Shown piece after piece: positions 1-64,000 of a DNA stretch of 64,000 nucleotides. The number at the start of each line of letters is the position of its first letter. The first letter of the stretch is position 1. The stretch covers positions 32,001-96,000 of the forward strand of contig CAWHCQ010000035.1 in assembly GCA_963827755.1 (NCBI GenBank). Reading direction: 5' to 3'. Source of the stretch: an uncultured Gammaproteobacteria bacterium (GTDB lineage: Bacteria; Pseudomonadota; Gammaproteobacteria; UBA9214). The position numbers were made by a program, and so were the translations under genes. Under the pieces are notes generated by a model that was not told the origin of the DNA, made no database searches, and was given only the letters and a program-made list of their open reading frames with translations.

Positions 1-240
1 GGGCTGTTCACGCGTCGGCAAACGGTAGCTGGCACGCAGCCGCTCGACCAGTGCCACCAGTGCCGCCTCGTCATCCAGCGCCACCGCGTGCTTCAATGCC
101 GCCTGTGCCAGCAAGCGATACAGCGCCCCGCTGTCGAGATGATGCCAGCCAAGCGCGTCCGCCAGCTGCAGGCTGACGGTGCCCTTGCCGGAACCACTGG
201 GACCATCGACGGTAATGACGGGTGCTGTTTCCATAATCAT
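1..240 (-). CDS. cmk: cytidylate kinase, 5' part (runs off the window)
   Basis: Manual translation from ATG at 240 gives [45 protein letters not shown] (Cmk P-loop and LDSGALYR motif). It follows aroA as usual. Confidence 0.93.
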
Positions 241-248
241 AATTCCCT

Positions 249-327
249 GACGGGTACGCTGCGCTTTACCCGTCCTACCTGTACACCTTATTTAGGATGG
301 GTAAAGGAGCAAAGCGACGTACCCATC
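249..327. repeat. REP-like doublet, family A (GTAGGAYGGGTAAAG...GTACCCRTC)
   Basis: Two inverted palindromic units. A near-identical doublet occurs at 50811-50893 in the opposite orientation. Confidence 0.8.
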
Positions 328-342
328 AAACTCTCCGTGGCA

Positions 343-1659
343 TCAACGCACATCGATCAGCAGACCTGCATTACCGGCCTGCTCGACAAAACCCGGAAAG
401 GATGTGTTCACGTTGGCGCAATTGCTGATCTCGATCTCACCCCGGGCACGCAATGCGGCCACTGAAAATGCCATGGCAATCCTGTGATCACCGTGACTGT
501 CGACACGGCCGCTGCCCAATGTCCCGCCGTCGATGATCATGCCATCCGCGGTTGCTCCGGCATGGATACCCAGTGCCTGCAACCCATCCGCCATTACCTG
601 GATACGGTCACTTTCCTTCACCCGCAATTCTTCCGCACCGCTGAGTACCGTGCGACCCTGTGCGCAGGCCGCGGCGATAAAAATAACCGGGAATTCATCG
701 ATTGCCAGCGGCACCAGTTCCGCAGGGATATCAATGCCATGCAGTGGTGCGCTGCGAACCCGCAGATCGGCGACCGGTTCACCGCCGATATCGCGTGCAT
801 TGCTGACTTCAATATCGGCGCCCATGCGTTGCAGGATGTCGATAATGCCTGTCCGGGTGGGATTCATGCCAACGTGCTCGAGAGTCAGCTTCGAACCCGG
901 TGCAATGCTCGCGGCGACAAGGAAGAAGGCCGCCGAGGAAATATCCGCGGGTATTTCGATATCGATCCCGCTGAGCGTATGCCCGCCCTCGATGCAGACC
1001 CGCCCCGGCTGCCGCTGAACCGGGTAGCCCATTCCGGCCAGCATGCGTTCGGTATGGTCCCGGGTCGGTGCAGGCTCCGTGACGCAGCTGGTTCCGCTTG
1101 CATAGAGAGCGGCCAGCAGTATGCATGATTTCACCTGTGCACTCGCAATCGGCATCGTGTAGTCAATACCGGTCAGGCCCGTTGCCGCGTGAATCACCAG
1201 CGGTGCCTTACCACCTGCCTGCGTATCGATATGCGCACCCATACTGATCAGCGGCTCGACCACGCGCCGCATCGGTCGAGCGGACAGGGAGGCATCGCCC
1301 GTCAGGGTCGTGGCAAAGGACTGCCCTGCCAGCAGGCCCGACATCAGGCGCATCGAGGTGCCGGAGTTCCCCAGGTAAAGCGGCCCCGGCGGCGCTTGCA
1401 GGCCCCGCAGGCCGACCCCCTGGATACGCACCCGGCCTGCATTCGGCCCGTCGATGCCAACACCCATTTGACGAAAGGCCGCCAGCGTCGCCAGGCTGTC
1501 CTCGCCCTCGAGGAAACCGCTGATGCGGGTCTCTCCTTCAGCCAGCGAACCGAGCATGATGGAGCGATGCGAGATCGACTTGTCACCGGGAACACGCAGG
1601 CATCCGGAGAGCTTGCCGCCGGGCCTGGCAACGAAGTGAACGGGTTTTTCAGTCGACAT
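343..1659 (-). CDS. aroA: 3-phosphoshikimate 1-carboxyvinyltransferase (EPSP synthase)
   Basis: PGDKSISHR, GNSGTSMR, SAQVKS, RDHTE, KESDR and DHRIAM motifs. Confidence 0.97.
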   Translation of the reverse strand: MSTEKPVHFVARPGGKLSGCLRVPGDKSISHRSIMLGSLAEGETRISGFLEGEDSLATLAAFRQMGVGIDGPNAGRVRIQGVGLRGLQAPPGPLYLGNSGTSMRLMSGLLAGQSFATTLTGDASLSARPMRRVVEPLISMGAHIDTQAGGKAPLVIHAATGLTGIDYTMPIASAQVKSCILLAALYASGTSCVTEPAPTRDHTERMLAGMGYPVQRQPGRVCIEGGHTLSGIDIEIPADISSAAFFLVAASIAPGSKLTLEHVGMNPTRTGIIDILQRMGADIEVSNARDIGGEPVADLRVRSAPLHGIDIPAELVPLAIDEFPVIFIAAACAQGRTVLSGAEELRVKESDRIQVMADGLQALGIHAGATADGMIIDGGTLGSGRVDSHGDHRIAMAFSVAALRARGEIEISNCANVNTSFPGFVEQAGNAGLLIDVR

Positions 1660-1676
1660 GCGGGTGGTGTGAATCC

Positions 1677-2537
1677 CTATTTTTCAACAAAACGGTCCCG
1701 CGTCTGCTTGGCGTTTGCAAAACACTCCAGCAGGCGATCACCGTCCTGCGTCCGCACGGCTCGCCGCACACTTTCCAGTTCGCTGATGAAATGCCCGATG
1801 AGCGATTCAATGGCGTCATGATTCGCCAGGCAGATATCACGCCACATTACCGGGTCACTCGATGCAATCCGGGTGAAATCGCGAAAACCGCCTGCCGCAT
1901 ATTCGAACAACTCCGTCTGGTCCGTCATGCGCACGAGGCTGTCCACCAGGGTGAAGGCAAGGACATGCGGCAGGTGACTGGTCGCGGCAAGCACCGCGTC
2001 ATGGTGTTGCGGGTCCATTTCCACGACCTCTGCACCGGCCGCTTCCCACATGGCGCGAACCCGGCCTGTTGCATGCGCATCGGTAACTGCCACGGGCGTG
2101 AGGATAACGCGTCGGTCCCTGTACAGGCCGGCAAGCGAGGCCTCTACCCCGCTTTGTTCAGTGCCGGCAATCGGGTGGCCCGGCACAAAGAAACCCGGCA
2201 CTTCACCGAACACCTGCTTTGCATTATCAAGCACGCTGCCCTTGGCACTGCCGGCATCGGTGAGCACCGCATTTTCGGCCAGCCGCCCCTTGATAGCCCT
2301 GAATACCTGCTGCATGGCGCCGAGCGGTACGGCAACAAGCACCATGTCCGCGCCGCTTACCGCCCTGGCAAGGTCGGTTTCATAGCTGTCGATCACGCCA
2401 AGTTCAAGCGCCTTCTGCAGATGCGCTGCACTGCGGCCCGCGCCGGTGATGTGTTGGCAGTAGCCCGCCTCGCGAAGCGCACGCGCCAGCGAGCCGCCAA
2501 TCAGGCCGACGCCAATTATGCACAAGCGCTCAATCAT
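1677..2537 (-). CDS. tyrA: prephenate/arogenate dehydrogenase
   Basis: GVGLIGGS Rossmann motif, HPIAGTE, HD..LAATSHLPH, GGFRDFTRIA. Confidence 0.93.
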   Translation of the reverse strand: MIERLCIIGVGLIGGSLARALREAGYCQHITGAGRSAAHLQKALELGVIDSYETDLARAVSGADMVLVAVPLGAMQQVFRAIKGRLAENAVLTDAGSAKGSVLDNAKQVFGEVPGFFVPGHPIAGTEQSGVEASLAGLYRDRRVILTPVAVTDAHATGRVRAMWEAAGAEVVEMDPQHHDAVLAATSHLPHVLAFTLVDSLVRMTDQTELFEYAAGGFRDFTRIASSDPVMWRDICLANHDAIESLIGHFISELESVRRAVRTQDGDRLLECFANAKQTRDRFVEK

Positions 2538-3652
2538 GTTCTAACCTTCCCAAGTGCTGCCAGAAAACGGCGATTCTCTTCCTCCAGGCCGACCGTGACA
2601 CGCAGGTGATGCGGCATTCCATAGTTGGCCAGCGGGCGCACAATCATACCTTCCTGCAACAGGTCGTTGTAAACATCCGCGCCCTTGCGTGAAGTCTCGA
2701 AGCTAATAAAATTCCCGGCAGATGCTATATAAGAGAGTCCAAGCCCCTGCAGACCGCTCGCCAGCTGTGCCATACCCAGGCGGTTAAGACGCAGCGTCTC
2801 CTCGATATGGGCATGGTCATCCAGTGCCGCCAGTGCCGCCGCCTGCGCCGGCTGGTTTACGTTAAACGGCTGCCTCACCCGGTTCAGCAGGCCGGCAACA
2901 TCCGGGTGTGACAGCGCATAGCCCACCCTCAGGCCGGCCAGCCCGTAGGCCTTGGAGAAGGTGCGCGTGACGATCAGGTTGGAATAGCGTTGCAGCCAGG
3001 CACTGGTGTCCGGGTAGCGCCGGTCATCTGCATACTCGAAATAGGCCTCATCCACCACGACCATGACATGACCGGGCAGGCCTGCAATAAATTCCTGTAA
3101 CTCGTCTGCATCCAGCCAGGTGCCGGTCGGATTATTCGGATTGGCGATAAACACCAGGCGCGTATTCGGACCAACCAGCTGTTTCATCGCCGCCAGGTCA
3201 TGGCCATAGGCCGGCCCGTGGCTGCCATCATGCGCCGCGGCAACGCGCCCTTGCGCACCGGTTGCCTGCACCACGATCGGGTATACCGCAAAGGCATACT
3301 GTGAATAAACGGCATCATGGCCAGGTGTCAGGAAAACCCTGGCCACCAGGTCCAGCACGTCATTGGAACCGTTGCCCAGGGTGATGCACTCCGGCGATAG
3401 CCGGTGCTTTTGTGCCAGTCGCCCGGCCAGCAGGTAGCCACTGCCTTCAGGATAGCGCGCCATATCCTGCAATGCCCGGCTCGCCGCTGCAACGGCCAGC
3501 GGGCTCGGGCCACAGGGGTTCTCGTTGGAAGCCAGCTTGACGGCATTACGGATACCGTATTCGCGCTCCAGTTCGGCAAGCGGTTTGCCGGGTTGATACG
3601 GCTGCAGCGCTCGCACCCCGGGAGCGGCAAGATCAGTGAAGTGTTTGTTCAT
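2534..3652 (-). CDS. hisC: histidinol-phosphate/aromatic aminotransferase
   Basis: KLASNENP, GNGSND, ANPNNPTG, DEAY, RTFSKAYGLAGLRVG. Confidence 0.94.
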   Translation of the reverse strand: MNKHFTDLAAPGVRALQPYQPGKPLAELEREYGIRNAVKLASNENPCGPSPLAVAAASRALQDMARYPEGSGYLLAGRLAQKHRLSPECITLGNGSNDVLDLVARVFLTPGHDAVYSQYAFAVYPIVVQATGAQGRVAAAHDGSHGPAYGHDLAAMKQLVGPNTRLVFIANPNNPTGTWLDADELQEFIAGLPGHVMVVVDEAYFEYADDRRYPDTSAWLQRYSNLIVTRTFSKAYGLAGLRVGYALSHPDVAGLLNRVRQPFNVNQPAQAAALAALDDHAHIEETLRLNRLGMAQLASGLQGLGLSYIASAGNFISFETSRKGADVYNDLLQEGMIVRPLANYGMPHHLRVTVGLEEENRRFLAALGKVRT

Positions 3653-3685
3653 GCCCTGTTAAATATGAATCACTATTCAGAAAAC

Positions 3686-3757
3686 TGTAGGAGCGGATCT
3701 CATCCGCGATCGGGTTTTACACTGACATTCATATCGCGGATGAGATCCGCTCCTGCA
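3686..3757. repeat. REP doublet, family B (GTAGGAGCGGATCTCATCCGCGAT plus inverted copy)
   Basis: GTAG-headed palindromic unit at 3687-3710 and its inverted copy at 3733-3756. Further copies at 25901-25926 and 42659-42683. Confidence 0.85.
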
Positions 3758-3781
3758 CCAACGGACTGTCCTGTTTTATTG

Positions 3782-4864
3782 CTAGATTACCGCCTTTGGA
3801 TAGGAGCCCAGCACCTTGACCGCAAATGCCTCCTGTCCCAGTGCTTCCAGTGCCTTTGAAATCGATGCATCTTCACGGTGACCTTCGACATCGATGAAAA
3901 ATACATACTCCCACATGCGCTGACGTGACGGCCGTGACTCGATACGCGTCATACTGACGTCGTGCTCCGCCATTGGCTTCAGCAACTTGTACAGCGAACC
4001 CGGCTTGTTATGTACCGATACCAGCAGGGAGGTCTTGTCATGACCACTGGGCAAGACCGCCTGTTTGCCGATCACCAGGAAACGGGTGGTATTGTCCGGC
4101 TTGTCCTCGATGTTGTGCTCGAGGATCGCCAGGCCGTACAAGCCGGCGGCCGTGTCACCGGCAATGGCGGCTGCACCCGGCTCCTCCCTGACCAGGCGTG
4201 CTGCCTCGGCATTACTGCTGACGGCAACGCGTTCCGCATGCGGCAGGTTGGTGTCCAGCCAGCCGCGGCACTGTGCCAGCGCCTGCTGGTGGGCCAGCAC
4301 CCGGCTGATCCTGATTCCGCTGTCCTTGACAAGCAGGTGGTGATGGATACGCAGCTCGACCTCGCCGCAAATATTCAGCGATGAACCCTGGAACAAGTCG
4401 AGGGTATGGCTGATGACCCCTTCAGTCGAATTTTCAACGGGCACCACGCCGTAGTCTGCAGCACCCGCCTCGACTTCGCGGAATACGTCGTCAATCCCGT
4501 CCATGGCAACCGTGTCCACCGAATGGCCGAAGTGTTTTTGTGCGGCCGCCTGGGTAAACGTGCCCTGCGGGCCAAGAAACGCAATCTTCAGGGGCTTTTC
4601 CAGCGCCAGGCACGCGGACATGATCTCCCTGAACAGGCGCACCATTTCCTCAGCCGGCATCGGACCCCGGTTACGTTCACTGATGTTGCGCAGGATCTCG
4701 GCCTCTCTTTCAGGCCGGTAGAAATGACTATCCCCGTCCTCAGCCAGCTTGACGCCGGCTACATCACGCGCACAAGCCGCACGTTCATTGATCAGGTCCT
4801 GGATCTGCTGATCCAGTGCATCGATCCTGACACGCAAGTCATCAAGTTCATTTTTGCCGCTCAT
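3782..4864 (-). CDS. pheA: chorismate mutase/prephenate dehydratase (P-protein)
   Basis: N-terminal AroQ domain (LRVRIDALD..RPERE), LGPQGTF, VPVENSTEG, NTTRF, and ACT domain IESRPS. Confidence 0.96.
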   Translation of the reverse strand: MSGKNELDDLRVRIDALDQQIQDLINERAACARDVAGVKLAEDGDSHFYRPEREAEILRNISERNRGPMPAEEMVRLFREIMSACLALEKPLKIAFLGPQGTFTQAAAQKHFGHSVDTVAMDGIDDVFREVEAGAADYGVVPVENSTEGVISHTLDLFQGSSLNICGEVELRIHHHLLVKDSGIRISRVLAHQQALAQCRGWLDTNLPHAERVAVSSNAEAARLVREEPGAAAIAGDTAAGLYGLAILEHNIEDKPDNTTRFLVIGKQAVLPSGHDKTSLLVSVHNKPGSLYKLLKPMAEHDVSMTRIESRPSRQRMWEYVFFIDVEGHREDASISKALEALGQEAFAVKVLGSYPKAVI

Positions 4865-4960
4865 GTTCCGGGATAACCGTCAGCCTGTATTCGCATTAAG
4901 CAGATAGTAACTGATCATGCGCTGATTGACAGGTCCTGAACCCGGCCCGAGGCACAAAAC

Positions 4961-6125
4961 CTACAGCGCCCTGACATTGAGCACGCCATCAATCCGTGCC
5001 ATCTGTTCCAGGCAGGACGGTTTTACTTCTGTGTCCACGTCAACCAGTGTATAGGCCAGTTCGCCGCGCGACTTGTTCAGCATGTCGAGAATATTCAGGC
5101 CGGCATCGGCTATGCAGGTGGATATCTGCCCGAGCATGTTCGGCACGTTCTCGTTGACAATCGCCAGGCGGTAACCTTCACTACGCGGCATGATCGTTTC
5201 AGGAAAATTGACCGAGTTCCTGACATTGCCGTTTTCCAGGAAATCCCGTACTTCCTCGGCCACCATGACAGCACAGTTTTCCTCGGCCTGCGCAGTCGAC
5301 GCCCCCAGGTGCGGCAAGGTGATCACACGCGGGTGGTTCTTCAGCAGGTTGCTGGGAAAATCGCAAACATAGGCATACACCTTGCCCGCGTCGATTGCCG
5401 CCACGACGGCGGCATCATCGACAACACCGTTACGCGAAAAATTCAGGATCACGGCATTCTTCTTGATTATTTTCAAGCCGTTCTGCATTGATCATATTGC
5501 GCGTCGCGTCAACCAGCGGCACGTGAAACGTCACGTAATCCACTTTCGCCAGCAGTTCCTCGATAGAGGCAGCCTGGATCACCTGGGAAGACATCTCCCA
5601 GGCGCGCCGCACGGTAATATCGGGATCATAGCCGACCACGTTCATGCCCTGTGCGAGCGCGCCATTGGCCACCTGCACGCCGATCGCGCCGAGACCGACC
5701 ACGCCCAGCGTCTTGCCGGGCAGTTCAAAACCGACAAACTGTTTTTTTCCGGCCTCAACGGCCTTGTGTATGGCCTCGTCGTCACCCTCCAGGGAACGCG
5801 CAAAATCCCAGGCCTGGCAAATATTGCGCGAAGCAATCAGCATGCCGGCGATCACCAGCTCCTTGACTGCATTGGCGTTGGCTCCCGGCGCATTGAAAAC
5901 CGGTATGCCCGCCTTGCTCATCACGGCAACCGGGATATTGTTGACGCCCGCACCGGCGCGGCCAATTGCCTTGACCGTTGGCGGCACCTTCATGTCATGC
6001 ATGTTGTAGGAGCGCAGCAGGATGGCGTCCGGGTGTTGCATCTCGGAAGCCACTTCATAGGCGTCACGCGGGAAATGCTCCAGCCCGACCGGGGAAATAT
6101 TATTCAGTGTGAGGATTTTTTGCAT
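4961..6125 (-). CDS. serA: D-3-phosphoglycerate dehydrogenase with C-terminal ACT domain, split by a frameshift near 5475
   Basis: ORFs 5430-6125 (RAGAGVNNIP, GLGAIG) and 4961-5488 (NFSR, PHLGAST, ACT) join if one T is removed at CGG CTT GAA, restoring ERLKIIKKNAV. Probably a sequence error. Confidence 0.88.
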
Positions 6126-6309
6126 GGATCAACGACCACCTGGTATTGAGAAGAAAACTGCTGGTTAGCACCCGGCCGGAAAGCAAGATTCCCGCCAGCA
6201 CGCAAACACGTCAAAGCCGGAATCGTACTGCATCCAGGGGCATCTTGTATTTTCCCGGCGTCTTTGCGTCCCGGCCAGAGAAATTACCTTGTCTATGAAC
6301 GCACACTGA

Positions 6310-7392
6310 CTACCCGTGTGCGCGTTCAAACTCTTTCATGAAATCAATCAGGGCATCGACACCCGCTTCCGGCATGGCATTGTAGATACTGGCGCGCATG
6401 CCACCGACAGAGCGATGGCCCTTGAGATTCAGTAATCCGGCCTGCCCGGCCTGGTCGAGAAAAACACTGTCGAGCTCGTTATCGGCGAGTGTAAAAGGCA
6501 CGTTCATCCATGAACGGCAAGCAACGTCGACCGGGCTGCGGTAAAAACCGGAGTGGTCGATTGCAGCATAAAGACGTTTTGATTTACGCTTGTTGATGTC
6601 TGCCATGGCAGACAAACCACCCTGCTTCTTCAGCCAGTCAAACACCAGCCCGGCAAAGTACCAGCCATACGTGGGGGGTGTATTCAACATCGAGCCGTTA
6701 TCGGCATGCTTCCTGTAGTCGAACATCGATGGTGTCCCGTCCAGGGTGCTGCCAAGGAGATCCTCGCGCACGATCACCACGGTCAAACCGGCAGGCCCGA
6801 TGTTTTTCTGCGCACCGGCGTAGATCAGGCCGTAGCGTGAAACATCCAGCGGACGCGAAAGAATGGTGGACGACATATCAGCGACCAGCGGCACGTCACC
6901 GCTTTCCGGAATCCAGTGGAACTCCACGCCGCCGATTGTTTCATTCGGGGTGTAATGCACATAGGCCGAGTCTGCATCGAGCTGCCAGCCGTCATGCGCC
7001 GGGATGGTTGTAAAGTTCGCGGCTTCGGAGGATGCCGCGACATTGACGCTGCAATAACGGGCGGCCTCGGCGATGGCCTTTTTTGACCAGGCACCGGTAT
7101 TGACATAGTCGGCCTGTGAATGCCCCCGCAGCAGGTTCATCGGAACCATCGCAAACTGGCTGGTCGCACCCCCCTGGAGAAACAGGACACGGTAATCAGC
7201 GGGTATCTGCAGCAACTCACGCAAGTCGGCCTCTGCCCGCTCCGCAATCGACATGAATTCCTTGCCGCGGTGACTCATCTCCATCACCGACATGCCGCTG
7301 CCGTGCCAGTCAAGCAGTTCCTCGCGCGCCTGCTGCAGGACGGCCTTCGGCAGGACCGCCGGCCCGGCGCTGAAATTATAGATTTCTGACAT
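6310..7392 (-). CDS. serC: phosphoserine aminotransferase
   Basis: [40 protein letters not shown]. Confidence 0.97.
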
Positions 7393-7403
7393 GTACAGGC
7401 CGC

Positions 7404-9983
7404 CTATGAATCAGTTGGGTTGTCCGTATCCGGGACAACGTTCTCTTCGTCGTCGCTGTCCTTGTCCTCAACGACGCGTTCGACACCCACCAGGACTTCA
7501 CCCTTGGTCAGGGAGATCAGCCGAACACCCTGGGTATTGCGGCCCATCAGTGAAATTTCCCTGACCCGGGTACGCACCAGCGTTCCGCCATTGGTTATCA
7601 GCATGACCTCATCACTGTCATCCGCCGGCACGGCACCAACGACCTTGCCATTACGTTTATTCACCTGGATCGCGATTACACCCTGCCCGCCGCGACCGTA
7701 TACCGGGTAGTCATCGGCACGGGTGCGCTTGCCAAAACCATTCTCGGTTGCAGTAAGAACCGGGCTGTCGCTGGCAATGATCAGCGATATGACACGCTGC
7801 TCCTTTTGCAGCTTGATGCCGCGCACACCGCTTGCGGTACGCCCCATGGACCGCACATCAGTTTCCTTGAAACGGATCACCTTGCCGGCATCGCTGAACA
7901 GCATGATATCCTGCGAACCGTCGGTAATCGCCACGTTCACCAGGTAATCACCCTCGCGCAGGTCGATGCCGATAATGCCGTTGGCGCGCGGCCGTGAAAA
8001 ACCGGCCAGCGAGGTCTTTTTCACTGTTCCAAGGGCCGTGGACATGAACACAAACTGGTCCTCGGCAAATTCCCGCACCGGCAGGATCGCGTTGATCCGT
8101 TCGTCCGGCTGCAGTGGCAGCAGGTTGACGATCGGCTTGCCGCGCGCAGTACTTCCAGCCTGTGGCAACTCGTATACCTTCAGCCAGTAGACCTTGCCAC
8201 GACTCGAAAAACATAAAATCGTATCGTGGGTACTGGCGATGAAAAGCTTGTCGATGAAATCCTCTTCCCGGACCCTGGCCGCACTCTTGCCACGTCCACC
8301 GCGGCGTTGCGCCCGGTAGTCGCTCAGGGGCTGGGATTTCGCATAGCCGGCATGTGACAGTGTCACGACCACGTCTTCTTCAGTAATCAGGTCTTCGAGC
8401 GTCAGATCCAGGTGGTCGGTCAGGATTTCGGTACGTCGCTCATCACCAAACTGATCGCGTAGATCGACAAGCTCGTCCCTGATCACCTCCATGAGGCGCT
8501 CGGGATCCTTGAGAATTTCGAGCAGGCCATCGATCAGGTCAAGCAGTTCCTTGTACTCGCCGAGGATCTTGTCCTGTTCCAGTCCGGTCAGCTGGTGCAG
8601 GCGCAGGTCGAGTATTGCCTGGGTCTGCGCATCGGAAAGATGATAACCATCATCCAGCAACCCGAAACCGGCCTCCAGTTCTTCCGGGCGCGAGGCACTG
8701 GCGCTGGAGCGTTCGAGCATGGCCGTGACCATGCCAGGCTCCCAGCTGCGCTGCATCAATGCCTGCTTGGCTTCGACGCGATTGCTCGATGACTTGATCA
8801 GGCGGATGACCTCGTCAATATTCGACAGCGCAACAGCGAGACCTTCCAGGATATGTGCGCGTGCACGGGCCTTGCCCAGTTCAAATACAGTGCGACGCGT
8901 AACAACATCGCGGCGATGGCGGACAAAGGCCTCCAGGCACTGTTTCAGGTTCAGCAGCCGGGGACGGCCATCAACTATCGCCACCATGTTAATACCAAAG
9001 ACATTCTGCAACTGGGTATGCTGGTAGAGGTTATTCAGAACGACCTCTGCGACCTCGCCACGCTTCAGGTCGACGACCATGCGCATGCCGTCCTTGTCCG
9101 ATTCATCACGCAAACCGGAAATGCCCTCGACCTTCTTGTCCTTGACGAGCTCGGCAATTTTTTCAAGCACCCGTGCCTTGTTGACCTGGTAGGGCAACTC
9201 GGTGAAAACAATATGCTGACGCCCCTTGGCATCATCTTCAACATGGTTGCGGGCGCGTACATAGATACGTCCACGGCCCGTCCGGTAGGCCTCGTGTATA
9301 CCGCGCACACCATTGATAATACCGGCAGTCGGAAAATCGGGGCCGGGTACCAGTTCCATCAGGCCCGCGACATCGATATCCGGATTTTCAATCACCGCGA
9401 GGCAGGCATTGATAATTTCGGTCAGGTTATGCGGCGGAATATTGGTGGCCATTCCCACGGCAATACCGGCGGAACCGTTGACCAGCAGGTTGGGAACACG
9501 CGTCGGGAATACCGAGGGCTCGTGCTCGGTCTCGTCGTAGTTCGCTACAAAATCGACTGTTTCCTTGTCGAGGTCGGCGATCAGTTCGTGGGCGATCTTC
9601 GCCATGCGCACTTCGGTATAGCGCATGGCCGCCGGTGAATCGCCGTCCACCGAACCGAAGTTACCCTGCCCGTCGACCAGCATGTAGCGCAGTGAAAACG
9701 GCTGCGCCATGCGTACGATCGTGTCGTAGACCGCCGTATCACCGTGCGGGTGATACTTACCAATCACATCACCGACGATACGTGCCGATTTTTTATAGGG
9801 CTTGTTCCAGTCGTTGTTTAGCACGCTCATCGCAAACAGGGCGCGGCGATGGACCGGTTTCAGACCATCACGCACATCCGGCAGCGCACGCCCGATAATC
9901 ACGCTCATGGCGTAATCCAGGTACGACTGCTTCATCTCGTCTTCGAGATTGACGGGGACTATTTCTTTTGCGAAATCGGTCAT
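7404..9983 (-). CDS. gyrA: DNA gyrase subunit A
   Basis: [29 protein letters not shown], and GyrA-box QRRGGRG. Confidence 0.98.
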
Positions 9984-10166
9984 CTGGACGGTCTATGCAT
10001 AACCTTATATATCGGGGTTGTCCGGGGCCGCAAACAGCACCTGAGCGCAGCGACGGCTACAAAGACCGACAATTTTAGCACACCCTGCTCCCCCACTACA
10101 CCCGAAAACCAACGGATTCTGGTGCCACTCAGGCGCTCTATCCGAGTTTCAGTGATTTAGACCGAT

Positions 10167-11222
10167 TCAAGCATCGGCCGGCAGGCTGGCATGGAATTTG
10201 TCCAGTTTTGCACGATCGGGCGCCGCGACGACACCCGCCTCCGTCACCAGGTAGTCGACCAGTCCGGCCGGGGTGACATCAAATGCCGGGTTCCAGGCCG
10301 TCGCCCCCGCAGCTGCCAGTGCATGACCGGAGAAGGTCAGTACCTCACTCGCCGGGCGCTCTTCGATGGTCACCTGCCGGCCGTCCGGCATATCCATATC
10401 CAGCGTCGACAGCGGCGCCACCACCATCATTTTCACACCGTGAAAACGACATGCCAGCGCCAGCGAATAGGTCCCGATCTTGTTGATGACGTCACCATTC
10501 GCGGCAACCCGGTCCGCTCCCGTGATGACCCATTGCACTCGCCCGGTCTGCATCAGGAACGCCCCAGCACTGTCCGTAATCAGGATTACCGGGATCTCGT
10601 CGCGGTGAAGTTCCCAGGCCGTCAGGCGCGCGCCCTGCAACCAGGGGCGCGTCTCTCCGGCATACACCTTTGCAAGCTTTCCGGCCGCCCAGGCGCTGCG
10701 TATTACACCCAGCGCAGTGCCGTAACCTCCGGTTGCCAGCGAGCCGGTATTACAGTGCGTCAGGACGGAATCACCCTTATTTACAAGCTTTTCGCCATAT
10801 TCACCCATGCGGTGATTCGCATCGATATCGGCATTGTGTATCTGCCTGGCCTCGGCCAGCAACGCGGCAACCGGGTCGGTATTCTGCCTGGCCAGGCATT
10901 GCTGCATTCGCTGCAACGCCCACACCAGGTTTACGGCGGTGGGCCGGGCCGCCGCCAGGGTGTGAATATCCTGTTGCAGCAGCGCCTGCCAGTTATTCGG
11001 GGACTGCTCGAGATGACGACGTGCCGCCAGCACCACGGCGTAGGCCGCGGTGATCCCGATGGCCGGTGCGCCACGTACAACCATATCCCGGATTGCCCCT
11101 GCCACGGAGCCGGCCTCCGTCAGGCAGAGGTAATGCTCCTCATGCGGGAGACGGCGCTGGTCGAGCAGACGCAGGCCGGCATCGGTCCATTCAATAGCAA
11201 AAAACGAGCTTCGTTTTGACAT
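10167..11222 (-). CDS. mtnA: S-methyl-5-thioribose-1-phosphate isomerase
   Basis: [52 protein letters not shown]. Confidence 0.95.
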
Positions 11223-11383
11223 CGGCTGTTATTGTCCTTTCCACGCCGGTACGGAATCGGGTATTCTACTGATTCCTTCAGAAAAAAACCGTCATGGGGG
11301 CTGGTTTCGTTCTGAATATGTGTCTAGAATATGCGGCAGGAAAATTTGTTTTCCCAAATCAACAATCCACAGGAGTGGCCAAA

Positions 11384-12019
11384 ATGAAACATGACTATCA
11401 CATTGGAAGGCTGATCGCCTCAATTGCTGCCGGGATGCTGCTTGCAAATGTTGCATATGCACATGATGCCGGCACCACCAATGACAGTTACGTAGGTGAT
11501 TCACAAAAACACTACATCACTCACAGCACCGGCGACTGCGTCCGTACTGGCCACTGGAAGAAAGAGGATCAGACGGTAGACTGCGGTGCAGTACCGGTTG
11601 CCAAGGCACCACCACCGCCACCGCCACCACCACCGCCACCGCCACAGCCGAGCTATGAAACATTTTCGCTCGCTGCTGAAGCACTGTTCGATCATGACAA
11701 GTCAATGCTGAAACCGGCAGGTAAAGCTTCCGTTAGTTCCATGGTCGACAAGATCAAGAGCAGGGGCGTATCGGTCACAAGCATCGATGTTGTTGGCCAC
11801 ACGGACAGCGACGGAACCGAAGAGTACAACCAGGGACTCTCCATCCGACGCGCAACGTCGGTCAGGGACTACATGGTCGGCCTGGGCATCGACCCTCGCC
11901 TCGTCAAGGTCAGCGGCAGGGGCGAATCCAGTCCGGTTGCCAGCAACAAGACGCGTGAAGGTCGTGCACAGAACCGTCGCGTTGACATTCGTGTCGGTGT
12001 GAAGCGCAGATCAAACTAA
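11384..12019 (+). CDS. OmpA/RmpM-family peptidoglycan-binding protein
   Basis: AGGAG RBS before ATG 11384, signal peptide, GDCVRTGHW...DCG motif, 12-proline linker, and OmpA_C domain (GHTDS, LSIRRA, NRRV). Confidence 0.9.
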   Translation: MKHDYHIGRLIASIAAGMLLANVAYAHDAGTTNDSYVGDSQKHYITHSTGDCVRTGHWKKEDQTVDCGAVPVAKAPPPPPPPPPPPPQPSYETFSLAAEALFDHDKSMLKPAGKASVSSMVDKIKSRGVSVTSIDVVGHTDSDGTEEYNQGLSIRRATSVRDYMVGLGIDPRLVKVSGRGESSPVASNKTREGRAQNRRVDIRVGVKRRSN

Positions 12020-12043
12020 AACATCAGTTTAAACTGTAACAAC

Positions 12044-12080
12044 AAACCCATCGCCCGTTTTCGGGTGGTGGGTTTTTTTA
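12044..12080 (+). terminator. Rho-independent terminator after the OmpA-family gene
   Basis: AAACCCATCGCCCG-loop-CGGGTGGTGGGTTT hairpin ending in a T-run. Confidence 0.8.
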
Positions 12081-12102
12081 TGTTACAAATGGAGAATACT
12101 TA

Positions 12103-12924
12103 ATGGATCTTGAGAAATTTCTTAATCCGGAAATGATCACTACCTACCTCGTGCCCTGGGGCATACGCATTGTATCGGCCCTGGCGGTCTTTGTTATTGG
12201 ACGCTGGATCATAAAAATAGTGGTTCGCTTCGCCGAACGCATGATGCAAAAGGCCCACGTAGACAAAATGCTGACGACGTTTACGGGCAACATTTTAAAT
12301 GCCGTCCTGCTGGTTGTGGTAGTCATTGCCGCCCTTGATCAGCTCGGCATACAAACCACCTCGCTGCTTGCCGTGTTTGGCGCCGCCGGCCTGGCCATCG
12401 GACTGGCACTGAAGGATTCACTGGCCAATTTCTCTTCCGGGGTCATGCTGATTGTCTTCCGTCCATTCAAGGTGGGCGACTTTATCGAGGCGGCAGGTAT
12501 TAGTGGTGTGGTGGAAGAGGTACGTATTTTCAGCACGATGCTGCGTACCGGCGATAATCGCGAAATCATTATTCCCAACAGTCAGATATACGATAGCCCG
12601 ATTATCAATGTATCCGCACGCACAACCCGGCGCATCGACATGGTGTTTGGTATCGGCTATGAGGATGACCTGCGCAAGGCAAAACAGTTGATTGAAGCTG
12701 CCTTTGCGGCAGACACACGCATTCTTGATGACCCCGCAGCGGCCGTCAGCGTTGCAGAACTTGCCGACAGCAGCGTCAACATCAATGCCCGGCCCTGGGT
12801 CAAGTCTGAAGACTACTGGGCGGTGCGCTCGGACCTGTTGGAAAACATCAAACTTTCTTTTGACAGCAATGGCATCAGCATTCCCTACCCGCAGCAGGAT
12901 GTACACATGCATAACGCGGCATGA
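12103..12924 (+). CDS. mscS: small-conductance mechanosensitive channel
   Basis: GAAGLAIGLALKDSLANF, RPFKVGDFIE, IPNS, ISIPYPQ. Confidence 0.92.
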   Translation: MDLEKFLNPEMITTYLVPWGIRIVSALAVFVIGRWIIKIVVRFAERMMQKAHVDKMLTTFTGNILNAVLLVVVVIAALDQLGIQTTSLLAVFGAAGLAIGLALKDSLANFSSGVMLIVFRPFKVGDFIEAAGISGVVEEVRIFSTMLRTGDNREIIIPNSQIYDSPIINVSARTTRRIDMVFGIGYEDDLRKAKQLIEAAFAADTRILDDPAAAVSVAELADSSVNINARPWVKSEDYWAVRSDLLENIKLSFDSNGISIPYPQQDVHMHNAA

Positions 12925-13010
12925 AAACTCCGTGCGGGAGCACAGGGTCTCCCGCACAGACATCCCCTCCGCTATACTTTTACCCTGAGCGAAACCAGTG
13001 AAGCCATTGC

Positions 13011-14357
13011 ATGCAAGCCGTTGACACCCTTATTCACAGTCGCTGGATCGCTCCGGTTGAACCGGAGGCCACGCTGTATGAATACCACAGCCTTGCAATC
13101 CGCGAGGGCCGCATCCTGGAAATTCTGCCTGCACAAGAGGCACGCAGCCGTTACCAGGCAGATGTGGAACTCGAGCTGAACGAGCACCTGCTGATCCCGG
13201 GCCTGGTCAATGCCCACACCCATGCAGCCATGTCCCTGTTGCGCGGCCTCGGCGATGACCTGCCCCTGAATGAATGGCTGAATGAGCACATCTGGCCGGC
13301 AGAATCGCACTGGGTCAACGAGGAATTCGTCCACGACGGTACGCAGCTTGCCATGGCGGAAATGCTGCGCAGCGGCACTACCTGCTTTAACGATATGTAT
13401 TTCTATCCCGATGTCGCGGCACGTGCAGCTGCGAATTGCGGCATGCGTGCCTGTATCGGCCTGATCGTGCTGGACTTCCCCAGCGTCTGGGCAAACGACG
13501 CCAACGAATACATCTCGAGAGGACTGGCCGTTCACGACAACTATCGCGCCGACCCCCTGATCAGCACCGTGTTTGCCCCGCATGCACCCTACACCGTTTC
13601 TGACGAACCCCTGCAGCACATCCGCATGCTCGCCGACGAGCTCGACATCGGCATTCATATGCATGTTCATGAAACCGCCAGTGAAATAGACACTGCAGTG
13701 GAATTGACCGGTAAACGTCCACTGGCGCGACTGCAGGAGCTCGGGCTCGTTTCCCCCGGCATGATTGCCGTACATATGACCCGGCTCTCGGCAGACGAGA
13801 TCAAGCTTTATGCCAACGGCGGCGGGCACGTGGTGCACTGTCCCGAGTCCAACATGAAACTGGCAAGCGGGGTTTGCCCTCTGCAGTCACTGCTTGCAGC
13901 AGGAATCAATGTCGCACTCGGCACCGATGGTGCTGCCAGCAATAATGATCTCGATATGCTTGGCGAGATGCGCAGCGCCGCGTTGCTTGGCAAGGTCATA
14001 TGTGATGATGCCAGCGTCCTGCCCGCACACGAGATGCTGCGCATCGCGACCCTCAACGGTGCAAAAGCGCTTGGCCTCGGCGAGGAAACCGGTTCCCTGA
14101 TTCCCGGCAAGTGGGCAGACATAACCGCTGTACGACTGGACACCCTGGAAACCCGTCCCGTATATGACCCGGTCTCGGCGCTAATATACGCCTGCGGAAG
14201 GGAACAGGTGACCGATGTCTGGGTGGCCGGGCAGCACCTGCTCAAGGAGCGGCAGCTGACGACGCTTGACAGCGACAACATTCTCGACAAGACCCATGCA
14301 TGGCAAATGAAAATCGGCAGCCACGCACACCTCGGCAACAGGAGTGGCAAGCAATGA
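13011..14357 (+). CDS. mtaD: TRZ/ATZ-family amidohydrolase (MTA/SAH deaminase-like)
   Basis: PGLVNAHTH, APHAPY, HMHVHET, HCPESNMKLASG, GTDGAASNNDLD. Synteny with mtnA and ubiG. Confidence 0.85.
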   Translation: MQAVDTLIHSRWIAPVEPEATLYEYHSLAIREGRILEILPAQEARSRYQADVELELNEHLLIPGLVNAHTHAAMSLLRGLGDDLPLNEWLNEHIWPAESHWVNEEFVHDGTQLAMAEMLRSGTTCFNDMYFYPDVAARAAANCGMRACIGLIVLDFPSVWANDANEYISRGLAVHDNYRADPLISTVFAPHAPYTVSDEPLQHIRMLADELDIGIHMHVHETASEIDTAVELTGKRPLARLQELGLVSPGMIAVHMTRLSADEIKLYANGGGHVVHCPESNMKLASGVCPLQSLLAAGINVALGTDGAASNNDLDMLGEMRSAALLGKVICDDASVLPAHEMLRIATLNGAKALGLGEETGSLIPGKWADITAVRLDTLETRPVYDPVSALIYACGREQVTDVWVAGQHLLKERQLTTLDSDNILDKTHAWQMKIGSHAHLGNRSGKQ

Positions 14358-15061
14358 CCGGGACCTCGATTAATATCGATCAGAACGAACTCGACAAATT
14401 CGAAAAACTTGCGGGGCGCTGGTGGGACCCGCACAGTGAGTTCAAGCCCCTGCACGATATCAACCCGCTGCGACTCGATTATATCGACCGGCATGCTCCC
14501 CTGCATGGCAAACAGGTTATTGATGTCGGCTGCGGCGGCGGCCTGTTGACCGAGGGCATGGCCGCACGGGGTGCGCTGGTAACCGGCATTGATATGGGCA
14601 AGGCACCCCTGGGTGTTGCCCGGTTGCATCAGCACGAATCCGGGCTGGAAATCGAATACCGGCAAACAACGGTGGAACAGCTGGTCGAAGAACAGGCGGG
14701 AAGCTTTGATATCGTGACCTGCATGGAAATGCTGGAACATGTACCTGACCCGGCGCTGACGATCTCGAGCTGTGCAAAACTGCTCAAGGATGACGGCAGC
14801 CTGTTTCTCTCGACTATAAACAGGAATCCGAAGTCCTACCTGTTCGCGGTCCTCGGCGCAGAATACATTCTCGGACTCCTGCCAAAAGGCACCCATGACT
14901 ACAGCCGTTTTATTCGACCCTCTGAAATGGAATCGTGGACCCGCGAAAACGGTTTGCAGCTGACCGATATGACCGGTCTCGTCTATAATCCGCTGACCCG
15001 GGAATACAGGCTGAACAGTGATGTATCAGTCAACTACATGGCCTGTTTCCGGAAGGCCTGA
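14354..15061 (+). CDS. ubiG: ubiquinone biosynthesis O-methyltransferase
   Basis: WWDPHSEFKPLHDINPLRL, DVGCGGG, EMLEHVPDP, LPKGTHDY. ATGA overlap with the upstream gene. Confidence 0.96.
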   Translation: MTGTSINIDQNELDKFEKLAGRWWDPHSEFKPLHDINPLRLDYIDRHAPLHGKQVIDVGCGGGLLTEGMAARGALVTGIDMGKAPLGVARLHQHESGLEIEYRQTTVEQLVEEQAGSFDIVTCMEMLEHVPDPALTISSCAKLLKDDGSLFLSTINRNPKSYLFAVLGAEYILGLLPKGTHDYSRFIRPSEMESWTRENGLQLTDMTGLVYNPLTREYRLNSDVSVNYMACFRKA

Positions 15062-15067
15062 CTGCTG

Positions 15068-15754
15068 ATGCCGGTTACCCCAGTCCGGACATCCGGTAAA
15101 ATTCGCACAGTGCTGTTCGATCTCGATGGCACCCTGCTCGATACCGCGCCGGACCTCGCGCAGGCCCTGAATGCCGTACTCCTCGAAAATAACAAACCGG
15201 TCCTGCCCTATGAAGCCATCAGGCCGGTCGTCTCACATGGCGGCATCGCACTGATAAAACTGGGCTTTGAACTTGAACCGTCAGATTCCGCCTTCGAGCC
15301 CTTAAGGCAACGCCTGCTGGAAGTCTACCGTGAGAACATCTCCAGCCTGACGCTGCCATTTCCGGGCATCACAGACTTGCTGGAAGCGCTTGACAGTCGC
15401 GGCATCAACTGGGGCGTCGTTACCAACAAACCCGGCTGGCTGACAGACCCGCTGCTGAAAGATCTGGGGCTGTATAACCGCGCCGTGGTCGTGGTCAGCG
15501 GCGACACACTGGATGAACGCAAGCCCCACCCGGCACCCATGCTGCACGCCTGCAACCTGGCCGGCAGCGAACCCGAAAGCTGCGTCTATATTGGAGATGC
15601 AAAACGCGACATAGAAGCCGGGGTCAATGCAGGCATGCACACACTGGTCGCGCTGTTCGGCTACCTGCATGAAAGTGACGACCCGCAGAACTGGCATGCC
15701 GACGACATGATCGAGACCCCGATGGAACTGCTCGCCTGGCTGGACAACAGGTGA
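15068..15754 (+). CDS. HAD phosphatase (Gph/MupP family)
   Basis: FDLDGTLLDT, VTNK, KPHP, IGDAKRD. It sits after ubiG, the position of mupP in Pseudomonas. Confidence 0.88.
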   Translation: MPVTPVRTSGKIRTVLFDLDGTLLDTAPDLAQALNAVLLENNKPVLPYEAIRPVVSHGGIALIKLGFELEPSDSAFEPLRQRLLEVYRENISSLTLPFPGITDLLEALDSRGINWGVVTNKPGWLTDPLLKDLGLYNRAVVVVSGDTLDERKPHPAPMLHACNLAGSEPESCVYIGDAKRDIEAGVNAGMHTLVALFGYLHESDDPQNWHADDMIETPMELLAWLDNR

Positions 15755-15790
15755 ACCAACGTATACACAACAGTGCTATCATCGACAGCC

Positions 15791-17071
15791 ATGTCAACTG
15801 AAGCAGTTACTGCTTATATCCCGCTGCTGTTACTCGCCGCTGCCACCGGTGCACTCATTACCTACATATATTTCAACCCACGCCTGAACCGGGTGCGCGA
15901 CAGGTGCACACAACTGGCCACGGCGCTGGAATTCGAGCACAAGGCCGCCGCCGACCGGCAGGCCGTATACCGGCAGCTTGATCAGCAGTTCAAGGACACC
16001 TTCAACGCCATGGCGGCGGATGCGCTCAGGAACAACAATACCCAGTTCCTGCGCCTGGCGAAGGAAAATCTTGAAAAGCTGCAAATAAAATCCGCCGGCG
16101 AACTGGAAAAACGCGAAAAGGCCGTCGAGAATCTTGTCAGGCCGATACGCGATGCCCTGGAAAAAACGGAGTCGCAGGTGCGCAGGATGGAGGCCGATCG
16201 CCAGCTGGCACATGGCGCATTGACCAAACACCTGGAAACCATCGCCGAATCGCATCGTACCCTGCAAGGCGAAACACGTAACCTGGTGCAGGCGCTCAGG
16301 CGTCCGGAAGTTCGCGGACAATGGGGAGAACTGACCCTGAAGCGCCTCGCGGAACTCGCCGGCATGGTCGAGCATTGCGACTTTTTCGAGCAGGAATCCG
16401 TTGCCTGTGACCAGGGAATGCAGCGACCGGACATGGTCGTGCGCATGCCGGGCAAGCGGGATATTATCGTCGACGCCAAGACCCCGCTGGATTCCTACCT
16501 GTCGGCCATTGAAGCCGGCAATGAGGCAGACCGGGTCAAACACCTTGAAAACCACGCGCGCAATGTACGCGCCCGCGTCAGGGAATTATCCAACAAGCGC
16601 TACTGGCAACAGTTCAGCGACAGCCCGGATTTTGTCGTGCTGTTCATCCCCGGCGACCAGTTCCTCGGCGCCGCCCTTGATACTGATCGCACACTGATCG
16701 AGGACGCCCTCTCGGGGCATGTCATTCTCGCCACGCCGACCAGCCTTGTCGCCCTGTTGCGCGCCGTTGCCTATGGCTGGCGCCAGGAGACGCTGGCCGA
16801 GAATGCCGAGGCCATCCGCGAGGTGGGCCAGGAAATGTTTGCCCGCCTGACAAAATTCGCCTCGCACCTCACGAAACTGGGACGCAGCCTGGACAACAGC
16901 GTCGAGGCCTACAACAGGGCTGTCGGTTCCTACGACACGCGCATCCTGCCGGGGGCGCGGAAATTCACGGAAATGGGCGTGACTGCAAAGGAAGCCCCCG
17001 CGGGACCGGATCAAATAGAACGCGCAACCCGCAACATCGAGTCCTGCGAGGAAACCGGTAACAGGCACTAG
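15791..17071 (+). CDS. rmuC: DNA recombination protein RmuC
   Basis: N-terminal TM and coiled coil, RGQWGE, RPDMVV, VDAKTPL, PDFVVLFIP, ATPTSLVALL. Confidence 0.92.
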   Translation: MSTEAVTAYIPLLLLAAATGALITYIYFNPRLNRVRDRCTQLATALEFEHKAAADRQAVYRQLDQQFKDTFNAMAADALRNNNTQFLRLAKENLEKLQIKSAGELEKREKAVENLVRPIRDALEKTESQVRRMEADRQLAHGALTKHLETIAESHRTLQGETRNLVQALRRPEVRGQWGELTLKRLAELAGMVEHCDFFEQESVACDQGMQRPDMVVRMPGKRDIIVDAKTPLDSYLSAIEAGNEADRVKHLENHARNVRARVRELSNKRYWQQFSDSPDFVVLFIPGDQFLGAALDTDRTLIEDALSGHVILATPTSLVALLRAVAYGWRQETLAENAEAIREVGQEMFARLTKFASHLTKLGRSLDNSVEAYNRAVGSYDTRILPGARKFTEMGVTAKEAPAGPDQIERATRNIESCEETGNRH

Positions 17072-17116
17072 CGGCCACCCGCCATCCCCTTTTTTTCAGC
17101 GTATCCTGACCAAAAT

Positions 17117-17135
17117 AATGTAAATTTGTTACATT
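17117..17135. promoter_or_regulatory. palindromic operator-like site AATGTAA-N5-TTACATT
   Basis: Perfect 7-bp inverted repeat just upstream of the GGA-rich candidate sRNA. The half-sites resemble the GacA box, but the spacing is shorter. Confidence 0.4.
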
Positions 17136-17164
17136 TTCCGTGTGTACTCATAGACAGTTTTTTC

Positions 17165-17353
17165 ACTCTGCCCGGCAGGACAATATTAGTTCCAGGGAGG
17201 TAGATTGCGGCAGGGAAGCCACCCCCGGTTTCCCTGTCGGCAAGGATGTAACAGTCTTCCTGGTTTCCTTGTCGTTACACGGACCGTAACGTTACTTTCT
17301 CAGGGACGCGATGTTTGTACCCCCTTTCTGCCCACTCCGGTGGGCATTTTTTT
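17165..17353 (+). ncRNA. candidate CsrB/RsmY/RsmZ-type CsrA-sequestering sRNA
   Basis: Six A(N)GGA motifs, two of them in hairpin loops (GGC-AGGGAA-GCC, GTTAC-ACGGACC-GTAAC), followed by an intrinsic terminator. The 5' end is estimated. Confidence 0.55.
17329..17353 (+). terminator. Rho-independent terminator
   Basis: TGCCCAC-TCCG-GTGGGCA followed by T7. Confidence 0.85.
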
Positions 17354-17428
17354 GTCTCATCCCGCAGCTGCCTGCACACATCGCGCTGTTCCACCCGATC
17401 TCTCCTGCCGGTATAATCTGCACCAGCG

Positions 17429-18190
17429 ATGAGCACAGCAACAACAATTCCCCCGGGCTGGACCGCCACCCCCGGCTTGTTAAAAGACCGGGCAATACTG
17501 GTTACCGGTGCCGCCAACGGCATTGGCCGTGCACTGGGTACAGCCCTTGCCGCACACGGTGCAGCGACCATTCTGCTGGACAAGGATGTCCATGGCCTCG
17601 AACAGGCCTACGATGAAATAGTTGCCGCCGGCCACCCGGAACCCGCCCTTTACCCGCTTGATCTCAAGGGTGCCTTGCCCGGCGACTACGCCGATCTCGC
17701 CGCAATCCTGGAAAGAGAATACCAGGGCCTGGATGGACTGGTTCACAATGCCGCCCAGCTGGGTGCACTGGTACCGCTTGCCAATTTTGATGACGAGATG
17801 TGGTTCGAGACACTGCAGGTCAACCTCAATGCCCCCTACCTGCTGACCCTGGCCTGCCTCGAGCTGATGAACAGGCGCGCAGATGCATCAATCATATTCA
17901 GCTCCGATGCCAGCGGACGCCACGGCAAGGCCTACTGGGGTGCCTACGGGGTCTCCAAGGCGGGGCTCGAGGGACTCATGCAGATACTCGCCGATGAGCT
18001 GGAAACCAATTCCCCGGTGCGTGTCAACAGCATCGATCCGGGACCGGTGCGCACGGCAATGAGAAGCCTGGCCTACCCGGGAGAGGATGCGGCTGCGCTG
18101 AATGCACCGAAAGATGTTGTTGACCCGTTTCTCTACCTGCTGGGGCCTGATAGCCGGGGAATCAGCGGGCGGCAATATACGGTTACATAA
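17429..18190 (+). CDS. yciK: YciK-family short-chain dehydrogenase
   Basis: TGAANGIG, HNAA, YWGAYGVSK, NSIDPGPVRTAMR. TATAAT at 17412-17417. Confidence 0.87.
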   Translation: MSTATTIPPGWTATPGLLKDRAILVTGAANGIGRALGTALAAHGAATILLDKDVHGLEQAYDEIVAAGHPEPALYPLDLKGALPGDYADLAAILEREYQGLDGLVHNAAQLGALVPLANFDDEMWFETLQVNLNAPYLLTLACLELMNRRADASIIFSSDASGRHGKAYWGAYGVSKAGLEGLMQILADELETNSPVRVNSIDPGPVRTAMRSLAYPGEDAAALNAPKDVVDPFLYLLGPDSRGISGRQYTVT

Positions 18191-18220
18191 ATATACCCTC
18201 TGGTGCTTTCTCCTCCTTCT

Positions 18221-18830
18221 GTTGATGCGCCTTGCAGGCGGGTTTTATTTGGATGCGGGCTCTCGCGCCCGCCGGCGAGGTACTTTTCTTTGCTCCGCCA
18301 AAGAAAACGTATCCAAAAGAAAGGCGACCCGGAGGTGCAGCCCGAATACTCATTTTCAATGAGTATTCGGGTTCCCTGCGCTTCTCGCGAAAACCGGCGC
18401 ATGCGCAACTCGCAATCTCGCTGCGCTCGAAAGCTCAAACAGGGCGCATGCTTCATCCGGTTTTCACTGCGATGCTCGGCTGCGCCTACGGGAGGGGTAG
18501 ATCAACCCCCATACTCGGCGAGTATGGGGGTTTGATCTACCCCTCCCGTAGCACTCACCGAGTACCGCAGCCAATCCGGGGAATAGCCGCGCACCCTGTC
18601 TGAGCTTTCGAGCGCAGCGAGATTGCGAGTTGTGCGCGGCCCCCGGATTGGCGAGGAACGCAGGGGACCGGATTAGGCAAGACAGCGTTGCTGTCTTGCC
18701 TAATACGGTGAGTGCTCCGGGTGCCCTTCTCTTTGGGTACTTTCTCTTGGGCAAGCAAGAGAAAGTACCTCGCCGCGCGGGCGCGAAAGCCCGCATCCAA
18801 ATAAAACCAGCGCCTGCAAGGCGCCCCAAC
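18221..18830. repeat. 610-bp imperfect palindrome made of two inverted, diverged copies of a structured element of about 300 bp
   Basis: Centre at 18518. The arms share GCGCCTTGCAGGCG..GGTTTTATTTGGATGCGGGC, an identical 31-mer and near-identical inner ends. Internal helices covary between copies. Confidence 0.9.
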
Positions 18831-18869
18831 AAAATAGCTACATTTGCAAAATCAAAGAACCGAAATCAG

Positions 18870-19996
18870 CTACTCCATAAGATTGACATGGATCCCCTGC
18901 GCCTCGAGCGCATCTGCACGCGCCGCGATGAAACGCTGGAAACTCGGCTGTTCGCGGTAGGCGGCGGAGGCCACATAATCCATGGCGGACTGCACGTGAA
19001 AGGCCTTCAGGTAGCCCTCTGTTCTGAATACTTCCCTGCCCTGCGCGTCGAAAAAAACCGCCGACGGGGCATACTGGATATTCAACTGCTTCGCCCATTG
19101 CTGCGCACTCGTTGTCCTGCCATCCATGCCTGTCAGCGGGTCCTGTGACCACATATCCAGCAACAGCACATCAAAACGCGCCAGTTGTTCACGACTCTCC
19201 GGACGCTTCAGGATATCGAGGTGCAATTCGTCGCAGGGGGCACACTCCTTTTGCTCGAACAGCACCAGCAGCGGCTTGCCACTCGCAAGCGCCTGCAGGG
19301 AGGTGCCCGGCGGCAGGTGCGCGGGATCCCGGTGCAGCACACCGCTGGCGGGCTGCGGTGCCTTTGCCGCAAGGTATTCGCGAAAGTCAGGATCATGCCC
19401 GTTATACAGGGCCGCATACTCCAGTGCCGCATCGAACCTGTGGGGCGGGTAATATCCATTCGCACGCAACACCACATTACCCTGTTCTTCAAGAAACAGC
19501 AGTGTCGGAGTGAACATGACCCGCAGCGACGCTGCAAATTTTTTCTCGGTCGTCAACTCGCCATCAAATCCGGTCACTTCACGATCGCCCCAGATATTGA
19601 TCGCCACGACCTCGAAATGCTCGCGGGTCATGGTCTCGGTCGCCTTTAGAGAGAAGTTCGTGTCCAGCAGCTTCTTGCAATAGGGACAACCGTCCTGGTA
19701 GAAATACAGCAGCACGCGTTTCCCGGCCGTGGCAGCCTCTGCAACATCTTCGCGTATATCCAGGAATGAATTGGCAAACCAGTCGGGTTTCTCGGCATAA
19801 CCCGGGTTTACCATCCCCTCGGCCAGTACCTCCGCAGAGAGATCTGCCGTTGCAGTCGATCATCCCGGGCTGTTGACGCTGCACATGCTCCGGCCACGGC
19901 AGACGGGCCGGCGTCGGGCTGCGAATCACAGGCGGCAATCAATACCAGCTGCAGCAGCAGGAATACAAGCGGCGCGGGTCTTCCGGTGATAAACAT
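18870..19996 (-). CDS. SoxW-like tandem thioredoxin-fold protein with lipoprotein-type signal (frameshift near 19830-19900)
   Basis: WF..SFLDIRED, CPYC, FTPT, and a second domain with CAPC. The upstream part (19808-19996) has a hydrophobic LIAAC lipobox in another frame. Confidence 0.78.
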
Positions 19997-20037
19997 GAAG
20001 AACACCTCTTCAGGTCGGCAGGCTGATAGCGGTAAGC

Positions 20038-20697
20038 CTAGCAGATTCGTGCAGCAGGACAGCGTTTATTCAGCAGGCACTGCCCGCACACGGGTCGTGT
20101 CCGGCAGATGTCCTTTGCATGCTGCACAATCAGGGCGTGATACTCGTTAAACAATTCGGCATCCGCGCCGAGTATTGGCTCGATCAGCTGGCGCAGCGCC
20201 TCGTAGGGCTCGTCACCGGCGATCATGCCAAGCCGCGAAAACAGGCGCCGGGTATAGGCATCAATCACAAAAACCGGACGATTGAATGCATACAGCAGAA
20301 TATCATCTGCCGTCTCCGGCCCGATACCATGGACGGACAGGAGTGACTGACGCAAGGCATCCGTCGGGATTTTTTCAAGGGCCGCGTAACCGCCCGAATC
20401 GATATACCAGCGGCAGAAATGCCTCAGCCGCGCAGCCTTTATATTGAAATAACCGGACGGCTTCAGGCGCCGGGCAAGGTAGTCCTTGCGCACGGCAACG
20501 ATCTTCCCGGGATCAAGCAGGCCATCTGCCACCAGGTTGGCAATCGCTTTTTCAACATTCGACCAGGCGGTGTTCTGCGTCAGCACCGCACCGACCATGA
20601 TTTCAAACGGCGAATCACCCGGCCACCAGTGGCGCGGGCCGTGGCACTTATAGAGTGAATCAAAAACGAATTCGAGTGTTGCGCGGTTGCACTTCAC
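20038..20697 (-). CDS. HhH-GPD/endonuclease III-domain protein
   Basis: WWP..PFEIMVGAVLTQNTAW, LLSVHGIGPETAD, VIDAY, and C-terminal CRTRPVCGQCLLNKRC Fe-S motif. Confidence 0.88.
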   Translation of the reverse strand: MKCNRATLEFVFDSLYKCHGPRHWWPGDSPFEIMVGAVLTQNTAWSNVEKAIANLVADGLLDPGKIVAVRKDYLARRLKPSGYFNIKAARLRHFCRWYIDSGGYAALEKIPTDALRQSLLSVHGIGPETADDILLYAFNRPVFVIDAYTRRLFSRLGMIAGDEPYEALRQLIEPILGADAELFNEYHALIVQHAKDICRTRPVCGQCLLNKRCPAARIC

Positions 20698-20712
20698 GAA
20701 TACCCCGGAAAT

Positions 20713-21498
20713 TCAGCGGCGGCGCCTGTGGCCGTGACGCCGCTGCGGCAGCGGTGGTGGTGCCTCCAGCCTGACTGCTGCATAGAGTGCCTCGACATCC
20801 TTGCGTTCGAGATCCTGGAATTTCCCGGCGCGCAGGCTGCGAGGCAACTCGACCGGGCCATAGCGGACGCGAATCAGGCGGCTTACCTGCAGACCCTGTG
20901 ATTCCCACAGGCGGCGTACCTCGCGATTACGCCCTTCCCTGAGGAGGACGTGGTACCAGTGGTTCGCACCCGCCCCGCCCGCATCGAGAATGGCTGCAAA
21001 CGCGGCCATTCCGTCCTCCAGCATGACGCCTTCCTGCAGCTGCTGCAGAATCGTCTCATCGACCGTGCCCAGAACCCGAACGGCGTATTCCCTTTCGATT
21101 TGATATGACGGGTGCATCAGGCGATGCGCAAGTTCGCCGTCCGTGGTCACCAGCAACAGGCCGGATGTATTGATATCGAGACGCCCGATGGTGATCCAGC
21201 GGGCATTTTTGATGCGCGGCAGGCTGTCGAACACCGTTGGCCGGCCTGCTTCATCCTTTCGGGTCGTCACTTCACCGGCAGGCTTGTGGTAGATCAGTGT
21301 GCGTTCCGGGGTTACCGCCGTTGAGGCATGCGATACCATGCGACCATCTATTTTTACCAGGTCCGTTTCACAAATACTCAGGCCCGGTTCCGCGAGCTTG
21401 TTGTTGACGGTAATTTTTCCTTCACGGATCCACGCCTCGATCTGGCGACGCGATCCCAGGCCGGCACGGGCCAGGACTTTCTGTATACGTTCGGCCAT
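20713..21498 (-). CDS. rluB: 23S rRNA pseudouridine synthase B
   Basis: S4 domain (ERIQKVLARAGLGSRR), GRLDINTSGLL, EGRNREVRR. Follows scpB. Confidence 0.93.
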   Translation of the reverse strand: MAERIQKVLARAGLGSRRQIEAWIREGKITVNNKLAEPGLSICETDLVKIDGRMVSHASTAVTPERTLIYHKPAGEVTTRKDEAGRPTVFDSLPRIKNARWITIGRLDINTSGLLLVTTDGELAHRLMHPSYQIEREYAVRVLGTVDETILQQLQEGVMLEDGMAAFAAILDAGGAGANHWYHVLLREGRNREVRRLWESQGLQVSRLIRVRYGPVELPRSLRAGKFQDLERKDVEALYAAVRLEAPPPLPQRRHGHRRRR

Positions 21499-21542
21499 GG
21501 GCTTGCGGGTTGACGATCGGGAACCGGGACGTTCCGGACCTG

Positions 21543-22241
21543 CTAGTGAATGGTGGCGACGGGTTCGTGCTCGTCTTCGGAAGGTTCTGTCACAGGCTCT
21601 GCTGCCAGCTCCTCGCCGGCGGCTTCGCTGTCCGGCCCGTCGTTTGCAGGTGCAAGCTGCAACTCCGGAATATCCGACAGATCAAGCTCCAGCTCGGCAC
21701 CAATGGTACCCAGGTCGCGCAACTCGGAAAGTGTCGGCAGGTCACTGAGGCTCTTCAGGCTGAAATAATCGAGGAATTGCCGGGTGGTGCCATACATGGC
21801 GGGATGACCGGGCACATCCCGGTGTCCAAGTACATGAATCCAGTCGCGCTCCAGCAGGGTTTTGATAATCGAGGTACTGACGGTGACACCCCGCACACTC
21901 TCGATCTCGCCACGGGTGATCGGCTGTCGATAGGCAATCAGCGACAGGGTTTCCAGCAATGCGCGTGAGTAGCGTGCCGGCTTCTCCTCCCAGAGACGCG
22001 ACACCCAGGGCTGCATCGCCTCCCTGATCTGGATACGGTAGCCGCCGCCGACCTGTACCAGTGCGATGCCGCGCGGCTCGTAGTCCGCCTGCAACAATCC
22101 CAGTGCTTCGCGCAGCTGGCTGCGTTCGGGCCTTTCATTTTCAGCAAACATGGCCAGCAGCTGATCGAGCGTCAGCGGACGGCCAGCCGCCAGCAGGATG
22201 GCTTCGAGAATGTTTTTCAGTGCTTCATTTTCCATATTCAA
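21543..22241 (-). CDS. scpB: SMC-Scp complex subunit ScpB
   Basis: YSRALLETLSLIAYRQPITRGEIESVRGV, YGTTRQFLDYF. An alternative ATG start lies at 22235. Confidence 0.95.
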   Translation of the reverse strand: MNMENEALKNILEAILLAAGRPLTLDQLLAMFAENERPERSQLREALGLLQADYEPRGIALVQVGGGYRIQIREAMQPWVSRLWEEKPARYSRALLETLSLIAYRQPITRGEIESVRGVTVSTSIIKTLLERDWIHVLGHRDVPGHPAMYGTTRQFLDYFSLKSLSDLPTLSELRDLGTIGAELELDLSDIPELQLAPANDGPDSEAAGEELAAEPVTEPSEDEHEPVATIH

Positions 22242-22246
22242 TTTAC

Positions 22247-23128
22247 TCAGGCGGTTTCCTGCTGCTCTGCAAGCATCTCCAGATCGGCTGCGCCGGCCTC
22301 TTCTGCGCGTGAGGCAGCCTTCACATGTATCGGGGCAAACGCCTCTGTCTGGGTTAAATCAAGCAGCGACTCCTTGACCAGTTCAAGAATGGCGAGAAAC
22401 GTGACCACCACACCCATGCGCCCCTCTTCAACCGTGAACAGGTCGCTGAAGCGGGTGTACTCGCTGCTGCTGACTCGGCCCAGGACACTGGACATGCGTT
22501 CCCGAACGGACAGGGACTCCATCTGTACATGGTGATGGGCAAACATGGAGGCGCGTTGCATGACCTCCTGAAACGCTGCAATCAGGTCCTGCAGCTCGAC
22601 TTCCGGCGGCAGCCTGACGATCTTCTGTTCCGGACCCTCGGCCTCGGCCTGGAAGACATCGCGCCCGAGCCGCGGCAGGACATCGAGGTCTTCAGCCGCC
22701 TTCTTGTAGCGCTCGTACTCCTGCAAGCGACGCACCAGCTCGGCACGCGGATCGTTTTCATCTTCCTCATCACACGCCGGGCGTGGCAACAGCATGCGTG
22801 ACTTGATCTCGGCAAGCACCGCCGACATCACCAGGTACTCGGCCGCCAGGTCCAGCTTGATCACCTGCATAAGTTCAATATATTCAATATATTGGCGTGT
22901 TATATCGGCAACCGGGATGTCGACGATCTCGATATTTTCCTTGCGGATCAGGTAAAGCAGCAGGTCCAGCGGGCCTTCAAATGCCTCGAGGAAAACCTCC
23001 ATCGCGTCGGGCGGAATGTAGAGGTCCTGGGGAAGTGAGTCGATGGTCTGACCCTGGACTACAGCGTGGGGGATTTCTTCCTGCGTGTGGAGATCCGGCG
23101 TGACTGCGCGGCTCTGATTTTCGCTCAT
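22247..23128 (-). CDS. scpA: segregation/condensation protein ScpA (kleisin)
   Basis: FEGPLDLLLYLIR, AAEYLVM..LAEIKSRMLLP, VVTFLAILEL. Confidence 0.95.
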   Translation of the reverse strand: MSENQSRAVTPDLHTQEEIPHAVVQGQTIDSLPQDLYIPPDAMEVFLEAFEGPLDLLLYLIRKENIEIVDIPVADITRQYIEYIELMQVIKLDLAAEYLVMSAVLAEIKSRMLLPRPACDEEDENDPRAELVRRLQEYERYKKAAEDLDVLPRLGRDVFQAEAEGPEQKIVRLPPEVELQDLIAAFQEVMQRASMFAHHHVQMESLSVRERMSSVLGRVSSSEYTRFSDLFTVEEGRMGVVVTFLAILELVKESLLDLTQTEAFAPIHVKAASRAEEAGAADLEMLAEQQETA

Positions 23129-23208
23129 TTAATACCCGCCGAGGGACAATTTATAGCGTGCGGAAAATACTAACCTATTTTCAGCCATATGTCTGTATTT
23201 ATAACCAA

Positions 23209-24423
23209 TTACGTATAGATCAGCCCCATGGCCTCACGGACCTCGCCGAGGGTCTCGCGGGCCACATCACGGGCGGCCCTCGAGCCCGCATCGATGATCT
23301 TTCGCACCCGTTCCCGGTCGTGCTCAAACTCGCTGGCGCGTTCCTGTATCGGTACAAGCTCGGCCAGCACCGCGTCGATCACGGGCTGTTTGCAATCCAG
23401 GCAACCGATACCCGCCGTGGTACACCCCTCCCGGACCCAGTCCTTCGCCGCCGCATTCGAATAGACTTCATGCAGCTGCCAGACCGGGCAGATATCCGGA
23501 TTACCGGGGTCGGTGCGGCGCACCCGTGCCGGGTCCGTGGGCATGGTACGCAGCTTTTCCCGAATGTCCCCGGGCGCCTCGCGCAGTCCGATGGTATTGC
23601 CGTAGGACTTGGACATCTTCTGCCCGTCCAGGCCGGGCATTTTCGAGGCCGGGGTCAGCAGTGACTGCGGCTCCGTCAGAATCATGCGGCCACCGCCCTC
23701 GAGAAAACCGGCGAGGCGTTCACGGTCACTGATGGCGAGGTTCTGCTGCTCCCCAAGCAGGGCATGCGCCACACCCAGCGCCTCGTGATCGCCCTGCTGC
23801 TGGTAACGCGTCAACAAATCCTTGTAGAGGCGCGCATTTTTTTTACCCATCTTTTTGATGGCCGCACGGGCCGCCTCCTCGTAACCGGGTTCGCGCCCGT
23901 AGATATGATTGAAGCGGCGTGCTATTTCACGGGTCAGCTCGACATGCGCCACCTGGTCTTCCCCGACCGGGACCTTGTCTGCACCGTAGATAAGAATGTC
24001 CGCACCCTGCAACAACGGGTAGCCGAGAAAACCGTAGGTTGCCAGGTCGCGTTCACGAAGTTTCTCCTGCTGATCCTTGTAACTCGGCACGCGTTCCAGC
24101 CAGGCCAGCGGCGTCACCATCGAAAGCAGCAAATGCAGTTCGGCATGCTCGGGGACCCAGGACTGGATAAAGAGCTCCGCCGAGTCCGGGTTAACGCCCG
24201 CGGCCAGCCAGTCAATAACCATGTCCCAGACATTGTCTGCAATGATCCCGGAGTCTTCATAATGGGTCGTGAGTGCGTGCCAGTCGGCCACGAAAAAAAA
24301 GCAGTCGAATTCCTGCTGCAGTTTGATCCAGTTTTTCAACACCCCGTGGTAATGCCCGAGGTGCAGTCGTCCCGTCGGGCGCATCCCGGACAACACCCTG
24401 CTTTTGTTAGCGATAGCGGCCAA
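23209..24423 (-). CDS. trpS: tryptophan--tRNA ligase
   Basis: SGMRPTGRLHLGH, YPLLQGADIL, VPVGEDQ, KMSKS. Confidence 0.96.
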   Translation of the reverse strand: MAAIANKSRVLSGMRPTGRLHLGHYHGVLKNWIKLQQEFDCFFFVADWHALTTHYEDSGIIADNVWDMVIDWLAAGVNPDSAELFIQSWVPEHAELHLLLSMVTPLAWLERVPSYKDQQEKLRERDLATYGFLGYPLLQGADILIYGADKVPVGEDQVAHVELTREIARRFNHIYGREPGYEEAARAAIKKMGKKNARLYKDLLTRYQQQGDHEALGVAHALLGEQQNLAISDRERLAGFLEGGGRMILTEPQSLLTPASKMPGLDGQKMSKSYGNTIGLREAPGDIREKLRTMPTDPARVRRTDPGNPDICPVWQLHEVYSNAAAKDWVREGCTTAGIGCLDCKQPVIDAVLAELVPIQERASEFEHDRERVRKIIDAGSRAARDVARETLGEVREAMGLIYT

Positions 24424-24432
24424 GCTGGTCTC

Positions 24433-25122
24433 CTATAATCCGAGCAAGGATTTCAATACATCTGTAAATGTTCTGACCGGCAACCCGGTCAGTGGTGACA
24501 GCAGGCCCATGATGAGGGTGATCAGCGGAAATAATATCTTCGCCAGTATTCCGGTCATCAACAACACCAGCAATATCATGAAGCCGTAAGGTTCGATCAG
24601 GCTGAAGCGGTAGGCCAGCGGTCCCGGCAGCAGGCTGGTCGCCACGCGTCCGCCATCCAGTGGCGGCAACGGCAGCAGGTTCAACACCATCAATATGGTA
24701 TTGATAAAAATACCGGCAACGCCCATGTATACCAGCGCAACTCCCTGCTCGCCGATCAGCAGGCCTGCATGCACCAGCAGGGCCCAGAGGATTGCCATGA
24801 ACAGGTTGGACACCGGTCCCGCGGCCGCAACAATGGCCATATCACGCTTCGGATTGCGCAGGTTCTTCCAGTTGATCGGCACCGGCTTGGCATAACCGAA
24901 AATAAAACCGGCCTGAAGCAGGAGCAATATGCCGGGTATCAGGATTGTTCCCACGGGATCGACATGTTTCAGCGGGTTCAGTGTCAGGCGGCCCAGCATC
25001 ATGGCCGTCTTGTCACCGAGCCGGCTCGCCACCCAGCCGTGAGCCACCTCGTGGACGGTAATGCCCAGCAAGACCGGCGGCACCCAAACCGCAATTTTTT
25101 GCACAAGACTGAGCTCCAGCAT
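24433..25122 (-). CDS. site-2 protease family (M50) membrane metalloprotease
   Basis: HEVAH, AAAGPVSN, NLLPLPPLDGG. Confidence 0.93.
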   Translation of the reverse strand: MLELSLVQKIAVWVPPVLLGITVHEVAHGWVASRLGDKTAMMLGRLTLNPLKHVDPVGTILIPGILLLLQAGFIFGYAKPVPINWKNLRNPKRDMAIVAAAGPVSNLFMAILWALLVHAGLLIGEQGVALVYMGVAGIFINTILMVLNLLPLPPLDGGRVATSLLPGPLAYRFSLIEPYGFMILLVLLMTGILAKILFPLITLIMGLLSPLTGLPVRTFTDVLKSLLGL

Positions 25123-25152
25123 CGGCGGATTATAACCCCATGACTGTTAATT

Positions 25153-25776
25153 TCATCCGCTAATCCCTTCTGCCACACCGCAGCCCTGGCGGACAATTTG
25201 CGGCACACCATCGACCATATCGATGACCGTTGTCGGTTCCATCCCGCAATGACCGCCATCGATGATCAGGTCGACCGCCCGGCTGATCCGCTCACGCATG
25301 TTATCGACATCGGTCTCCGGTATATCGTGCCCGGGTAAAATCAGGGTTGAACTCATCAGTGGCTCGCCCAGGCACTCAAGCAGGGCCTGCGCGATCGGGT
25401 GGGCGGGTACGCGCAAACCAATTGTCTTGCGCTTCGGGTTCTGCAGACGGCGCGGAACTTCATGTGTTGCACGCAGGATAAACGTAAAGGGTCCCGGCGT
25501 CAGCGACTTTATCAGCCGGTAGGCACTGTTATCGATTTTTGCATAAGTCGCAATCTCGGAAAGATCACGACACACAAGGGTGAAATTATGTTTATTATCG
25601 AGCGCGCGGATCTGGCGAATCCGCTCCATACCGCGCTTGTCACCGACATGACAACCGAGTGCATAACTGGAGTCAGTCGGATAGATGACCAGCCCGTCCT
25701 TGCGAATGATATCGACCGCCTGCTGCACCAGCCGCGGCTGCGGATTATCCGGGTGGATTTGTATGTATTGACTCAT
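25153..25776 (-). CDS. yciO: Sua5/YciO/YrdC-family protein
   Basis: MSQYIQIHPDNPQPRL, YPTDSSYALGC, TPGPFTFIL, IGLRVP. The start at 25776 is preferred over the ORF extension that runs through a repeat. Confidence 0.9.
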   Translation of the reverse strand: MSQYIQIHPDNPQPRLVQQAVDIIRKDGLVIYPTDSSYALGCHVGDKRGMERIRQIRALDNKHNFTLVCRDLSEIATYAKIDNSAYRLIKSLTPGPFTFILRATHEVPRRLQNPKRKTIGLRVPAHPIAQALLECLGEPLMSSTLILPGHDIPETDVDNMRERISRAVDLIIDGGHCGMEPTTVIDMVDGVPQIVRQGCGVAEGISG

Positions 25777-25803
25777 ACCTCGCCCACCGGACCAGCAGCG
25801 ACC

Positions 25804-25926
25804 CGCAGGAGCGCCTTGCAGGGCCGCTCCTGGCATCCATGCCTCCCGCGACACTCGTACATCCCTGTACATCGCGCGTGATCGGGATTCATGCGGGGAT
25901 ATCGCGGATGAGATCCGCTCCTGCAG
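25804..25926. repeat. REP doublet with an inserted double GGA-hairpin module
   Basis: A degenerate GCAGGAGCG-headed REP interrupted by about 50 bp, then an inverted family-B REP at 25901-25926. Confidence 0.65.
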
Positions 25927-25953
25927 TGATATAGGTACATTTTCTACGGGCTG

Positions 25954-26799
25954 TTAATGTGTTGGCCAATGCTCGCTCTGCCAGACCGGCGTACAGCCGG
26001 CCGGCAGCGCCGCCAACCGGCCCAGCTGCACTCGGGAATTTTCCGGGCCGTGATAATCGGAGCCGCAGGAAGCCAGCAGATTCTCGTTGCAACACAGGGC
26101 CGCCATCGTACTGATGTGATCGCGGCTATGGCTGCCGGAAACCACCTCCATACCCAGCCCCCCGGCTTCCCTGAATTCACCGATCAGGCGGCGCAACTTG
26201 CTTGCCGTCATGCGGTAGCGGGCCGGGTGCGCGATGACAGCCATGCCACCGGCACGGGCAATCCAGTCCAGCGCATCTGCAAGGCTGGCCCACCGGCCGG
26301 ACACAAAACCGGGCCGGTTATTCACCAGGTAACGTTTGAAGACCTCCTGTACAGACCGGGCGTGGCCGTGTTCGACCAGGAAGCGGGCGAAGTGGGTCCG
26401 GCCGACGATGCTGCCCTTTGCCAGCGCCCGGGCCCCTTCCGTGCCGCCCGCGATACCGGCCTTCGCGAGGCGCCGGCCAATCTCCACGGCGCGCCAGTTA
26501 CGAAACTCACGCAGCCCCGCCAGGCCCGCCTGCAATTCCATACAATCCGGATTGATATTCAGTCCGAGTATATGAATCGTCTGCGCCTGCCAGCTGACGG
26601 ATATTTCCACCCCGGGTACCAGTTGCAATCCAAGCTCGCGGGCACGCGCCTGCGCAGCGCCCAGACCCTCCGTGGTATCGTGGTCCGTCAAGGCGAGTAC
26701 CTGCACACCGCCGGCATGCGCCGCGCTCACCAGCTCGGCGGGACCGAGCGTGCCGTCCGAGGCGATCGAGTGGCTGTGCAAATCATACTGGAGAGTCAT
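25954..26799 (-). CDS. PHP-domain phosphoesterase (YciV/TrpH/RNase AM family)
   Basis: YDLHSHS..SDG, ALTDHDT, GVEIS, RTHFA, AHPARY, GSDYHG. Confidence 0.9.
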   Translation of the reverse strand: MTLQYDLHSHSIASDGTLGPAELVSAAHAGGVQVLALTDHDTTEGLGAAQARARELGLQLVPGVEISVSWQAQTIHILGLNINPDCMELQAGLAGLREFRNWRAVEIGRRLAKAGIAGGTEGARALAKGSIVGRTHFARFLVEHGHARSVQEVFKRYLVNNRPGFVSGRWASLADALDWIARAGGMAVIAHPARYRMTASKLRRLIGEFREAGGLGMEVVSGSHSRDHISTMAALCCNENLLASCGSDYHGPENSRVQLGRLAALPAGCTPVWQSEHWPTH

Positions 26800-26909
26800 C
26801 CGGCCTATTCTACAGGAGTCGTCCGGGCTGTGCGGCAATTCACGCACGCCGGTCGCGCAGCTGCGGGCAAGCCGGTACTATTACCCTCTACTATTTCGGG
26901 AAACCACCC

Positions 26910-27638
26910 ATGCACACAGCGACCGGGGATATCCACTCCATCCAGCAAGCCATCACCGACATCGTTGCGGCCTGCAGCCGCGCAAACGAGGCCAGGTCGC
27001 AGGCAGATCCGGATACCGACCTGCCTGCCCTCTTCGATGCCCTGAAAAGTCTGCAGGACGTCATGCTCCGCATCCAGGGAGATGCCGGGGCCACCGCCAG
27101 GGCAGACGTAACGGAAATCGGGGAATATGCCATCCGCCTGATCGAGAACCTCGCAGCCTGTGCGGGGAAACTCGGCCTGGATGAACAAAAAAACGCCCTC
27201 AATGACCTGTTCATCAACACCGGCCTGTGGATTGCACACCAGGGCGGACTGATCGATACGCTGGAGCCGGTCGTAGATGCCATTGCCATTGTCGCCAACA
27301 ACACCCGCGACGCGGATGAGCTTGAAGCCCTCAGTAAAGTCATCCGGCAGATTATCGATGCCGTCCCGGCCGTCATCAGCCAGGACCTGGAAAACATCAA
27401 TCCCGGCAGGCCCTGGCGTGTTTTATTACTGAATTACTGCATTGTTGCGACACGCAGTCACAACACCGCACTGATGGAAACCGCCTTTGCCTTGCTGACC
27501 GCAAGTCTGCCGGCCGAGGCACCGCGCTTTTTTACCGAGGGCATGCAGCAGATGGACGCGCTTGATTACCCCGACCATGTCCGTACCGTGATGGAGAAAT
27601 ACCACCGCAAGTGGAATGTTGACCGGTCCCTGCACTAG
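26910..27638 (+). CDS. hypothetical, probably all-helical protein
   Basis: 242-aa ORF with protein-like composition filling the gap between the PHP gene and yciB. No motif recognised. Confidence 0.75.
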   Translation: MHTATGDIHSIQQAITDIVAACSRANEARSQADPDTDLPALFDALKSLQDVMLRIQGDAGATARADVTEIGEYAIRLIENLAACAGKLGLDEQKNALNDLFINTGLWIAHQGGLIDTLEPVVDAIAIVANNTRDADELEALSKVIRQIIDAVPAVISQDLENINPGRPWRVLLLNYCIVATRSHNTALMETAFALLTASLPAEAPRFFTEGMQQMDALDYPDHVRTVMEKYHRKWNVDRSLH

Positions 27639-27710
27639 CGATCTTTTCAGGCTGATAGCAACAGATGCAGTGCCGGATTCAGGCTGAACACCGTTTTTTT
27701 ACATTTTTAA

Positions 27711-27793
27711 TGGCCACGGAATCCACGGAAGAACACGTAAATACAAATGCCCTTGTGTAATTCTTCCGTGTTTTTCCGTGGATTTCGTGGCCA
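27711..27793. repeat. inverted repeat built from short periodic subrepeats (CACGGAA x3 / TTCCGTG x3)
   Basis: TGGCCACGGAATCCACGGAAGAACACG ... CCGTGTTTTTCCGTGGATTTCGTGGCCA. Confidence 0.75.
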
Positions 27794-27926
27794 TAATATC
27801 GATCTTTATCAGACCGAAGCCGCACAAGGGCCTTGCGGGTTCCACCTCAGCCCCAAAAAGACTATCATTTGGCTCCTTTGGCCGGCCAAATGGCCGCAAA
27901 TCACCCAATTGAAGACGGCTGTATAG

Positions 27927-28469
27927 ATGAAGTTTCTTTTTGACCTGTTCCCGATCCTGCTGTTTTTTGTGGCCTACAAGATGTATGACATCTATGTCGC
28001 CACGGCCGTTGCCATTGCCGCTGCCTTTGTACAGACCGGCCTGTTCTGGCTGAAACACCGCAAATTCGAAAAAATGCACGTGATCACACTGTTGATACTG
28101 ATCGTCTTCGGTGGACTGACACTGGTGCTGCGCGACCCGGTTTTTATCAAGTGGAAACCGACGGTCGTCAACTGGCTGTTCGGCCTGTCCTTCCTCGGCA
28201 GCCAGTTTATCGGCGAGCGCACCCTGGTCGAACGCATGATGGGCCACGCGATCACCGTGCCCGGCCCGGTATGGCGGCGTCTCAACTGGGCATGGGTCCT
28301 GTTCTTCATTGCGATGGGGCTTATAAATATCTATGTTGCCTACAGCTACAGCGAGGAGACCTGGGTGAATTTCAAACTGTTCGGCATGATGGGACTGACC
28401 CTGGTGTTTGTGTTTGCGCAGGCCTTCTATCTCGGCCGCTACATGGAACCCGACAAGGAAAACAATTAA
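27927..28469 (+). CDS. yciB: inner membrane protein YciB (septation protein A)
   Basis: [24 protein letters not shown]. Confidence 0.95.
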
Positions 28470-28768
28470 TGCTCTACGCCATCATCAGCCAGGACAGGGA
28501 CAACAGTCTTGCCGACCGCCAGCTGGCGCGTCCCGCACACTTGCAGCGCCTGCAGGCACTCAGGGACGAGGGCCGCCTGCTGCTTGCAGGACCGCATCCA
28601 GCCATCGACAGCCCCGATCCCGGCGACGCCGGCTTCAGTGGCAGCCTGGTGGTCGCAGAATTCACTTCGCTGGACGAAGCCAGGGCATGGGCGGATGACG
28701 ATCCCTACATCGCTGCCGGCGTTTATGAAAAAGTAACCGTCAAACCCTTCAAGAAGGTACTGCCCTGA
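28469..28768 (+). CDS. yciI: YciI-family protein
   Basis: TAATG overlap with yci[24 protein letters not shown]. Confidence 0.93.
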
Positions 28769-28769
28769 A

Positions 28770-29042
28770 ATGAGCGAGCAACGCACAGCAATGATCCGCG
28801 AGCGCCTTGCGCACGAACTGGCGCCTGACAGTCTCGAAATCATCGATGAAAGCGCCAAACATGCCGGTCATGCCGGTGCTGCCAGCGGCGGCGGCCACTT
28901 CATTGTGCATATCGTGGCAGACGCCTTTCGCGACAAAACCCTTATTCAGCGTCACCGCCTTGTCTATGATGCCCTCGGTGATATCATGCACCGGGAAATC
29001 CATGCGCTAAGCATCCAGGCAAAGACCCCTGATGAAACCTGA
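28770..29042 (+). CDS. bolA: BolA-family protein
   Basis: DESAKHAGH, GGHF, QRHRLVY, IHALSI. Confidence 0.92.
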   Translation: MSEQRTAMIRERLAHELAPDSLEIIDESAKHAGHAGAASGGGHFIVHIVADAFRDKTLIQRHRLVYDALGDIMHREIHALSIQAKTPDET

Positions 29043-29068
29043 CTACCAACCCAACAAGGTACAACTCA

Positions 29069-29936
29069 ATGAACTATCGTAATCTGACAGCGTTGCTTGC
29101 AACCGTTCTCGTTATCAGCGGATGCGACCAGATGCAAACCGCGCTCAACGGTAAAACTACTGAAGACGCAACGGCAAGCAGCACGATGGCAGAATCAGCA
29201 CCGGCACCTGCCGGCAAGGTACTCGCCACCATCAACGGCAAGGCCATTACCCGGGATGTTTTCGATGTCTACTCGAAGACACGCAAGCCGCAGAACAACA
29301 GCGAGGACACCAATTCACCTGCAGGCGATCCTGGATGAACTGATCGCGCTTGAACTCATGCGTCAGGAAGGCGAAAAGAACGATGTGTCTTCGCGTCCCC
29401 TGGTTGTTGCGCTGATGGATCAGCAGAGACGTTCGGCGCTCGCCAGTGCGGCTGTCAATGACTTCGTACAAGCCAATCAAACCAGTGATGAAGAGGCCCA
29501 AAAAGTGTATGACCAGCAGATAGGCAATACCGGGAAGGAATACAACGCCCGGCACATCCTGCTGGCAACCCGGGAAGAAGCCGTCGACGTCATATCCGCG
29601 CTCGATGGCGGTGCAGATTTCTCCGAACTTGCCATGGAAAAATCCACGGGGCCTTCAGGCAAGAATGGCGGCAAACTGGGCTGGTTTGCAGCGGGCCAGA
29701 TGGTCAAACCATTCTCGGATGCAACAGCAGCGCTTGAGACCGGCAGCTACAGCAAGGAACCGGTGGAAACACAGTTTGGCTGGCACGTCATTATCCTGGA
29801 CGACTCACGGGATATCACGCCGCCACCGTTTGAGGACGTCAAGGACCGCCTGAAACTGTTGATCGTCAACCAGAAACTGCAGGCGCATATCAACCAGATC
29901 AAGGCCTCGGCTGACATCGTGATCAACGAAAAATAG
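29069..29936 (+). CDS. parvulin-type peptidyl-prolyl isomerase lipoprotein (frameshift near 29320)
   Basis: The lipobox ISGC is in ORF 29069-29338. ARHIL, GGKLGWF, MVKPF and TQFGWHVI are in the next frame. Confidence 0.85.
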
Positions 29937-29996
29937 GTTCTTTCCGGCTGGCGGGACTTCCCGTCGGCCGGATGGTGCCGGCGCAGGTATGGGTGG

Positions 29997-30065
29997 AGAA
30001 GTTAGAAGTTAGAAGTTAGAAGTTAGAAGTTAGAAGTTAGAAGTTAGAAGTTAGAAGTTAGAAGT
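29997..30065. repeat. perfect heptamer tandem repeat (AGAAGTT), 9 full copies plus AGAAGT
   Basis: Read directly from the sequence. It lies between convergent genes. Confidence 0.97.
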
Positions 30066-30099
30066 GCGGCTGGAAGCGGGTCTTGTGGTCATCCCCCTG

Positions 30100-31584
30100 T
30101 CAGTGGACCGTCTTGGCGGGCATCGAAGTTGGTGCCGCGACACGCGGCTGGCTGGCATGAGCGGATGCCGGCCGGTTTCGCAGCGGTAACCACAGCTGGA
30201 TCCTGATGCTCTCATCCAGCGAATGAACAATATTCATGGCGCCACTGCGATCGGCGACCACCATCTCCCAGAGCGTCTCGCCCTGTTGTCCGCGATCGCA
30301 TTGAAAGCCGCTAATGCCGGCGGTGAATGTCTTGATCCGCGAGAGCACGGCTTCCTCTCCCTGGAAGCGGAATATATATTTCAGATAACAACCCGCCTGC
30401 AGCCAGTCGGGATCATCATCCCGAACCCGGTTTTCATTGACCTGGAAATGCAATACCAGGGCCGGTACAACGGCCTGTTCGATTTCCCCGATCAGGTCTG
30501 CTCCCAGCCGCGGCAGGATCCTGCTGTTTGCTGTGTCATACCCCGCACCGCGCAATCCCTCGTCAGCCTCCTCAAGCAGACGACGCAGATTCGATACGTC
30601 GTCCGCAGCCGCCTGCAACAAACCGGGCAGGCTGTCGAGCGCCTCCGGGAAGCCGTGAAAACTGCTGTCAAGCTGCAGCAGCAGCACTTCATTCGCAGAC
30701 TCCCGCACCGGCGATGCCTGCATGACTGCAACTTCCCCGCCGTCATCCGCCATCTCCAGAAATACCCCCCCGGGCAGGGCAACCGGCAGGGCCAGGTTTT
30801 CACGAAAGCTGCTCCAGTAATCGCACAGATCCTGCGGGGGTGAAGTTTCCCGCGACCCGGCGTCATCAATTGCATCGGCAATATCGCCGATCTGGCTGGA
30901 AACCTCTGCATCCGGAAACAGTGAAGTGAATGCCTGCCTGGAGCGCTCCGCCCGTCGCACATGGACATCGTGGAACAATACCCCGAGAAGCGGGACATCG
31001 AGCCCCAGGTGCTGCTTGAGCTCGAGGTTGAATGTGTGATGAAGTTCAGTCGCGTCGGCGGCACGGTCCAGCTGGTTGATCAACAGGGACAACTCACCCT
31101 GAAAACCATTGCGCTGCAAAATTCGCAGCAGCGCAAAGGCCTCTGACCGGGAACGCGGATCCGCTGTGATCACCAGGATGAGCTGCGGCGATGCCCGGCA
31201 GCATGCGAGCAGGGTACGCGGATCCATGCCGGAGGTATCCACCAGGAAATCATCGTAGCCGTCGGCAGAATCCATCCCGGTTATGAGCTTCTGCACGACC
31301 TGTTCCGCTGCACGATCCCACTGTGACAAGGGCATACCGGGGGAAAGAACATCAACACCCAGGTAACCCCTGCGCACCAGTGAGCCACCATGATCGGTCG
31401 AGCGACGCTGCAGCAGCTTTTCCCGGGGCAAGGCCAGCAGGTCATCAATCGAATGAGGTGAACCGCCCTGGCAGAACATCGCCGCCTGCCGTCCTCGACG
31501 CACCATCTCGAGCGCAAGGTTCAGGGCAAGGTGGGTTTTCCCCACCCGCTCAATACCACTGCAGAGTGTAATTATCCTGGTCAT
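30100..31584 (-). CDS. MinD/FlhG-like P-loop protein with an unrecognised C-terminal domain
   Basis: RIITLCSGIERVGKT..ALNLA, YDDFLVDTSG, SRSEAFALLRIL, LLINQ, LLGVLFHD. The last 250 or so residues are unrecognised. Confidence 0.72.
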   Translation of the reverse strand: MTRIITLCSGIERVGKTHLALNLALEMVRRGRQAAMFCQGGSPHSIDDLLALPREKLLQRRSTDHGGSLVRRGYLGVDVLSPGMPLSQWDRAAEQVVQKLITGMDSADGYDDFLVDTSGMDPRTLLACCRASPQLILVITADPRSRSEAFALLRILQRNGFQGELSLLINQLDRAADATELHHTFNLELKQHLGLDVPLLGVLFHDVHVRRAERSRQAFTSLFPDAEVSSQIGDIADAIDDAGSRETSPPQDLCDYWSSFRENLALPVALPGGVFLEMADDGGEVAVMQASPVRESANEVLLLQLDSSFHGFPEALDSLPGLLQAAADDVSNLRRLLEEADEGLRGAGYDTANSRILPRLGADLIGEIEQAVVPALVLHFQVNENRVRDDDPDWLQAGCYLKYIFRFQGEEAVLSRIKTFTAGISGFQCDRGQQGETLWEMVVADRSGAMNIVHSLDESIRIQLWLPLRNRPASAHASQPRVAAPTSMPAKTVH

Positions 31585-31702
31585 AGCCGTTATTATTGTT
31601 GAGGATTGCGCACACCAACCCGTTTATACGTGTCAGCCCTGCTGTACATTACCTGTTTCAGGCTATTGTAACCCAATCCGGGCTGCTGATGGCTGACGGG
31701 AC

Positions 31703-31885
31703 CTAGCGGGTCAATTCATCTGTTTGCCGGCGCTGCTGCCGACTTGATTCCAGCAGCATATTCTCGACCTCACCGGCCTTTTCAATCATATCGGTCTTCC
31801 CCTTCCAGACATGCCCTTCCTGTGGATCACCACAGCCGTGACAGACCAGCGTCGCCACAAGCAGCAGCGGTAATGGTTTGTACAT
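31703..31885 (-). CDS. small putative lipoprotein (60 aa)
   Basis: AGGAGG RBS, then MYKPLPLLLVATLVCHGC with a lipobox-like Cys and a helical tail. Confidence 0.65.
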   Translation of the reverse strand: MYKPLPLLLVATLVCHGCGDPQEGHVWKGKTDMIEKAGEVENMLLESSRQQRRQTDELTR

Positions 31886-31907
31886 GTCAGCTTCCTCCTG
31901 TTTCGGC

Positions 31908-34214
31908 CTAAAATCTGCGTGCTGCAACAAGCCAGTCAATCATCTCCGCGCATCTTATTGGCTTGCTGATGTAATACCCCTGGAAATAGTCACAGCCCAT
32001 AGCCTTCAGCTGATGCTGTACTGCCAGGCTCTCCACCCCTTCGGCGGTCACCGTGAGCCCCATACTGTGGGCGAGATCAATCGTGGCCCGGACGATGGCA
32101 GCATTGTCTTCATCCGTATCCATGTCGATCACAAATGACTTGTCGACCTTGAGGGTATGCACCGGCAGTCGCCTTAGATAGACCAGCGACGAATGCCCGG
32201 TACCAAAATCATCGATCGACAGTTTCAGGCCCATTGCCGCCATCCGGCCGAGCATATCGACCACCTGTTCAGGATCGAGCATAACCCCCGTTTCTGTAAT
32301 CTCGATCAACAGTGATTGCGGCCGCAGCCGGTTGCGCTGCAGTGACTGGTCAATTGCATCGATTAGCCCCAGGTCATGCAGATTATGCATGGAAAGATTG
32401 ATGCCGCTGCGTAAACCGGGTTTGCTCTTTTGCATCAGCGCCAGCTCCCGACATGCAGTTTCAATGACCCACTCGGAGAGCTGCTTGATCAGGCCGCTTT
32501 GTTCCGCGACTCGAATAAATGTTTCCGGCATCATCAGCTTGCCGTCACGCTGCTGCCAGCGCAACAATGCCTCCAGGTAGCTCACCTCGCCCGTGGCAAA
32601 GTCGATTACCGGTTGATACACGAGGTAGAGGTCATCCGGTTCAATGTCTTTTCTCAGGATACTGTCAAGTGATTCCCTTGCCAGGTCGCTGGTTACCTCG
32701 CTTGCAGGATCATAGATGGCGTAGGCCTGTTTGCTGTTCTTCACCGAATACATCGCCTGGTCGGCATAGCGCAACAGTGATTCGGAATCCTCGGCATGCT
32801 CGGGCAGCAGCGAGATACCGATACAAACAGATGCGGAGAGCTTGTGCCCTTCAATCTCGAACCCGGATTCCATGGATTGAATGATCTTCCCGGCAACCTG
32901 TATCGCCTGCTGCCGGTCCGTATCAGGAAGAATGACGACAAACTCATCACCGCCAAGACGTGCGAGGGTATCCGATTCACGCAACTCGTTGCCGATACGG
33001 CTGACCACATCTTTCAGCAGCAGGTCACCTGTGTGGTGACCGAGCAGATCATTGACATATTTAAAGCGCACCATGTCTATCAGCAAGAGTGCTGCTGTCA
33101 ATGGTGCCCTGCGGTGTTCTGCAATCAGTTGCTTCAACCGGTCTTCCAGCAAGGCGCGGTTATAGGTGCCGGTCAGCGGGTCCCTGATCGCCATATCATG
33201 CAGTGACTTGTATAACTCACCGAGCGCATGAAAACTGACCGGCGCCGTCGCCTCTTCTGCATTCGAGGCAGCGGAATCATTCTGCTTGTTGCCGGCCCAT
33301 CTGTCCCGGAGCTGAAAACTCAGATCCTTGAGTGGCTTGAAAACCGAATACTTGACAAGCACCAGGGCGAACGCGACAGTCGTCAGGATGATCAGGACCA
33401 CCACGAGCAACAGGCGGTTGTTGGTTATATCCAGCTTCATGACCAGGGCATCGGCATTGCGAACCGAGGTGATTGTCAATGCCGGGCGCGAATCGTCGGC
33501 CCTGAGAATATAATCCGCCCTGACAATGGCCGTTCCACCCTGTTCCTGCCAGCCGGGCGAACTGGAAACAGCACTGCCATCCATCAGTGTAATCTGCAAG
33601 GGCATATCCATTTGTTCACCGGCCCTGCCAAGTTGCGGTACCGGGTTGACAAGCATCTGCAAATATCCCGTCGGTTCAGGCCCGCCTATCGCTTCCATCA
33701 CTGCAAGAAAAGGAACGCTTTCAACAACGCAAAGCTCATGGGCCGGTTTAAACCGGTCGGCATTGCGTCGCTTGCGCATCCCGTCGACCAGGCCGGAACA
33801 ATACACTCCGCCGGGACCGGCACGGACGGCCGTTTTCGAAACCGAGGCAAGCAGGTCAAAATCACTATCAAACGCAAACATGCCCGCCATCTCGATGTTG
33901 CTCGAGGATGCCGTTGCCAGCCGGAACTGCTCCTCGAGAACGCTGGTAACGGCATCCCTGTCTTTGGCATCGAATGCAACCCCGAAGCTATCGGTGTTCT
34001 GAATCTGCAGTCCCAGGCGTCTTGCTTCCTCTACAGCTTCACTGATCAGCTCCGCCACCTTCACCTCGACCAGGCGGGCCATGTACTGGCGCTGGAGATC
34101 AATGGCCAGTTGCCGATAGGTCTGCGCACTGACAAACACCGTTGCCGCACTGATCACGCCCACCAGGATAATTGCGAGTACCAGGCCAGATAACAGGTTG
34201 ATATGTTTTTTCAT
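31908..34214 (-). CDS. membrane-bound GGDEF-EAL diguanylate cyclase/phosphodiesterase
   Basis: Two TM segments around a periplasmic domain, DPLTG, RESD I-site, GGDEF, EALLRW, DDFGTG, EGVE. Confidence 0.94.
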   Translation of the reverse strand: MKKHINLLSGLVLAIILVGVISAATVFVSAQTYRQLAIDLQRQYMARLVEVKVAELISEAVEEARRLGLQIQNTDSFGVAFDAKDRDAVTSVLEEQFRLATASSSNIEMAGMFAFDSDFDLLASVSKTAVRAGPGGVYCSGLVDGMRKRRNADRFKPAHELCVVESVPFLAVMEAIGGPEPTGYLQMLVNPVPQLGRAGEQMDMPLQITLMDGSAVSSSPGWQEQGGTAIVRADYILRADDSRPALTITSVRNADALVMKLDITNNRLLLVVVLIILTTVAFALVLVKYSVFKPLKDLSFQLRDRWAGNKQNDSAASNAEEATAPVSFHALGELYKSLHDMAIRDPLTGTYNRALLEDRLKQLIAEHRRAPLTAALLLIDMVRFKYVNDLLGHHTGDLLLKDVVSRIGNELRESDTLARLGGDEFVVILPDTDRQQAIQVAGKIIQSMESGFEIEGHKLSASVCIGISLLPEHAEDSESLLRYADQAMYSVKNSKQAYAIYDPASEVTSDLARESLDSILRKDIEPDDLYLVYQPVIDFATGEVSYLEALLRWQQRDGKLMMPETFIRVAEQSGLIKQLSEWVIETACRELALMQKSKPGLRSGINLSMHNLHDLGLIDAIDQSLQRNRLRPQSLLIEITETGVMLDPEQVVDMLGRMAAMGLKLSIDDFGTGHSSLVYLRRLPVHTLKVDKSFVIDMDTDEDNAAIVRATIDLAHSMGLTVTAEGVESLAVQHQLKAMGCDYFQGYYISKPIRCAEMIDWLVAARRF

Positions 34215-34306
34215 AGAGAGTCGGGGCTACGCCTGAACGGGTGCTATGTCGGGATCTTGCTTGCGTTTAAAAGCGGGACAGCTCCGGTTTGCATGATTGG
34301 TAATTT

Positions 34307-37053
<2,747 letters not shown>

Positions 37054-37076
37054 CGAGACGACTATTCTCCGCTGTC

Positions 37077-40000
37077 CTACATCGCAACCATTTGAACAGC
37101 CGCATCCACATCGACCGCAACCAGCCGCGACACGCCCGGTTCGTGCATCGTCACACCCGTCAGCTGATTTGCCATTTCCATGGTGATCTTGTTGTGGGTG
37201 ATGAAAATAAACTGAATATGCTCGGACATCTGCTTGACCATGTCGCAGTAACGACCGACATTGGTGTCATCGAGTGGCGCATCCACCTCGTCGAGCATGC
37301 AGAAAGGTGACGGGTTCAGCTTGAAGATCGAAAACACCAGGGCAATGGCCGTCAATGCCTTCTCACCGCCGGAAAGCAGATGAATGGTACTGTTGCGTTT
37401 GCCGGGAGGCCGCGCCATCACCGTAACCCCTGTGTCCAGCAGGTCTTCCCCTGTGAGTTCGAGGTAGGCATGCCCGCCACCGAACAGGGTCGGGAAATTC
37501 TCCTGCAAACCGGTGTTGACCTGTTCAAAGGTTTCCTTGAAGCGTGACCGGGTTTCGCGATCGATCTTGGCAATCGCATTTTCAAGCGTTGTCAGCGCCT
37601 CGGTTAAATCGAGATGCTGGGCATCGAGGTAGACCTTGCGCTTTGACTCTTCTTCAAACTCGTCAATGGCGGCCAGGTTGATCGGACCGAGCCGGTCGAT
37701 GCGCCGTTCCAGCTTTTCAGCACGTTCGGACCATGCCTCGAGCGTTGCATTCTCGTCCAGCTCGTCGAGCAGCGGCCTGAAATCAAAACCGGCGGCGTTG
37801 ATCTGCTCAAGCAGCGTATCGCTGCGCACCTTGACTTCCTGCCAGGCCATGCGCTCCTGTTCGATCTGTTCACGCTGGCTGCTCACAGAGCGTTCCTTCC
37901 TGATGCGCTCCTGGTCGAGCTCACGTACGCCATGCTCGATGTCTTCGACCTGTTTCCTGGCAGCCGACAGTTCGCCTTCGACCGTCGAGCGATTCGCCAT
38001 CAATCCCTGCAGTTCACGCTCCAGGTCCACGATCGGGGTGTCGCCCTGGCCGAGAATCGCTTTCAGTTCGTCACGACGTGTCGCCAGCTGGCCGCATTGC
38101 TCACGCATCCGCTCCAGCGCATGCTCCGTGGCCCGCTGCGTCGTACGCACGGATTCCGCACGCAAGGCAAGTTCATGCACTGCCTGCTGGTCATTGCGTG
38201 CCTGTTCACGCGCATCATCCAGCAGGCCACTCAGGTGCTGTTGCTTGCGGGTGCGCTCCGCGCGCTCCGCGCCAAGTGCTTCAATTTCGGTGAGGGCCTG
38301 CTGCAGCAGCATTTGCGCATTGGCACGTTCCCGTGCCTCGTCTTCCTGCTGGTTGCGCAGTGCCTGTGATTCTTTCAGGACAGTCTCGCTGCGGCTGTGT
38401 TCCTGTTCAAACCGCGACTTGACGGCAGCCAGGCGTGCCTGCAGGTCAGCGGCCTGGTGATGCGCCTCGTTATAGTCGCGCTGCAAACTCTCACGTTCCG
38501 ACTCAAAAGCCAGCAGCTGCTCACGCGCCTGCGCAATCGAGGCGCGGAGGACTTCAAGGTTGGCCGATTGTGCCGCAGACTGCGCGGTCAGCTCGCTGAT
38601 TTCACGTTCGCGGGCGAGTACACCGGCCTTCTCGTCGGCATCGCGTGCCACCCGCAACCAGCCGTTGCCGATCCAGACACCTTCCTGAGTAATGACCGAT
38701 TCGTGCGCACCCAGTGCAGCGCGCATGCCGAGCGCCTGTGAGAGTGATTCGGCCACGTAGACGCCGTCCAGCAGGGCTGTCAACGGCCAGGGGGACTGCA
38801 CCTTGTCGGTCAGCGGCACACCCTTGCTGCCTGCAGAATCCGCGATGCCGGTGGCGCCGGTATCAAACAGTGCGACCGCACCCTCTTCCAGCCCGGCCAG
38901 CCACTGTTCCGCGTTTTCCAGGCCTTCGACGCAAACCGCTTCAAGATAGGAACCCAGCGCGGTTTCCACGGCATGTTCCCAGCCCGGCTCTACCTGTATC
39001 TGCTGCACCAGCCGGGGCGCTGATTGCAGGCCGTTCGATTTCAGCCAGCCGCTGACCTGTTCGGAACGCTTGCCCAGTGCGGCATTCTGCAGGGTTTCCA
39101 GCGAGGCCAGCTTGCCGCGCGTATCGTGGTAAATACTGAGCAAGGCCGACTGTTCCTGTTCGTGTTGCTGCAGGCCGTTACGCGTCGCGGTTATTTGCCG
39201 GACCGCTGCATCCTGCTTCACCTGGATATCGTCAACAACCGTTTCGCGAACTTCACACTCACGCGCCAGTTGTTCGATTTCTTTTTCAAGCGACCCGTCA
39301 CCCAGGGACTGCTGTTCCTGGTCCATGCGCTGCAACCGTTCATCAAGTTGCTGCATATGACGTTCGAGATGATCAAGCCGGGTGCGTTCGACCTGTGCCG
39401 ACTGGGCACGCTCTGCCGCGCGTTGATTGAACTCGTCCCATTCTTCCTGCCAGGCACGCATCGACTGTTCGATTTCTTTCAGCATGGTGGCGGACTGTTC
39501 GGCCTGAGCTTGTTGGGCATCCAGCTCGGGAGAAATAGTTTCAAGGTCACGCGCCAGCTCTTGCAGGCTGGAAGTATCGATAAGAATATGCTCTTCGATT
39601 TCACCGAGGGTCTTTTCAGACCGGGAAAATTCCTGTTCCTGCTGCTGGCGTGATTCCCGGCTGTGCTGAATCGCCTGCTCAACGCGCGCTACATCCGCAC
39701 CCAGCTTGTAGTAGCGGCCCTGCACGGTATTGAATGCTTCATTGGCGGCGGTAAGACTTATGCGCAATTTTTCCAGCTCGGCTTCGATGCTGCGTTGCGC
39801 AGCCAGCTCGGCCTGCATGGCCAGTTCACGTTCCTGCAGCTGCTGCTGACGCTGCGAACTCTCCTCGTGCATGGCGTTATAGCGCAGCGACAGCAATTCA
39901 GCCTTGACCTGGCGCTCTTCTTCCTTGAGTTCCTTGTAGCGCGCCGCTGCACGCGACTGGCGTTTCAATTTATCGAGTTGCTTGTCGATCTCTTCGAGCA

Positions 40001-40589
40001 GGTCATTCAGGCGATCAAGATTTTCACGTGTATGGCGAATACGGGTCTCGGTCTCACGCCGGCGTTCCTTGTACCTGGAAATGCCGGCGGCCTCCTCGAG
40101 GAACGCACGCAGGTCATCCGGCTTGGCCTCGATCAGGCGTGAAATCGTACCCTGCTCGATAATCGAGTAACTGCGCGGACCGAGTCCGGTGCCGAGGAAG
40201 ATATCGGTGATATCACGCCGCCGGCAGCGCGTATTGTTGAGGAAATAATTGGACGTGCCGTCGCGGGAAACCTGGCGACGGATGGATATTTCACTGTAGG
40301 CGGCGTATTCCCCGCCGATGGTGCCGTCGGAATTATCGAACACCAGTTCAATACTGGCGTGCCCGACCGGTTTGCGCGCATTCGAGCCGTTGAAGATGAC
40401 ATCCGCCATGGACTCGCCACGCAGGTTCTTCGCCGAGCTCTCGCCCATCACCCAGCGCACGGCATCGATAATATTCGATTTACCGCAGCCGTTCGGGCCA
40501 ACGACGCCAACGAGATTACTGGGGATATAGATCGTGGTCGGATCGACGAAGGATTTGAAGCCCGCCAGCTTGATTTTGGTCAATCGCAT
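37077..40589 (-). CDS. smc: chromosome segregation protein SMC
   Basis: GFKSF, GPNGCGKSN, coiled coils, hinge, LSGGE, LDEVDAPLD. Confidence 0.98.
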   Translation of the reverse strand: MRLTKIKLAGFKSFVDPTTIYIPSNLVGVVGPNGCGKSNIIDAVRWVMGESSAKNLRGESMADVIFNGSNARKPVGHASIELVFDNSDGTIGGEYAAYSEISIRRQVSRDGTSNYFLNNTRCRRRDITDIFLGTGLGPRSYSIIEQGTISRLIEAKPDDLRAFLEEAAGISRYKERRRETETRIRHTRENLDRLNDLLEEIDKQLDKLKRQSRAAARYKELKEEERQVKAELLSLRYNAMHEESSQRQQQLQERELAMQAELAAQRSIEAELEKLRISLTAANEAFNTVQGRYYKLGADVARVEQAIQHSRESRQQQEQEFSRSEKTLGEIEEHILIDTSSLQELARDLETISPELDAQQAQAEQSATMLKEIEQSMRAWQEEWDEFNQRAAERAQSAQVERTRLDHLERHMQQLDERLQRMDQEQQSLGDGSLEKEIEQLARECEVRETVVDDIQVKQDAAVRQITATRNGLQQHEQEQSALLSIYHDTRGKLASLETLQNAALGKRSEQVSGWLKSNGLQSAPRLVQQIQVEPGWEHAVETALGSYLEAVCVEGLENAEQWLAGLEEGAVALFDTGATGIADSAGSKGVPLTDKVQSPWPLTALLDGVYVAESLSQALGMRAALGAHESVITQEGVWIGNGWLRVARDADEKAGVLAREREISELTAQSAAQSANLEVLRASIAQAREQLLAFESERESLQRDYNEAHHQAADLQARLAAVKSRFEQEHSRSETVLKESQALRNQQEDEARERANAQMLLQQALTEIEALGAERAERTRKQQHLSGLLDDAREQARNDQQAVHELALRAESVRTTQRATEHALERMREQCGQLATRRDELKAILGQGDTPIVDLERELQGLMANRSTVEGELSAARKQVEDIEHGVRELDQERIRKERSVSSQREQIEQERMAWQEVKVRSDTLLEQINAAGFDFRPLLDELDENATLEAWSERAEKLERRIDRLGPINLAAIDEFEEESKRKVYLDAQHLDLTEALTTLENAIAKIDRETRSRFKETFEQVNTGLQENFPTLFGGGHAYLELTGEDLLDTGVTVMARPPGKRNSTIHLLSGGEKALTAIALVFSIFKLNPSPFCMLDEVDAPLDDTNVGRYCDMVKQMSEHIQFIFITHNKITMEMANQLTGVTMHEPGVSRLVAVDVDAAVQMVAM

Positions 40590-40684
40590 GGACGCTGAGA
40601 TTACCCGATTAATGCCGAAAAATACAAGCTTTTGTTATTCTCCGGCACTTGCACACATCATCTTGTGTCCGTACCCTTTGGCCC

Positions 40685-41074
40685 ATGTCGACCCAACCGA
40701 GCAGGGACCTGGACACCTTTGCCAGTCCGCACCCCGAACGCGATTACAGCATCCGCATCCGCATGCCGGAATTCACCTGCCTGTGCCCGAAAACCGGCCA
40801 ACCGGATTTCGCCACCCTGCACCTTGAATATGTCCCGGACCAGCGCTGCGTCGAGCTGAAGTCGCTGAAGCTGTATATCTGGTCGTTTCGTGATGAGGGC
40901 GCCTTTCACGAGGACGTCACCAACCGCATCCTCGATGACCTGGTGGCGGCCTGCCAGCCGCGCTTCATGCGCCTGCGCGCTGAATTCTATGTCCGTGGCG
41001 GCATCTACACCGACGTGGTGGTCGAACACCGCCAGCCGGGCTGGACGCCGCAGCCCGTCGTGGATATATCATAA
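40685..41074 (+). CDS. queF: preQ0 reductase QueF, short single-domain type
   Basis: [33 protein letters not shown]. Confidence 0.93.
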
Positions 41075-41100
41075 CTATATTGTTTTTATTATAATTATAG

Positions 41101-41193
41101 TCTCGCGCAAAGGCGATAGAAACCGAAACCCGATTGCCACAGATATAGCGATTTCTGAATTTTTCTTCGCGGTCTTTGCGGCTTTGCGCGAGA
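41101..41193. repeat. inverted repeat with CTTTGCG subrepeats
   Basis: TCTCGCGCAAAG ... CTTCGCGGTCTTTGCGGCTTTGCGCGAGA. Confidence 0.6.
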
Positions 41194-41246
41194 TGTTTTT
41201 CGATTGGCAAACTACCTCGCAAAGCCACCCGTAACCGGAAAAGCGC

Positions 41247-42539
41247 ATGACACTTTACCTGGGCATCGATATCGGCACCTCGGCCTGCCGCAGCTGTGTC
41301 ATCGACGCGGATGCCCGTCATACAGGCGGAGGCCCGCACCCCGCTGCCTGCCCCGGTGCGCAGCGGTGCCGGCGTCGAGCAGGACCCGGAGTGCTGGTGG
41401 CAGGCGCTGACCGACAACCTCGATGAACTGGCCGGCCGGGTCCCGCTGGCAGCCGTTTCGGCCATCACCCTCGACGCCACCTCCTCGACCCTGCTCTGCA
41501 GCGACGGCGCGGGCAGGCCGTTGACCCCGGGCTTGATGTACAACGACGCCCGCGCCGGTCGCCAGGCCGGGCAGCTCGCCCGTATCGTGCCCGATGGCAG
41601 CGCCGCCCATGGCGCCAGTGCCAGCCTGGCAAAACTGCTCTGGCTGCTGCAGTCCCCGGCCGGCAAGCAGGCCCGCTACGCCCTGCACCAGGCCGACTGG
41701 CTGATCGGCCGCCTCTGTGGCCGCTTCGGAATCAGCGATGAAAACAATGCCCTGAAACTCGGCTATGACATTATCCAGCGCCGCTGGCCGGACTGGCTCG
41801 CCGCGGCTGGACATCCCGCCATCACTGTTTCCGCAGGTGGTGCCGGCAGGCCAGGTCATCGGCCGGCTGAGTGACGAATACTGCCGGCGCTGGGGGTTTT
41901 CGACAGGCACACGCGTGACCAGCGGTACGACCGACAGCACCGCAAGCTTCGTGGCGACACAGGCCGGGGCGGGTGAAGCCGTCACCTCGCTGGGCAGCAC
42001 GCTGGTGTTGAAAGTGCTGTCGCGCTGAACCGCTGTTTGCACCTGAAAACGGCATCTACAGTCATCGCCTTGGCAATCTCTGGCTGGCCGGTGGCGCCTC
42101 CAACAGTGGTGGCGCTGTGTTGCTGCACTATTTCAGCCTGGCCGAAATCAGCCGCATGACGGCATTGTTGAAACCGGACCAGCCAACCGGGCTGGATTAC
42201 TACCCCCTGCTGTCTGCGGGTGAGCGCTTTCCGGTGAACGACCCGCAACTGGCCCCGCGCCTCGAACCCCGCCCGAAGGACGACGCCGTTTTCTTCCAGG
42301 GCATGCTCGAAGGGATCGCGGCCATTGAAAAAACCGGCTACCGGCGACTGGCGGAACTGGGCGCGCCCTGGCCCGAAAAAGTCATCACCACCGGGGGCGG
42401 CGCCGCGAACCACGCCTGGCAAACCATCCGCTCGCGCTGCCTGGGCATCCCGGTCGTCGCCGCCGAACACCAGCAGGCCGCCTATGGCGCGGCATTACTG
42501 GCCCGCAGGAGCGCTCGACCTGATCAATCAACCCTGTAG
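41247..42539 (+). CDS. FGGY-family carbohydrate kinase (several frameshifts)
   Basis: MTLYLGIDIGTS, EQDP, MYND.R, HQADW, SDENNALKLGYD, GTTDS.ASF, SLGSTL, GGASNSGG, GERFP and GGGA are spread over several frames. Confidence 0.82.
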
Positions 42540-42683
42540 GAGCCAGCGCCAGCTGGCGAATGCTCGCGATGCCTCGAAAAACCTTCGCGAGCTGGCGCTG
42601 CCTACAGGTCGATTGTTTGATCAGGAGCGGATACATCGCCACAGGCATCAGAAACCGCTGTAGGAGCGGATCTCATCCGCGAT
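42519..42683. repeat. REP cluster: inverted pair at 42519-42625 plus a family-B REP
   Basis: CCTGTAGGAGCCAGCGCCAGCT ... AGCTGGCGCTGCCTACAGG, and GTAGGAGCGGATCTCATCCGCGAT at about 42660. Confidence 0.75.
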
Positions 42684-42759
42684 TACAATACAGCACAGGT
42701 CAAGGCCGCAAGCGACACTCATCCAATCCGAAGCAACGCACCACAGGACACTAACAGAC

Positions 42760-43649
42760 ATGAACAACAAACACTCAGGCGCACACTACTTGCTGGAAGG
42801 ACTGCGGCTTATTCGCCAACCCGGCCTGCGCCGCTACGTCGCCATCCCGCTGCTGATCAGCACGACCGTCTTTGCCGGGGCCATTTTCGGCGCCAGTCAT
42901 CTGGCTGGACAGCCTGATCAGCGTGCTGCTTGAGCTACCTGCCATCCTGGCTGAACTGGCTGCGTTACCTGCTCTTGCCCCTGTTTTACATTGTCGGCCG
43001 TGCTGATTATTTTTTACAGCTTCTCGCTGATCACCAACCTGATTGCAGCACCCTTCAACGGCATGCTGGCCGAAGCGGTCGAGCAACACCTGACGGGGCA
43101 GACGATCGCAACCGGCGGCTGGAAGGCCATCATGAAGGACCTGCTGCCCAGCCTGTTTGCCGAGCTGCGCAAGTTGCTCTATTTCATTATTCGCGCCATT
43201 CCACTGGGAGCTGCTGTTCCTGATCCCGGGCATCAACCTGGCCGCGCCCGTTTATCTGGGGCCTGTTCAGCGCATGGATGCTGGCGATCGAATACATCGA
43301 TTACCCGATGGCCAATCACCTGCTGCATTTTTCCGCGCAGAAAAAACTGTTGCGCCAGCGCAGGCTGCTCTCCTATGGTTTCGGCGGCAGCTCCCTGCTG
43401 ATGACAATGATCCCGGTGGTCAATTTCTTCGCCATGCCGGTATCCGTTGCGGGCGCAACGGCGATGTGGGTCGGGGAACTGAAGGCGATGGCAGCCGGAC
43501 AGAGCAAAACGAACACAGCAAGGCGCGGACATGAATCCGTAGCAAGATCCTGCTGCAGAATCCCAGTTCGCGGCACTTGCAGAATGCGCGCTCCTACAGG
43601 ATATCGATTGCAGCTCATCGCAGGAGCGCTTCGTCATCAGCGCGAGTAA
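42760..43649 (+). CDS. cysZ: sulfate transporter CysZ/EI24 family (several frameshifts, 3' end uncertain)
   Basis: GAHYLLEGLRLIRQPGLRRYVAIPL, NLIAAPFNGMLAEAVE, LAIEYIDYPMANH, IPVVNFFAMPVSVAGAT. Confidence 0.82.
43567..43645. repeat. degenerate REP-like units
   Basis: ...GCGCGCTCCTACAGG and CGCAGGAGCGCT...AGCGCGA share the GTAGGAGC head of family B. Confidence 0.45.
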
Positions 43650-43668
43650 ATCCTGCCACCCCATGCAC

Positions 43669-44844
43669 TCAAGCAGGACTCAGGCTGTTTAAATACTCAC
43701 CGAGGCGGCGCACACCTTCGCGCAGATTCTCCAGCGAGGTGGTATAGGCAAAACGCACATGCTTCTCCGGCTGGTTGCTGCCGAAATCCACACCGGGCGT
43801 AATCGCCACACCGGCCTCTTCCAGCAGCTGTTTTGAAAAGGCATAACTGTCGTCGCTGAAGCGGCTGCAATCGGCATACAGATAAAATGCCCCGTCCGGG
43901 GTGACCGGGATATCAAAACCGAGTTCACGCAAGGCCGGCAACAAAAAATCGCGCCGTTCACGAAACGCCTGCCGGCGTGTTTCCAGGATCGCGATGCTCT
44001 CATCACTAAAAGCCGCCAGGGCCGCATGCTGGGCCATGGTCGGCGCGGCAAGAAACAGGTTCTGCGCCAGTTTGTCGATGCCCTGCACGCAGTCCTGCGG
44101 CACCACCATCCAGCCAAGCCGCCAGCCGGTCATGCCGAAATATTTTGAAAAACTGTTAATCACGATCAGGTCGTCGGAAACGGCAAGCGCCGTCTCGTGC
44201 CGCAACACCATAGGTCAGCCCGTGATAGATCTCATCCACGATCAGGCTGCCACCCTGCGACCGGGTGTAGTCATACAACTGCCTGAATGGTTTCCTGCGG
44301 CAACAGTGTCCCGGTCGGGTTCGACGGTGATGCCAGCAACAGGGCCGCAACATCGCGGTGACCAGTACTGCTCGACCTGTTCAACCGTGGGCTGATAACC
44401 GCTGCCCGCATCCACGGGTATACCGACCGGCTCTGCGTTTAACAGGTGCACATAATTACGGTTACAGGGATAACCCGGGTCCGCCATCAACACCTTGTCG
44501 CCGCTATTGACGAGCATGCGCAAGCGCAAGCTGCAGGCCGAGCGATGCACCCGGGGTAACGACAATCCGCCCGGGAGAAACCTTGACGCCATAGCGATCG
44601 GAATAGAATGCCGCAATCCGCTCACGTAATGCCGGCAGGCCGGTAGCCGGCGTGTAATGGGTATAGCCTGCTGACAGGGCCTTGATACCGGCATCGATGA
44701 CCGGTTGCGGCGTTACAAAATCCGGCTCGCCGATTTCCATGTGAATAATCGATACGACCGGCCGCCTCCAGCTCCCGGGCACGGGCAAGCAATGCCATGA
44801 CATGGAATGGCTGAATGGCCTCCATGCGGTCTGGCAATTTTCAC
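43669..44844 (-). CDS. PLP-dependent class I/II aminotransferase (several frameshifts)
   Basis: IQPFHVMALLARA, HMEIGEPDF, YTPATGLPALR, DPGYPCNR, VDEIYHGL, NSFSKYFGMTGWRLGW. Likely GTG start overlapping the upstream gene's stop. Confidence 0.82.
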
Positions 44845-45620
44845 CCGCGCGCGGCCTGGCAGTGTGCATGCAGTCTTTGCAGGTAGTCGGTATCGACAAA
44901 CGGCCCGGGCTGCAATTCACCCTCTATCAGCCGGCACGGCTCAGCGGGCTCACCGAGATGGTCAAGCACGGCTGCCGCACCGGTAAAATCATGGTCATCG
45001 GTATAACGGTTCAGCGTTATCAGTGTGACCACACCGGCAGCCAGCGCGGATTTGAGGCCATTGGACGAATCCTCGATCGCAATACACTGCTCGGGCGCAA
45101 GCCCCAGCTCCGCAAGGGCATGATGATAAATGTCCGGCGCCGGTTTCTTGTTCGGCACGACTCCGCCGGCCGCAATCACGTCAAACCAGTCCGCGACATG
45201 GTCGCCAAAACTGTGCTCGAACAGTGCGGTGACATTGTCCGGCGTGGTCGTCGTGACAATCGCCAGCCGCAGACCCTGCGCCTTGGCATCCCTGATCAGG
45301 CGTTCGACACCCGGCCGCAACGGAACCGTGCCGGCAGCCAGGGCACCGACATAAAATTCCGTCTTGCTGCGATGCAGGTCCGCAATAAAGGCATCGGCAT
45401 CACCCGGCAGGCTCACATCAGGCCGGTCCCGGTCGAGGTAATGACGAATACGTTCCTTGCCGCCGGTGACCGAGAGCAAATCGTGATACAGGGCCTGTCC
45501 CCAGTTCCAGTCCAGCCCGGCCCTGGCGAATGCCGCGTTGAAGGCCTGGCGGTGAACCTCCTCGGTATCTGCCAGGGTCCCGTCGACATCCAGCAGCAGC
45601 GCTTCCAGTTTTGATTTCAT
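44841..45620 (-). CDS. CbbY-like HAD hydrolase
   Basis: DVDGTLADTE, HRQAFNAAF, VTGGKERI, LRPGV, KKPAPDIY, IEDS..GL. Confidence 0.85.
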   Translation of the reverse strand: MKSKLEALLLDVDGTLADTEEVHRQAFNAAFARAGLDWNWGQALYHDLLSVTGGKERIRHYLDRDRPDVSLPGDADAFIADLHRSKTEFYVGALAAGTVPLRPGVERLIRDAKAQGLRLAIVTTTTPDNVTALFEHSFGDHVADWFDVIAAGGVVPNKKPAPDIYHHALAELGLAPEQCIAIEDSSNGLKSALAAGVVTLITLNRYTDDHDFTGAAAVLDHLGEPAEPCRLIEGELQPGPFVDTDYLQRLHAHCQAARG

Positions 45621-45713
45621 AGAGCAACCTCTCTATATCAAGTTTACGCACCGTTTTGATTACAGCATGCAATCCGGCGCTGAATAACGCCGGTTTTACA
45701 CCGGCTTCCGTTC

Positions 45714-45750
45714 TTGACTAATAGCCAAAGTGGCGTATAAATAGCGCCCC
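45714..45750 (+). promoter_or_regulatory. putative sigma70 promoter of dksA with a GC-rich discriminator
   Basis: TTGACT-16 nt-TATAAA followed by TAGCGCCCC. Confidence 0.45.
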
Positions 45751-45855
45751 TGTGACCGTTAACCGGGTGCATGGACGTATGCAGACAGCCGGTGGAACAC
45801 TGAAATTTCCTGTTTAAACAATACCTTGTTGTAGCTGTACCCGGGGATAGTTTAC

Positions 45856-46571
45856 ATGGCAGCAAAAAAGAAAGCAGTAAAGTCATCGGCAAGAGCCGGA
45901 AAAAAAACCGCTCCTAAAAAGAAGGTGGTTAAAAAGGCGGCTGTTGGCAAGAAAACCAAGCAAAAAGGCGCACCGAAAAAGAAGGCCGCTGCAAAAAGGC
46001 CGCCCCGAAAAAGAAAGCCGCTGCAAAGAAGGCCGCCCCGAAGAAGAAGGCCACTGCAAGAAAGGCCGCCCCGAAAAAGAAAGCCGCTGCAAAGAAGGCC
46101 GCGCCGAAGAAAACCGGCGCCGCAAGGCCAGCCCGCAAGAAAGCCCCGGTAACCCAGATAGGCCCGGTTCCAGGCATCGCCAGTTATCGAGCGCGAAAGG
46201 GCGAGGCGTACATGAACGAGGAGCAGATCGCTCACTTCAAAAATATCCTGCTGGCCTGGAAACGAAGCCTGATGGAAGAAGTGGACCGCACGGTCCATCA
46301 CATGCAGGATGACGCCGCCAACTTTCCGGACCCCAACGACCGCGCCACCCAGGAGTCCGAATTCAGCATGGAACTGCGCGCCCGCGATCGCGAGCGCAAG
46401 TTAATCAAGAAGATCGATGAATCGATGCGCAATCTTGACAGCAATGACTTTGGCTACTGTGAGGCCTGCGGGGTAGAGATCGGCGTGAAACGGCTTGAAG
46501 CCAGGCCCACTGCAACACTCTGCATCGACTGCAAGATCCTTGATGAAATCCGGGAAAAACAGATGGGCTGA
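45856..46571 (+). CDS. dksA: DksA with a Lys/Ala/Pro-rich N-terminal extension (one-base frameshift in the A-run at 45993-45997)
   Basis: Core 46212-46571 has [13 protein letters not shown] and CIDC. Adding one A fuses the upstream [11 protein letters not shown] repeats in frame. Confidence 0.92.
45968..46110 (+). repeat. 33-bp coding tandem repeat ([11 protein letters not shown]), about 4-5 copies
   Basis: Recurring GCCCCGAARAAGAARGCCRCTGCAARRAAGGCC units. Confidence 0.85.
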
Positions 46572-46599
46572 TACAGGGCATGCATGACGAATTTAAAAC

Positions 46600-46624
46600 A
46601 GCCGGCTTATGCCGGCTTTTTTAT
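46600..46624 (+). terminator. intrinsic terminator/attenuator between dksA and gluQ
   Basis: AGCCGGC-TTAT-GCCGGCT followed by a T-run. Confidence 0.75.
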
Positions 46625-46662
46625 CATCAACACATGATACCTGCGAACCATTCCCTGCCGAC

Positions 46663-47575
46663 ATGATGAACACCTACCGCGGCCGCTTTGCCCCCTCGCC
46701 CACCGGGCCACTCCACTTTGGATCACTGCTTGCGGCTGTCAGCAGTTACCTCGATGCACGCCATCACCGGGGCGAGTGGTTATTGCGCATGGAAGACCTG
46801 GACCCGCCACGGGAAGTCCGCGGTGCAGCGGATGATATATTGCGCACGCTGGAAGCACTTGGCCTGCACTGGGATGGTCCCGTTGCCTGGCAAAGTCAAC
46901 GTAAGCCACTACTATGAAGACGCGCTTGCCAGTCTGGAGCGCGCCGGGCATACCTACGGCTGTGCCTGCACGCGCAAGGAAATTGCCGACAGCTCGATGA
47001 AATCCGGCGCCGGCGGCGTATATTCGGGAACCTGCCGATCCGGCATACCACAGGGACGCAAGGCACGGTCAATTCGTGTACAGGTCCATGACACTGATAT
47101 CAGCGTCAGGGACAGGCTGCAAGGCACACTCAGGCAACAGCTTGGGCGGGACGTTGGCGATTTCATTATCAGGCGTGCCGATCAATTGTTCGCCTATCAA
47201 CTTGCCGTTGTGGTTGATGATGCCGGGCAGGGTATCAGTCATGTGGTGCGTGGCACCGACCTGTTCGACTCGACCCCGCGACAGATCCACTTGCAGCAAC
47301 TGCTGGGTTACCCGCAGCCGTCCTACCTGCATATACCGGTCGCCGTGGACAGCAAAAACGACAAACTCAGCAAGCAGACGCACGCACCCCCCGTCAATCC
47401 CGACGACTGGTCGACAGTCCTGTGTGATGTGCTCACCTTCCTCAACCAGCCATTACCCGGGTCCGTGGAGGACGCCAGCAAGGCGGAACTCTGGCAGTGG
47501 GCCATCGAACACTGGAATACGGACTCGCTGCCCGTCAGCCGCTCGATCGCGGCAGCGCCGGGTTACATCGGGTAA
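46663..47575 (+). CDS. gluQ: glutamyl-Q tRNA(Asp) synthetase (frameshift near 46900)
   Basis: [47 protein letters not shown]. Lies downstream of dksA. Confidence 0.9.
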
Positions 47576-47636
47576 TTCCCTCGCGCCTGGTGTAATGAAC
47601 AATTCGCAAACATCCCGATTGAATATAAATCATGAC

Positions 47637-47664
47637 TTGGCTCACGGCCCGACCGGGCTATAAT
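47637..47664 (+). promoter_or_regulatory. possible sigma70 promoter of acs
   Basis: TTGGCT-16 nt-TATAAT, about 50 bp upstream of the ATG. Confidence 0.35.
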
Positions 47665-47713
47665 CAGGGCCACACAAAATCACCAACGCCGAGACAAGCA
47701 GCGGAGCACATCC

Positions 47714-49651
47714 ATGTCAGATAACACGAGCTACGATATCCCTTCAGAATTTGCACAAGGCGCCCACCTTGATGCCAAACAATTCCAGGAAATGTACACA
47801 CAGTCAGTCACAGACCCCGCCGGCTTCTGGGCCGCGCAGGCCGGGGAGTTTCTCGACTGGGACAAACCCTGGGACAATGTACTCGACTGGGACTACAGCA
47901 AGGGACATATCCGCTGGTTTGAAGGTGGCAGGCTGAATGCCTGTTATAACTGCGTCGACCGTCACCTGGAGACGCGTGGCGAGCAGACCGCCCTGATCTG
48001 GGAAGGTGATGATCCGGGTGATGACCAGCGCATCAGCTACCGCGAATTACATGAGCATGTCTGCCGACTGGCGAATGTACTGAAATCCCGCAATGTAAAT
48101 AAAGGCGACCGGGTTTGCATCTACATGCCGATGGTCCCGGAAGCCGTCTATGCCATGCTCGCCTGCGCACGTATCGGCGCCGTCCATTCGGTCGTCTTCG
48201 GCGGCTTCTCGCCGGAATCCGTCAAGGACCGCATTCTCGACTCGGACTGCCGGATGGTCATCACCGCCGACGAAGGCCTGCGCGGCGGCAAGACCGTCCC
48301 GCTGAAGGGCAATGTCGATGAAGCCCTGCTTGGCTGCCCGAATGTGCACACGGTACTGGTGCTGCGCCGTACGAATGGCGAGATCAGCTGGCATGATGAA
48401 CGTGATATCTGGTATCACGAGGCCACGGCAGCCGTATCAAAAGACTGCCCGGTCGAGATCATGGATGCGGAAGACCCGCTGTTCATTCTTTACACCTCCG
48501 GCTCCACGGGAAAACCCAAGGGCGTGCTGCATACCACCGGCGGTTACCTGCTGTATGCCGCCATCACCCACAAATACGTCTTCGACTACCATGATGGCGA
48601 CGTCTACTGGTGTACGGCGGACGTTGGCTGGGTTACCGGCCATTCCTACATTGTCTATGGCCCGCTTGCCAACGGCGCGATCTCGCTGGTCTTTGAAGGG
48701 GTACCCACCTATCCGAATGCCTCGCGCTTCTGGCAGGTCTGCGACAAACACAAGGTCAACATCTTCTACACCGCACCGACCGCACTGCGCGCACTCATGC
48801 GCATGGGAGACAAGCCGGTTACCGATACGAAGCGCAGCAGCCTGCGCCTGCTGGGTACCGTCGGCGAACCGATCAACCCGGAGGCCTGGGAGTGGTACTA
48901 CCGTACGGTTGGCGAGACCCGCTGCCCGATTGTCGACACCTGGTGGCAAACCGAAACCGGCGGCCACATGATTGCACCGGTACCCGGCGCCATGCGCATG
49001 AAACCCGGCTCGGCCGCCCTGCCCTTCTTCGGCGTGGTGCCGGCCATCGTCGACGCGCAGGGAAAAGTGCTTGAGGGTGTCGCCGAGGGCAGCCTGGTCA
49101 TGACCCGCCCGTGGCCCGGGCAAATGCGTGACGTCTACGGCGACCATCAACGTTTTATCGATACCTACTTCAGCGCATTTCCCGGTATGTACTTTACCGG
49201 CGACGGGGCGCGTCGTGATGAAGACGGGTATTACTGGATCACCGGGCGCGTCGACGATGTGCTGATTGTCTCCGGACACAACCTCGGCACGGCCGAACTG
49301 GAGAGTGCGCTGGTCTTGCACCCGAAGGTCGCCGAGGCCGCGATTGTCGGCTATCCGCATGACATCAAGGGCCAGGGCATCTATGCCTACGTCACCCTCA
49401 TCAACGGGGTCGAGCCTGATGATGCCCTGCGCAAGGAACTGATCACCCATGTGCGCAAGGAAATCGGCCCGATCGCCACGCCGGATATCATCCAGTGGGC
49501 GCCGGGCCTGCCAAAAACCCGCTCCGGTAAAATCATGCGGCGGATTCTGCGCAAAATTGCGGCCAACCAGATGGACTCGCTCGGTGACACCTCGACACTG
49601 GCCGATCCGGCCGTGGTCGATGACCTGATCAAGAACCGCATCGCCACCTGA
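47714..49651 (+). CDS. acs: acetyl-CoA synthetase
   Basis: [41 protein letters not shown]. Confidence 0.97.
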
Positions 49652-49678
49652 AACCGTTCCCCGAACGGCGCAACGCGG

Positions 49679-50639
49679 ATGATCACATCCAGCGCGTTCA
49701 CACCGGCCTGGTGGCTGCGCGGGGCGCACCGGCAAACCCTGTTTGCCTCGCTCTGCCGGCGCCGGCTTGCCCCGCCGCTGACACGCGAACGCATCGAACT
49801 GCCCGACGGTGATTTCATCGACCTGGACTGGTCGAAAAACTGCCACGGGTAAAATCGTGCTGGTTCTGCACGGCCTGGAAGGATCGCTCGAATCCCACTA
49901 TACCGGCGGCCTGTTAAGGGTCCTGGCAGAGGAAAATTACACAGCCGGGCTGATGTACTTCCGCAACTGCAGCGGAGAACCCAACCGGCTTGCGCGCAGT
50001 TACCACTCGGGGGAAACCGGGGACCTCGATTACATCGTCCGCCACATCCTGGAAAAACATCCCGGCAGACCGCTTGTCGTCATCGGCTTTTCACTCGGCG
50101 GCAATGTGTTGCTGAAGTGGCTCGGGGAACAGGCAGAGGCATCACCGCTGCACAGCGCCATTGCCATCTCCGTGCCATTCGATCTCAACAGCGCGGCACT
50201 GAAGCTGGAGAAAGGCCTGTCGAGAATATACCAGCGTCACCTGCTGAAGAAACTGAGGAACTCGGTGAGAAGAAAGGCCGCGCGTCACCCGCCGCCGCTT
50301 CCCCTGGAACACTTGCGGGAGTTGCGGACATTCAGGGAATTTGACGACAGGATCACGGCACCGTTGCATGGCTTTCGTGATGTCGACGACTACTACAGCC
50401 AAAGCAGCTGCCGGCAGTTCCTGAAAACCATTCACACCCCGACCCTGATTATCCAGGCAAGCGATGATCCCTTCCTGCCAACCACCGCGCTTCCGCGTGA
50501 CACCGAGCTGGCCGCGGCCGTCACCCTGGAACTGTCCCGTCATGGCGGTCATGTCGGCTTCATCTCGGGCAGCAATCCGTTCCATCCGCGCTACTGGCTG
50601 GAGCAGCGCATCATCCGGCGCCTGGCCGAAACCGGCTGA
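49679..50639 (+). CDS. YheT-family alpha/beta hydrolase (frameshift near 49840)
   Basis: HRQT..ELPDGDFIDLDW in the first frame, then HGLEGS, YHSGET, GFSLGG, DDPF and GGHVGF in the next. Confidence 0.87.
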
Positions 50640-50810
50640 ACAGGTACAGGAGCCGTGAGGTGCGCAGACCCTGATCGCCTTGAGAGGTGCCTCTAATTTC
50701 TGTTAGATAACGGATGTATCTTACTGTTTATCATTAATATACTTTCTGGCTATTACGCGCCCTGTTAAAACCCGTCAGTCGATATGCCCAATCAAATCAG
50801 CCATACCTTT

Positions 50811-50893
50811 GATGGGTACGTCGCTTCGCTCCTTTACCCATCCTACGAAGAAGAAACGTCCATGCAGGACGGGTAAAGCGGCGCGTACCCGTC
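50811..50893. repeat. REP-like doublet, family A
   Basis: Arms are near-identical to the reverse complement of 249-327, with a different spacer. Confidence 0.8.
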
Positions 50894-50913
50894 AGTCGAT
50901 AGGCACAATCACA

Positions 50914-51717
50914 TCAGTCCTGCCCCGTGAAGGGATCAAACACCCTGGGCATGCGCCTGGAGAGATGCCGGTCAACTTTCCTGAATAAGCGTCTGGCGCG
51001 CTGTCGGCTGGCACGCTCACCCAGGTAGGCATAAATAAAGCGCAGCCGCTGGGTCCGACTGAGATACGAGAGTGCCAGGCGGGCAAGGCTCGACAAATCC
51101 ACCACCTGCCCACGGCCCGGGCGCAGATGCATGTAACGCCCGCGCGGGCAGTCTATCCAGGTACAGCGATAGTGCCCGCCTGCATCACGATGCACCAGGA
51201 TGTTGCGCCATTTCAGATCAAAATGAAAAAACCGCTTGCGATGGGCGCGCTGCAGCTGGCCGATTATTTCCGTGCTGATTTCCCGGTAGACGCGTGATCG
51301 TTCCGCTTGCGGCAAGCTTACACCAGTGCTGCCGTGCATACTCATCCAGGCTGAGCGCATCCGGGACTTCCTCGTGTAACGATACAGGCCGCGATCAAAC
51401 GGCCAAACTCGCGGATCTCGCCGAGCGCGAGCGGCTTCAGCGTCGGTATGCCGATCGCGGCCAGCTGCTGGTAGGAATACACCTCGTTGGCCGCCCTGCT
51501 CTGCTGCAGGAAGTAGCGGTTCTTGACGATGGTGTACACATAGCGCTTGAAGTAGACGGCGCCAGCGCCACTCAGCGGCACCCGGTAGGTGTTCACGTGC
51601 AGGCTGCCGGTGACCAGTGCTCCCCGGCTCCAGCCTATGCCAGTGACTGCCCTGCCGCAGGCCGAACGCCTGCCAGCCGGTCTTCCCAGCCGTCCTCGAA
51701 ATAAAGGCGGTTGCCAT
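50914..51717 (-). CDS. InaA/WaaP/KdkA-family lipopolysaccharide kinase (several frameshifts)
   Basis: VYFKRY, SRAANE, IGIPTLKP, HFDLKWRNIL and WIDCPRG are distributed over overlapping frames. Confidence 0.75.
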   Translation of the reverse strand: MATAFISRTAGKTGWQAFGLRQGSHWHRLEPGSTGHRQPAREHLPGAAEWRWRRLLQALCVHHRQEPLLPAAEQGGQRGVFLPAAGRDRHTDAEAARARRDPRVWPFDRGLYRYTRKSRMRSAWMSMHGSTGVSLPQAERSRVYREISTEIIGQLQRAHRKRFFHFDLKWRNILVHRDAGGHYRCTWIDCPRGRYMHLRPGRGQVVDLSSLARLALSYLSRTQRLRFIYAYLGERASRQRARRLFRKVDRHLSRRMPRVFDPFTGQD

Positions 51718-52132
51718 GCAGATGGCAGGGGCCCCTTACCTGCCCTGATCATGGAAATATGCGCCCGTTGCTGTTCATGGTGTGGCGTATTCTACCCCAG
51801 TGCGCACTACGGGCTGGAACAACCCTCAAATTCCGGCCGGAATTTCGCCTTGAAGGGTCTTTCTTCGGGTTCAAAAAGAAGCGTTTAAGAAAGCGCGAAC
51901 TCACGCACCTTGCGCAAGTCCATCGGTCACGGTCCTTGCCAGCCTCTTCTTCATCCCGGTGCTGTGCATGCCACTCACGGAGTACCCCGGGTTATGGGGT
52001 GGCGCCGGTTCGAACCGCTCAACCAGCAGCAGAGTCATGGTACAGGTTTGGTTCCAGTCCCGGGTCTTTCCCTGCAGGCGTACATGGCCTGTTACCTTAA
52101 TGATGAAGGCGGTTTCCGCCCTGCTGTTCCCG

Positions 52133-54401
52133 TCATGAATTCTTCGTACCGCTATCCCGGGGTAACGTCTTCACATGCACATCCCGCTGCGGGAACGGGA
52201 TGGTAATGCCGGCCTCGCGGAATGCCTTGTCGATGGCGATATTCAGGTCGCTGGTGATGTCGAGCTGGCGATCGATCTGGCGAATGAAACAGCGCAGTTC
52301 AAATTCCAGCGCGCTGTCACCGAACTGCCTGAACAACACCTTTGGCGGAGAAATCGTCGGGTGGTCTTTCATCACCCCTTCGATGCTCTGTCGCCACGCG
52401 AATCAGTATCTCGATCACCCTCGCCACATCGGAACCGTAGGCCACGCCGACCGGTATCTTGATGCGCCCCCAGGGGTCACGCAGCATCCAGTTCGACACC
52501 TTGTTGGCGATCAGTTCCGAGTTGGGCACGATGACATCCGCCCGGTCAAACGTCTCGATCTGGGTGGAACGAATACTGATCTTGCGCACATAACCCTGCG
52601 TGTCGCCGACCACCACCCAGTCACCGGTGCGCACGGGCCGCTCAAACAGCAGGATCAGGCCGGAAACGAAATTATTGACGACGTTCTGCAGGCCGAAGCC
52701 GATACCGACAGACAGGGCACCGGCGACGATCGCAAGATTGGTATAACTGATACCCGCCACACCGAGTGCGATCAGGAAGGAAATCATCACCCCCGTATAC
52801 CCGCTGACGGTTACCATGGCTTCGCGCCCGCCCCGATCCAGCCGGCTGCGCTTTACCAGGTCGGTGATCAGGCTTTGTTTGATCCAGCGCGTCAGGCTGA
52901 CGCCGACGGCCATAACCGCAATCGCCCCGAGCAACTGGGTAGGCGCGATGTGCAGCGAGCCGACATCGAAACCCTCTGTGACATACTCGCCCAGCCTGGT
53001 GATCCAGCGCTCCGACTGGCCCCAGACCCACAGAACCCATACCGCAAACGTCGACCACACAAGCAGGGAGGTGGCCAGGCGCAGCCAGATCAGCCCGGGA
53101 ACCAGTTCGCGCGACTTCAGATCCATCAACTTGCGCAATGATTTCTGCCACGGGTACCGGCCCTCATCGAGTCCGTCATACAGGAATACGAGTGACCTGG
53201 CGGTGAAGCCGGCAACGCCGAAGCCGATGACCGTGCCGCAAAACCCCAGCAGCAGGTGAATGGAAAGATTCCTGTAACCGAGTGTCTCGGCGACGGCGAC
53301 AACCAGCGCGGCCAGCACCATCAGTACCCGCAGGGTCCTTGTTCCCGCCAGGCCCGGGACGCGCCCGAGGATGATCGCCGACCATACCAGGCTGGCCAGC
53401 AACAAACCGGCCATTGCCGTGCGCAGCAGGAAGTAGTGCGGGTCCGGCAACTGGATGACGGACTCGGCCGTGGTCAGCAGGCTGCCGAGTATCAGCAGCC
53501 CCGCGAGTACCCTCAACCAGCGGCTCAGGATTCTTGCATCCTGTTCCGCAAGCCCGGCCCCGACACGCCCCGCAAGCCAGATATGCAGCAGGCTGTCAAA
53601 GGTCAACCACACCACAATGCCCAATACCAGCCGGGTCACAAGGGCAGGCGGCCACTCCGGCAGCAACACCGTCAGCGCCAACGCGCCACCCATCCCGGCC
53701 AGCAGCCAGGGCGCTGCCGCCACCAGCGGCCCGCTGCGGTGTTCACGACCGTGACGCAGGAACCAGCGGCGGCGCCAAACGATCCCCGCAGCTGCCAGCA
53801 CAACGATGAACAGCGGCACAAACCAGTGTTGCGGGGATGTCAGCCGCTCCCAGCCACTGCCCCGGTCGAGGAAGCCGGAAACGATTCGTGACCAGGCGCG
53901 CGGGGCATCCAGCACGTCAATTATCACTTCCGGGGTCGACAGGCCGCGCGCAAACAGGCGGGCCATCAGTGCCGCCTGGTCGCGTTCCAGGATACGCTTG
54001 AACAGGTCCTGGGATGACTGGGTAAGCTGCTCGCAGGCAATACGCCCTTTTTCATTCCGGTTGATGTCCGCATCCAGTTCGTCACGCAGGCGGAGAACCT
54101 CGGGATCCACAATAGCTGACGGCTCACCCAGCGCTTCACGCCTTGCGGTAAGCGTCGACACCTTCGTAACAGCATCCGAAATACAGTCACGTGCCTGGCT
54201 GCGTATCGTGATCAGGCGCTTCCTGAGAATCGATATCTGGCGCCGCGCCTGCAGCGTATTACCCGCGGTATCGTCAAGCTGCTCCTGCAGGACGGCCAGT
54301 TCACTGCGTGCATTGCCAAGCCCCTGCTCCGTGTCAAGGCCCTGGGCAATCAGCAGGCCGGGGGCCAGCAACAAGCCGGTCAGTATGAAGCGCAGCGTCA
54401 T
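52133..54401 (-). CDS. large MscK/MscS-family mechanosensitive channel (frameshift near 52380)
   Basis: Signal peptide, coiled coil, many TM segments, GIGFGLQNVVNNFVSGLILLFERP, VPNSE. The C-terminal FGDSALEFEL..IPFPQRD is in the next frame. Confidence 0.88.
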
Positions 54402-54514
54402 TCTTTTAACCCGTCTCACAATCAACCCCGCCGGTGGGAACCCCGGCAACACCTTCACCCGGCCTGCAGAATCCGCCCCCTGGAAAAGGCATCAAGTCCA
54501 GAGTCCACGCCACC

Positions 54515-56689
54515 CTAGCCGCGGTGTTTCGCATCGGCCGGTACACTGCGGGCGAAAGTGTCGCGCCCGGCGTCTTCGGTCTGCCCGAATACACTGCGCA
54601 GGTGAAGGTCGCGTTGCGGGAAGGGAATCTCGATCGCATATTCTTTCAGCTTCGATTCGATCTCCCACAGGTAGGCCGCGGTTACGGAACCGGGACGCTT
54701 GACGGCTTCCGACGTCAGCCATACCACCAGTTCAAAATTGAGGCTGCTGTCGCCGAATTCGACGAACCAGACCTGTGGCTGCCGCGAGCTGCCCTTTTTC
54801 AGCGTCCAGGGCACGTTTTCCGCCGCTTCGAGAGCGGCCTTTTTGACGAGCTCCTTGTCGGTACCGTAGGCCACGCCAAACGGTATGTGCGTCCGGCGGT
54901 AGGCTTCGCGCAACGTCCAGTTGATGACCCGCCCGCCGACGAATTCCGAGTTGGGAACCAGGATATCGATATTGTCATTGGTGGTGATCAGGGTGCTGCG
55001 CATGTTGATTTCCCTGACCTCACCGGTAACGCCGGATTCCAGTTCGACAAAATCGCCGACCTTGAGGCTTTTCTCGAACAGGATGATCAGCCCGGCGACG
55101 AAGTTGCTGATCAGCGTCTGCAGGCCAAAACCGATACCGACACCGAGTGCACTGGCGAACAGCGCGAACTTGGTGAAATCGATGCCGATCGAGGACAGGC
55201 CGACGATGATGCCGATCGTCAGCAGCAGGTAATGCACCAGGCGTCCGAAGGTATACAGCGAACTCTGGTTCAGTCCGCCGCGCCGCTCGCCGACGCGCTG
55301 GATGGTACGGCGGATAATGCGCGACAGCCACAGTGTAACGGTCAGGATCAACACCACGCGCAGCAAACCCAGCGCGGTGACCGGTGTTTCGTTGATCTCG
55401 AACATGCTCGTGCCGAGGAGATTGACGGTCGACCCCCCGGCCTTCACCAGGCTGCCCGATATGTCTGTCAGGCTGCGATTCCACCAGCCTTCACTGGCAT
55501 GCAGCCGTGCAGTCAGCATCTGCACGACAAATTCATCCGTGGCCCTTTCCCGTTGCAGACGCCGCAGCAACTGCTCGGCCTGGTCCAGCTCCCGCGTTAT
55601 ATTGTCATTCAGTGCACGCGCGGCCGCCTTTGGTGCCGTCGAGGCGGACTCCGACAACATGCCGCGTATACGTTCGATCACCTGCTTCCAGCGCTTGCGT
55701 TGATCGGCAATGGTGGTATCCAGCACCCCGAACTCCTCGATCTGCGCACGCACCGCCTTGTTATCAACAGCCGGGTCGGCAGTCACCAGGCGAATCAATG
55801 ACTGTGCATTCTGCGCGCGCAGGGCGCTCAGCTCGCCGATACGCGTCTCGATATCCCTGCGCACTGCAAGCAGTGCCGTGTACTGCGGCTCGACAAGGTC
55901 CTGCGACAAGGTGCCTGACTGTGCCTGAAGCGGATTGACGCGGTCTGCCTCCTCACGCAGCTTGTCGATCCCCCGCTGCGCCTCACTGTACTCAAGCTCC
56001 CAGCGCTTCAACTCCTGCGGCGTGGCGATGAGACGCTCCGCGATGCCGTCCAGTTCTGAGCGCATGCGGGCGAGCCGTTCCTGGTTTTGTTTCAGCACGG
56101 TCTTGCGCCGTTCGATTTCCAGGCGCTGCAGCACCTGCGGCAGGCGCTTGCCCATCAGGTCAATACCCCGGGCAAGACGGTCCGGGGACTGCGCATCCAT
56201 TTCAAGGTACTGGTTGCGCAGGCGGGACTGCTGCTTGCGCTGCTCGCCGAGGACGGTGCTCAACCAGCTGGTTTCCTCGGCTTCAGCGTCTACTTGCTGC
56301 TTTAACACCTGCCATTCGCCGAAGCGCTTCAGTGCATCATCGAGCGTGTAACTGTCCTGCGCTGTGATTGCAGGCAGCGGCACCGGCTCGGCTGCACGTT
56401 TGTGTTCCAGGTAGCGATCGATATCGCCGTTAATCCTGTCGAGCTGCAGCGCCTCCTGTGTATTGCCCGTGGACCTCAGGCGCTTTTGCAGCGCACTGTA
56501 GAATGTTTTTGCCGCCGTTACACGCTTCGAAAGCGTCTCGAGGTCAAGCGGCTCTTTCGGTTCGAAATAGGTCCACCAGTCACCCGGCAGGGCAGCCGGA
56601 TCAGGTATCTCCGCCGCCGGCTCGTCTGCCGGGTACGCCGGACCGGCAAACGCCATCAGCAGCAGCAAGCCGAGCAGCCGGATGAGCAT
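54515..56689 (-). CDS. MscS-family channel with a long periplasmic coiled-coil N-terminus
   Basis: Signal peptide, GIGFGLQTLISNFVAG, VPNSE, FGDSSLNFEL, IPFPQRD. TAATG coupling to corA. Confidence 0.92.
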   Translation of the reverse strand: MLIRLLGLLLLMAFAGPAYPADEPAAEIPDPAALPGDWWTYFEPKEPLDLETLSKRVTAAKTFYSALQKRLRSTGNTQEALQLDRINGDIDRYLEHKRAAEPVPLPAITAQDSYTLDDALKRFGEWQVLKQQVDAEAEETSWLSTVLGEQRKQQSRLRNQYLEMDAQSPDRLARGIDLMGKRLPQVLQRLEIERRKTVLKQNQERLARMRSELDGIAERLIATPQELKRWELEYSEAQRGIDKLREEADRVNPLQAQSGTLSQDLVEPQYTALLAVRRDIETRIGELSALRAQNAQSLIRLVTADPAVDNKAVRAQIEEFGVLDTTIADQRKRWKQVIERIRGMLSESASTAPKAAARALNDNITRELDQAEQLLRRLQRERATDEFVVQMLTARLHASEGWWNRSLTDISGSLVKAGGSTVNLLGTSMFEINETPVTALGLLRVVLILTVTLWLSRIIRRTIQRVGERRGGLNQSSLYTFGRLVHYLLLTIGIIVGLSSIGIDFTKFALFASALGVGIGFGLQTLISNFVAGLIILFEKSLKVGDFVELESGVTGEVREINMRSTLITTNDNIDILVPNSEFVGGRVINWTLREAYRRTHIPFGVAYGTDKELVKKAALEAAENVPWTLKKGSSRQPQVWFVEFGDSSLNFELVVWLTSEAVKRPGSVTAAYLWEIESKLKEYAIEIPFPQRDLHLRSVFGQTEDAGRDTFARSVPADAKHRG

Positions 56690-57661
56690 TACAGCCACTG
56701 CTTCTTGCGAAACACGGTCAGCAATATGACGACGATGCTGGTCATCAGGCCGAGCAAAATGTAATAGCCGGATTCGGAATGCAACTCGGGCATGTTCTCG
56801 AAGTTCATCCCGTAGATGCCGGCCAGAAAACTCAACGGCACGAAGATAGCCATCACCACCGTAAGCACTTTCATGATCTGGTTCAGCCGGTGCGAGGATA
56901 TCGATATGTAGCCATCGGCCAGGTCCGATGCAAGTTCGTAGTACAGGCAGGCGAGACTGTTGGCGCGTTCCTGCTGTTCATAGACGTCGATTATCTCGTG
57001 CAGGCGCCCGGCCTCGATACCGGGAAAGGTCCCGGACTTCAGTTCGCCGAGTATCTGCTGGTGATAGAGAAATACCCGCCTGAACTTCTTCAGCTCGCTT
57101 TTGTAATTTATAAGCTCGGCAAGCATGGAATCGTCAGCGTGGTGCATGATTTCATCTTCCAACTCATCGAGACGCGGCTCAAGGTCGAGCAGGATCCTGA
57201 GATAACGGTCTACCGACATGCGCGACAGGCGTATCGCCAGCGCGGCCGGACCGCGGCTGCACAGCTCGATATCCTTTACAGCACGCTGAAACAGTGCATC
57301 GGTGCTGACCGACTCGGCACTGCGCCGCGTCACCAGGAACCGCTCGCCGATGAACATCGCCAGCTGGAATGTTGAAAAATGCAAATCCTGCGCATCGGCG
57401 CTCAGCGCCTTCAGCAGGATGAAGGTGAAACCGGTGAATGACTCCAGCTTGGGCGGGTGACGGCTGCGCTGCGCATCATCGATGGCCATCGGGTGCAGGC
57501 CGAAGTTGTCCTGCAGGAACTGTTTCTCCGCTGGCCTCGGGCTCGGCGAAACTGTCGAGCCAGATGCAGGTGTCCTTGTTCTGCTGCCAGACGCTCAGCA
57601 GCTCTGCCCCCCCACTGACGACTTCCTTGCTTGAACTGTTGTATAGAAGTGTTCGTATCAT
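56689..57661 (-). CDS. corA: CorA-family Mg2+/Co2+ transporter (frameshift near 57500-57550)
   Basis: IWLD, AIDDAQRSRHPPKLE, NQIMKVLT, GIYGMNFENMPEL. Confidence 0.9.
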
Positions 57662-57986
57662 TGCCTTTCAGCCCCCGTTTAAACGCCCCGGTACACTCGC
57701 TCGGCGCAAGTATAACCGTGGTGCATTGACCCAGTCACTTGAATTAGTCAGCCATAACGACACCCGTCAGTGGTATCCCGCCCCCTGGAGAAAGCCACAG
57801 TCAGGCTATGGATTCGGCTCTCGCAAGACCACCGGCTCACCCTGCCCTGCCCTGCTGCTTCCGCTCAAACGGGTTCTGGTACAGCTCGCGGTGTACGTGT
57901 AGGCTATCGCCTGGCCGATATCCCTGACACTACCTGCCGGGCACCGACCCTGCCTTCCTATTCTGAACAACGTGGATCCATTCATT

Positions 57987-59333
57987 ATGCACGACACAAC
58001 CATCAACCTGATTGCCGTGGTACTGCTGCTGACAGCCAACGGCTTCTTCGTCGCCGCCGAATTTTCGCTGGTCAAGGCAAGGGGCTTTCGCCTCGAGAGC
58101 TACGCAGAGGGAGGCAGCGCCAGCGCGCGGCTGACGCTGCGTATCCAGGCCAACCTGGAGAGTTACCTGGCCGCCTGCCAGCTCGGCATCACCATGGCCT
58201 CGCTCGGTCTTGGCTGGGTGGGCGAGCCGGCCGCCGCGGCACTGCTGGAACCCCTGTTCACCAGGGCGGGTATACCGGATGCAATCCTGCATACCGTTTC
58301 ATTCGTGACCGGGTTCCTGGTTTTTTCTTCGCTGCACATCGTGGTCGGCGAGCAGGTGCCGAAGACCTTCGCCATTCGCCGTGCCGAACCGGTCGCGGTG
58401 TGGTGCGCCTACCCCCTGCACGCGACCTACCTGCTGGTGTATCCGCTCAACTGGCTGCTGAACGTCAGCTCGCGCTCCATCCTGTCACTGTTCAATGTCG
58501 AAGAGGTCTCGCATGCCGACGTGCTCAGCGGTAAGGAACTCCAGGGACTGGTGCAGACCTCGCACGAGCACGGTGAAATCGAGGTCAACAAGGCGAACAT
58601 GCTGCACAACCTGTTCGAATTCGACCAGCGCAATGTCGGGCGCGTGATGATCCCGCGCAGCTCCATGGGGGTGCTGGATGTCAGCGCACCGCCCGAGAAT
58701 AACCTCGCCATTATCCGCGACAGCGGGCACTCGCGTTTCCCGGTTATCAATGGCAGCGGCGACGAGGAGGTGCTGGGTATCGTGCTGGCCAAGGACCTGC
58801 ACACCGCCGTACTCAGCGGTGAAAACGAACCCTGGCGCAACCTGCAGGCATTCTGCCGCGAACCGCTGATGGTGCCGGAAAGCCAGAAGGTCTCCGCGCT
58901 GTTCGAGAGTATGCGCCGACACCGCGCGCACATGGCCTTTGTCATCGACGAGTACGGCGCGCTTGCCGGTATCGTCACGCTGGAGGACCTGCTTGAAGAG
59001 ATCGTCGGTGAGATCGAGGACGAGACCGACGTGGATGACGAAACCAGCATACTCAGTGAAATTGACGCCGACAGCTGGCGCGCCGACGGCCTGCTGTCCC
59101 TCACCGATGTCGAACGCGCCATCGGCCTCAGGGTACCTACCGAACTCGACGCCAACACCCTGTCGGGGCTGTTAATGCAGCGCCTGTCGCGCATGCCTGA
59201 GCCCGGTGACCAGATTTCCGAAGGTGAATTCCGCCTGACGGTGGAGACATTGAACGACAACCGTGTCGGGCAATTGCTGATTGAACGTCTTACGGAGGAA
59301 GTAACCGAAGACGCCCCCGCGGCGGATGACTGA
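57987..59333 (+). CDS. CNNM/HlyC/CorC-family membrane protein (DUF21 + CBS + CorC_HlyC)
   Basis: NGFFVAAEFSLV, QLGIT, GEQVPK, HSRFPV, VIDEYG, TLEDLLEEIVGEIEDE. Confidence 0.93.
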   Translation: MHDTTINLIAVVLLLTANGFFVAAEFSLVKARGFRLESYAEGGSASARLTLRIQANLESYLAACQLGITMASLGLGWVGEPAAAALLEPLFTRAGIPDAILHTVSFVTGFLVFSSLHIVVGEQVPKTFAIRRAEPVAVWCAYPLHATYLLVYPLNWLLNVSSRSILSLFNVEEVSHADVLSGKELQGLVQTSHEHGEIEVNKANMLHNLFEFDQRNVGRVMIPRSSMGVLDVSAPPENNLAIIRDSGHSRFPVINGSGDEEVLGIVLAKDLHTAVLSGENEPWRNLQAFCREPLMVPESQKVSALFESMRRHRAHMAFVIDEYGALAGIVTLEDLLEEIVGEIEDETDVDDETSILSEIDADSWRADGLLSLTDVERAIGLRVPTELDANTLSGLLMQRLSRMPEPGDQISEGEFRLTVETLNDNRVGQLLIERLTEEVTEDAPAADD

Positions 59334-59377
59334 GCAGCAACAAGCGGGGCGGTAGATCCCGGCGCCTGCGGCAGGCA

Positions 59378-60421
59378 TCACCCTACAGGGTCTATTTCAT
59401 CTTCAAGCTGCTCGGAAGGCGTCAGGTATTCATGCAGCGTCTCGACCTGCTGGGCAACCGCCCCGACACGCCGGAAACGGGCAATATGAAACAGTGCTTC
59501 CCCCTCGTAGACCAGCGGCAGGTGTGTACGGCCGATGAGGATACCGTTATCGGGCGCCACCACCACGTGTTCCGAATTCACCAGCGGTGCGGCAATATGC
59601 CCGATCACATCACCTTTTGCGACGCGGGCACCCAGCTTGATACCCGACCACAGGATCCCGCTTTCAGGCGCCCTCACCCACGCGGAACTTCGGGCAATAA
59701 CGGGCTCTACCCGGTGTCCCTTGTTTTTCGACTTCGGGATCATGCCCAGTACACGCATGACACTGAGCACGCCTCGCAGCCCCGCCCGAATCGCAACCTC
59801 GTCGAAGCGCAGCGCCTCCCCGGCTTCGTAGAGCAGCATCGGAATGCCCGCATCGGCGGCCGCCGCACGCAGGGACCCGTCCCTGAGATCCGCATTGATG
59901 AGTACGGGGGTCCCGAATGCCTCGGCCAGCGCAAGGGTTTCAGGATCGTCGAGGTTTGCACGAACCTGCGGCAGGTTATCCCGATGGACCGCCCCGGTAT
60001 GCAGATCAACCCCGTGCGTGCAGTTCGCCACGATTTCGTGCATGAAGAGGTGTGCAATGCGGGCCGCCATGGAGCCGCGGTTGCTGCCGGGAAAGCTGCG
60101 ATTCAGATCGCGCCGGTCCGGCAGGTAACGGGAACGGTGCAGCAGGCCGTGCACGTTGACCACGGGTACCGCGATGAGCGCACCGCGCAGCCGTTTCAGC
60201 GAGGAGTGGTGCAGCAGACGGCGAATGATTTCGACACCGTTCAGTTCGTCGCCATGAATGGCCGCGCTGACAAACAGGCGCGGGCCGTCATGGCGACCGT
60301 TGATGACATCCACCGGCATGGATAGATCGGCGTGCGTATACAGGCGGCCGACGGGAAGGTTGATGATCTTGCGCTCGCCCGGCGCGACCGCATGCCCCCC
60401 GATTGTGATCGCTTCGTTCAA
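59378..60421 (-). CDS. succinylglutamate desuccinylase/aspartoacylase-family (M14-like) hydrolase
   Basis: [28 protein letters not shown]. Confidence 0.92.
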
Positions 60422-61323
60422 CCCTTGCCCCGTGTAGCCGTGCGGTCGTGCTTGGCGTTCTTCTCGATGAACGCGATAATGAGATCCGCCACATCCTTGC
60501 CGGTGGCCTCCTCGATTCCATGCAGGCCGGGTGAAGAGTTCACTTCCATCACCAGCGGTCCGTGATTCGAACGCAGCAGGTCCACGCCGGAAACGTTCAG
60601 GCCCATCTTGCGTGCCGCGCGTACGGCAGTCGAACGCTCTTCCGGTGTCAGTTTGACGATTCTTGCCGAACCGCCGCGGTGCAGGTTCGAGCGGAATTCA
60701 CCTTCCTTGGCCTGGCGCTGCATGGCGGCAACGACCCTGTCGCCGATGACGAAGGCGCGAATGTCCGCACCGCCGGCTTCCTTGATGAACTCCTGCACGA
60801 GGAAGTTGGCATTCAGTTCGCGGAAGGCATCGATCAGGCTCTCCGCCGCCTTCTGCGTCTCGGCAAGCACCACGCCCTTGCCCTGCGTTCCTTCGAGAAG
60901 CTTGACGACCAGCGGCGCCCCGTTGACCAGCTTGATCAGGTCCAGGGTACTGTCCGGCATGCTGGCAAAGCCGGTCAGCGGCAGGCCGATGCCGGCGCGC
61001 GACATGATCTGCAGCGAGCGCAGCTTGTCGCGCGAGCGGGTAATGGCGACCGATTCGTTCAGCGGGTAGGCGCCCATCATCTCGAACTGGCGCAGCACTG
61101 AAGCACCATAAAACGTGATGGACGCACCGATGCGCGGAATGACCGCATCGAAGGGCTCCAGTTTGTCGCCCTTGTAATGCACGCTGGGGCGCATGGTTGC
61201 GATATCCATGTAGCATTTCAGGGTATCCAGCACCCGGACTTCATGGCCACGCTTCTTCGCAGCCTCCACCAGACGGCTGGTCGAATAGAGCTTGGCGTTA
61301 CGCGATAGTATGGCAATTCTCAT
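60418..61323 (-). CDS. rimK: ribosomal protein S6--L-glutamate ligase (301 aa)
   Basis: [59 protein letters not shown]. Confidence 0.95.
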
Positions 61324-61815
61324 GGTTGTTCTCCTTTCTTGTTTTTCGACGCCGGCATTCTTTTTACCCTGCAGATAAGAGGCAGCGGGATCGACGAGAA
61401 ACCGCTTCAACAGCGCAGTACGTCCAAGCAGCATTCTGAAACGCATGGTATCACGACTGGTCAGGGTCACCTCGATGCGCCACATCGCACCACCGAGCTG
61501 TGCCGCCGTCTCTATGACATAGCGCTCCTCGGCATGTCCGCCGGAGTCGGTCACCAGCCGGCGGTCATGGACAGGCGCCTCGCAATCCACGACGCGATCC
61601 GCCCGACGCTGGAAGGGATGCACGCCAAAGCGCACCCATTCGGATCCTTCCCGCTCGAACGGCTCAACGTAAAAGGCATGCAAGGCAGAGGTACGTGCAC
61701 CCGTATCTATTTTTACCTTGAGCCGCTTGATGCCCAGTTCAGGCAAGCTTATCCATTCACGCCAGCCAATGACGGGTATATCGATGCGTCCCTTGTCGGT
61801 TTCATTTGAACTCAT
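61320..61815 (-). CDS. RimB-like retropepsin-fold protease (family often annotated ATP-dependent Zn protease), reading in frame into rimK in this sequence
   Basis: [37 protein letters not shown]. Confidence 0.88.
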
Positions 61816-61963
61816 GGTGAATATCAACCTGTATTTACCGCCGCATAGTGCGCGCGCATGCCCCCGTCAGGCAAGCTATATTTCAGCATACGGCAGGAAT
61901 AATTTTCCGGCATAAAATCCGCCTTTCCGTCACAGCCAGTTATTATTCAAGTGCTATTGATGA

Positions 61964-62092
61964 GAGGTCGCCTACCAGTACACGATCGCCGTGATCGCGC
62001 TCTCACTGCTGCTCAGCCCGTTCTGGATTCGGGGTGCACGCAAGCTGCTCAAGGTAGACTACCCCGCGCTTGTTCAGCCGTTAGCGGATTAG
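61964..62092 (+). pseudogene. C-terminal remnant of a membrane protein, possibly a cation:proton antiporter
   Basis: Start-less frame EVAYQYTIAVIALSLLLSPFWIRGARKLLKVDYPALVQPLAD*, one TM helix plus a basic tail. The family assignment is from memory of CPA2 C-termini. Confidence 0.45.
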
Positions 62093-62137
62093 CGCCGCCA
62101 GCAGCACAGCAGCCGGGAAACCCGGCGCGTCGCCGGC

Positions 62138-64000
62138 CTAGTCGTTCTCCAGCGAATACAACAGGTCGGCCCCGCTGACAAGGCCGGTTTCCGTTTGCAC
62201 CGTCCAGCGCCTGGACAGGGTGTAGCGCATGCGGAAGGTGCTCGACTGATCGAACAGACCCGCGGCATAACTGACATAGAGGCGCGGAGAAAGGTACTTG
62301 CCCAGCACCAGCGAAGATTCCTCCAGGGTATCGCCGGACTCGATGCGCACGTCTTCAATGCCAAAGGCATCCCCCAGCTTGCTGGCCAGCATATCGCCCC
62401 CCGTCAGGCCCAGGGAAGCCGCCGCACCGGACAATGCCGCGCCCTGTGCACTGGTCGCCCTGTTGGTGGGTACGCCAAGCAGCAGGTAGGAAAGCATGTC
62501 GGACTGTTCCATCGCCGGGTCGGAGAACAGGGCCAGCTTCGGTGAGTCGGCGGTACCGGTGACGCGCACCCCGGCGAGCACGTCACCGGTCTCGCGCACA
62601 ATCCGCATATCCAGGCCCGGGTTTTCCACGGGTCCGCCGGCAAACACCAGCCGGCCTTTTTCGATCTCCAGTTTCTGACCGTAGAGCTTGTAGCTGCCAT
62701 CGATAATATTCAGCTCGCCCTGGCCCCGGGTTACCTTGCCCGGTTCCTCGAGGATATCCAGCTTGCCCTGGATATTACCGTCCAGGCCGAAGCCGGAAAA
62801 ACTCACCTTGTCCTCCAGTACCAGGCTGACCCGGCTATACACCTGGTATTTTCCCGCTGCGACCGCCGTCTCTTCCTGCCCTGTCACCACCAGGTCGCTG
62901 GATTCCTTCGCCACGCCTTTCAGTTCCCGCAAGCGGATCTGTGCCTCGGGAACACGTACCGTCCCGCTGATATCCAGGCGCTGCTGCCGCAAGGCCAGTT
63001 TCAGATCCGGCGATGCAAACAGGGTGGCTTGCGGAATATTGACCAGCTGAACATTGGTGCCGCTGACCGCCAGGTCCATGCTTGACGGTACACCCTTCTG
63101 TAACAGCAGTTGTCCCTGGAAAGACGCCACGCCTTCGCCGGATGTCACGGAACCCTGCAAGGCGATGCTGTTGCCGTCGCCACTGACCTGCATGTTCGCG
63201 TCCTTCAGTTGCAGGCCCAGTTGCGGCACAGATACCTCGGCATTTTTCAGGGTAGCGGTGCCATCAAGCCGCGGGTTCCCCAGGGTGCCGCTGATCGCGA
63301 GGTCGCCGTCGACCTGACCCTTGCTGGTACTGATATCCGGAACAAATACGGAAATCAGCCCGTTGTCGGTGAAGTTGAGTTTGAAAGCGGAGGCGATCGT
63401 GGTTTGGGGCGAGAACCAGCCGGCACTGGAAACGACATTGCCCAGGCGCAGCTGCCCGCTGACACCGCCATTATCCTGCAAGGGCAGATCCAGCTCCCCG
63501 TTGAGTTCGTTGTTTTGCAACCGGGCGCTGATGTGGCTCTGGCCGAAGTTTGCGAGCACCAGGGTCTCCTCGCCGTCATCCAGGGTGATGCCACCGGCTG
63601 CAAGTTCCAGCCTTGCCGTGCCCTGCACACCGCTGCTGTCTGACCGGGCGCGCAGTTGCAGGCCGGCGCTGCTGTCGAGGGCAATATCCTGTTCCAGCCA
63701 GGGCTTCAATAACGCCAGCGGCAACTGGTCCCCGTCCAGGGCCGCCGTCCAGCCGGCGGGCTGCCAGTCAGCCTCGGCGCAGAGTCGTGCATCGGCCTGC
63801 AACATGCACAGGGACTTTACTGCAGCACTGCTGCGCGCCACGCTAAAGGCCGCCGGCTGCTGCAGGGCCCAGTTTTGCGCAACGGGATCCTCCAGCCGTA
63901 ATTCCTGCAGGGTACCGGACCAGGTCTGTGCCTGCAGGCTTGCCGTGAGGTTCCCGGCAAGCTGCCGCTTCTCCTGTTGCAGCGTAAACCGAATCACGTG
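62138..64000 (-). CDS. tamB: translocation and assembly module TamB, 3' part
   Basis: Beta-rich repeats, YKLYGQKLEI..GRLVFAGGP.NP.LD, GKYLSPRLYVSY, RYTLSRRW, GADLLY. Confidence 0.92.
   Translation of the reverse strand, partial: HVIRFTLQQEKRQLAGNLTASLQAQTWSGTLQELRLEDPVAQNWALQQPAAFSVARSSAAVKSLCMLQADARLCAEADWQPAGWTAALDGDQLPLALLKPWLEQDIALDSSAGLQLRARSDSSGVQGTARLELAAGGITLDDGEETLVLANFGQSHISARLQNNELNGELDLPLQDNGGVSGQLRLGNVVSSAGWFSPQTTIASAFKLNFTDNGLISVFVPDISTSKGQVDGDLAISGTLGNPRLDGTATLKNAEVSVPQLGLQLKDANMQVSGDGNSIALQGSVTSGEGVASFQGQLLLQKGVPSSMDLAVSGTNVQLVNIPQATLFASPDLKLALRQQRLDISGTVRVPEAQIRLRELKGVAKESSDLVVTGQEETAVAAGKYQVYSRVSLVLEDKVSFSGFGLDGNIQGKLDILEEPGKVTRGQGELNIIDGSYKLYGQKLEIEKGRLVFAGGPVENPGLDMRIVRETGDVLAGVRVTGTADSPKLALFSDPAMEQSDMLSYLLLGVPTNRATSAQGAALSGAAASLGLTGGDMLASKLGDAFGIEDVRIESGDTLEESSLVLGKYLSPRLYVSYAAGLFDQSSTFRMRYTLSRRWTVQTETGLVSGADLLYSLEND

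Follow-up and report, generated by a model that had tools for sequence, protein, structure and literature searches.

The window, a stretch of 64 kb in which only housekeeping genes were found, carries a pair of inverted, non-coding foldback elements between two convergent genes. The region is laid out as follows.

17429-18190, plus strand: upstream gene for a YciK-like short-chain dehydrogenase (SDR), ending 31 nt before the element
about 18221-18517, plus strand (sense strand): left copy, delimited by sequence, inverted-repeat search and MAFFT alignment of the halves
18487-18550, no strand assigned: the two 3' tails, abutting within 1 nt and jointly forming a near-perfect central hairpin of about 30 bp
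about 18519-18830, minus strand (sense strand): right copy, delimited by inverted-repeat search and MAFFT and matched by covariance model R1
18870-19814, minus strand: convergent gene for a thioredoxin-like domain protein, ending about 40 nt from the element

The names yciK and soxW, which an earlier note on this DNA had given to the flanking genes, hold only in part. The upstream product is indeed a YciK-like SDR (266 bits, just below the NCBIfam cut-off of 269), but soxW is not confirmed as the name of the downstream gene, whose product has a thioredoxin-like domain and no NCBIfam match. Taken slightly wider, the two inverted copies extend over 18210-18518 on the plus strand and 18518-18840 on the minus strand. 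The two halves of the palindrome are identical in 86% of the 325 columns of their MAFFT alignment. As the earlier note had observed, they share an identical apical 31-mer and nearly identical termini: within the 64 kb, each strand carries exactly one occurrence of the 31-mer, of the outer terminal motif and of the inner terminal motif (0.00 expected for the 31-mer and 0.00-0.01 over all three). The predicted folding energies of the halves are -130.6 kcal/mol (z -5.4) and -163.1 kcal/mol (z -6.9), and none of 100 shuffles folded as well. Stretches of this kind, 200-600 bp in length, attract spurious calls of open reading frames (ORFs). None of the 16 ORFs that overlap the window copies or related copies elsewhere matches Pfam (E up to 0.01). 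Among the 55 ORFs of the window, there are no matches to transposase, integrase, reverse transcriptase or HUH families, in agreement with the earlier statement that the window encodes no cognate enzyme.

Each member of the family is one long imperfect hairpin whose conserved parts are unpaired and lie on one strand, the sense strand. On the strand with the loop motif, the order of the parts from 5' to 3' is H0, 5' module, P1, P2, J, P3 and P4, apical loop, T-rich bulge, J' and 3' tail. In the window, they have the following positions.

18228-18250, plus strand: small hairpin with a T-rich run (terminator-like) at the outer end of the left copy, by consensus match only
18255-18272, plus strand: GC hairpin H0, preceding the 5' module and identical in sequence in both copies
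18279-18326, plus strand: 5' module, the part matched by blastn, with a covarying hairpin
18279-18314, plus strand: hairpin of the 5' module (helix 1), with a T-rich 5' arm and an A-rich 3' arm; it covaries
18315-18322, plus strand: A-rich strand of the 5' module
18323-26, plus strand: GGCG, complementary to the loop of the 5' module hairpin (candidate pseudoknot)
18334-18486, plus strand: core of the left copy, with 0 non-standard pairs in a pair-by-pair check and with covariation
18334-42/18478-86, plus strand: closing helix P1 (core, pair-by-pair check)
18343-69, plus strand: side hairpin P2 (core, pair-by-pair check)
18370-88, plus strand: conserved unpaired stretch J (core)
18389-97/18457-65, plus strand: P3 (core, pair-by-pair check)
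18399-406/18444-51, plus strand: P4 (core, pair-by-pair check)
18407-18443, plus strand, with the same sequence at 18595-18631, minus strand: apical loop with the loop motif of the family (exact match)
18452-56, plus strand: T-rich bulge on the 3' side below P4 (core)
18466-77, plus strand: J', a near-repeat of J (core)
18825-18799, minus strand: mirror terminator-like site at the outer end of the right copy, by consensus match only

All helices named in the earlier note were recovered from the sequence and with a repeat finder, at the coordinates given there. The closing helix pairs 18334-42 with 18478-86 in the left copy and 18551-60 with 18706-15 in the right copy, the side hairpins span 18341-71 and 18667-709, and the inner helices include 18570-81/18641-52. 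The apical loop of the window copies (37 nt) consists of a shorter, Ralstonia-type loop motif with an internal partial duplication. The parts conserved across the family comprise the apical loop, which has about 20 nt, a motif that recurs in related form on either side of an internal loop (J/J'), a T-rich bulge and the 5' hairpin/pseudoknot module, in which 4-6 nt complementary to the loop of the 5' hairpin follow 3' of the A-rich strand. The apical stem has 8-10 bp and is followed by the T-rich bulge on its 3' side. The conserved unpaired motifs, the one-sided bulge and the side hairpins all reside on the same strand, which makes the fold strand-specific.

There is considerable variation around this plan. 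The 5' module was detected with a crude pattern in 57 of 137 loop matches, including matches from Bacteroidota and some from Bacillota, and many members from Clostridia are plain long hairpins with arms of 90-150 bp. H0 is accompanied by a T-run in some lineages, several P2 hairpins have CTTCGG-type loops, and the aligned copies from Bacteroidota, by inspection, keep one fixed T.G pair. A triple helix may be considered for the 5' module, with the A-rich strand running along the hairpin, as this strand is a mirror of the purine arm in Pasteurella and in the two window copies. However, the tracts are nearly mirror-symmetric, so that a direct repeat or an alternative helix fits equally well, and the geometry of 9-11 nt along a stem of 13-14 bp is doubtful.

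When the entire 631 nt are folded as one strand with DNA parameters, the lowest-energy structure pairs copy with copy (-276 kcal/mol). The covarying helices therefore form only when each copy folds alone.

Such a fold is supported by covariation. A covariance model (R1) built from the left copy alone (18279-18492) detects only the two copies in the window; the right copy is recovered at 18545-18769 on the minus strand with 158.6 bits (E 2.5e-40). In the covariance-model alignment of the two copies, 28 of the 52 modelled pairs are identical, 23 are changed on both sides and still paired, there are no one-sided changes, and the 1 remaining pair is open in one of the copies, as expected from the claim that the stems differ and the pairing is kept. 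Identity is higher in unpaired columns (86/106; 81%) than in paired columns (57/104; 55%). When the model was run at E up to 0.1 against 368 kb of sequence, comprising the window and 99 loci, it yielded 61 matches, in which 93.3% of 2107 pair cells are paired, versus 60.3 +/- 0.7% in shuffles and 42-48% in slid controls. Two-sided changes affect all 52 pairs and amount to 683 double-change cells, versus 190 +/- 12 in shuffles; the alignment is fitted to the structure, and about one third of its 61 rows are related Ralstonia copies, so that the cells are not independent events.

Two further comparisons are less dependent on the model. Since R1 cannot fit a pseudoknot, the candidate pseudoknot is a fairer test of pairing: 74.7% of its cells are paired, versus 60.9 +/- 1.9% in shuffles, with 17 double changes versus 5.5, which lends it moderate support. 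A gap-free alignment of 125 distinct loop matches, which was fitted to no structure, has 68.6% of its cells paired, versus 43.4 +/- 1.2% when shuffled, and 434 double-change cells versus 204 +/- 13; slid registers reach 40-59%, with the -1 register being a second true register. The stems beside the loop form at least seven of eight Watson-Crick pairs in 104 of these 125 matches, versus 1.3% with swapped partners. The duplex energies of own and swapped arms have medians of -38.1 and -16.5 kcal/mol, respectively, in a comparison whose control is contaminated by related copies, so that the count of pairs beside the loop is given preference. Together, the larger alignments (93.3% versus 60.3% for 61 matches; 68.6% versus 43.4% for 125) uphold the earlier proposal of selection for pairing in a single-stranded fold, and support the conclusion that pairing, rather than the sequence of the stems, is conserved.

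Complementarity could also be maintained without selection on the fold, if the elements were quasi-palindromes that are kept complementary by template switching or hairpin-templated repair. This would account for the 23 two-sided and 0 one-sided changes between the window copies, for the near absence of G.U pairs and for the arms of 90-150 bp in some members from Clostridia. Template switching, however, should erase the asymmetric loop, the non-complementary J/J', the one-sided bulge and the side hairpins, all of which persist across phyla, and the covariation of the 5' hairpin and of the P2 side hairpin does not depend on the main palindrome. We consider this explanation quite improbable.

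The window pair is not a one-off palindrome; it belongs to a widespread family of non-coding foldback elements, of which it comprises two old and diverged members. When plasmid and chromid records were searched by blastn, similarity was confined to about 70 nt close to the 5' end, and the matches lay in unannotated intergenic DNA of Burkholderia, Ralstonia, Pasteurella, Aeromonas, Pseudoalteromonas and Chitinibacter. These loci contain whole elements of the same build, which again form inverted pairs in Pasteurella and Ralstonia. Matches in Sinorhizobium were rejected as chance similarities to an ORF-like stretch without an element. Full-length relatives detected with R1 occur in Beta-, Gamma- and Deltaproteobacteria-type genomes and in Nitrospirales; they include Ralstonia, Variovorax-like genomes, Oxalobacteraceae, Methylophilaceae, Arenicellales, Methylophaga, Desulfobulbales, Desulfuromonadales, Nitrospirales, Pasteurella and Aeromonas.

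The loop motif reaches further. One degenerate pattern covering both forms of the loop matched at least 123 stretches in the genome collection, where about 35 would be expected by chance according to our own estimate for uniform base composition. The matches listed comprise Pseudomonadota, Desulfobacterota, Nitrospirota, Bacillota and Bacteroidota, together with one Gastranaerophilales and one Vogelbacteria genome. In nearly all of the listed matches, the flanking stems are unrelated between matches and complementary within each; the search pattern itself accounts in part for the conserved loop, but it puts no constraint on the stems. The earlier note had recognized the paired elements correctly and missed their membership in a very widespread family, the 5' hairpin/pseudoknot module and the lack of the G.U excess that an RNA would be expected to show.

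That it could not assign the element to a named family agrees with Rfam 15, which has no match at the gathering threshold in the whole window and no real match at E up to 1. The only entry retrieved at the latter setting over 17000-20000, mir-577, scored 40.8 bits against a threshold of 100 and is a spurious match to the central hairpin. Among 15 related loci, the only Rfam match was an unrelated RNase P gene, and five loci searched at E up to 1 gave only two weak chance matches. Neither the window copy nor a Ralstonia doublet has a blastn match in 50,697 phage records, and an Aeromonas copy has none in 5,426 complete genomes of E. coli. Literature searches with sequence strings and keywords retrieved no description of the element, although an older one may exist under another name or in supplementary material. 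No matching motif is found in the accessible part of the main text of PMC5737381, whose supplements may bear on the element.

The composition of the pairs is informative about the nature of the folded strand. Among the 2107 pair cells, 1924 are Watson-Crick pairs, 41 are G.U (1.9%), 50 are A.C (2.4%) and 92 are other combinations, whereas a structured RNA is expected to show many more G.U than A.C pairs. The equal and low frequencies of both, together with the complete lack of one-sided changes between the window copies, are compatible with DNA pairing, with a requirement that both strands fold, or with correction templated by the hairpin. Counts of G.U on minimum-energy folds (5.1% for the sense and 6.8% for the antisense strand) are uninformative, and the count from the alignment is preferred. 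We lean towards DNA, exposed during replication or transfer, rather than RNA as the folded strand. Motifs of single-stranded DNA and RNA are hard to separate by sequence alone, as pointed out in the available part of PMC5737381.

The main rival is a function at the RNA level, in which the element would be a structured domain in the 3' UTR of the upstream gene, or a small RNA, whose conserved loops bind a ubiquitous protein or RNA and thereby affect stability, processing or termination. Its mobility would then be incidental, as has been proposed for ERIC and REP sequences. The position of the elements agrees with this possibility, since 27 of 31 pseudoknot-bearing elements, including both window copies, lie just downstream of a gene on the same strand. 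Only elements preceded on the 5' side by a gene with Pfam support or an annotation were counted; those whose 5' neighbor has no Pfam match were dropped (L054, L037, L041, L062, L031, L048, L067 and several second members of pairs). Several structural traits point in the same direction, namely the candidate H-type pseudoknot with its A-rich strand, the terminator-like succession of an apical stem of 8-10 bp and a T-rich 3' bulge, the CTTCGG-type loops of P2, the fixed T.G pair in Bacteroidota and the location of all conserved motifs in unpaired positions of one strand.

Other observations argue against an RNA. The pairs have neither an excess of wobble (1.9% G.U versus 2.4% A.C) nor a strand asymmetry, and there is no match to Rfam. 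The four exceptions to the same-strand placement are L071 and the second members of three doublets located between co-directional genes (L001, L040 and L056), in which one copy is antisense. Among 33 low-GC loop matches, the nearest 5' ORF of at least 150 aa is co-oriented in 14 cases, opposite in 14 and absent in 5. Consensus matching finds more terminator-like sites in the region than in shuffles (4 versus 1.1 +/- 1.0), but in the window these hairpins precede each copy rather than follow it, and no promoter-like site was found in the element region. On balance, we regard a function at the RNA level as possible but rather unlikely. A self-cleaving ribozyme or another catalytic RNA, as suggested by the earlier note, is very improbable. 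The complexity of the fold, with its multi-stem junction, candidate pseudoknot and conserved unpaired nucleotides, is its sole recommendation, and it is disfavored by the lack of matches to any ribozyme family of Rfam 15, even at E up to 1, by the DNA-like composition of the pairs and by the random orientation to genes in the low-GC set.

Evidence for mobility comes from the genus Ralstonia. With a Ralstonia copy as query, 815 places were found in 150 plasmid or chromid records, 134 of which are from Ralstonia; the megaplasmids listed have 2-8 places each, and two others have 14-17. When a stretch of 4 kb around one doublet was used as query, other Ralstonia megaplasmids matched over the doublet only, at 81-85%. 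Three Ralstonia doublets in three unrelated contexts have both halves in common but not the spacer of 70-110 nt. The junction between the genes for cobaltochelatase and cbiE is occupied in some strains and empty in others: a query spanning the junction is covered to at least 80% in 103 of 135 records, and among the 45 entries listed, 33 are full length with the doublet, 1 is covered to 87%, 9 to 66% and 2 over the element only. The short alleles (two empty alleles were aligned) have 20-50 nt of plain intergenic DNA in place of the doublet of about 610 nt, and in an intermediate allele, the one that was aligned, the left copy is altered.

An insertion explains this presence/absence pattern more simply, since the additional DNA is a repeat that also occurs at other places in the genome; the direction of the indel is unrooted. 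The filled and empty states of an orthologous site and the unrelated contexts of other copies support the earlier interpretation as a mobile non-autonomous element. There is no target-site duplication at the filled Ralstonia site and no direct repeat of at least 7 nt at the ends of the window doublet, and classic terminal inverted repeats are absent from both. Different copies in the same genome often have entirely unlike stems, which points to old copies rather than recent bursts.

The arrangement of the pairs is strongly biased. Those among the R1 matches comprise 13 tail-to-tail, 0 head-to-head and 3 tandem pairs, and no more than 1-7 nt separate the abutting tails in the window and at locus L120. 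The two 5' modules of a doublet form inverted outer ends of 60-70 bp. This orientation favors the earlier idea that the element inserts as inverted doublets, whereas the 20 elements without a partner in their 4-kb loci and the differing spacers of the Ralstonia doublets speak against it. The search for recurrent neighboring enzyme genes, which the earlier note had proposed, had a negative outcome: among the 1003 ORFs taken from the loci, no protein family was found repeatedly next to the copies, and the only cluster spanning more than three loci consists of ORFs over the elements themselves. Genes for TnpA, TnpB or IscB are absent from the vicinity of all copies.

If the folded strand is DNA, the element might also be a signal of the host, such as a loading site for a universal replication protein (primosome, primase or RNA polymerase) on exposed single strands, similar to the single-strand initiation signals of plasmids and phages, with the paired copies serving both strands. 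The purely Watson-Crick stems, the conservation of unpaired motifs across phyla and the inverted pairs, which provide one site per strand, are compatible with such a role. The origin region of ColE1-type vectors presumably also contains the 13-nt core of the loop motif, although there it apparently sits in a stem and not in a loop. Six copies in complete genomes are split 3 to 3 between the replication strands relative to putative origins. ColE1-type origins expose a single-stranded primosome assembly signal, according to the consulted part of PMC3167613. The low and variable copy number and the polymorphism of sites within a species complex would be odd for a housekeeping signal, and the Aeromonas query has no match in the 5,426 genomes of E. 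coli. A host signal is therefore improbable.

The family resembles several known systems but differs from each of them. REP sequences and REPINs are extragenic palindromes that occur as inverted doublets, are mobilized by RAYT (TnpA-REP) and are thought to be recognized as single-stranded hairpins; the window element is likewise a non-coding palindrome in an inverted doublet, with no linked gene in cis. REPs, however, have only 20-40 nt, a 5' GTAG and tens to hundreds of copies within one clade, whereas the present element has 200-300 nt, is branched, conserves its loop rather than its foot, is equipped with a pseudoknot-like module on its 5' side, is present in a few copies per replicon and has a loop motif common across phyla. 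In the window, the unit of about 300 nt is present in 2 copies per 64 kb (2-17 places per replicon in Ralstonia), there is no Y1 transposase, and GTAG/CTAC sites are found only in the central tails (18486, 18497, 18537 and 18548). ERIC (IRU) sequences are imperfect foldback palindromes of 100-plus nt in transcribed intergenic regions of enterobacteria and vibrios; to our knowledge, they have no transposase, and their size variants result from internal insertions. The present element is also an imperfect, intergenic foldback palindrome without a known transposase, but its sequence and distribution differ from those of ERIC. Its gammaproteobacterial representative from Aeromonas is unmatched in the 5,426 E. 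coli genomes, which presumably carry ERIC copies, and we know of no report of a 20-nt loop of ERIC that is conserved across phyla.

Non-autonomous derivatives of IS200/IS605 elements (PATEs), considered here together with their guide-RNA scaffolds, move as single strands, are recognized by their hairpins and have neither target duplications nor terminal inverted repeats, all of which resembles the movement proposed here, and the enzyme family involved is spread across phyla. By contrast, no copy of the present element has TnpA, TnpB or IscB nearby, no left-end and right-end hairpins with cleavage sites were recognized, and the window and the related loci searched gave no match to the HEARO or IS605-orfB motifs, which we take to be the Rfam families related to IS200/IS605. 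The single-strand signals ssoA, ssi and n'-pas are long imperfect hairpins that are active as one DNA strand, have short conserved unpaired motifs and free stems, and can occur inverted on both strands. The present element shares the long imperfect hairpin, the conserved unpaired motifs, the free stems and the inverted copies. Those signals, however, reside in plasmid and phage replicons, with one or two per replicon, whereas the present element occupies many polymorphic intergenic sites on chromosomes and megaplasmids and has no match in the 50,697 phage records. Intrinsic terminators consist of a short GC-rich hairpin directly followed by a U-run; the window copies have terminator-like sites at their outer ends and a T-rich bulge after the apical stem, the central hairpin of 30 bp lacks a T-run, and the element is far larger.

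The attC sites of integrons provide another parallel, in that their structure is conserved and their sequence variable, they act as strand-specific, folded single-stranded DNA, and they can follow genes (PMC5737381, in the part available). The present element is also conserved in structure, variable in sequence and strand-specific in its fold. According to the same part of that source, attC sites conserve their ends (the R'' and R' core sites) and vary in the middle (PMC5737381), whereas the present element conserves the middle, varies in its stems and is 2-3 times larger. There is neither a GTTRRRY nor an RYYYAAC motif in 18190-18872, and neither an integrase nor a cassette array in the window. 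The element lacks the testable defining features of REPs, attC sites and every Rfam family. Classic MITEs have short terminal inverted repeats flanked by a target-site duplication; a direct repeat of at least 7 nt is absent here, but the doublets do have inverted outer ends of 60-70 bp. The element is set apart by the conservation of its loop and internal loops rather than its ends, by the 5' pseudoknot-like module and by a loop motif that occurs across phyla.

The members of this family are structured and probably mobile elements. To explain what was observed, namely the fold with its covariation, the breadth of the family, the polymorphism in presence, the excess of tail-to-tail pairs and the lack of a linked gene, we tentatively prefer, at slightly less than even confidence, a non-autonomous structured foldback element whose folded sense strand is read through its unpaired motifs by a trans-acting factor. 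The stems would drift freely provided that they pair, and the family would spread, or would once have spread, as a non-autonomous element. We infer that the factor is encoded elsewhere and recognizes the folded sense strand, which would more likely be DNA exposed during replication or transfer than RNA. New copies would land near the ends of genes and next to, or directly against, the tail of a copy already present on the opposite strand, giving rise to tail-to-tail pairs; the resident tail, read on the other strand, may be a preferred landing place. Near-perfect palindromes of 300 bp are unstable in bacteria, which would explain why the halves of a surviving pair differ. Such a mobile element and a function at the RNA level are not mutually exclusive.

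Repeats of the small palindromic type, among them REPs, ERIC sequences and MITEs, are as a rule restricted to a single clade. In the present family, one loop motif, which is absent from Rfam and whose stems are free but always complementary, extends from Clostridia and Bacteroidota to Nitrospirales and Proteobacteria. When met singly during annotation, such stretches of 200-600 bp look like one-off palindromes. If the family is truly undescribed, it would provide a large, alignable data set on a single-stranded fold that has been kept over deep time, and would point to a widespread factor that reads the loop. In the boldest case, which we hold to be speculative and on the whole unlikely, the elements would form a pan-bacterial class, structured and single-stranded, in which hairpins have a loop of about 20 nt in common, frequently together with a pseudoknot or triple-strand module on the 5' side, and are served in trans by machinery of their own. 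They would then be either a new kind of mobile DNA that needs neither terminal repeats nor a linked gene, or a universal RNA or DNA signal for a core cellular protein.

The left copy of the window element carries a related motif of 10-12 nt (resembling TGCG.T.CTC) three times, namely in the apical loop at the top of P4 and in J and J', the stretches on the two sides of the internal loop below P3. All three occurrences are unpaired and lie on the sense strand, and together they look like candidate repeated binding sites:

18370-18388, sense strand, J, unpaired
18407-18443, sense strand, apical loop, unpaired
18466-18477, sense strand, J', unpaired

The core of the apical loop lies at window positions 18408-18429 and recurs at the loci of the loop-motif alignment. 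A 13-nt core of the loop motif may also be present in vectors of the ColE1 type, on the downstream side of the origin, at the single-strand initiation signal. PMC3167613, which gives no sequence for it, confirms the existence of this signal.

In the 5' module, the composition of the A-rich strand that follows the hairpin tracks that of the hairpin's 3' arm, both in the window (18279-18326 and 18722-18769) and at three loci from other genomes (L001, L020, and L082). Where the 3' arm is pyrimidine-rich, as in one copy at L020, the strand after it is likewise pyrimidine-rich. A triple-strand code would account for this correspondence, and so would an alternative helix. At the center of the window doublet, the two abutting tails form a perfect hairpin, and the Rfam match to mir-577 (18482-18553, minus strand; 40.8 bits against a threshold of 100) is nothing more than this hairpin.

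The RmuC family, which has been associated with restricting the inversions that occur at short inverted repeats, is represented one gene upstream of the element, probably by coincidence. Farther along the window, two ORFs match only C-terminal parts of known protein families, and several neighboring ORFs between 41.3 and 44.7 kb have no Pfam match; the ORFs of this region may be gene remnants. The gene and the two ORFs with family matches are as follows:

15773-17068, plus strand, RmuC family gene (316.6 bits with Pfam; well short of the cut-off with NCBIfam)
42012-42536, plus strand, ORF, match to FGGY kinase, C-terminal part only
43672-44214, minus strand, ORF, match to class I/II aminotransferase, C-terminal part only

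Some family members in other genomes are directly adjoined by short tandem repeats (unit, 7-12 nt), which are C/A-rich when located 3' of the element and G/T-rich when located 5' of it:

L019, ~1700-1900, minus strand
L027
L005, 1220-1300
L006, 1115-1170

In the Ralstonia members, the G/T-rich leader is partially complementary to the C/A-rich tail. In a gammaproteobacterial genome (L008/L009), each of two consecutive same-strand genes has an AT-rich hairpin with the family loop behind it, in the order gene-hairpin-gene-hairpin. In Hungatella hathewayi, two hairpins that are almost identical lie 1.5 kb apart (L106 and L107), each with ~110-bp arms and the family loop, suggesting that a member was duplicated recently in this Firmicute.

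Follow-up and report, generated by a model that had tools for sequence, protein, structure and literature searches.

Comparative evidence for a predicted pseudoknot-locked triple helix in a divergent repeat related to TwoAYGGAY RNAs

Two copies of a three-tract motif are present in the window (the whole 64-kb stretch of DNA analyzed), and the explanation we favor, as probably though by no means certainly correct, is that each forms a pseudoknot-locked triplex module at the 3′ end of a TwoAYGGAY-related RNA. Comparative sequence data support four parts of this model: the hairpin, the helix of the pseudoknot, covariation of three columns in parallel register, and the choice of strand. We infer, in addition, that the base triples form physically and that the folded molecule is RNA rather than single-stranded DNA; its function would most likely be that of a stabilizing or recognition structure at the RNA 3′ end.

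General features of the element

The motif copies are carried by an imperfect palindrome located between two convergent genes (identified with Pfam), encoding an SDR protein (17429–18190, plus strand) and a thioredoxin-like protein (18870–19814, minus strand). The two arms of the palindrome (18217–18834) share 75% identity over 647 aligned columns (self-BLAST). The parts of the element are listed below; the pyrimidine-rich strand is termed the Y strand.

18217–18834: whole element, 618 bp, imperfect palindrome formed by a divergent doublet of two homologous structured arms (self-BLAST, arm alignment)
18217–18518, minus strand: left arm, read from the centre outward on the Y strand (arm alignment, consensus fold)
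18255–18272, minus strand: left terminal GC-rich hairpin P2 (sequence, MFE fold)
18279–18314, minus strand: left hairpin P1, containing the tracts 18300–18307 and 18284–18291 (sequence, MFE fold, covariance model)
18284–18291, 18300–18307 and 18315–18322: tracts of the left copy, TTTTCTTT, AAAGAAAA and AAAAGAAA, respectively
18315–18322, minus strand: left third strand T3′, reading TTTCTTTT on this strand (sequence, covariance model)
18323–18326, minus strand: left S1a (complement of GGCG), pairing with loop 18296–18299 by only 4 pairs
18341–18371: variable hairpin of the left arm (inverted repeats I20 and I7, arm alignment)
18403–18447: most conserved arm core; its partner, 18591–18635, is 93% complementary
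18467–18570: palindrome centre, with perfect 14-nt arms (18504–18517 and 18519–18532) separated by a 1-nt gap (inverted repeats I2 and I21)
18519–18834, plus strand: right arm, read from the centre outward on the Y strand (arm alignment, consensus fold)
18667–18709: variable hairpin of the right arm, 20-bp stem, 95% complementary (inverted-repeat scan)
18722–18726, plus strand: right S1a (TGCCC), 5′ strand of the pseudoknot helix, pairing with loop 18749–18753 (sequence, family covariation)
18727–18734, 18741–18748 and 18757–18764: tracts of the right copy, TTCTCTTT, TTTCTCTT and AAGAGAAA, respectively
18727–18734, plus strand: right third strand T3′, TTCTCTTT, parallel-complementary to the purine tract 18757–18764; proposed Hoogsteen strand
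18735–18748, plus strand: right P1 5′ strand, composed of the extension GGGTAC and the pyrimidine tract TTTCTCTT (inverted repeat I18, MFE fold)
18749–18756, plus strand: right hairpin loop, S1b GGGCA (18749–18753) followed by a 2–3-nt connector
18757–18770, plus strand: right P1 3′ strand, composed of the purine tract AAGAGAAA and the extension GTACCT
18777–18794, plus strand: right terminal GC-rich hairpin P2 (MFE fold)

The consensus fold of the window arms with the Dechloromonas and L103 arms contained 60 predicted pairs, 31 of them with changes on both sides. The hairpins at 18341–18371 and 18667–18709 occupy equivalent positions in opposite arms and are unrelated in sequence. The arm core (18403–18447) carries on its Y strand the box GAGCGCAGCGAG, which is present also in a Ralstonia locus (L004). 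A MITE or insertion-sequence derivative would be expected to show terminal inverted repeats, a duplicated target site and a related parent that carries a transposase. As judged from the arm alignment, the outer ends of the element coincide with the GC hairpins; P2 is not followed by a U run in the window's element, and a variable-sequence hairpin is found at its position in the relatives. The folding energies of a whole arm on the two strands were about equal (−63.6 vs −66.3 kcal/mol).

No direct repeat flanking the element was seen in the window, none of the four ORFs tested inside the palindrome belonged to a Pfam family, no tRNA or tmRNA gene was detected within the window, and the scan of the window's element for sigma-70-like promoters yielded 0 sites. 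Rfam analysis of positions 17500–19500 (E≤10) revealed weak microRNA-like matches to plain hairpins, all below the gathering score. No similarity was found between the 651-nt element and phages or between the 491-nt Dechloromonas-type element and plasmids, and 14–15-mers from the arm boxes had no match in literature text; the literature matches of motif 11-mers that were examined were all primers or shRNAs. One site was flagged as a possible intrinsic terminator directed inward, made of the GC hairpin and tract 1. This reading was rejected, since the spacer between hairpin and T run is 8–11 nt in the copies inspected, and it leaves tracts 2 and 3 unexplained.

All six tracts that an earlier note on this DNA had described were found at the positions given above. 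In both arms, tract 2 has tract 1 as its reverse complement and tract 3 as its mirror, exactly over 8 nt. The tracts indeed change together between the copies, as that note had claimed: three positions differ in each tract and the relations remain exact in both arms. The gaps between the 8-nt tracts are 8 and 7 nt in the left copy and 8 and 6 nt in the right one; the first loop shortens to 6 nt if the closing G-C pair is counted as stem. The right P1 is a perfect 14-bp stem and the left one has a one-base bulge (18308) and one mismatch in its extension, so that, with these defects and a 4-bp S1, the left copy is slightly degenerate.

The window was scanned for any 8-nt pyrimidine tract with its reverse complement 3–12 nt off and its mirror 2–12 nt beyond. 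This analysis revealed exactly two hairpin-plus-mirror sites in 64 kb, the two copies described here, and no such site in 100 resamples of the window under a first-order Markov model. A search of the 64 kb with a covariance model of the relatives likewise detected only these two units (72 and 65 bits).

Covariation of the three tracts

Relatives were identified by a genome scan in which tracts 1 and 2 were constrained and the third tract was left free, which gave at least 125 loci; the third-tract counts are based on 164 related hairpins among the matches listed. Covariation of P1, S1 and T3′ was analyzed in an alignment (A2) that contains only copies preselected for at most one third-tract mismatch, with 10 of the 164 hairpins dropped.

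Three-column covariation across homologues, the decisive computational check of the triplex reading, was clearly present. The third tract is an exact mirror in 141 of the 164 hairpins among the matches listed and has one mismatch in 13, while a matching third tract is absent from 10; on the control side, at most one mismatch was seen in 3 of 161 cases, none of them exact. In the parallel register, 96.1% of the cells of the four variable columns were complementary (a value inflated by the preselection of A2 for at most one third-tract mismatch), with 143 double-change cells. Slid registers gave at most 24 double changes and 0 of 500 shuffles scored as high (A2), whereas the antiparallel alternative gave 0 double changes in A2, below all shuffles. 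The earlier interpretation of the hairpin plus mirror repeat as a triplex is thus supported by homologue covariation.

At least six tract types were distinguished (68, 42, 21, 5, 1 and 1 copies), each keeping all three relations. Two of them (G at positions 4 and 6; G at position 6) fall outside the search pattern and were met only as unconditioned partner copies. One type found among the relatives is asymmetric, AAGAAAAA being accompanied by AAAAAGAA. Such asymmetric types, together with the antiparallel pair count, rule out a reading of tract 3 as a direct repeat or as part of an alternative Watson-Crick hairpin. Long-range pairing of tract 3 with the other arm was rejected as well: the arm types differ in the window and in 17 of the 25 divergent pairs listed (L081 and L082 being one place fetched twice), and single units exist, at 32 loci with at least 800 nt of room among the matches listed. 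Neighboring C+.G-C triples are unfavorable; adjacent C residues occurred in no tract among the matches listed, though the search pattern permitted CC, and this absence fits such a rule.

Even copies with 100% identity across the remaining 35 core columns can be of different tract type (e.g. the arms of L069 and those of L050), and 91 sequence pairs among the matches listed combine at least 90% identity elsewhere with different types. At least 45 type changes among 137 units were needed on a tree (a noisy one) constructed from the flanks only. The independent coordinated changes may number near six or seven, i.e. the number of types, rather than 45, since the tracts lie within approximately 41 nt and recombination or gene conversion can move the whole set. 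Two otherwise near-identical arms of a Paraburkholderia locus (L048) differ by a single triple (T3′ position 6, tract 1 position 3, purine tract position 6), a difference suggestive of a recent, compensated change.

The hairpin, the pseudoknot helix and the linker

In 141 relatives, 96.4% of the P1 cells were paired, with both-side changes at 11 of the 14 pairs (A2). The pseudoknot helix S1 showed both-side changes at 4 of its 5 pairs (A2); for both helices, 0 of 500 shuffles scored as high. The complementarity between the loop and the flank that forms S1 amounted to a mean of 4.54 contiguous Watson-Crick pairs (154 copies), compared to 2.50 in 200 shuffles (maximum 2.73). The predicted arrangement has the crossing topology of an H-type pseudoknot, both helices of which are supported by covariation. 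The pairing S1 between the hairpin loop and the flank of the third tract was observed beyond what the earlier note had described, and the same holds for the extended stem, which fixes the length of the linker.

The linker is 6 nt long in 136 of 154 copies among the matches listed. In an ideal A-form helix, the estimated cross-groove P-P distance is approximately 10 Å at an offset of 5–6 bp. The joints are tight: connector L3 has 2–3 nt for a 4–5-bp S1, and 0–1 nt joins the third strand to P1. By the ideal-helix estimate alone, the path of the third strand may be sterically feasible.

An outer helix between GGGG (5′ of S1a) and CCCC (after P2) was seen by eye in some subfamilies, inconsistently. 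In the RNAalifold structure of 8 arms, GGG pairs instead with an invariant CCC near the arm 5′ end, by three pairs without covariation.

Strand assignment

The preference of the earlier note for the pyrimidine-rich strand, with T/U.A-T/U and C+.G-C triples, fits the asymmetry of G.U and A.C pairs in the stem extension. Read on the purine strand, extension position 2 has 58 A.C vs 1 G.T and position 5 has 93 A.C vs 0 G.T (n=154 for each, among the matches listed). An A.C pair on the purine strand is a G.U pair on the pyrimidine strand (UG 47 plus GU 10 at position 2 and GU 81 at position 5 in A2), which indicates the latter. Two Rfam families agree with this strand. In 5 of the 6 Pseudomonas-type loci scanned, a co-oriented RF01731 match immediately precedes the unit on its 5′ side, and the RF02421 match begins within the purine tract and continues outward along the pyrimidine strand.

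Distribution of related units

The motif of approximately 45 nt is a conserved module in many Beta- and Gammaproteobacteria and in some other phyla. At least 40 motif places per replicon were found in Paraburkholderia, and no match was found in 5,426 E. coli genomes. Laboratory strains such as Pseudomonas fluorescens SBW25 and P. putida are among the carriers of the family. Where two units of a related locus are neighbors, they are mostly divergent (25 of 30 such pairs among the matches listed). That the window's element is a divergent doublet of a widespread structured-RNA family is an observation that the earlier note did not contain.

All-against-all BLASTP of 1,078 ORFs from 125 loci among the matches listed revealed 0 families of recurrent neighbor proteins; the only large clusters of these flanking ORFs consisted of spurious ORFs on the repeat itself. 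Genes for a transposase, a RAYT or a reverse transcriptase are thus not found beside these copies. With a crude ORF heuristic, the outer-side gene faced into the unit in 29 cases vs 16 otherwise (among the matches listed). The proposed RNA would thus often be antisense to its neighbor and would need its own promoter.

Comparison with known elements

Extended TwoAYGGAY RNAs of Pseudomonadota (RF01731) are described in the text of a recent preprint as having a 3′ pseudoknot, additional hairpins and a long basal stem (Li et al., bioRxiv 10.64898/2026.09.22.753630, 24 Sep 2026), and their function and means of spread are presented there as open questions. Two properties are shared with the elements studied here: (i) divergent doublets, which make up 68.4% in Li et al. 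2026 and 25 of 30 adjacent pairs here (among the matches listed), and (ii) copy-number variation, which in both resembles that of mobile elements. A 3′ pseudoknot (S1) and extra hairpins are present here, and S1 may correspond to the pseudoknot of the preprint. Moreover, 5 of 6 Pseudomonas/Stutzerimonas-type loci scanned have an RF01731 match that adjoins the 5′ side of the proposed triplex unit in the same orientation, and the window arms align with RF01731-bearing arms in their 3′ half. A TwoAYGGAY RNA proper has two hairpins that share a stem and end in AYGGAY loops. The window arms differ in that AYGGAY is absent from the Y strand of either arm, with no RF01731 match at E≤10 in 17500–19500, and in that the AYGGAY domain is replaced by other hairpins. 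The alignments indicate that the window palindrome is related to the extended TwoAYGGAY RNAs. The words “triplex” and “Hoogsteen” have 0 occurrences in the main text of Li et al. 2026.

Bp1_684 (RF02421) is a Burkholderia sRNA candidate predicted by SIPHT and given as detected by RT-PCR, with no strand-specificity stated in the passages concerned (Khoo et al. 2012, PMC3521395). The candidate and the outer end of the element described here overlap: the Paraburkholderia locus L047 gave matches of 44.8 bits (criterion, at least 44 bits) and 33.5 bits, which run from the purine tract to the GC hairpin, and the original locus of the candidate given in that source, pdhB-lpdA, is the intergenic place of a B. 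cepacia copy (L002). The RF02421 model differs in comprising the last hairpin bases and approximately 100 nt of flank, without tract 1, the third tract or the pseudoknot, and it had no match in the window (Rfam, 17500–19500, E≤10).

The intrastrand triplex motif of Hoyne and Holder consists of a pyrimidine block, a complementary purine block and a third block mirroring the purine block, as presented in the main text of Holder et al. 2015 (PMC4666352). Both window copies contain this three-block arrangement, which is exact in 141 of 164 relatives (among the matches listed). The ITxF search rule given in the same text specifies 1–6-nt loops between the blocks (Holder et al. 2015, PMC4666352). 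With the BoxC/PIT/TMECO repeats, as described there, the motif shares three consecutive homopurine/homopyrimidine blocks, a hairpin with a mirror-like third block and occurrence in many proteobacterial genomes; that scheme would place the purine strand in “class II” and the complementary strand in “class IV”. TMECO itself, which the same source examined as DNA, is a G/C-rich motif abundant in E. coli, its stems being 9 nt and its second loop 3 nt long (PMC4666352), whereas the motif described here is A/T-rich with one or two isolated G/C layers and has an extended stem, a pseudoknot helix and a pyrimidine strand. Membership in TMECO/BoxC was rejected on account of the A/T-rich tracts and the lack of any motif match in the 5,426 E. 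coli genomes; the present tracts were not found in the main text of Holder et al. 2015 (PMC4666352).

The predicted topology (S1a, L1, S2a, S1b, L3, S2b) is that of H-type pseudoknots with a major-groove triplex, in which a pyrimidine-rich L1 occupies the deep groove of S2, runs parallel to its purine strand and forms U.A-U layers. The L1 pyrimidines here match the purine strand of S2 in parallel register (96.1% in the preselected A2; 141 of 164 exact among those listed). The triplexes of riboswitch and telomerase pseudoknots have few layers; those predicted here would differ in having eight contiguous ones, movable C+.G-C layers and an S2 of 14–15 bp, with no evident ligand or template role and with tens of copies per genome.

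ENE/MALAT1-type structures contain a long U.A-U-rich triplex with interspersed C+.G-C, for which protection of the RNA 3′ end has been proposed, and the predicted triplex shares this composition. In ENEs a U-rich internal loop clamps a downstream A-rich tail, whereas the present motif would fold as a pseudoknot with its two pyrimidine strands side by side, and further stem plus a GC hairpin come after the A-rich strand. Membership in the ENE type was rejected, since both pyrimidine tracts are adjacent on one side of the hairpin and there is no U-rich internal loop.

Proposed structure and alternative explanations

Each copy is proposed to be the 3′-terminal module of a structured non-coding element on the pyrimidine-rich strand, directed outward from the palindrome centre. 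Along this strand S1a (4–5 nt) would be followed by the 8-nt pyrimidine T3′, the 14–15-bp hairpin P1 and the GC hairpin P2; in P1, the inner 8 bp would be formed by the pyrimidine tract paired to the purine tract, and the loop would carry S1b. Pairing of S1a with S1b would produce an H-type pseudoknot and lead T3′ along the deep groove of P1 in the same direction as the purine strand, where U would be placed over each A-U pair and C over each G-C pair to give eight U.A-U or C+.G-C layers. Past the eighth layer, the strand would cross the remaining 5–6 bp of groove with zero or one linker base, which would account for the near-invariant linker length. Such a module could serve as a compact cap resistant to nucleases or helicases, or as a recognition knob, at the 3′ end of a mobile-element-like RNA.

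The same fold could be adopted by single-stranded DNA, as an intrastrand triplex of the pyrimidine (class IV) or purine (class II) strand that would arise transiently in replication, transcription or transposition and act as a polymerase obstacle, a recombination hotspot or a site for a mobilizing enzyme, like BoxC/PIT/TMECO. T.A-T and C+.G-C triples form in DNA too, G-rich motifs of the known kind accompany the present motif in an Aeromonas locus (L003), neither strand of the arms folds clearly better than the other, neighboring genes often read into the purine strand, and the family acts like a mobile repeat, with 40 or more places per Paraburkholderia replicon and with mostly inverted doublets. 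A hairpin plus mirror tract is, furthermore, how the intrastrand triplex motif is defined in the main text of Holder et al. 2015 (PMC4666352). We nevertheless consider this explanation unlikely, as G.T wobbles, typical of RNA and costly in DNA, are present at two stem positions in 40–60% of the copies, two Rfam RNA families are co-oriented with the pyrimidine strand, the fixed 6-nt linker suits the narrow deep groove of an A-form helix, and neither a transposase nor a recurrent protein was found beside the copies (125 loci, among the matches listed). For the purine strand in particular, an A-rich purine-motif triplex would be weak, and the strand asymmetry argues against it.

The hairpin and S1 could also be real with no triplex at all, the third tract being a pyrimidine-rich linker or a protein/Hfq-type site whose match to the other tracts reflects block inheritance of a few ancestral variants spread by recombination. 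This is consistent with the small number of distinct tract types (only six or seven among the matches listed), with the proximity of the tracts, which would be inherited as a block, with the 10 of 164 listed hairpins that have no matching third tract, and with a chimeric hairpin (L104) in which tract 1 and tract 2 are of different types and the third tract is missing. Each type, however, needed matched changes in all three tracts, in a mirror relation (parallel complement) that no protein site or copying mechanism we can name would yield; mixed combinations are rare, suggesting selection against them, the change between the L048 arms has the appearance of a compensated one, and the fixed linker and the absence of adjacent C would be left unexplained. 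The absence of a triplex therefore appears quite improbable. Hardly any weight is given to H-DNA in the double helix, which negative supercoiling would induce in the mirror repeat made of the third tract, a 6-nt spacer and tract 1. These two tracts do mirror each other perfectly across a short spacer, and H-DNA is named as a known consequence of mirror repeats in the main text of Holder et al. 2015 (PMC4666352); but H-DNA needs two tracts only and leaves the hairpin tract, S1, the covarying stem extension and the strand asymmetry unexplained. Eight layers are also very short for H-DNA.

Significance

To our knowledge, long natural triple helices are rare, and those of bacteria are mainly found within riboswitch pseudoknots, with two to four layers. 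The sequence rule presented here is simple and has the support of more than 150 natural copies and at least six tract variants; it predicts a module of approximately 60 nt with eight contiguous layers. A bolder proposal, which we put forward tentatively and hold somewhat short of an even chance, is that a pH-tunable, eight-layer U.A-U/C+.G-C triplex locked by a pseudoknot caps the 3′ end in a mobile-element-like RNA family, one that has spread through Beta- and Gammaproteobacteria and reached other phyla. No longer natural triplex would then be known from bacteria, and the structure would be a bacterial counterpart of the eukaryotic and viral ENE/MALAT1 stability elements, with C+ layers that hop from place to place between copies while the three strands stay in step.

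The pseudoknot-locked triplex module provides a structural handle on the enigmatic multi-copy TwoAYGGAY-type elements, a family that is now linked to the Burkholderia sRNA candidate Bp1_684; both are tied, with the strand clearly assigned, to the earlier idea that bacterial genomes contain intrastrand triplex repeats. Three earlier, separate descriptions (TwoAYGGAY, Bp1_684 and intrastrand triplex repeats) are thereby added to. The movable C+.G-C layers, if real, would offer a natural series for pH dependence, and approximately 60 nt is a convenient size for melting experiments, NMR, crystallography and compensatory triple mutants. Should RNA 3′ ends be protected by the triplex, the module would be a compact, portable stabilizer.

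Mirrored tracts in the arms of a palindrome

The earlier note had described two copies of a unit with three 8-nt purine/pyrimidine tracts that change together between the copies. A sequence check found all six tracts in place, and showed that the "copies" are the two arms of a single imperfect palindrome (75% arm-to-arm identity over 647 columns), which occupies the gap between two convergent genes:

17429-18190, plus strand: short-chain dehydrogenase gene
18217-18834: 618-bp imperfect palindrome
18284-91, plus strand: left copy, TTTTCTTT
18300-07, plus strand: left copy, AAAGAAAA
18315-22, plus strand: left copy, AAAAGAAA
18727-34, plus strand: right copy, TTCTCTTT
18741-48, plus strand: right copy, TTTCTCTT
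18757-64, plus strand: right copy, AAGAGAAA
18870-19814, minus strand: thioredoxin-like gene

The joint change and the mirror symmetry both held: three positions per tract differ between the arms, and within either arm tract 2 is matched exactly, by tract 1 as reverse complement and by tract 3 as mirror. A window-wide scan for an 8-nt pyrimidine tract with a nearby complement and mirror returned these two known sites only, and no site in 100 Markov resamples of the window.

At the junction of the arms is a perfect inverted repeat whose 14-nt halves are separated by 1 nt (centre 18504-18532, within 18467-18570). The doublets of Dechloromonas and of L103 (a locus from another genome) have, at their centre, a spacer that is variable and partly A/T-rich; as pure speculation, snap-back or hairpin-primed copying of one arm would leave a centre with no spacer. 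Perfect or near-perfect hairpins at equivalent arm positions (18341-18371, 14-bp stem; 18667-18709, 20-bp stem) are unrelated in sequence, a structure retained while its sequence was exchanged, and Pseudomonas-type arms have another hairpin at this place. Either outer edge of the palindrome has an inward-pointing terminator-like hairpin with a T-run (18228-18250, plus; 18825-18800, minus); the two are homologous, with one for each convergent flanking gene.

Covariation of the third tract with its hairpin

Every A/T-rich hairpin in the window and in the loci carrying related units whose two tracts were complementary with at most one mismatch was collected (164 hairpins, two counted twice because loci L081 and L082 overlap), and a mirror of the purine tract was sought 2-16 nt beyond each side. 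On the best side, the mirror was exact in 141 of the 164 cases (one mismatch in 13, two or more in 10); the other side, used as a control (n=161), gave no exact mirror, 3 with one mismatch and 158 with two or more. Third tracts vary in step with the type of their hairpin.

Tract types (purine tract; third tract; copies). The last two types lie outside the search pattern and were met solely as unconditioned partner copies.
AAAGAAAA; AAAAGAAA; 68
AAAAGAAA; AAAGAAAA; 42
AAGAGAAA; AAAGAGAA; 21
AAGAAAAA; AAAAAGAA; 5
AAAGAGAA; AAGAGAAA; 1
AAAAAGAA; AAGAAAAA; 1

The common types are nearly symmetric, so that a mirror and a shifted direct repeat are not distinguishable there; the asymmetric types, all of them mirrors, rule out the direct-repeat reading. 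An alignment was made of 141 distinct cores, chosen beforehand for a third tract with no more than one mismatch (10 hairpins dropped). Its four variable third-tract columns match the purine tract by parallel complementarity in 96.1% of cells, with 143 double-change cells versus at most 24 when the register was slid, and none of 500 shuffles was as high. Antiparallel pairing of these tracts gave no double change and a score below every shuffle. The three-column covariation that the earlier note had proposed to look for in homologs is thus present. Adjacent G/C positions, though allowed by the search pattern, occur in no tract.

In L014 (Dyella japonica, minus strand), a small extra hairpin lies between stem and third tract, just 3′ of the hairpin at 1201-1228; AAAAGAAA is still found ~25 nt downstream, and the 2-16-nt search scored this copy as having no third tract. 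The hairpin in L104 (301-328) is chimeric: its tract 1 is of one type, the tract 2 opposite is of another, and a third tract is missing after it. Its appearance suggests recombination between copies that differ in type.

Different, self-consistent tract sets occur in copies identical at all 35 other core columns (the arms of L069 and of L050, L028 versus L061, L020 versus L098), and 91 sequence pairs with at least 90% identity elsewhere differ in type. Differing arm types with other core positions identical or nearly so were also seen in L044, L103, L127 and others. Either the tracts evolve far more rapidly than the sequence around them, or they are exchanged as blocks. In Paraburkholderia (L048), sibling arms differ by one layer, altered in all three tracts. 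The two ends are of different type in 17 of the 25 divergent pairs listed, and a flank-only tree of 137 units requires at least 45 type changes, compared to 58-64 for shuffled labels. As they span ~41 nt, the three tracts could be transferred as whole sets by recombination between copies, and the safe lower bound of events is therefore the number of types; even so, each type must have come about through matching changes at equivalent positions in all three tracts.

A pseudoknot on the pyrimidine strand

The earlier note had overlooked a pseudoknot helix, an extension of the hairpin and the length of the linker. Bases in the 3′ part of the hairpin loop can form Watson-Crick pairs with the 4-6 nt adjoining the third tract:

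18749-53 (GGGCA) with 18722-26 (TGCCC): right copy
18296-99 with 18323-26: left copy, four pairs

Contiguous loop/flank complementarity averages 4.54 across 154 copies, compared to 2.50 in 200 shuffles (maximum 2.73), and 4 of the 5 pairs show changes on both sides. The hairpin (P1) continues for 5-6 more pairs past the tract with clear covariation; overall it is 96.4% paired, with both-sided changes at 11 of 14 pairs. Purine tract and third tract are joined by a 6-nt linker in 136 of 154 copies.

The preference for the pyrimidine-rich strand, already expressed in the earlier note, fits two kinds of evidence. Within the stem extension, A.C mismatches on the purine-rich strand are G.U pairs on the pyrimidine-rich strand, and the purine strand shows 58 A.C versus 1 G.T at extension position 2 and 93 versus 0 at position 5 (n=154). 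Two Rfam families, RF02421 (Bp1_684) and RF01731 (TwoAYGGAY RNA), are both co-oriented with the pyrimidine strand. The RF02421 matches in L047 begin inside the purine tract and run outward (44.8 and 33.5 bits), while RF01731 lies directly 5′ of the unit in five of six Pseudomonas/Stutzerimonas-type loci (61.5, 42.8, 40.5, 37.9 and 32.4 bits; gathering score 43). In the sixth (L029), a 40-bit match (535-598, minus) lies ~530 nt away on the strand opposite to the unit (1131-1191, plus); it may be a remnant of a partner arm, and a profile search of this locus found no second unit. Whole-arm folding showed no preference for either strand.

The order on the pyrimidine strand would be S1a, T3′ (the third tract), the P1 5′ strand, loop strand S1b, a 2-3-nt connector, the P1 3′ (purine) strand and the terminal GC hairpin P2. 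This would give an H-type pseudoknot whose loop 1, T3′, lies along the purine strand of P1 in parallel orientation within the deep groove, as Hoogsteen layers of the U.A-U and C+.G-C kind require. The worry that the stem extension leaves the third strand no loop in which to turn is met by the A-form groove distance: in an ideal-helix calculation, which relies on general helix parameters and a polarity rule, the two backbones flanking the deep groove come nearest each other (~10 Å) at a 5-6 bp offset, so that eight layers and a 5-6-bp extension joined by 0-1 nt would be what the fold needs. The same geometry would account for the invariant linker length. We infer such an eight-layer fold from this model, for which the connector across S1 is short. 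A class II (purine-strand) version would have to be DNA. The intramolecular triplex predicted in the earlier note is supported by strong comparative evidence from sequence, and the prediction is now widened by the pseudoknot helix and the strand assignment.

Distribution and relationship to known elements

BLAST matches of the window's intergenic region in plasmid and chromid records were confined to ~50 nt around the tracts (80-90% identity), in unannotated intergenic DNA of Pasteurella, Aeromonas, Burkholderia, Ralstonia, Pseudoalteromonas and others, with at least 40 places in each of the Paraburkholderia replicons. No match was found in 5,426 E. coli genomes or in the phages searched. A species-representative genome collection was scanned with a single pattern, in which only the hairpin flanks were fixed and any pyrimidine or purine was allowed at the three central positions of tracts 1 and 2, yielding at least 125 stretches. 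Among the matches listed, hosts are mostly Gamma- and Betaproteobacteria (Dyella, Rudaea, Luteimonas, Stenotrophomonas, Xanthomonas, Pseudomonas, Stutzerimonas, Aeromonas, Rheinheimera, Methylobacter, Paraburkholderia, Variovorax, Polaromonas, Rhodoferax, Thiobacillus, Dechloromonas and Methylotenera); some contigs are labelled Selenomonadales/Quinella, Clostridia, Bacteroidota or others, several being metagenome bins with possible contamination. Loci L024, L025, L026, L040, L042, L105 and L106 (Selenomonadales/Quinella and similar) keep the pseudoknot and third tract with a linker 1 base shorter, and share a CCGCGAGG box directly 5′ of S1a; the upstream domains joined to the module seem to vary from phylum to phylum.

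Full-length homologues of the window's arms occur in Dechloromonas and one other locus, and the consensus fold of eight arms has 60 pairs, with both-sided changes at 31. A profile search identified 169 full units; 44 loci have two or more units, 32 a single unit with at least 800 nt of room, and 47 allow neither call. Adjacent pairs are divergent, with third tracts inward, in 25 of 30 cases. No recurrent protein family was found beside the copies.

For the "extended" TwoAYGGAY RNAs of Pseudomonadota, the main text of a preprint (Li et al., 24 September 2026, 10.64898/2026.09.22.753630) reports 68.4% divergent doublets and large copy-number variation, and suggests a Csr/Rsm-sponge role and mobile-element-like spread; this main text contains neither "triplex" nor "Hoogsteen". 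The window's arms have their 3′ half in common with these RNAs but lack the AYGGAY motif and an RF01731 match, and the element is therefore considered a relative of the extended architecture rather than a member of RF01731. Going by that main text, the element family and its 3′ pseudoknot are already, if recently, known. The intrastrand triplex repeats BoxC/PIT/TMECO are G/C-rich DNA motifs according to the main text of Holder et al. (2015, PMC4666352), which does not mention the window's tracts. As far as the searchable main texts go, a triplex of eight layers in which the C+.G-C layers can shift position seems to be new.

The 3-kb stretch of Aeromonas caviae (L003) that carries an A/T-rich unit also has two G-rich motifs of the BoxC/TMECO kind, each a hairpin plus a third tract (~40-80 and 1295-1335). 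Bp1_684, a Burkholderia sRNA candidate, is the outer flank of the element (L047, 1656-1767, plus, and 1110-1208, minus; L002, 1501-1559); the B. cepacia copy at aceF-lpdA is the counterpart of its original locus, pdhB-lpdA.

Possible function

The function is the weakest part of our account. A role in single-stranded DNA, as proposed for BoxC-type repeats, is a serious rival to one in RNA, and several observations count against the latter: the window's element has no promoter-like site and no U-run after P2; by a crude ORF heuristic (29 versus 16), the neighbouring gene on the outer side would often read into the purine strand; and the one piece of expression evidence found for the element is the detection of Bp1_684 by RT-PCR, reported in the main text of Khoo et al. 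(2012, PMC3521395). The unit is located at the outer (3′) end of each arm, with the GC hairpin, then the element boundary and nothing more beyond it, and on account of this position a compact 3′-terminal cap or recognition knob on an RNA is favoured.
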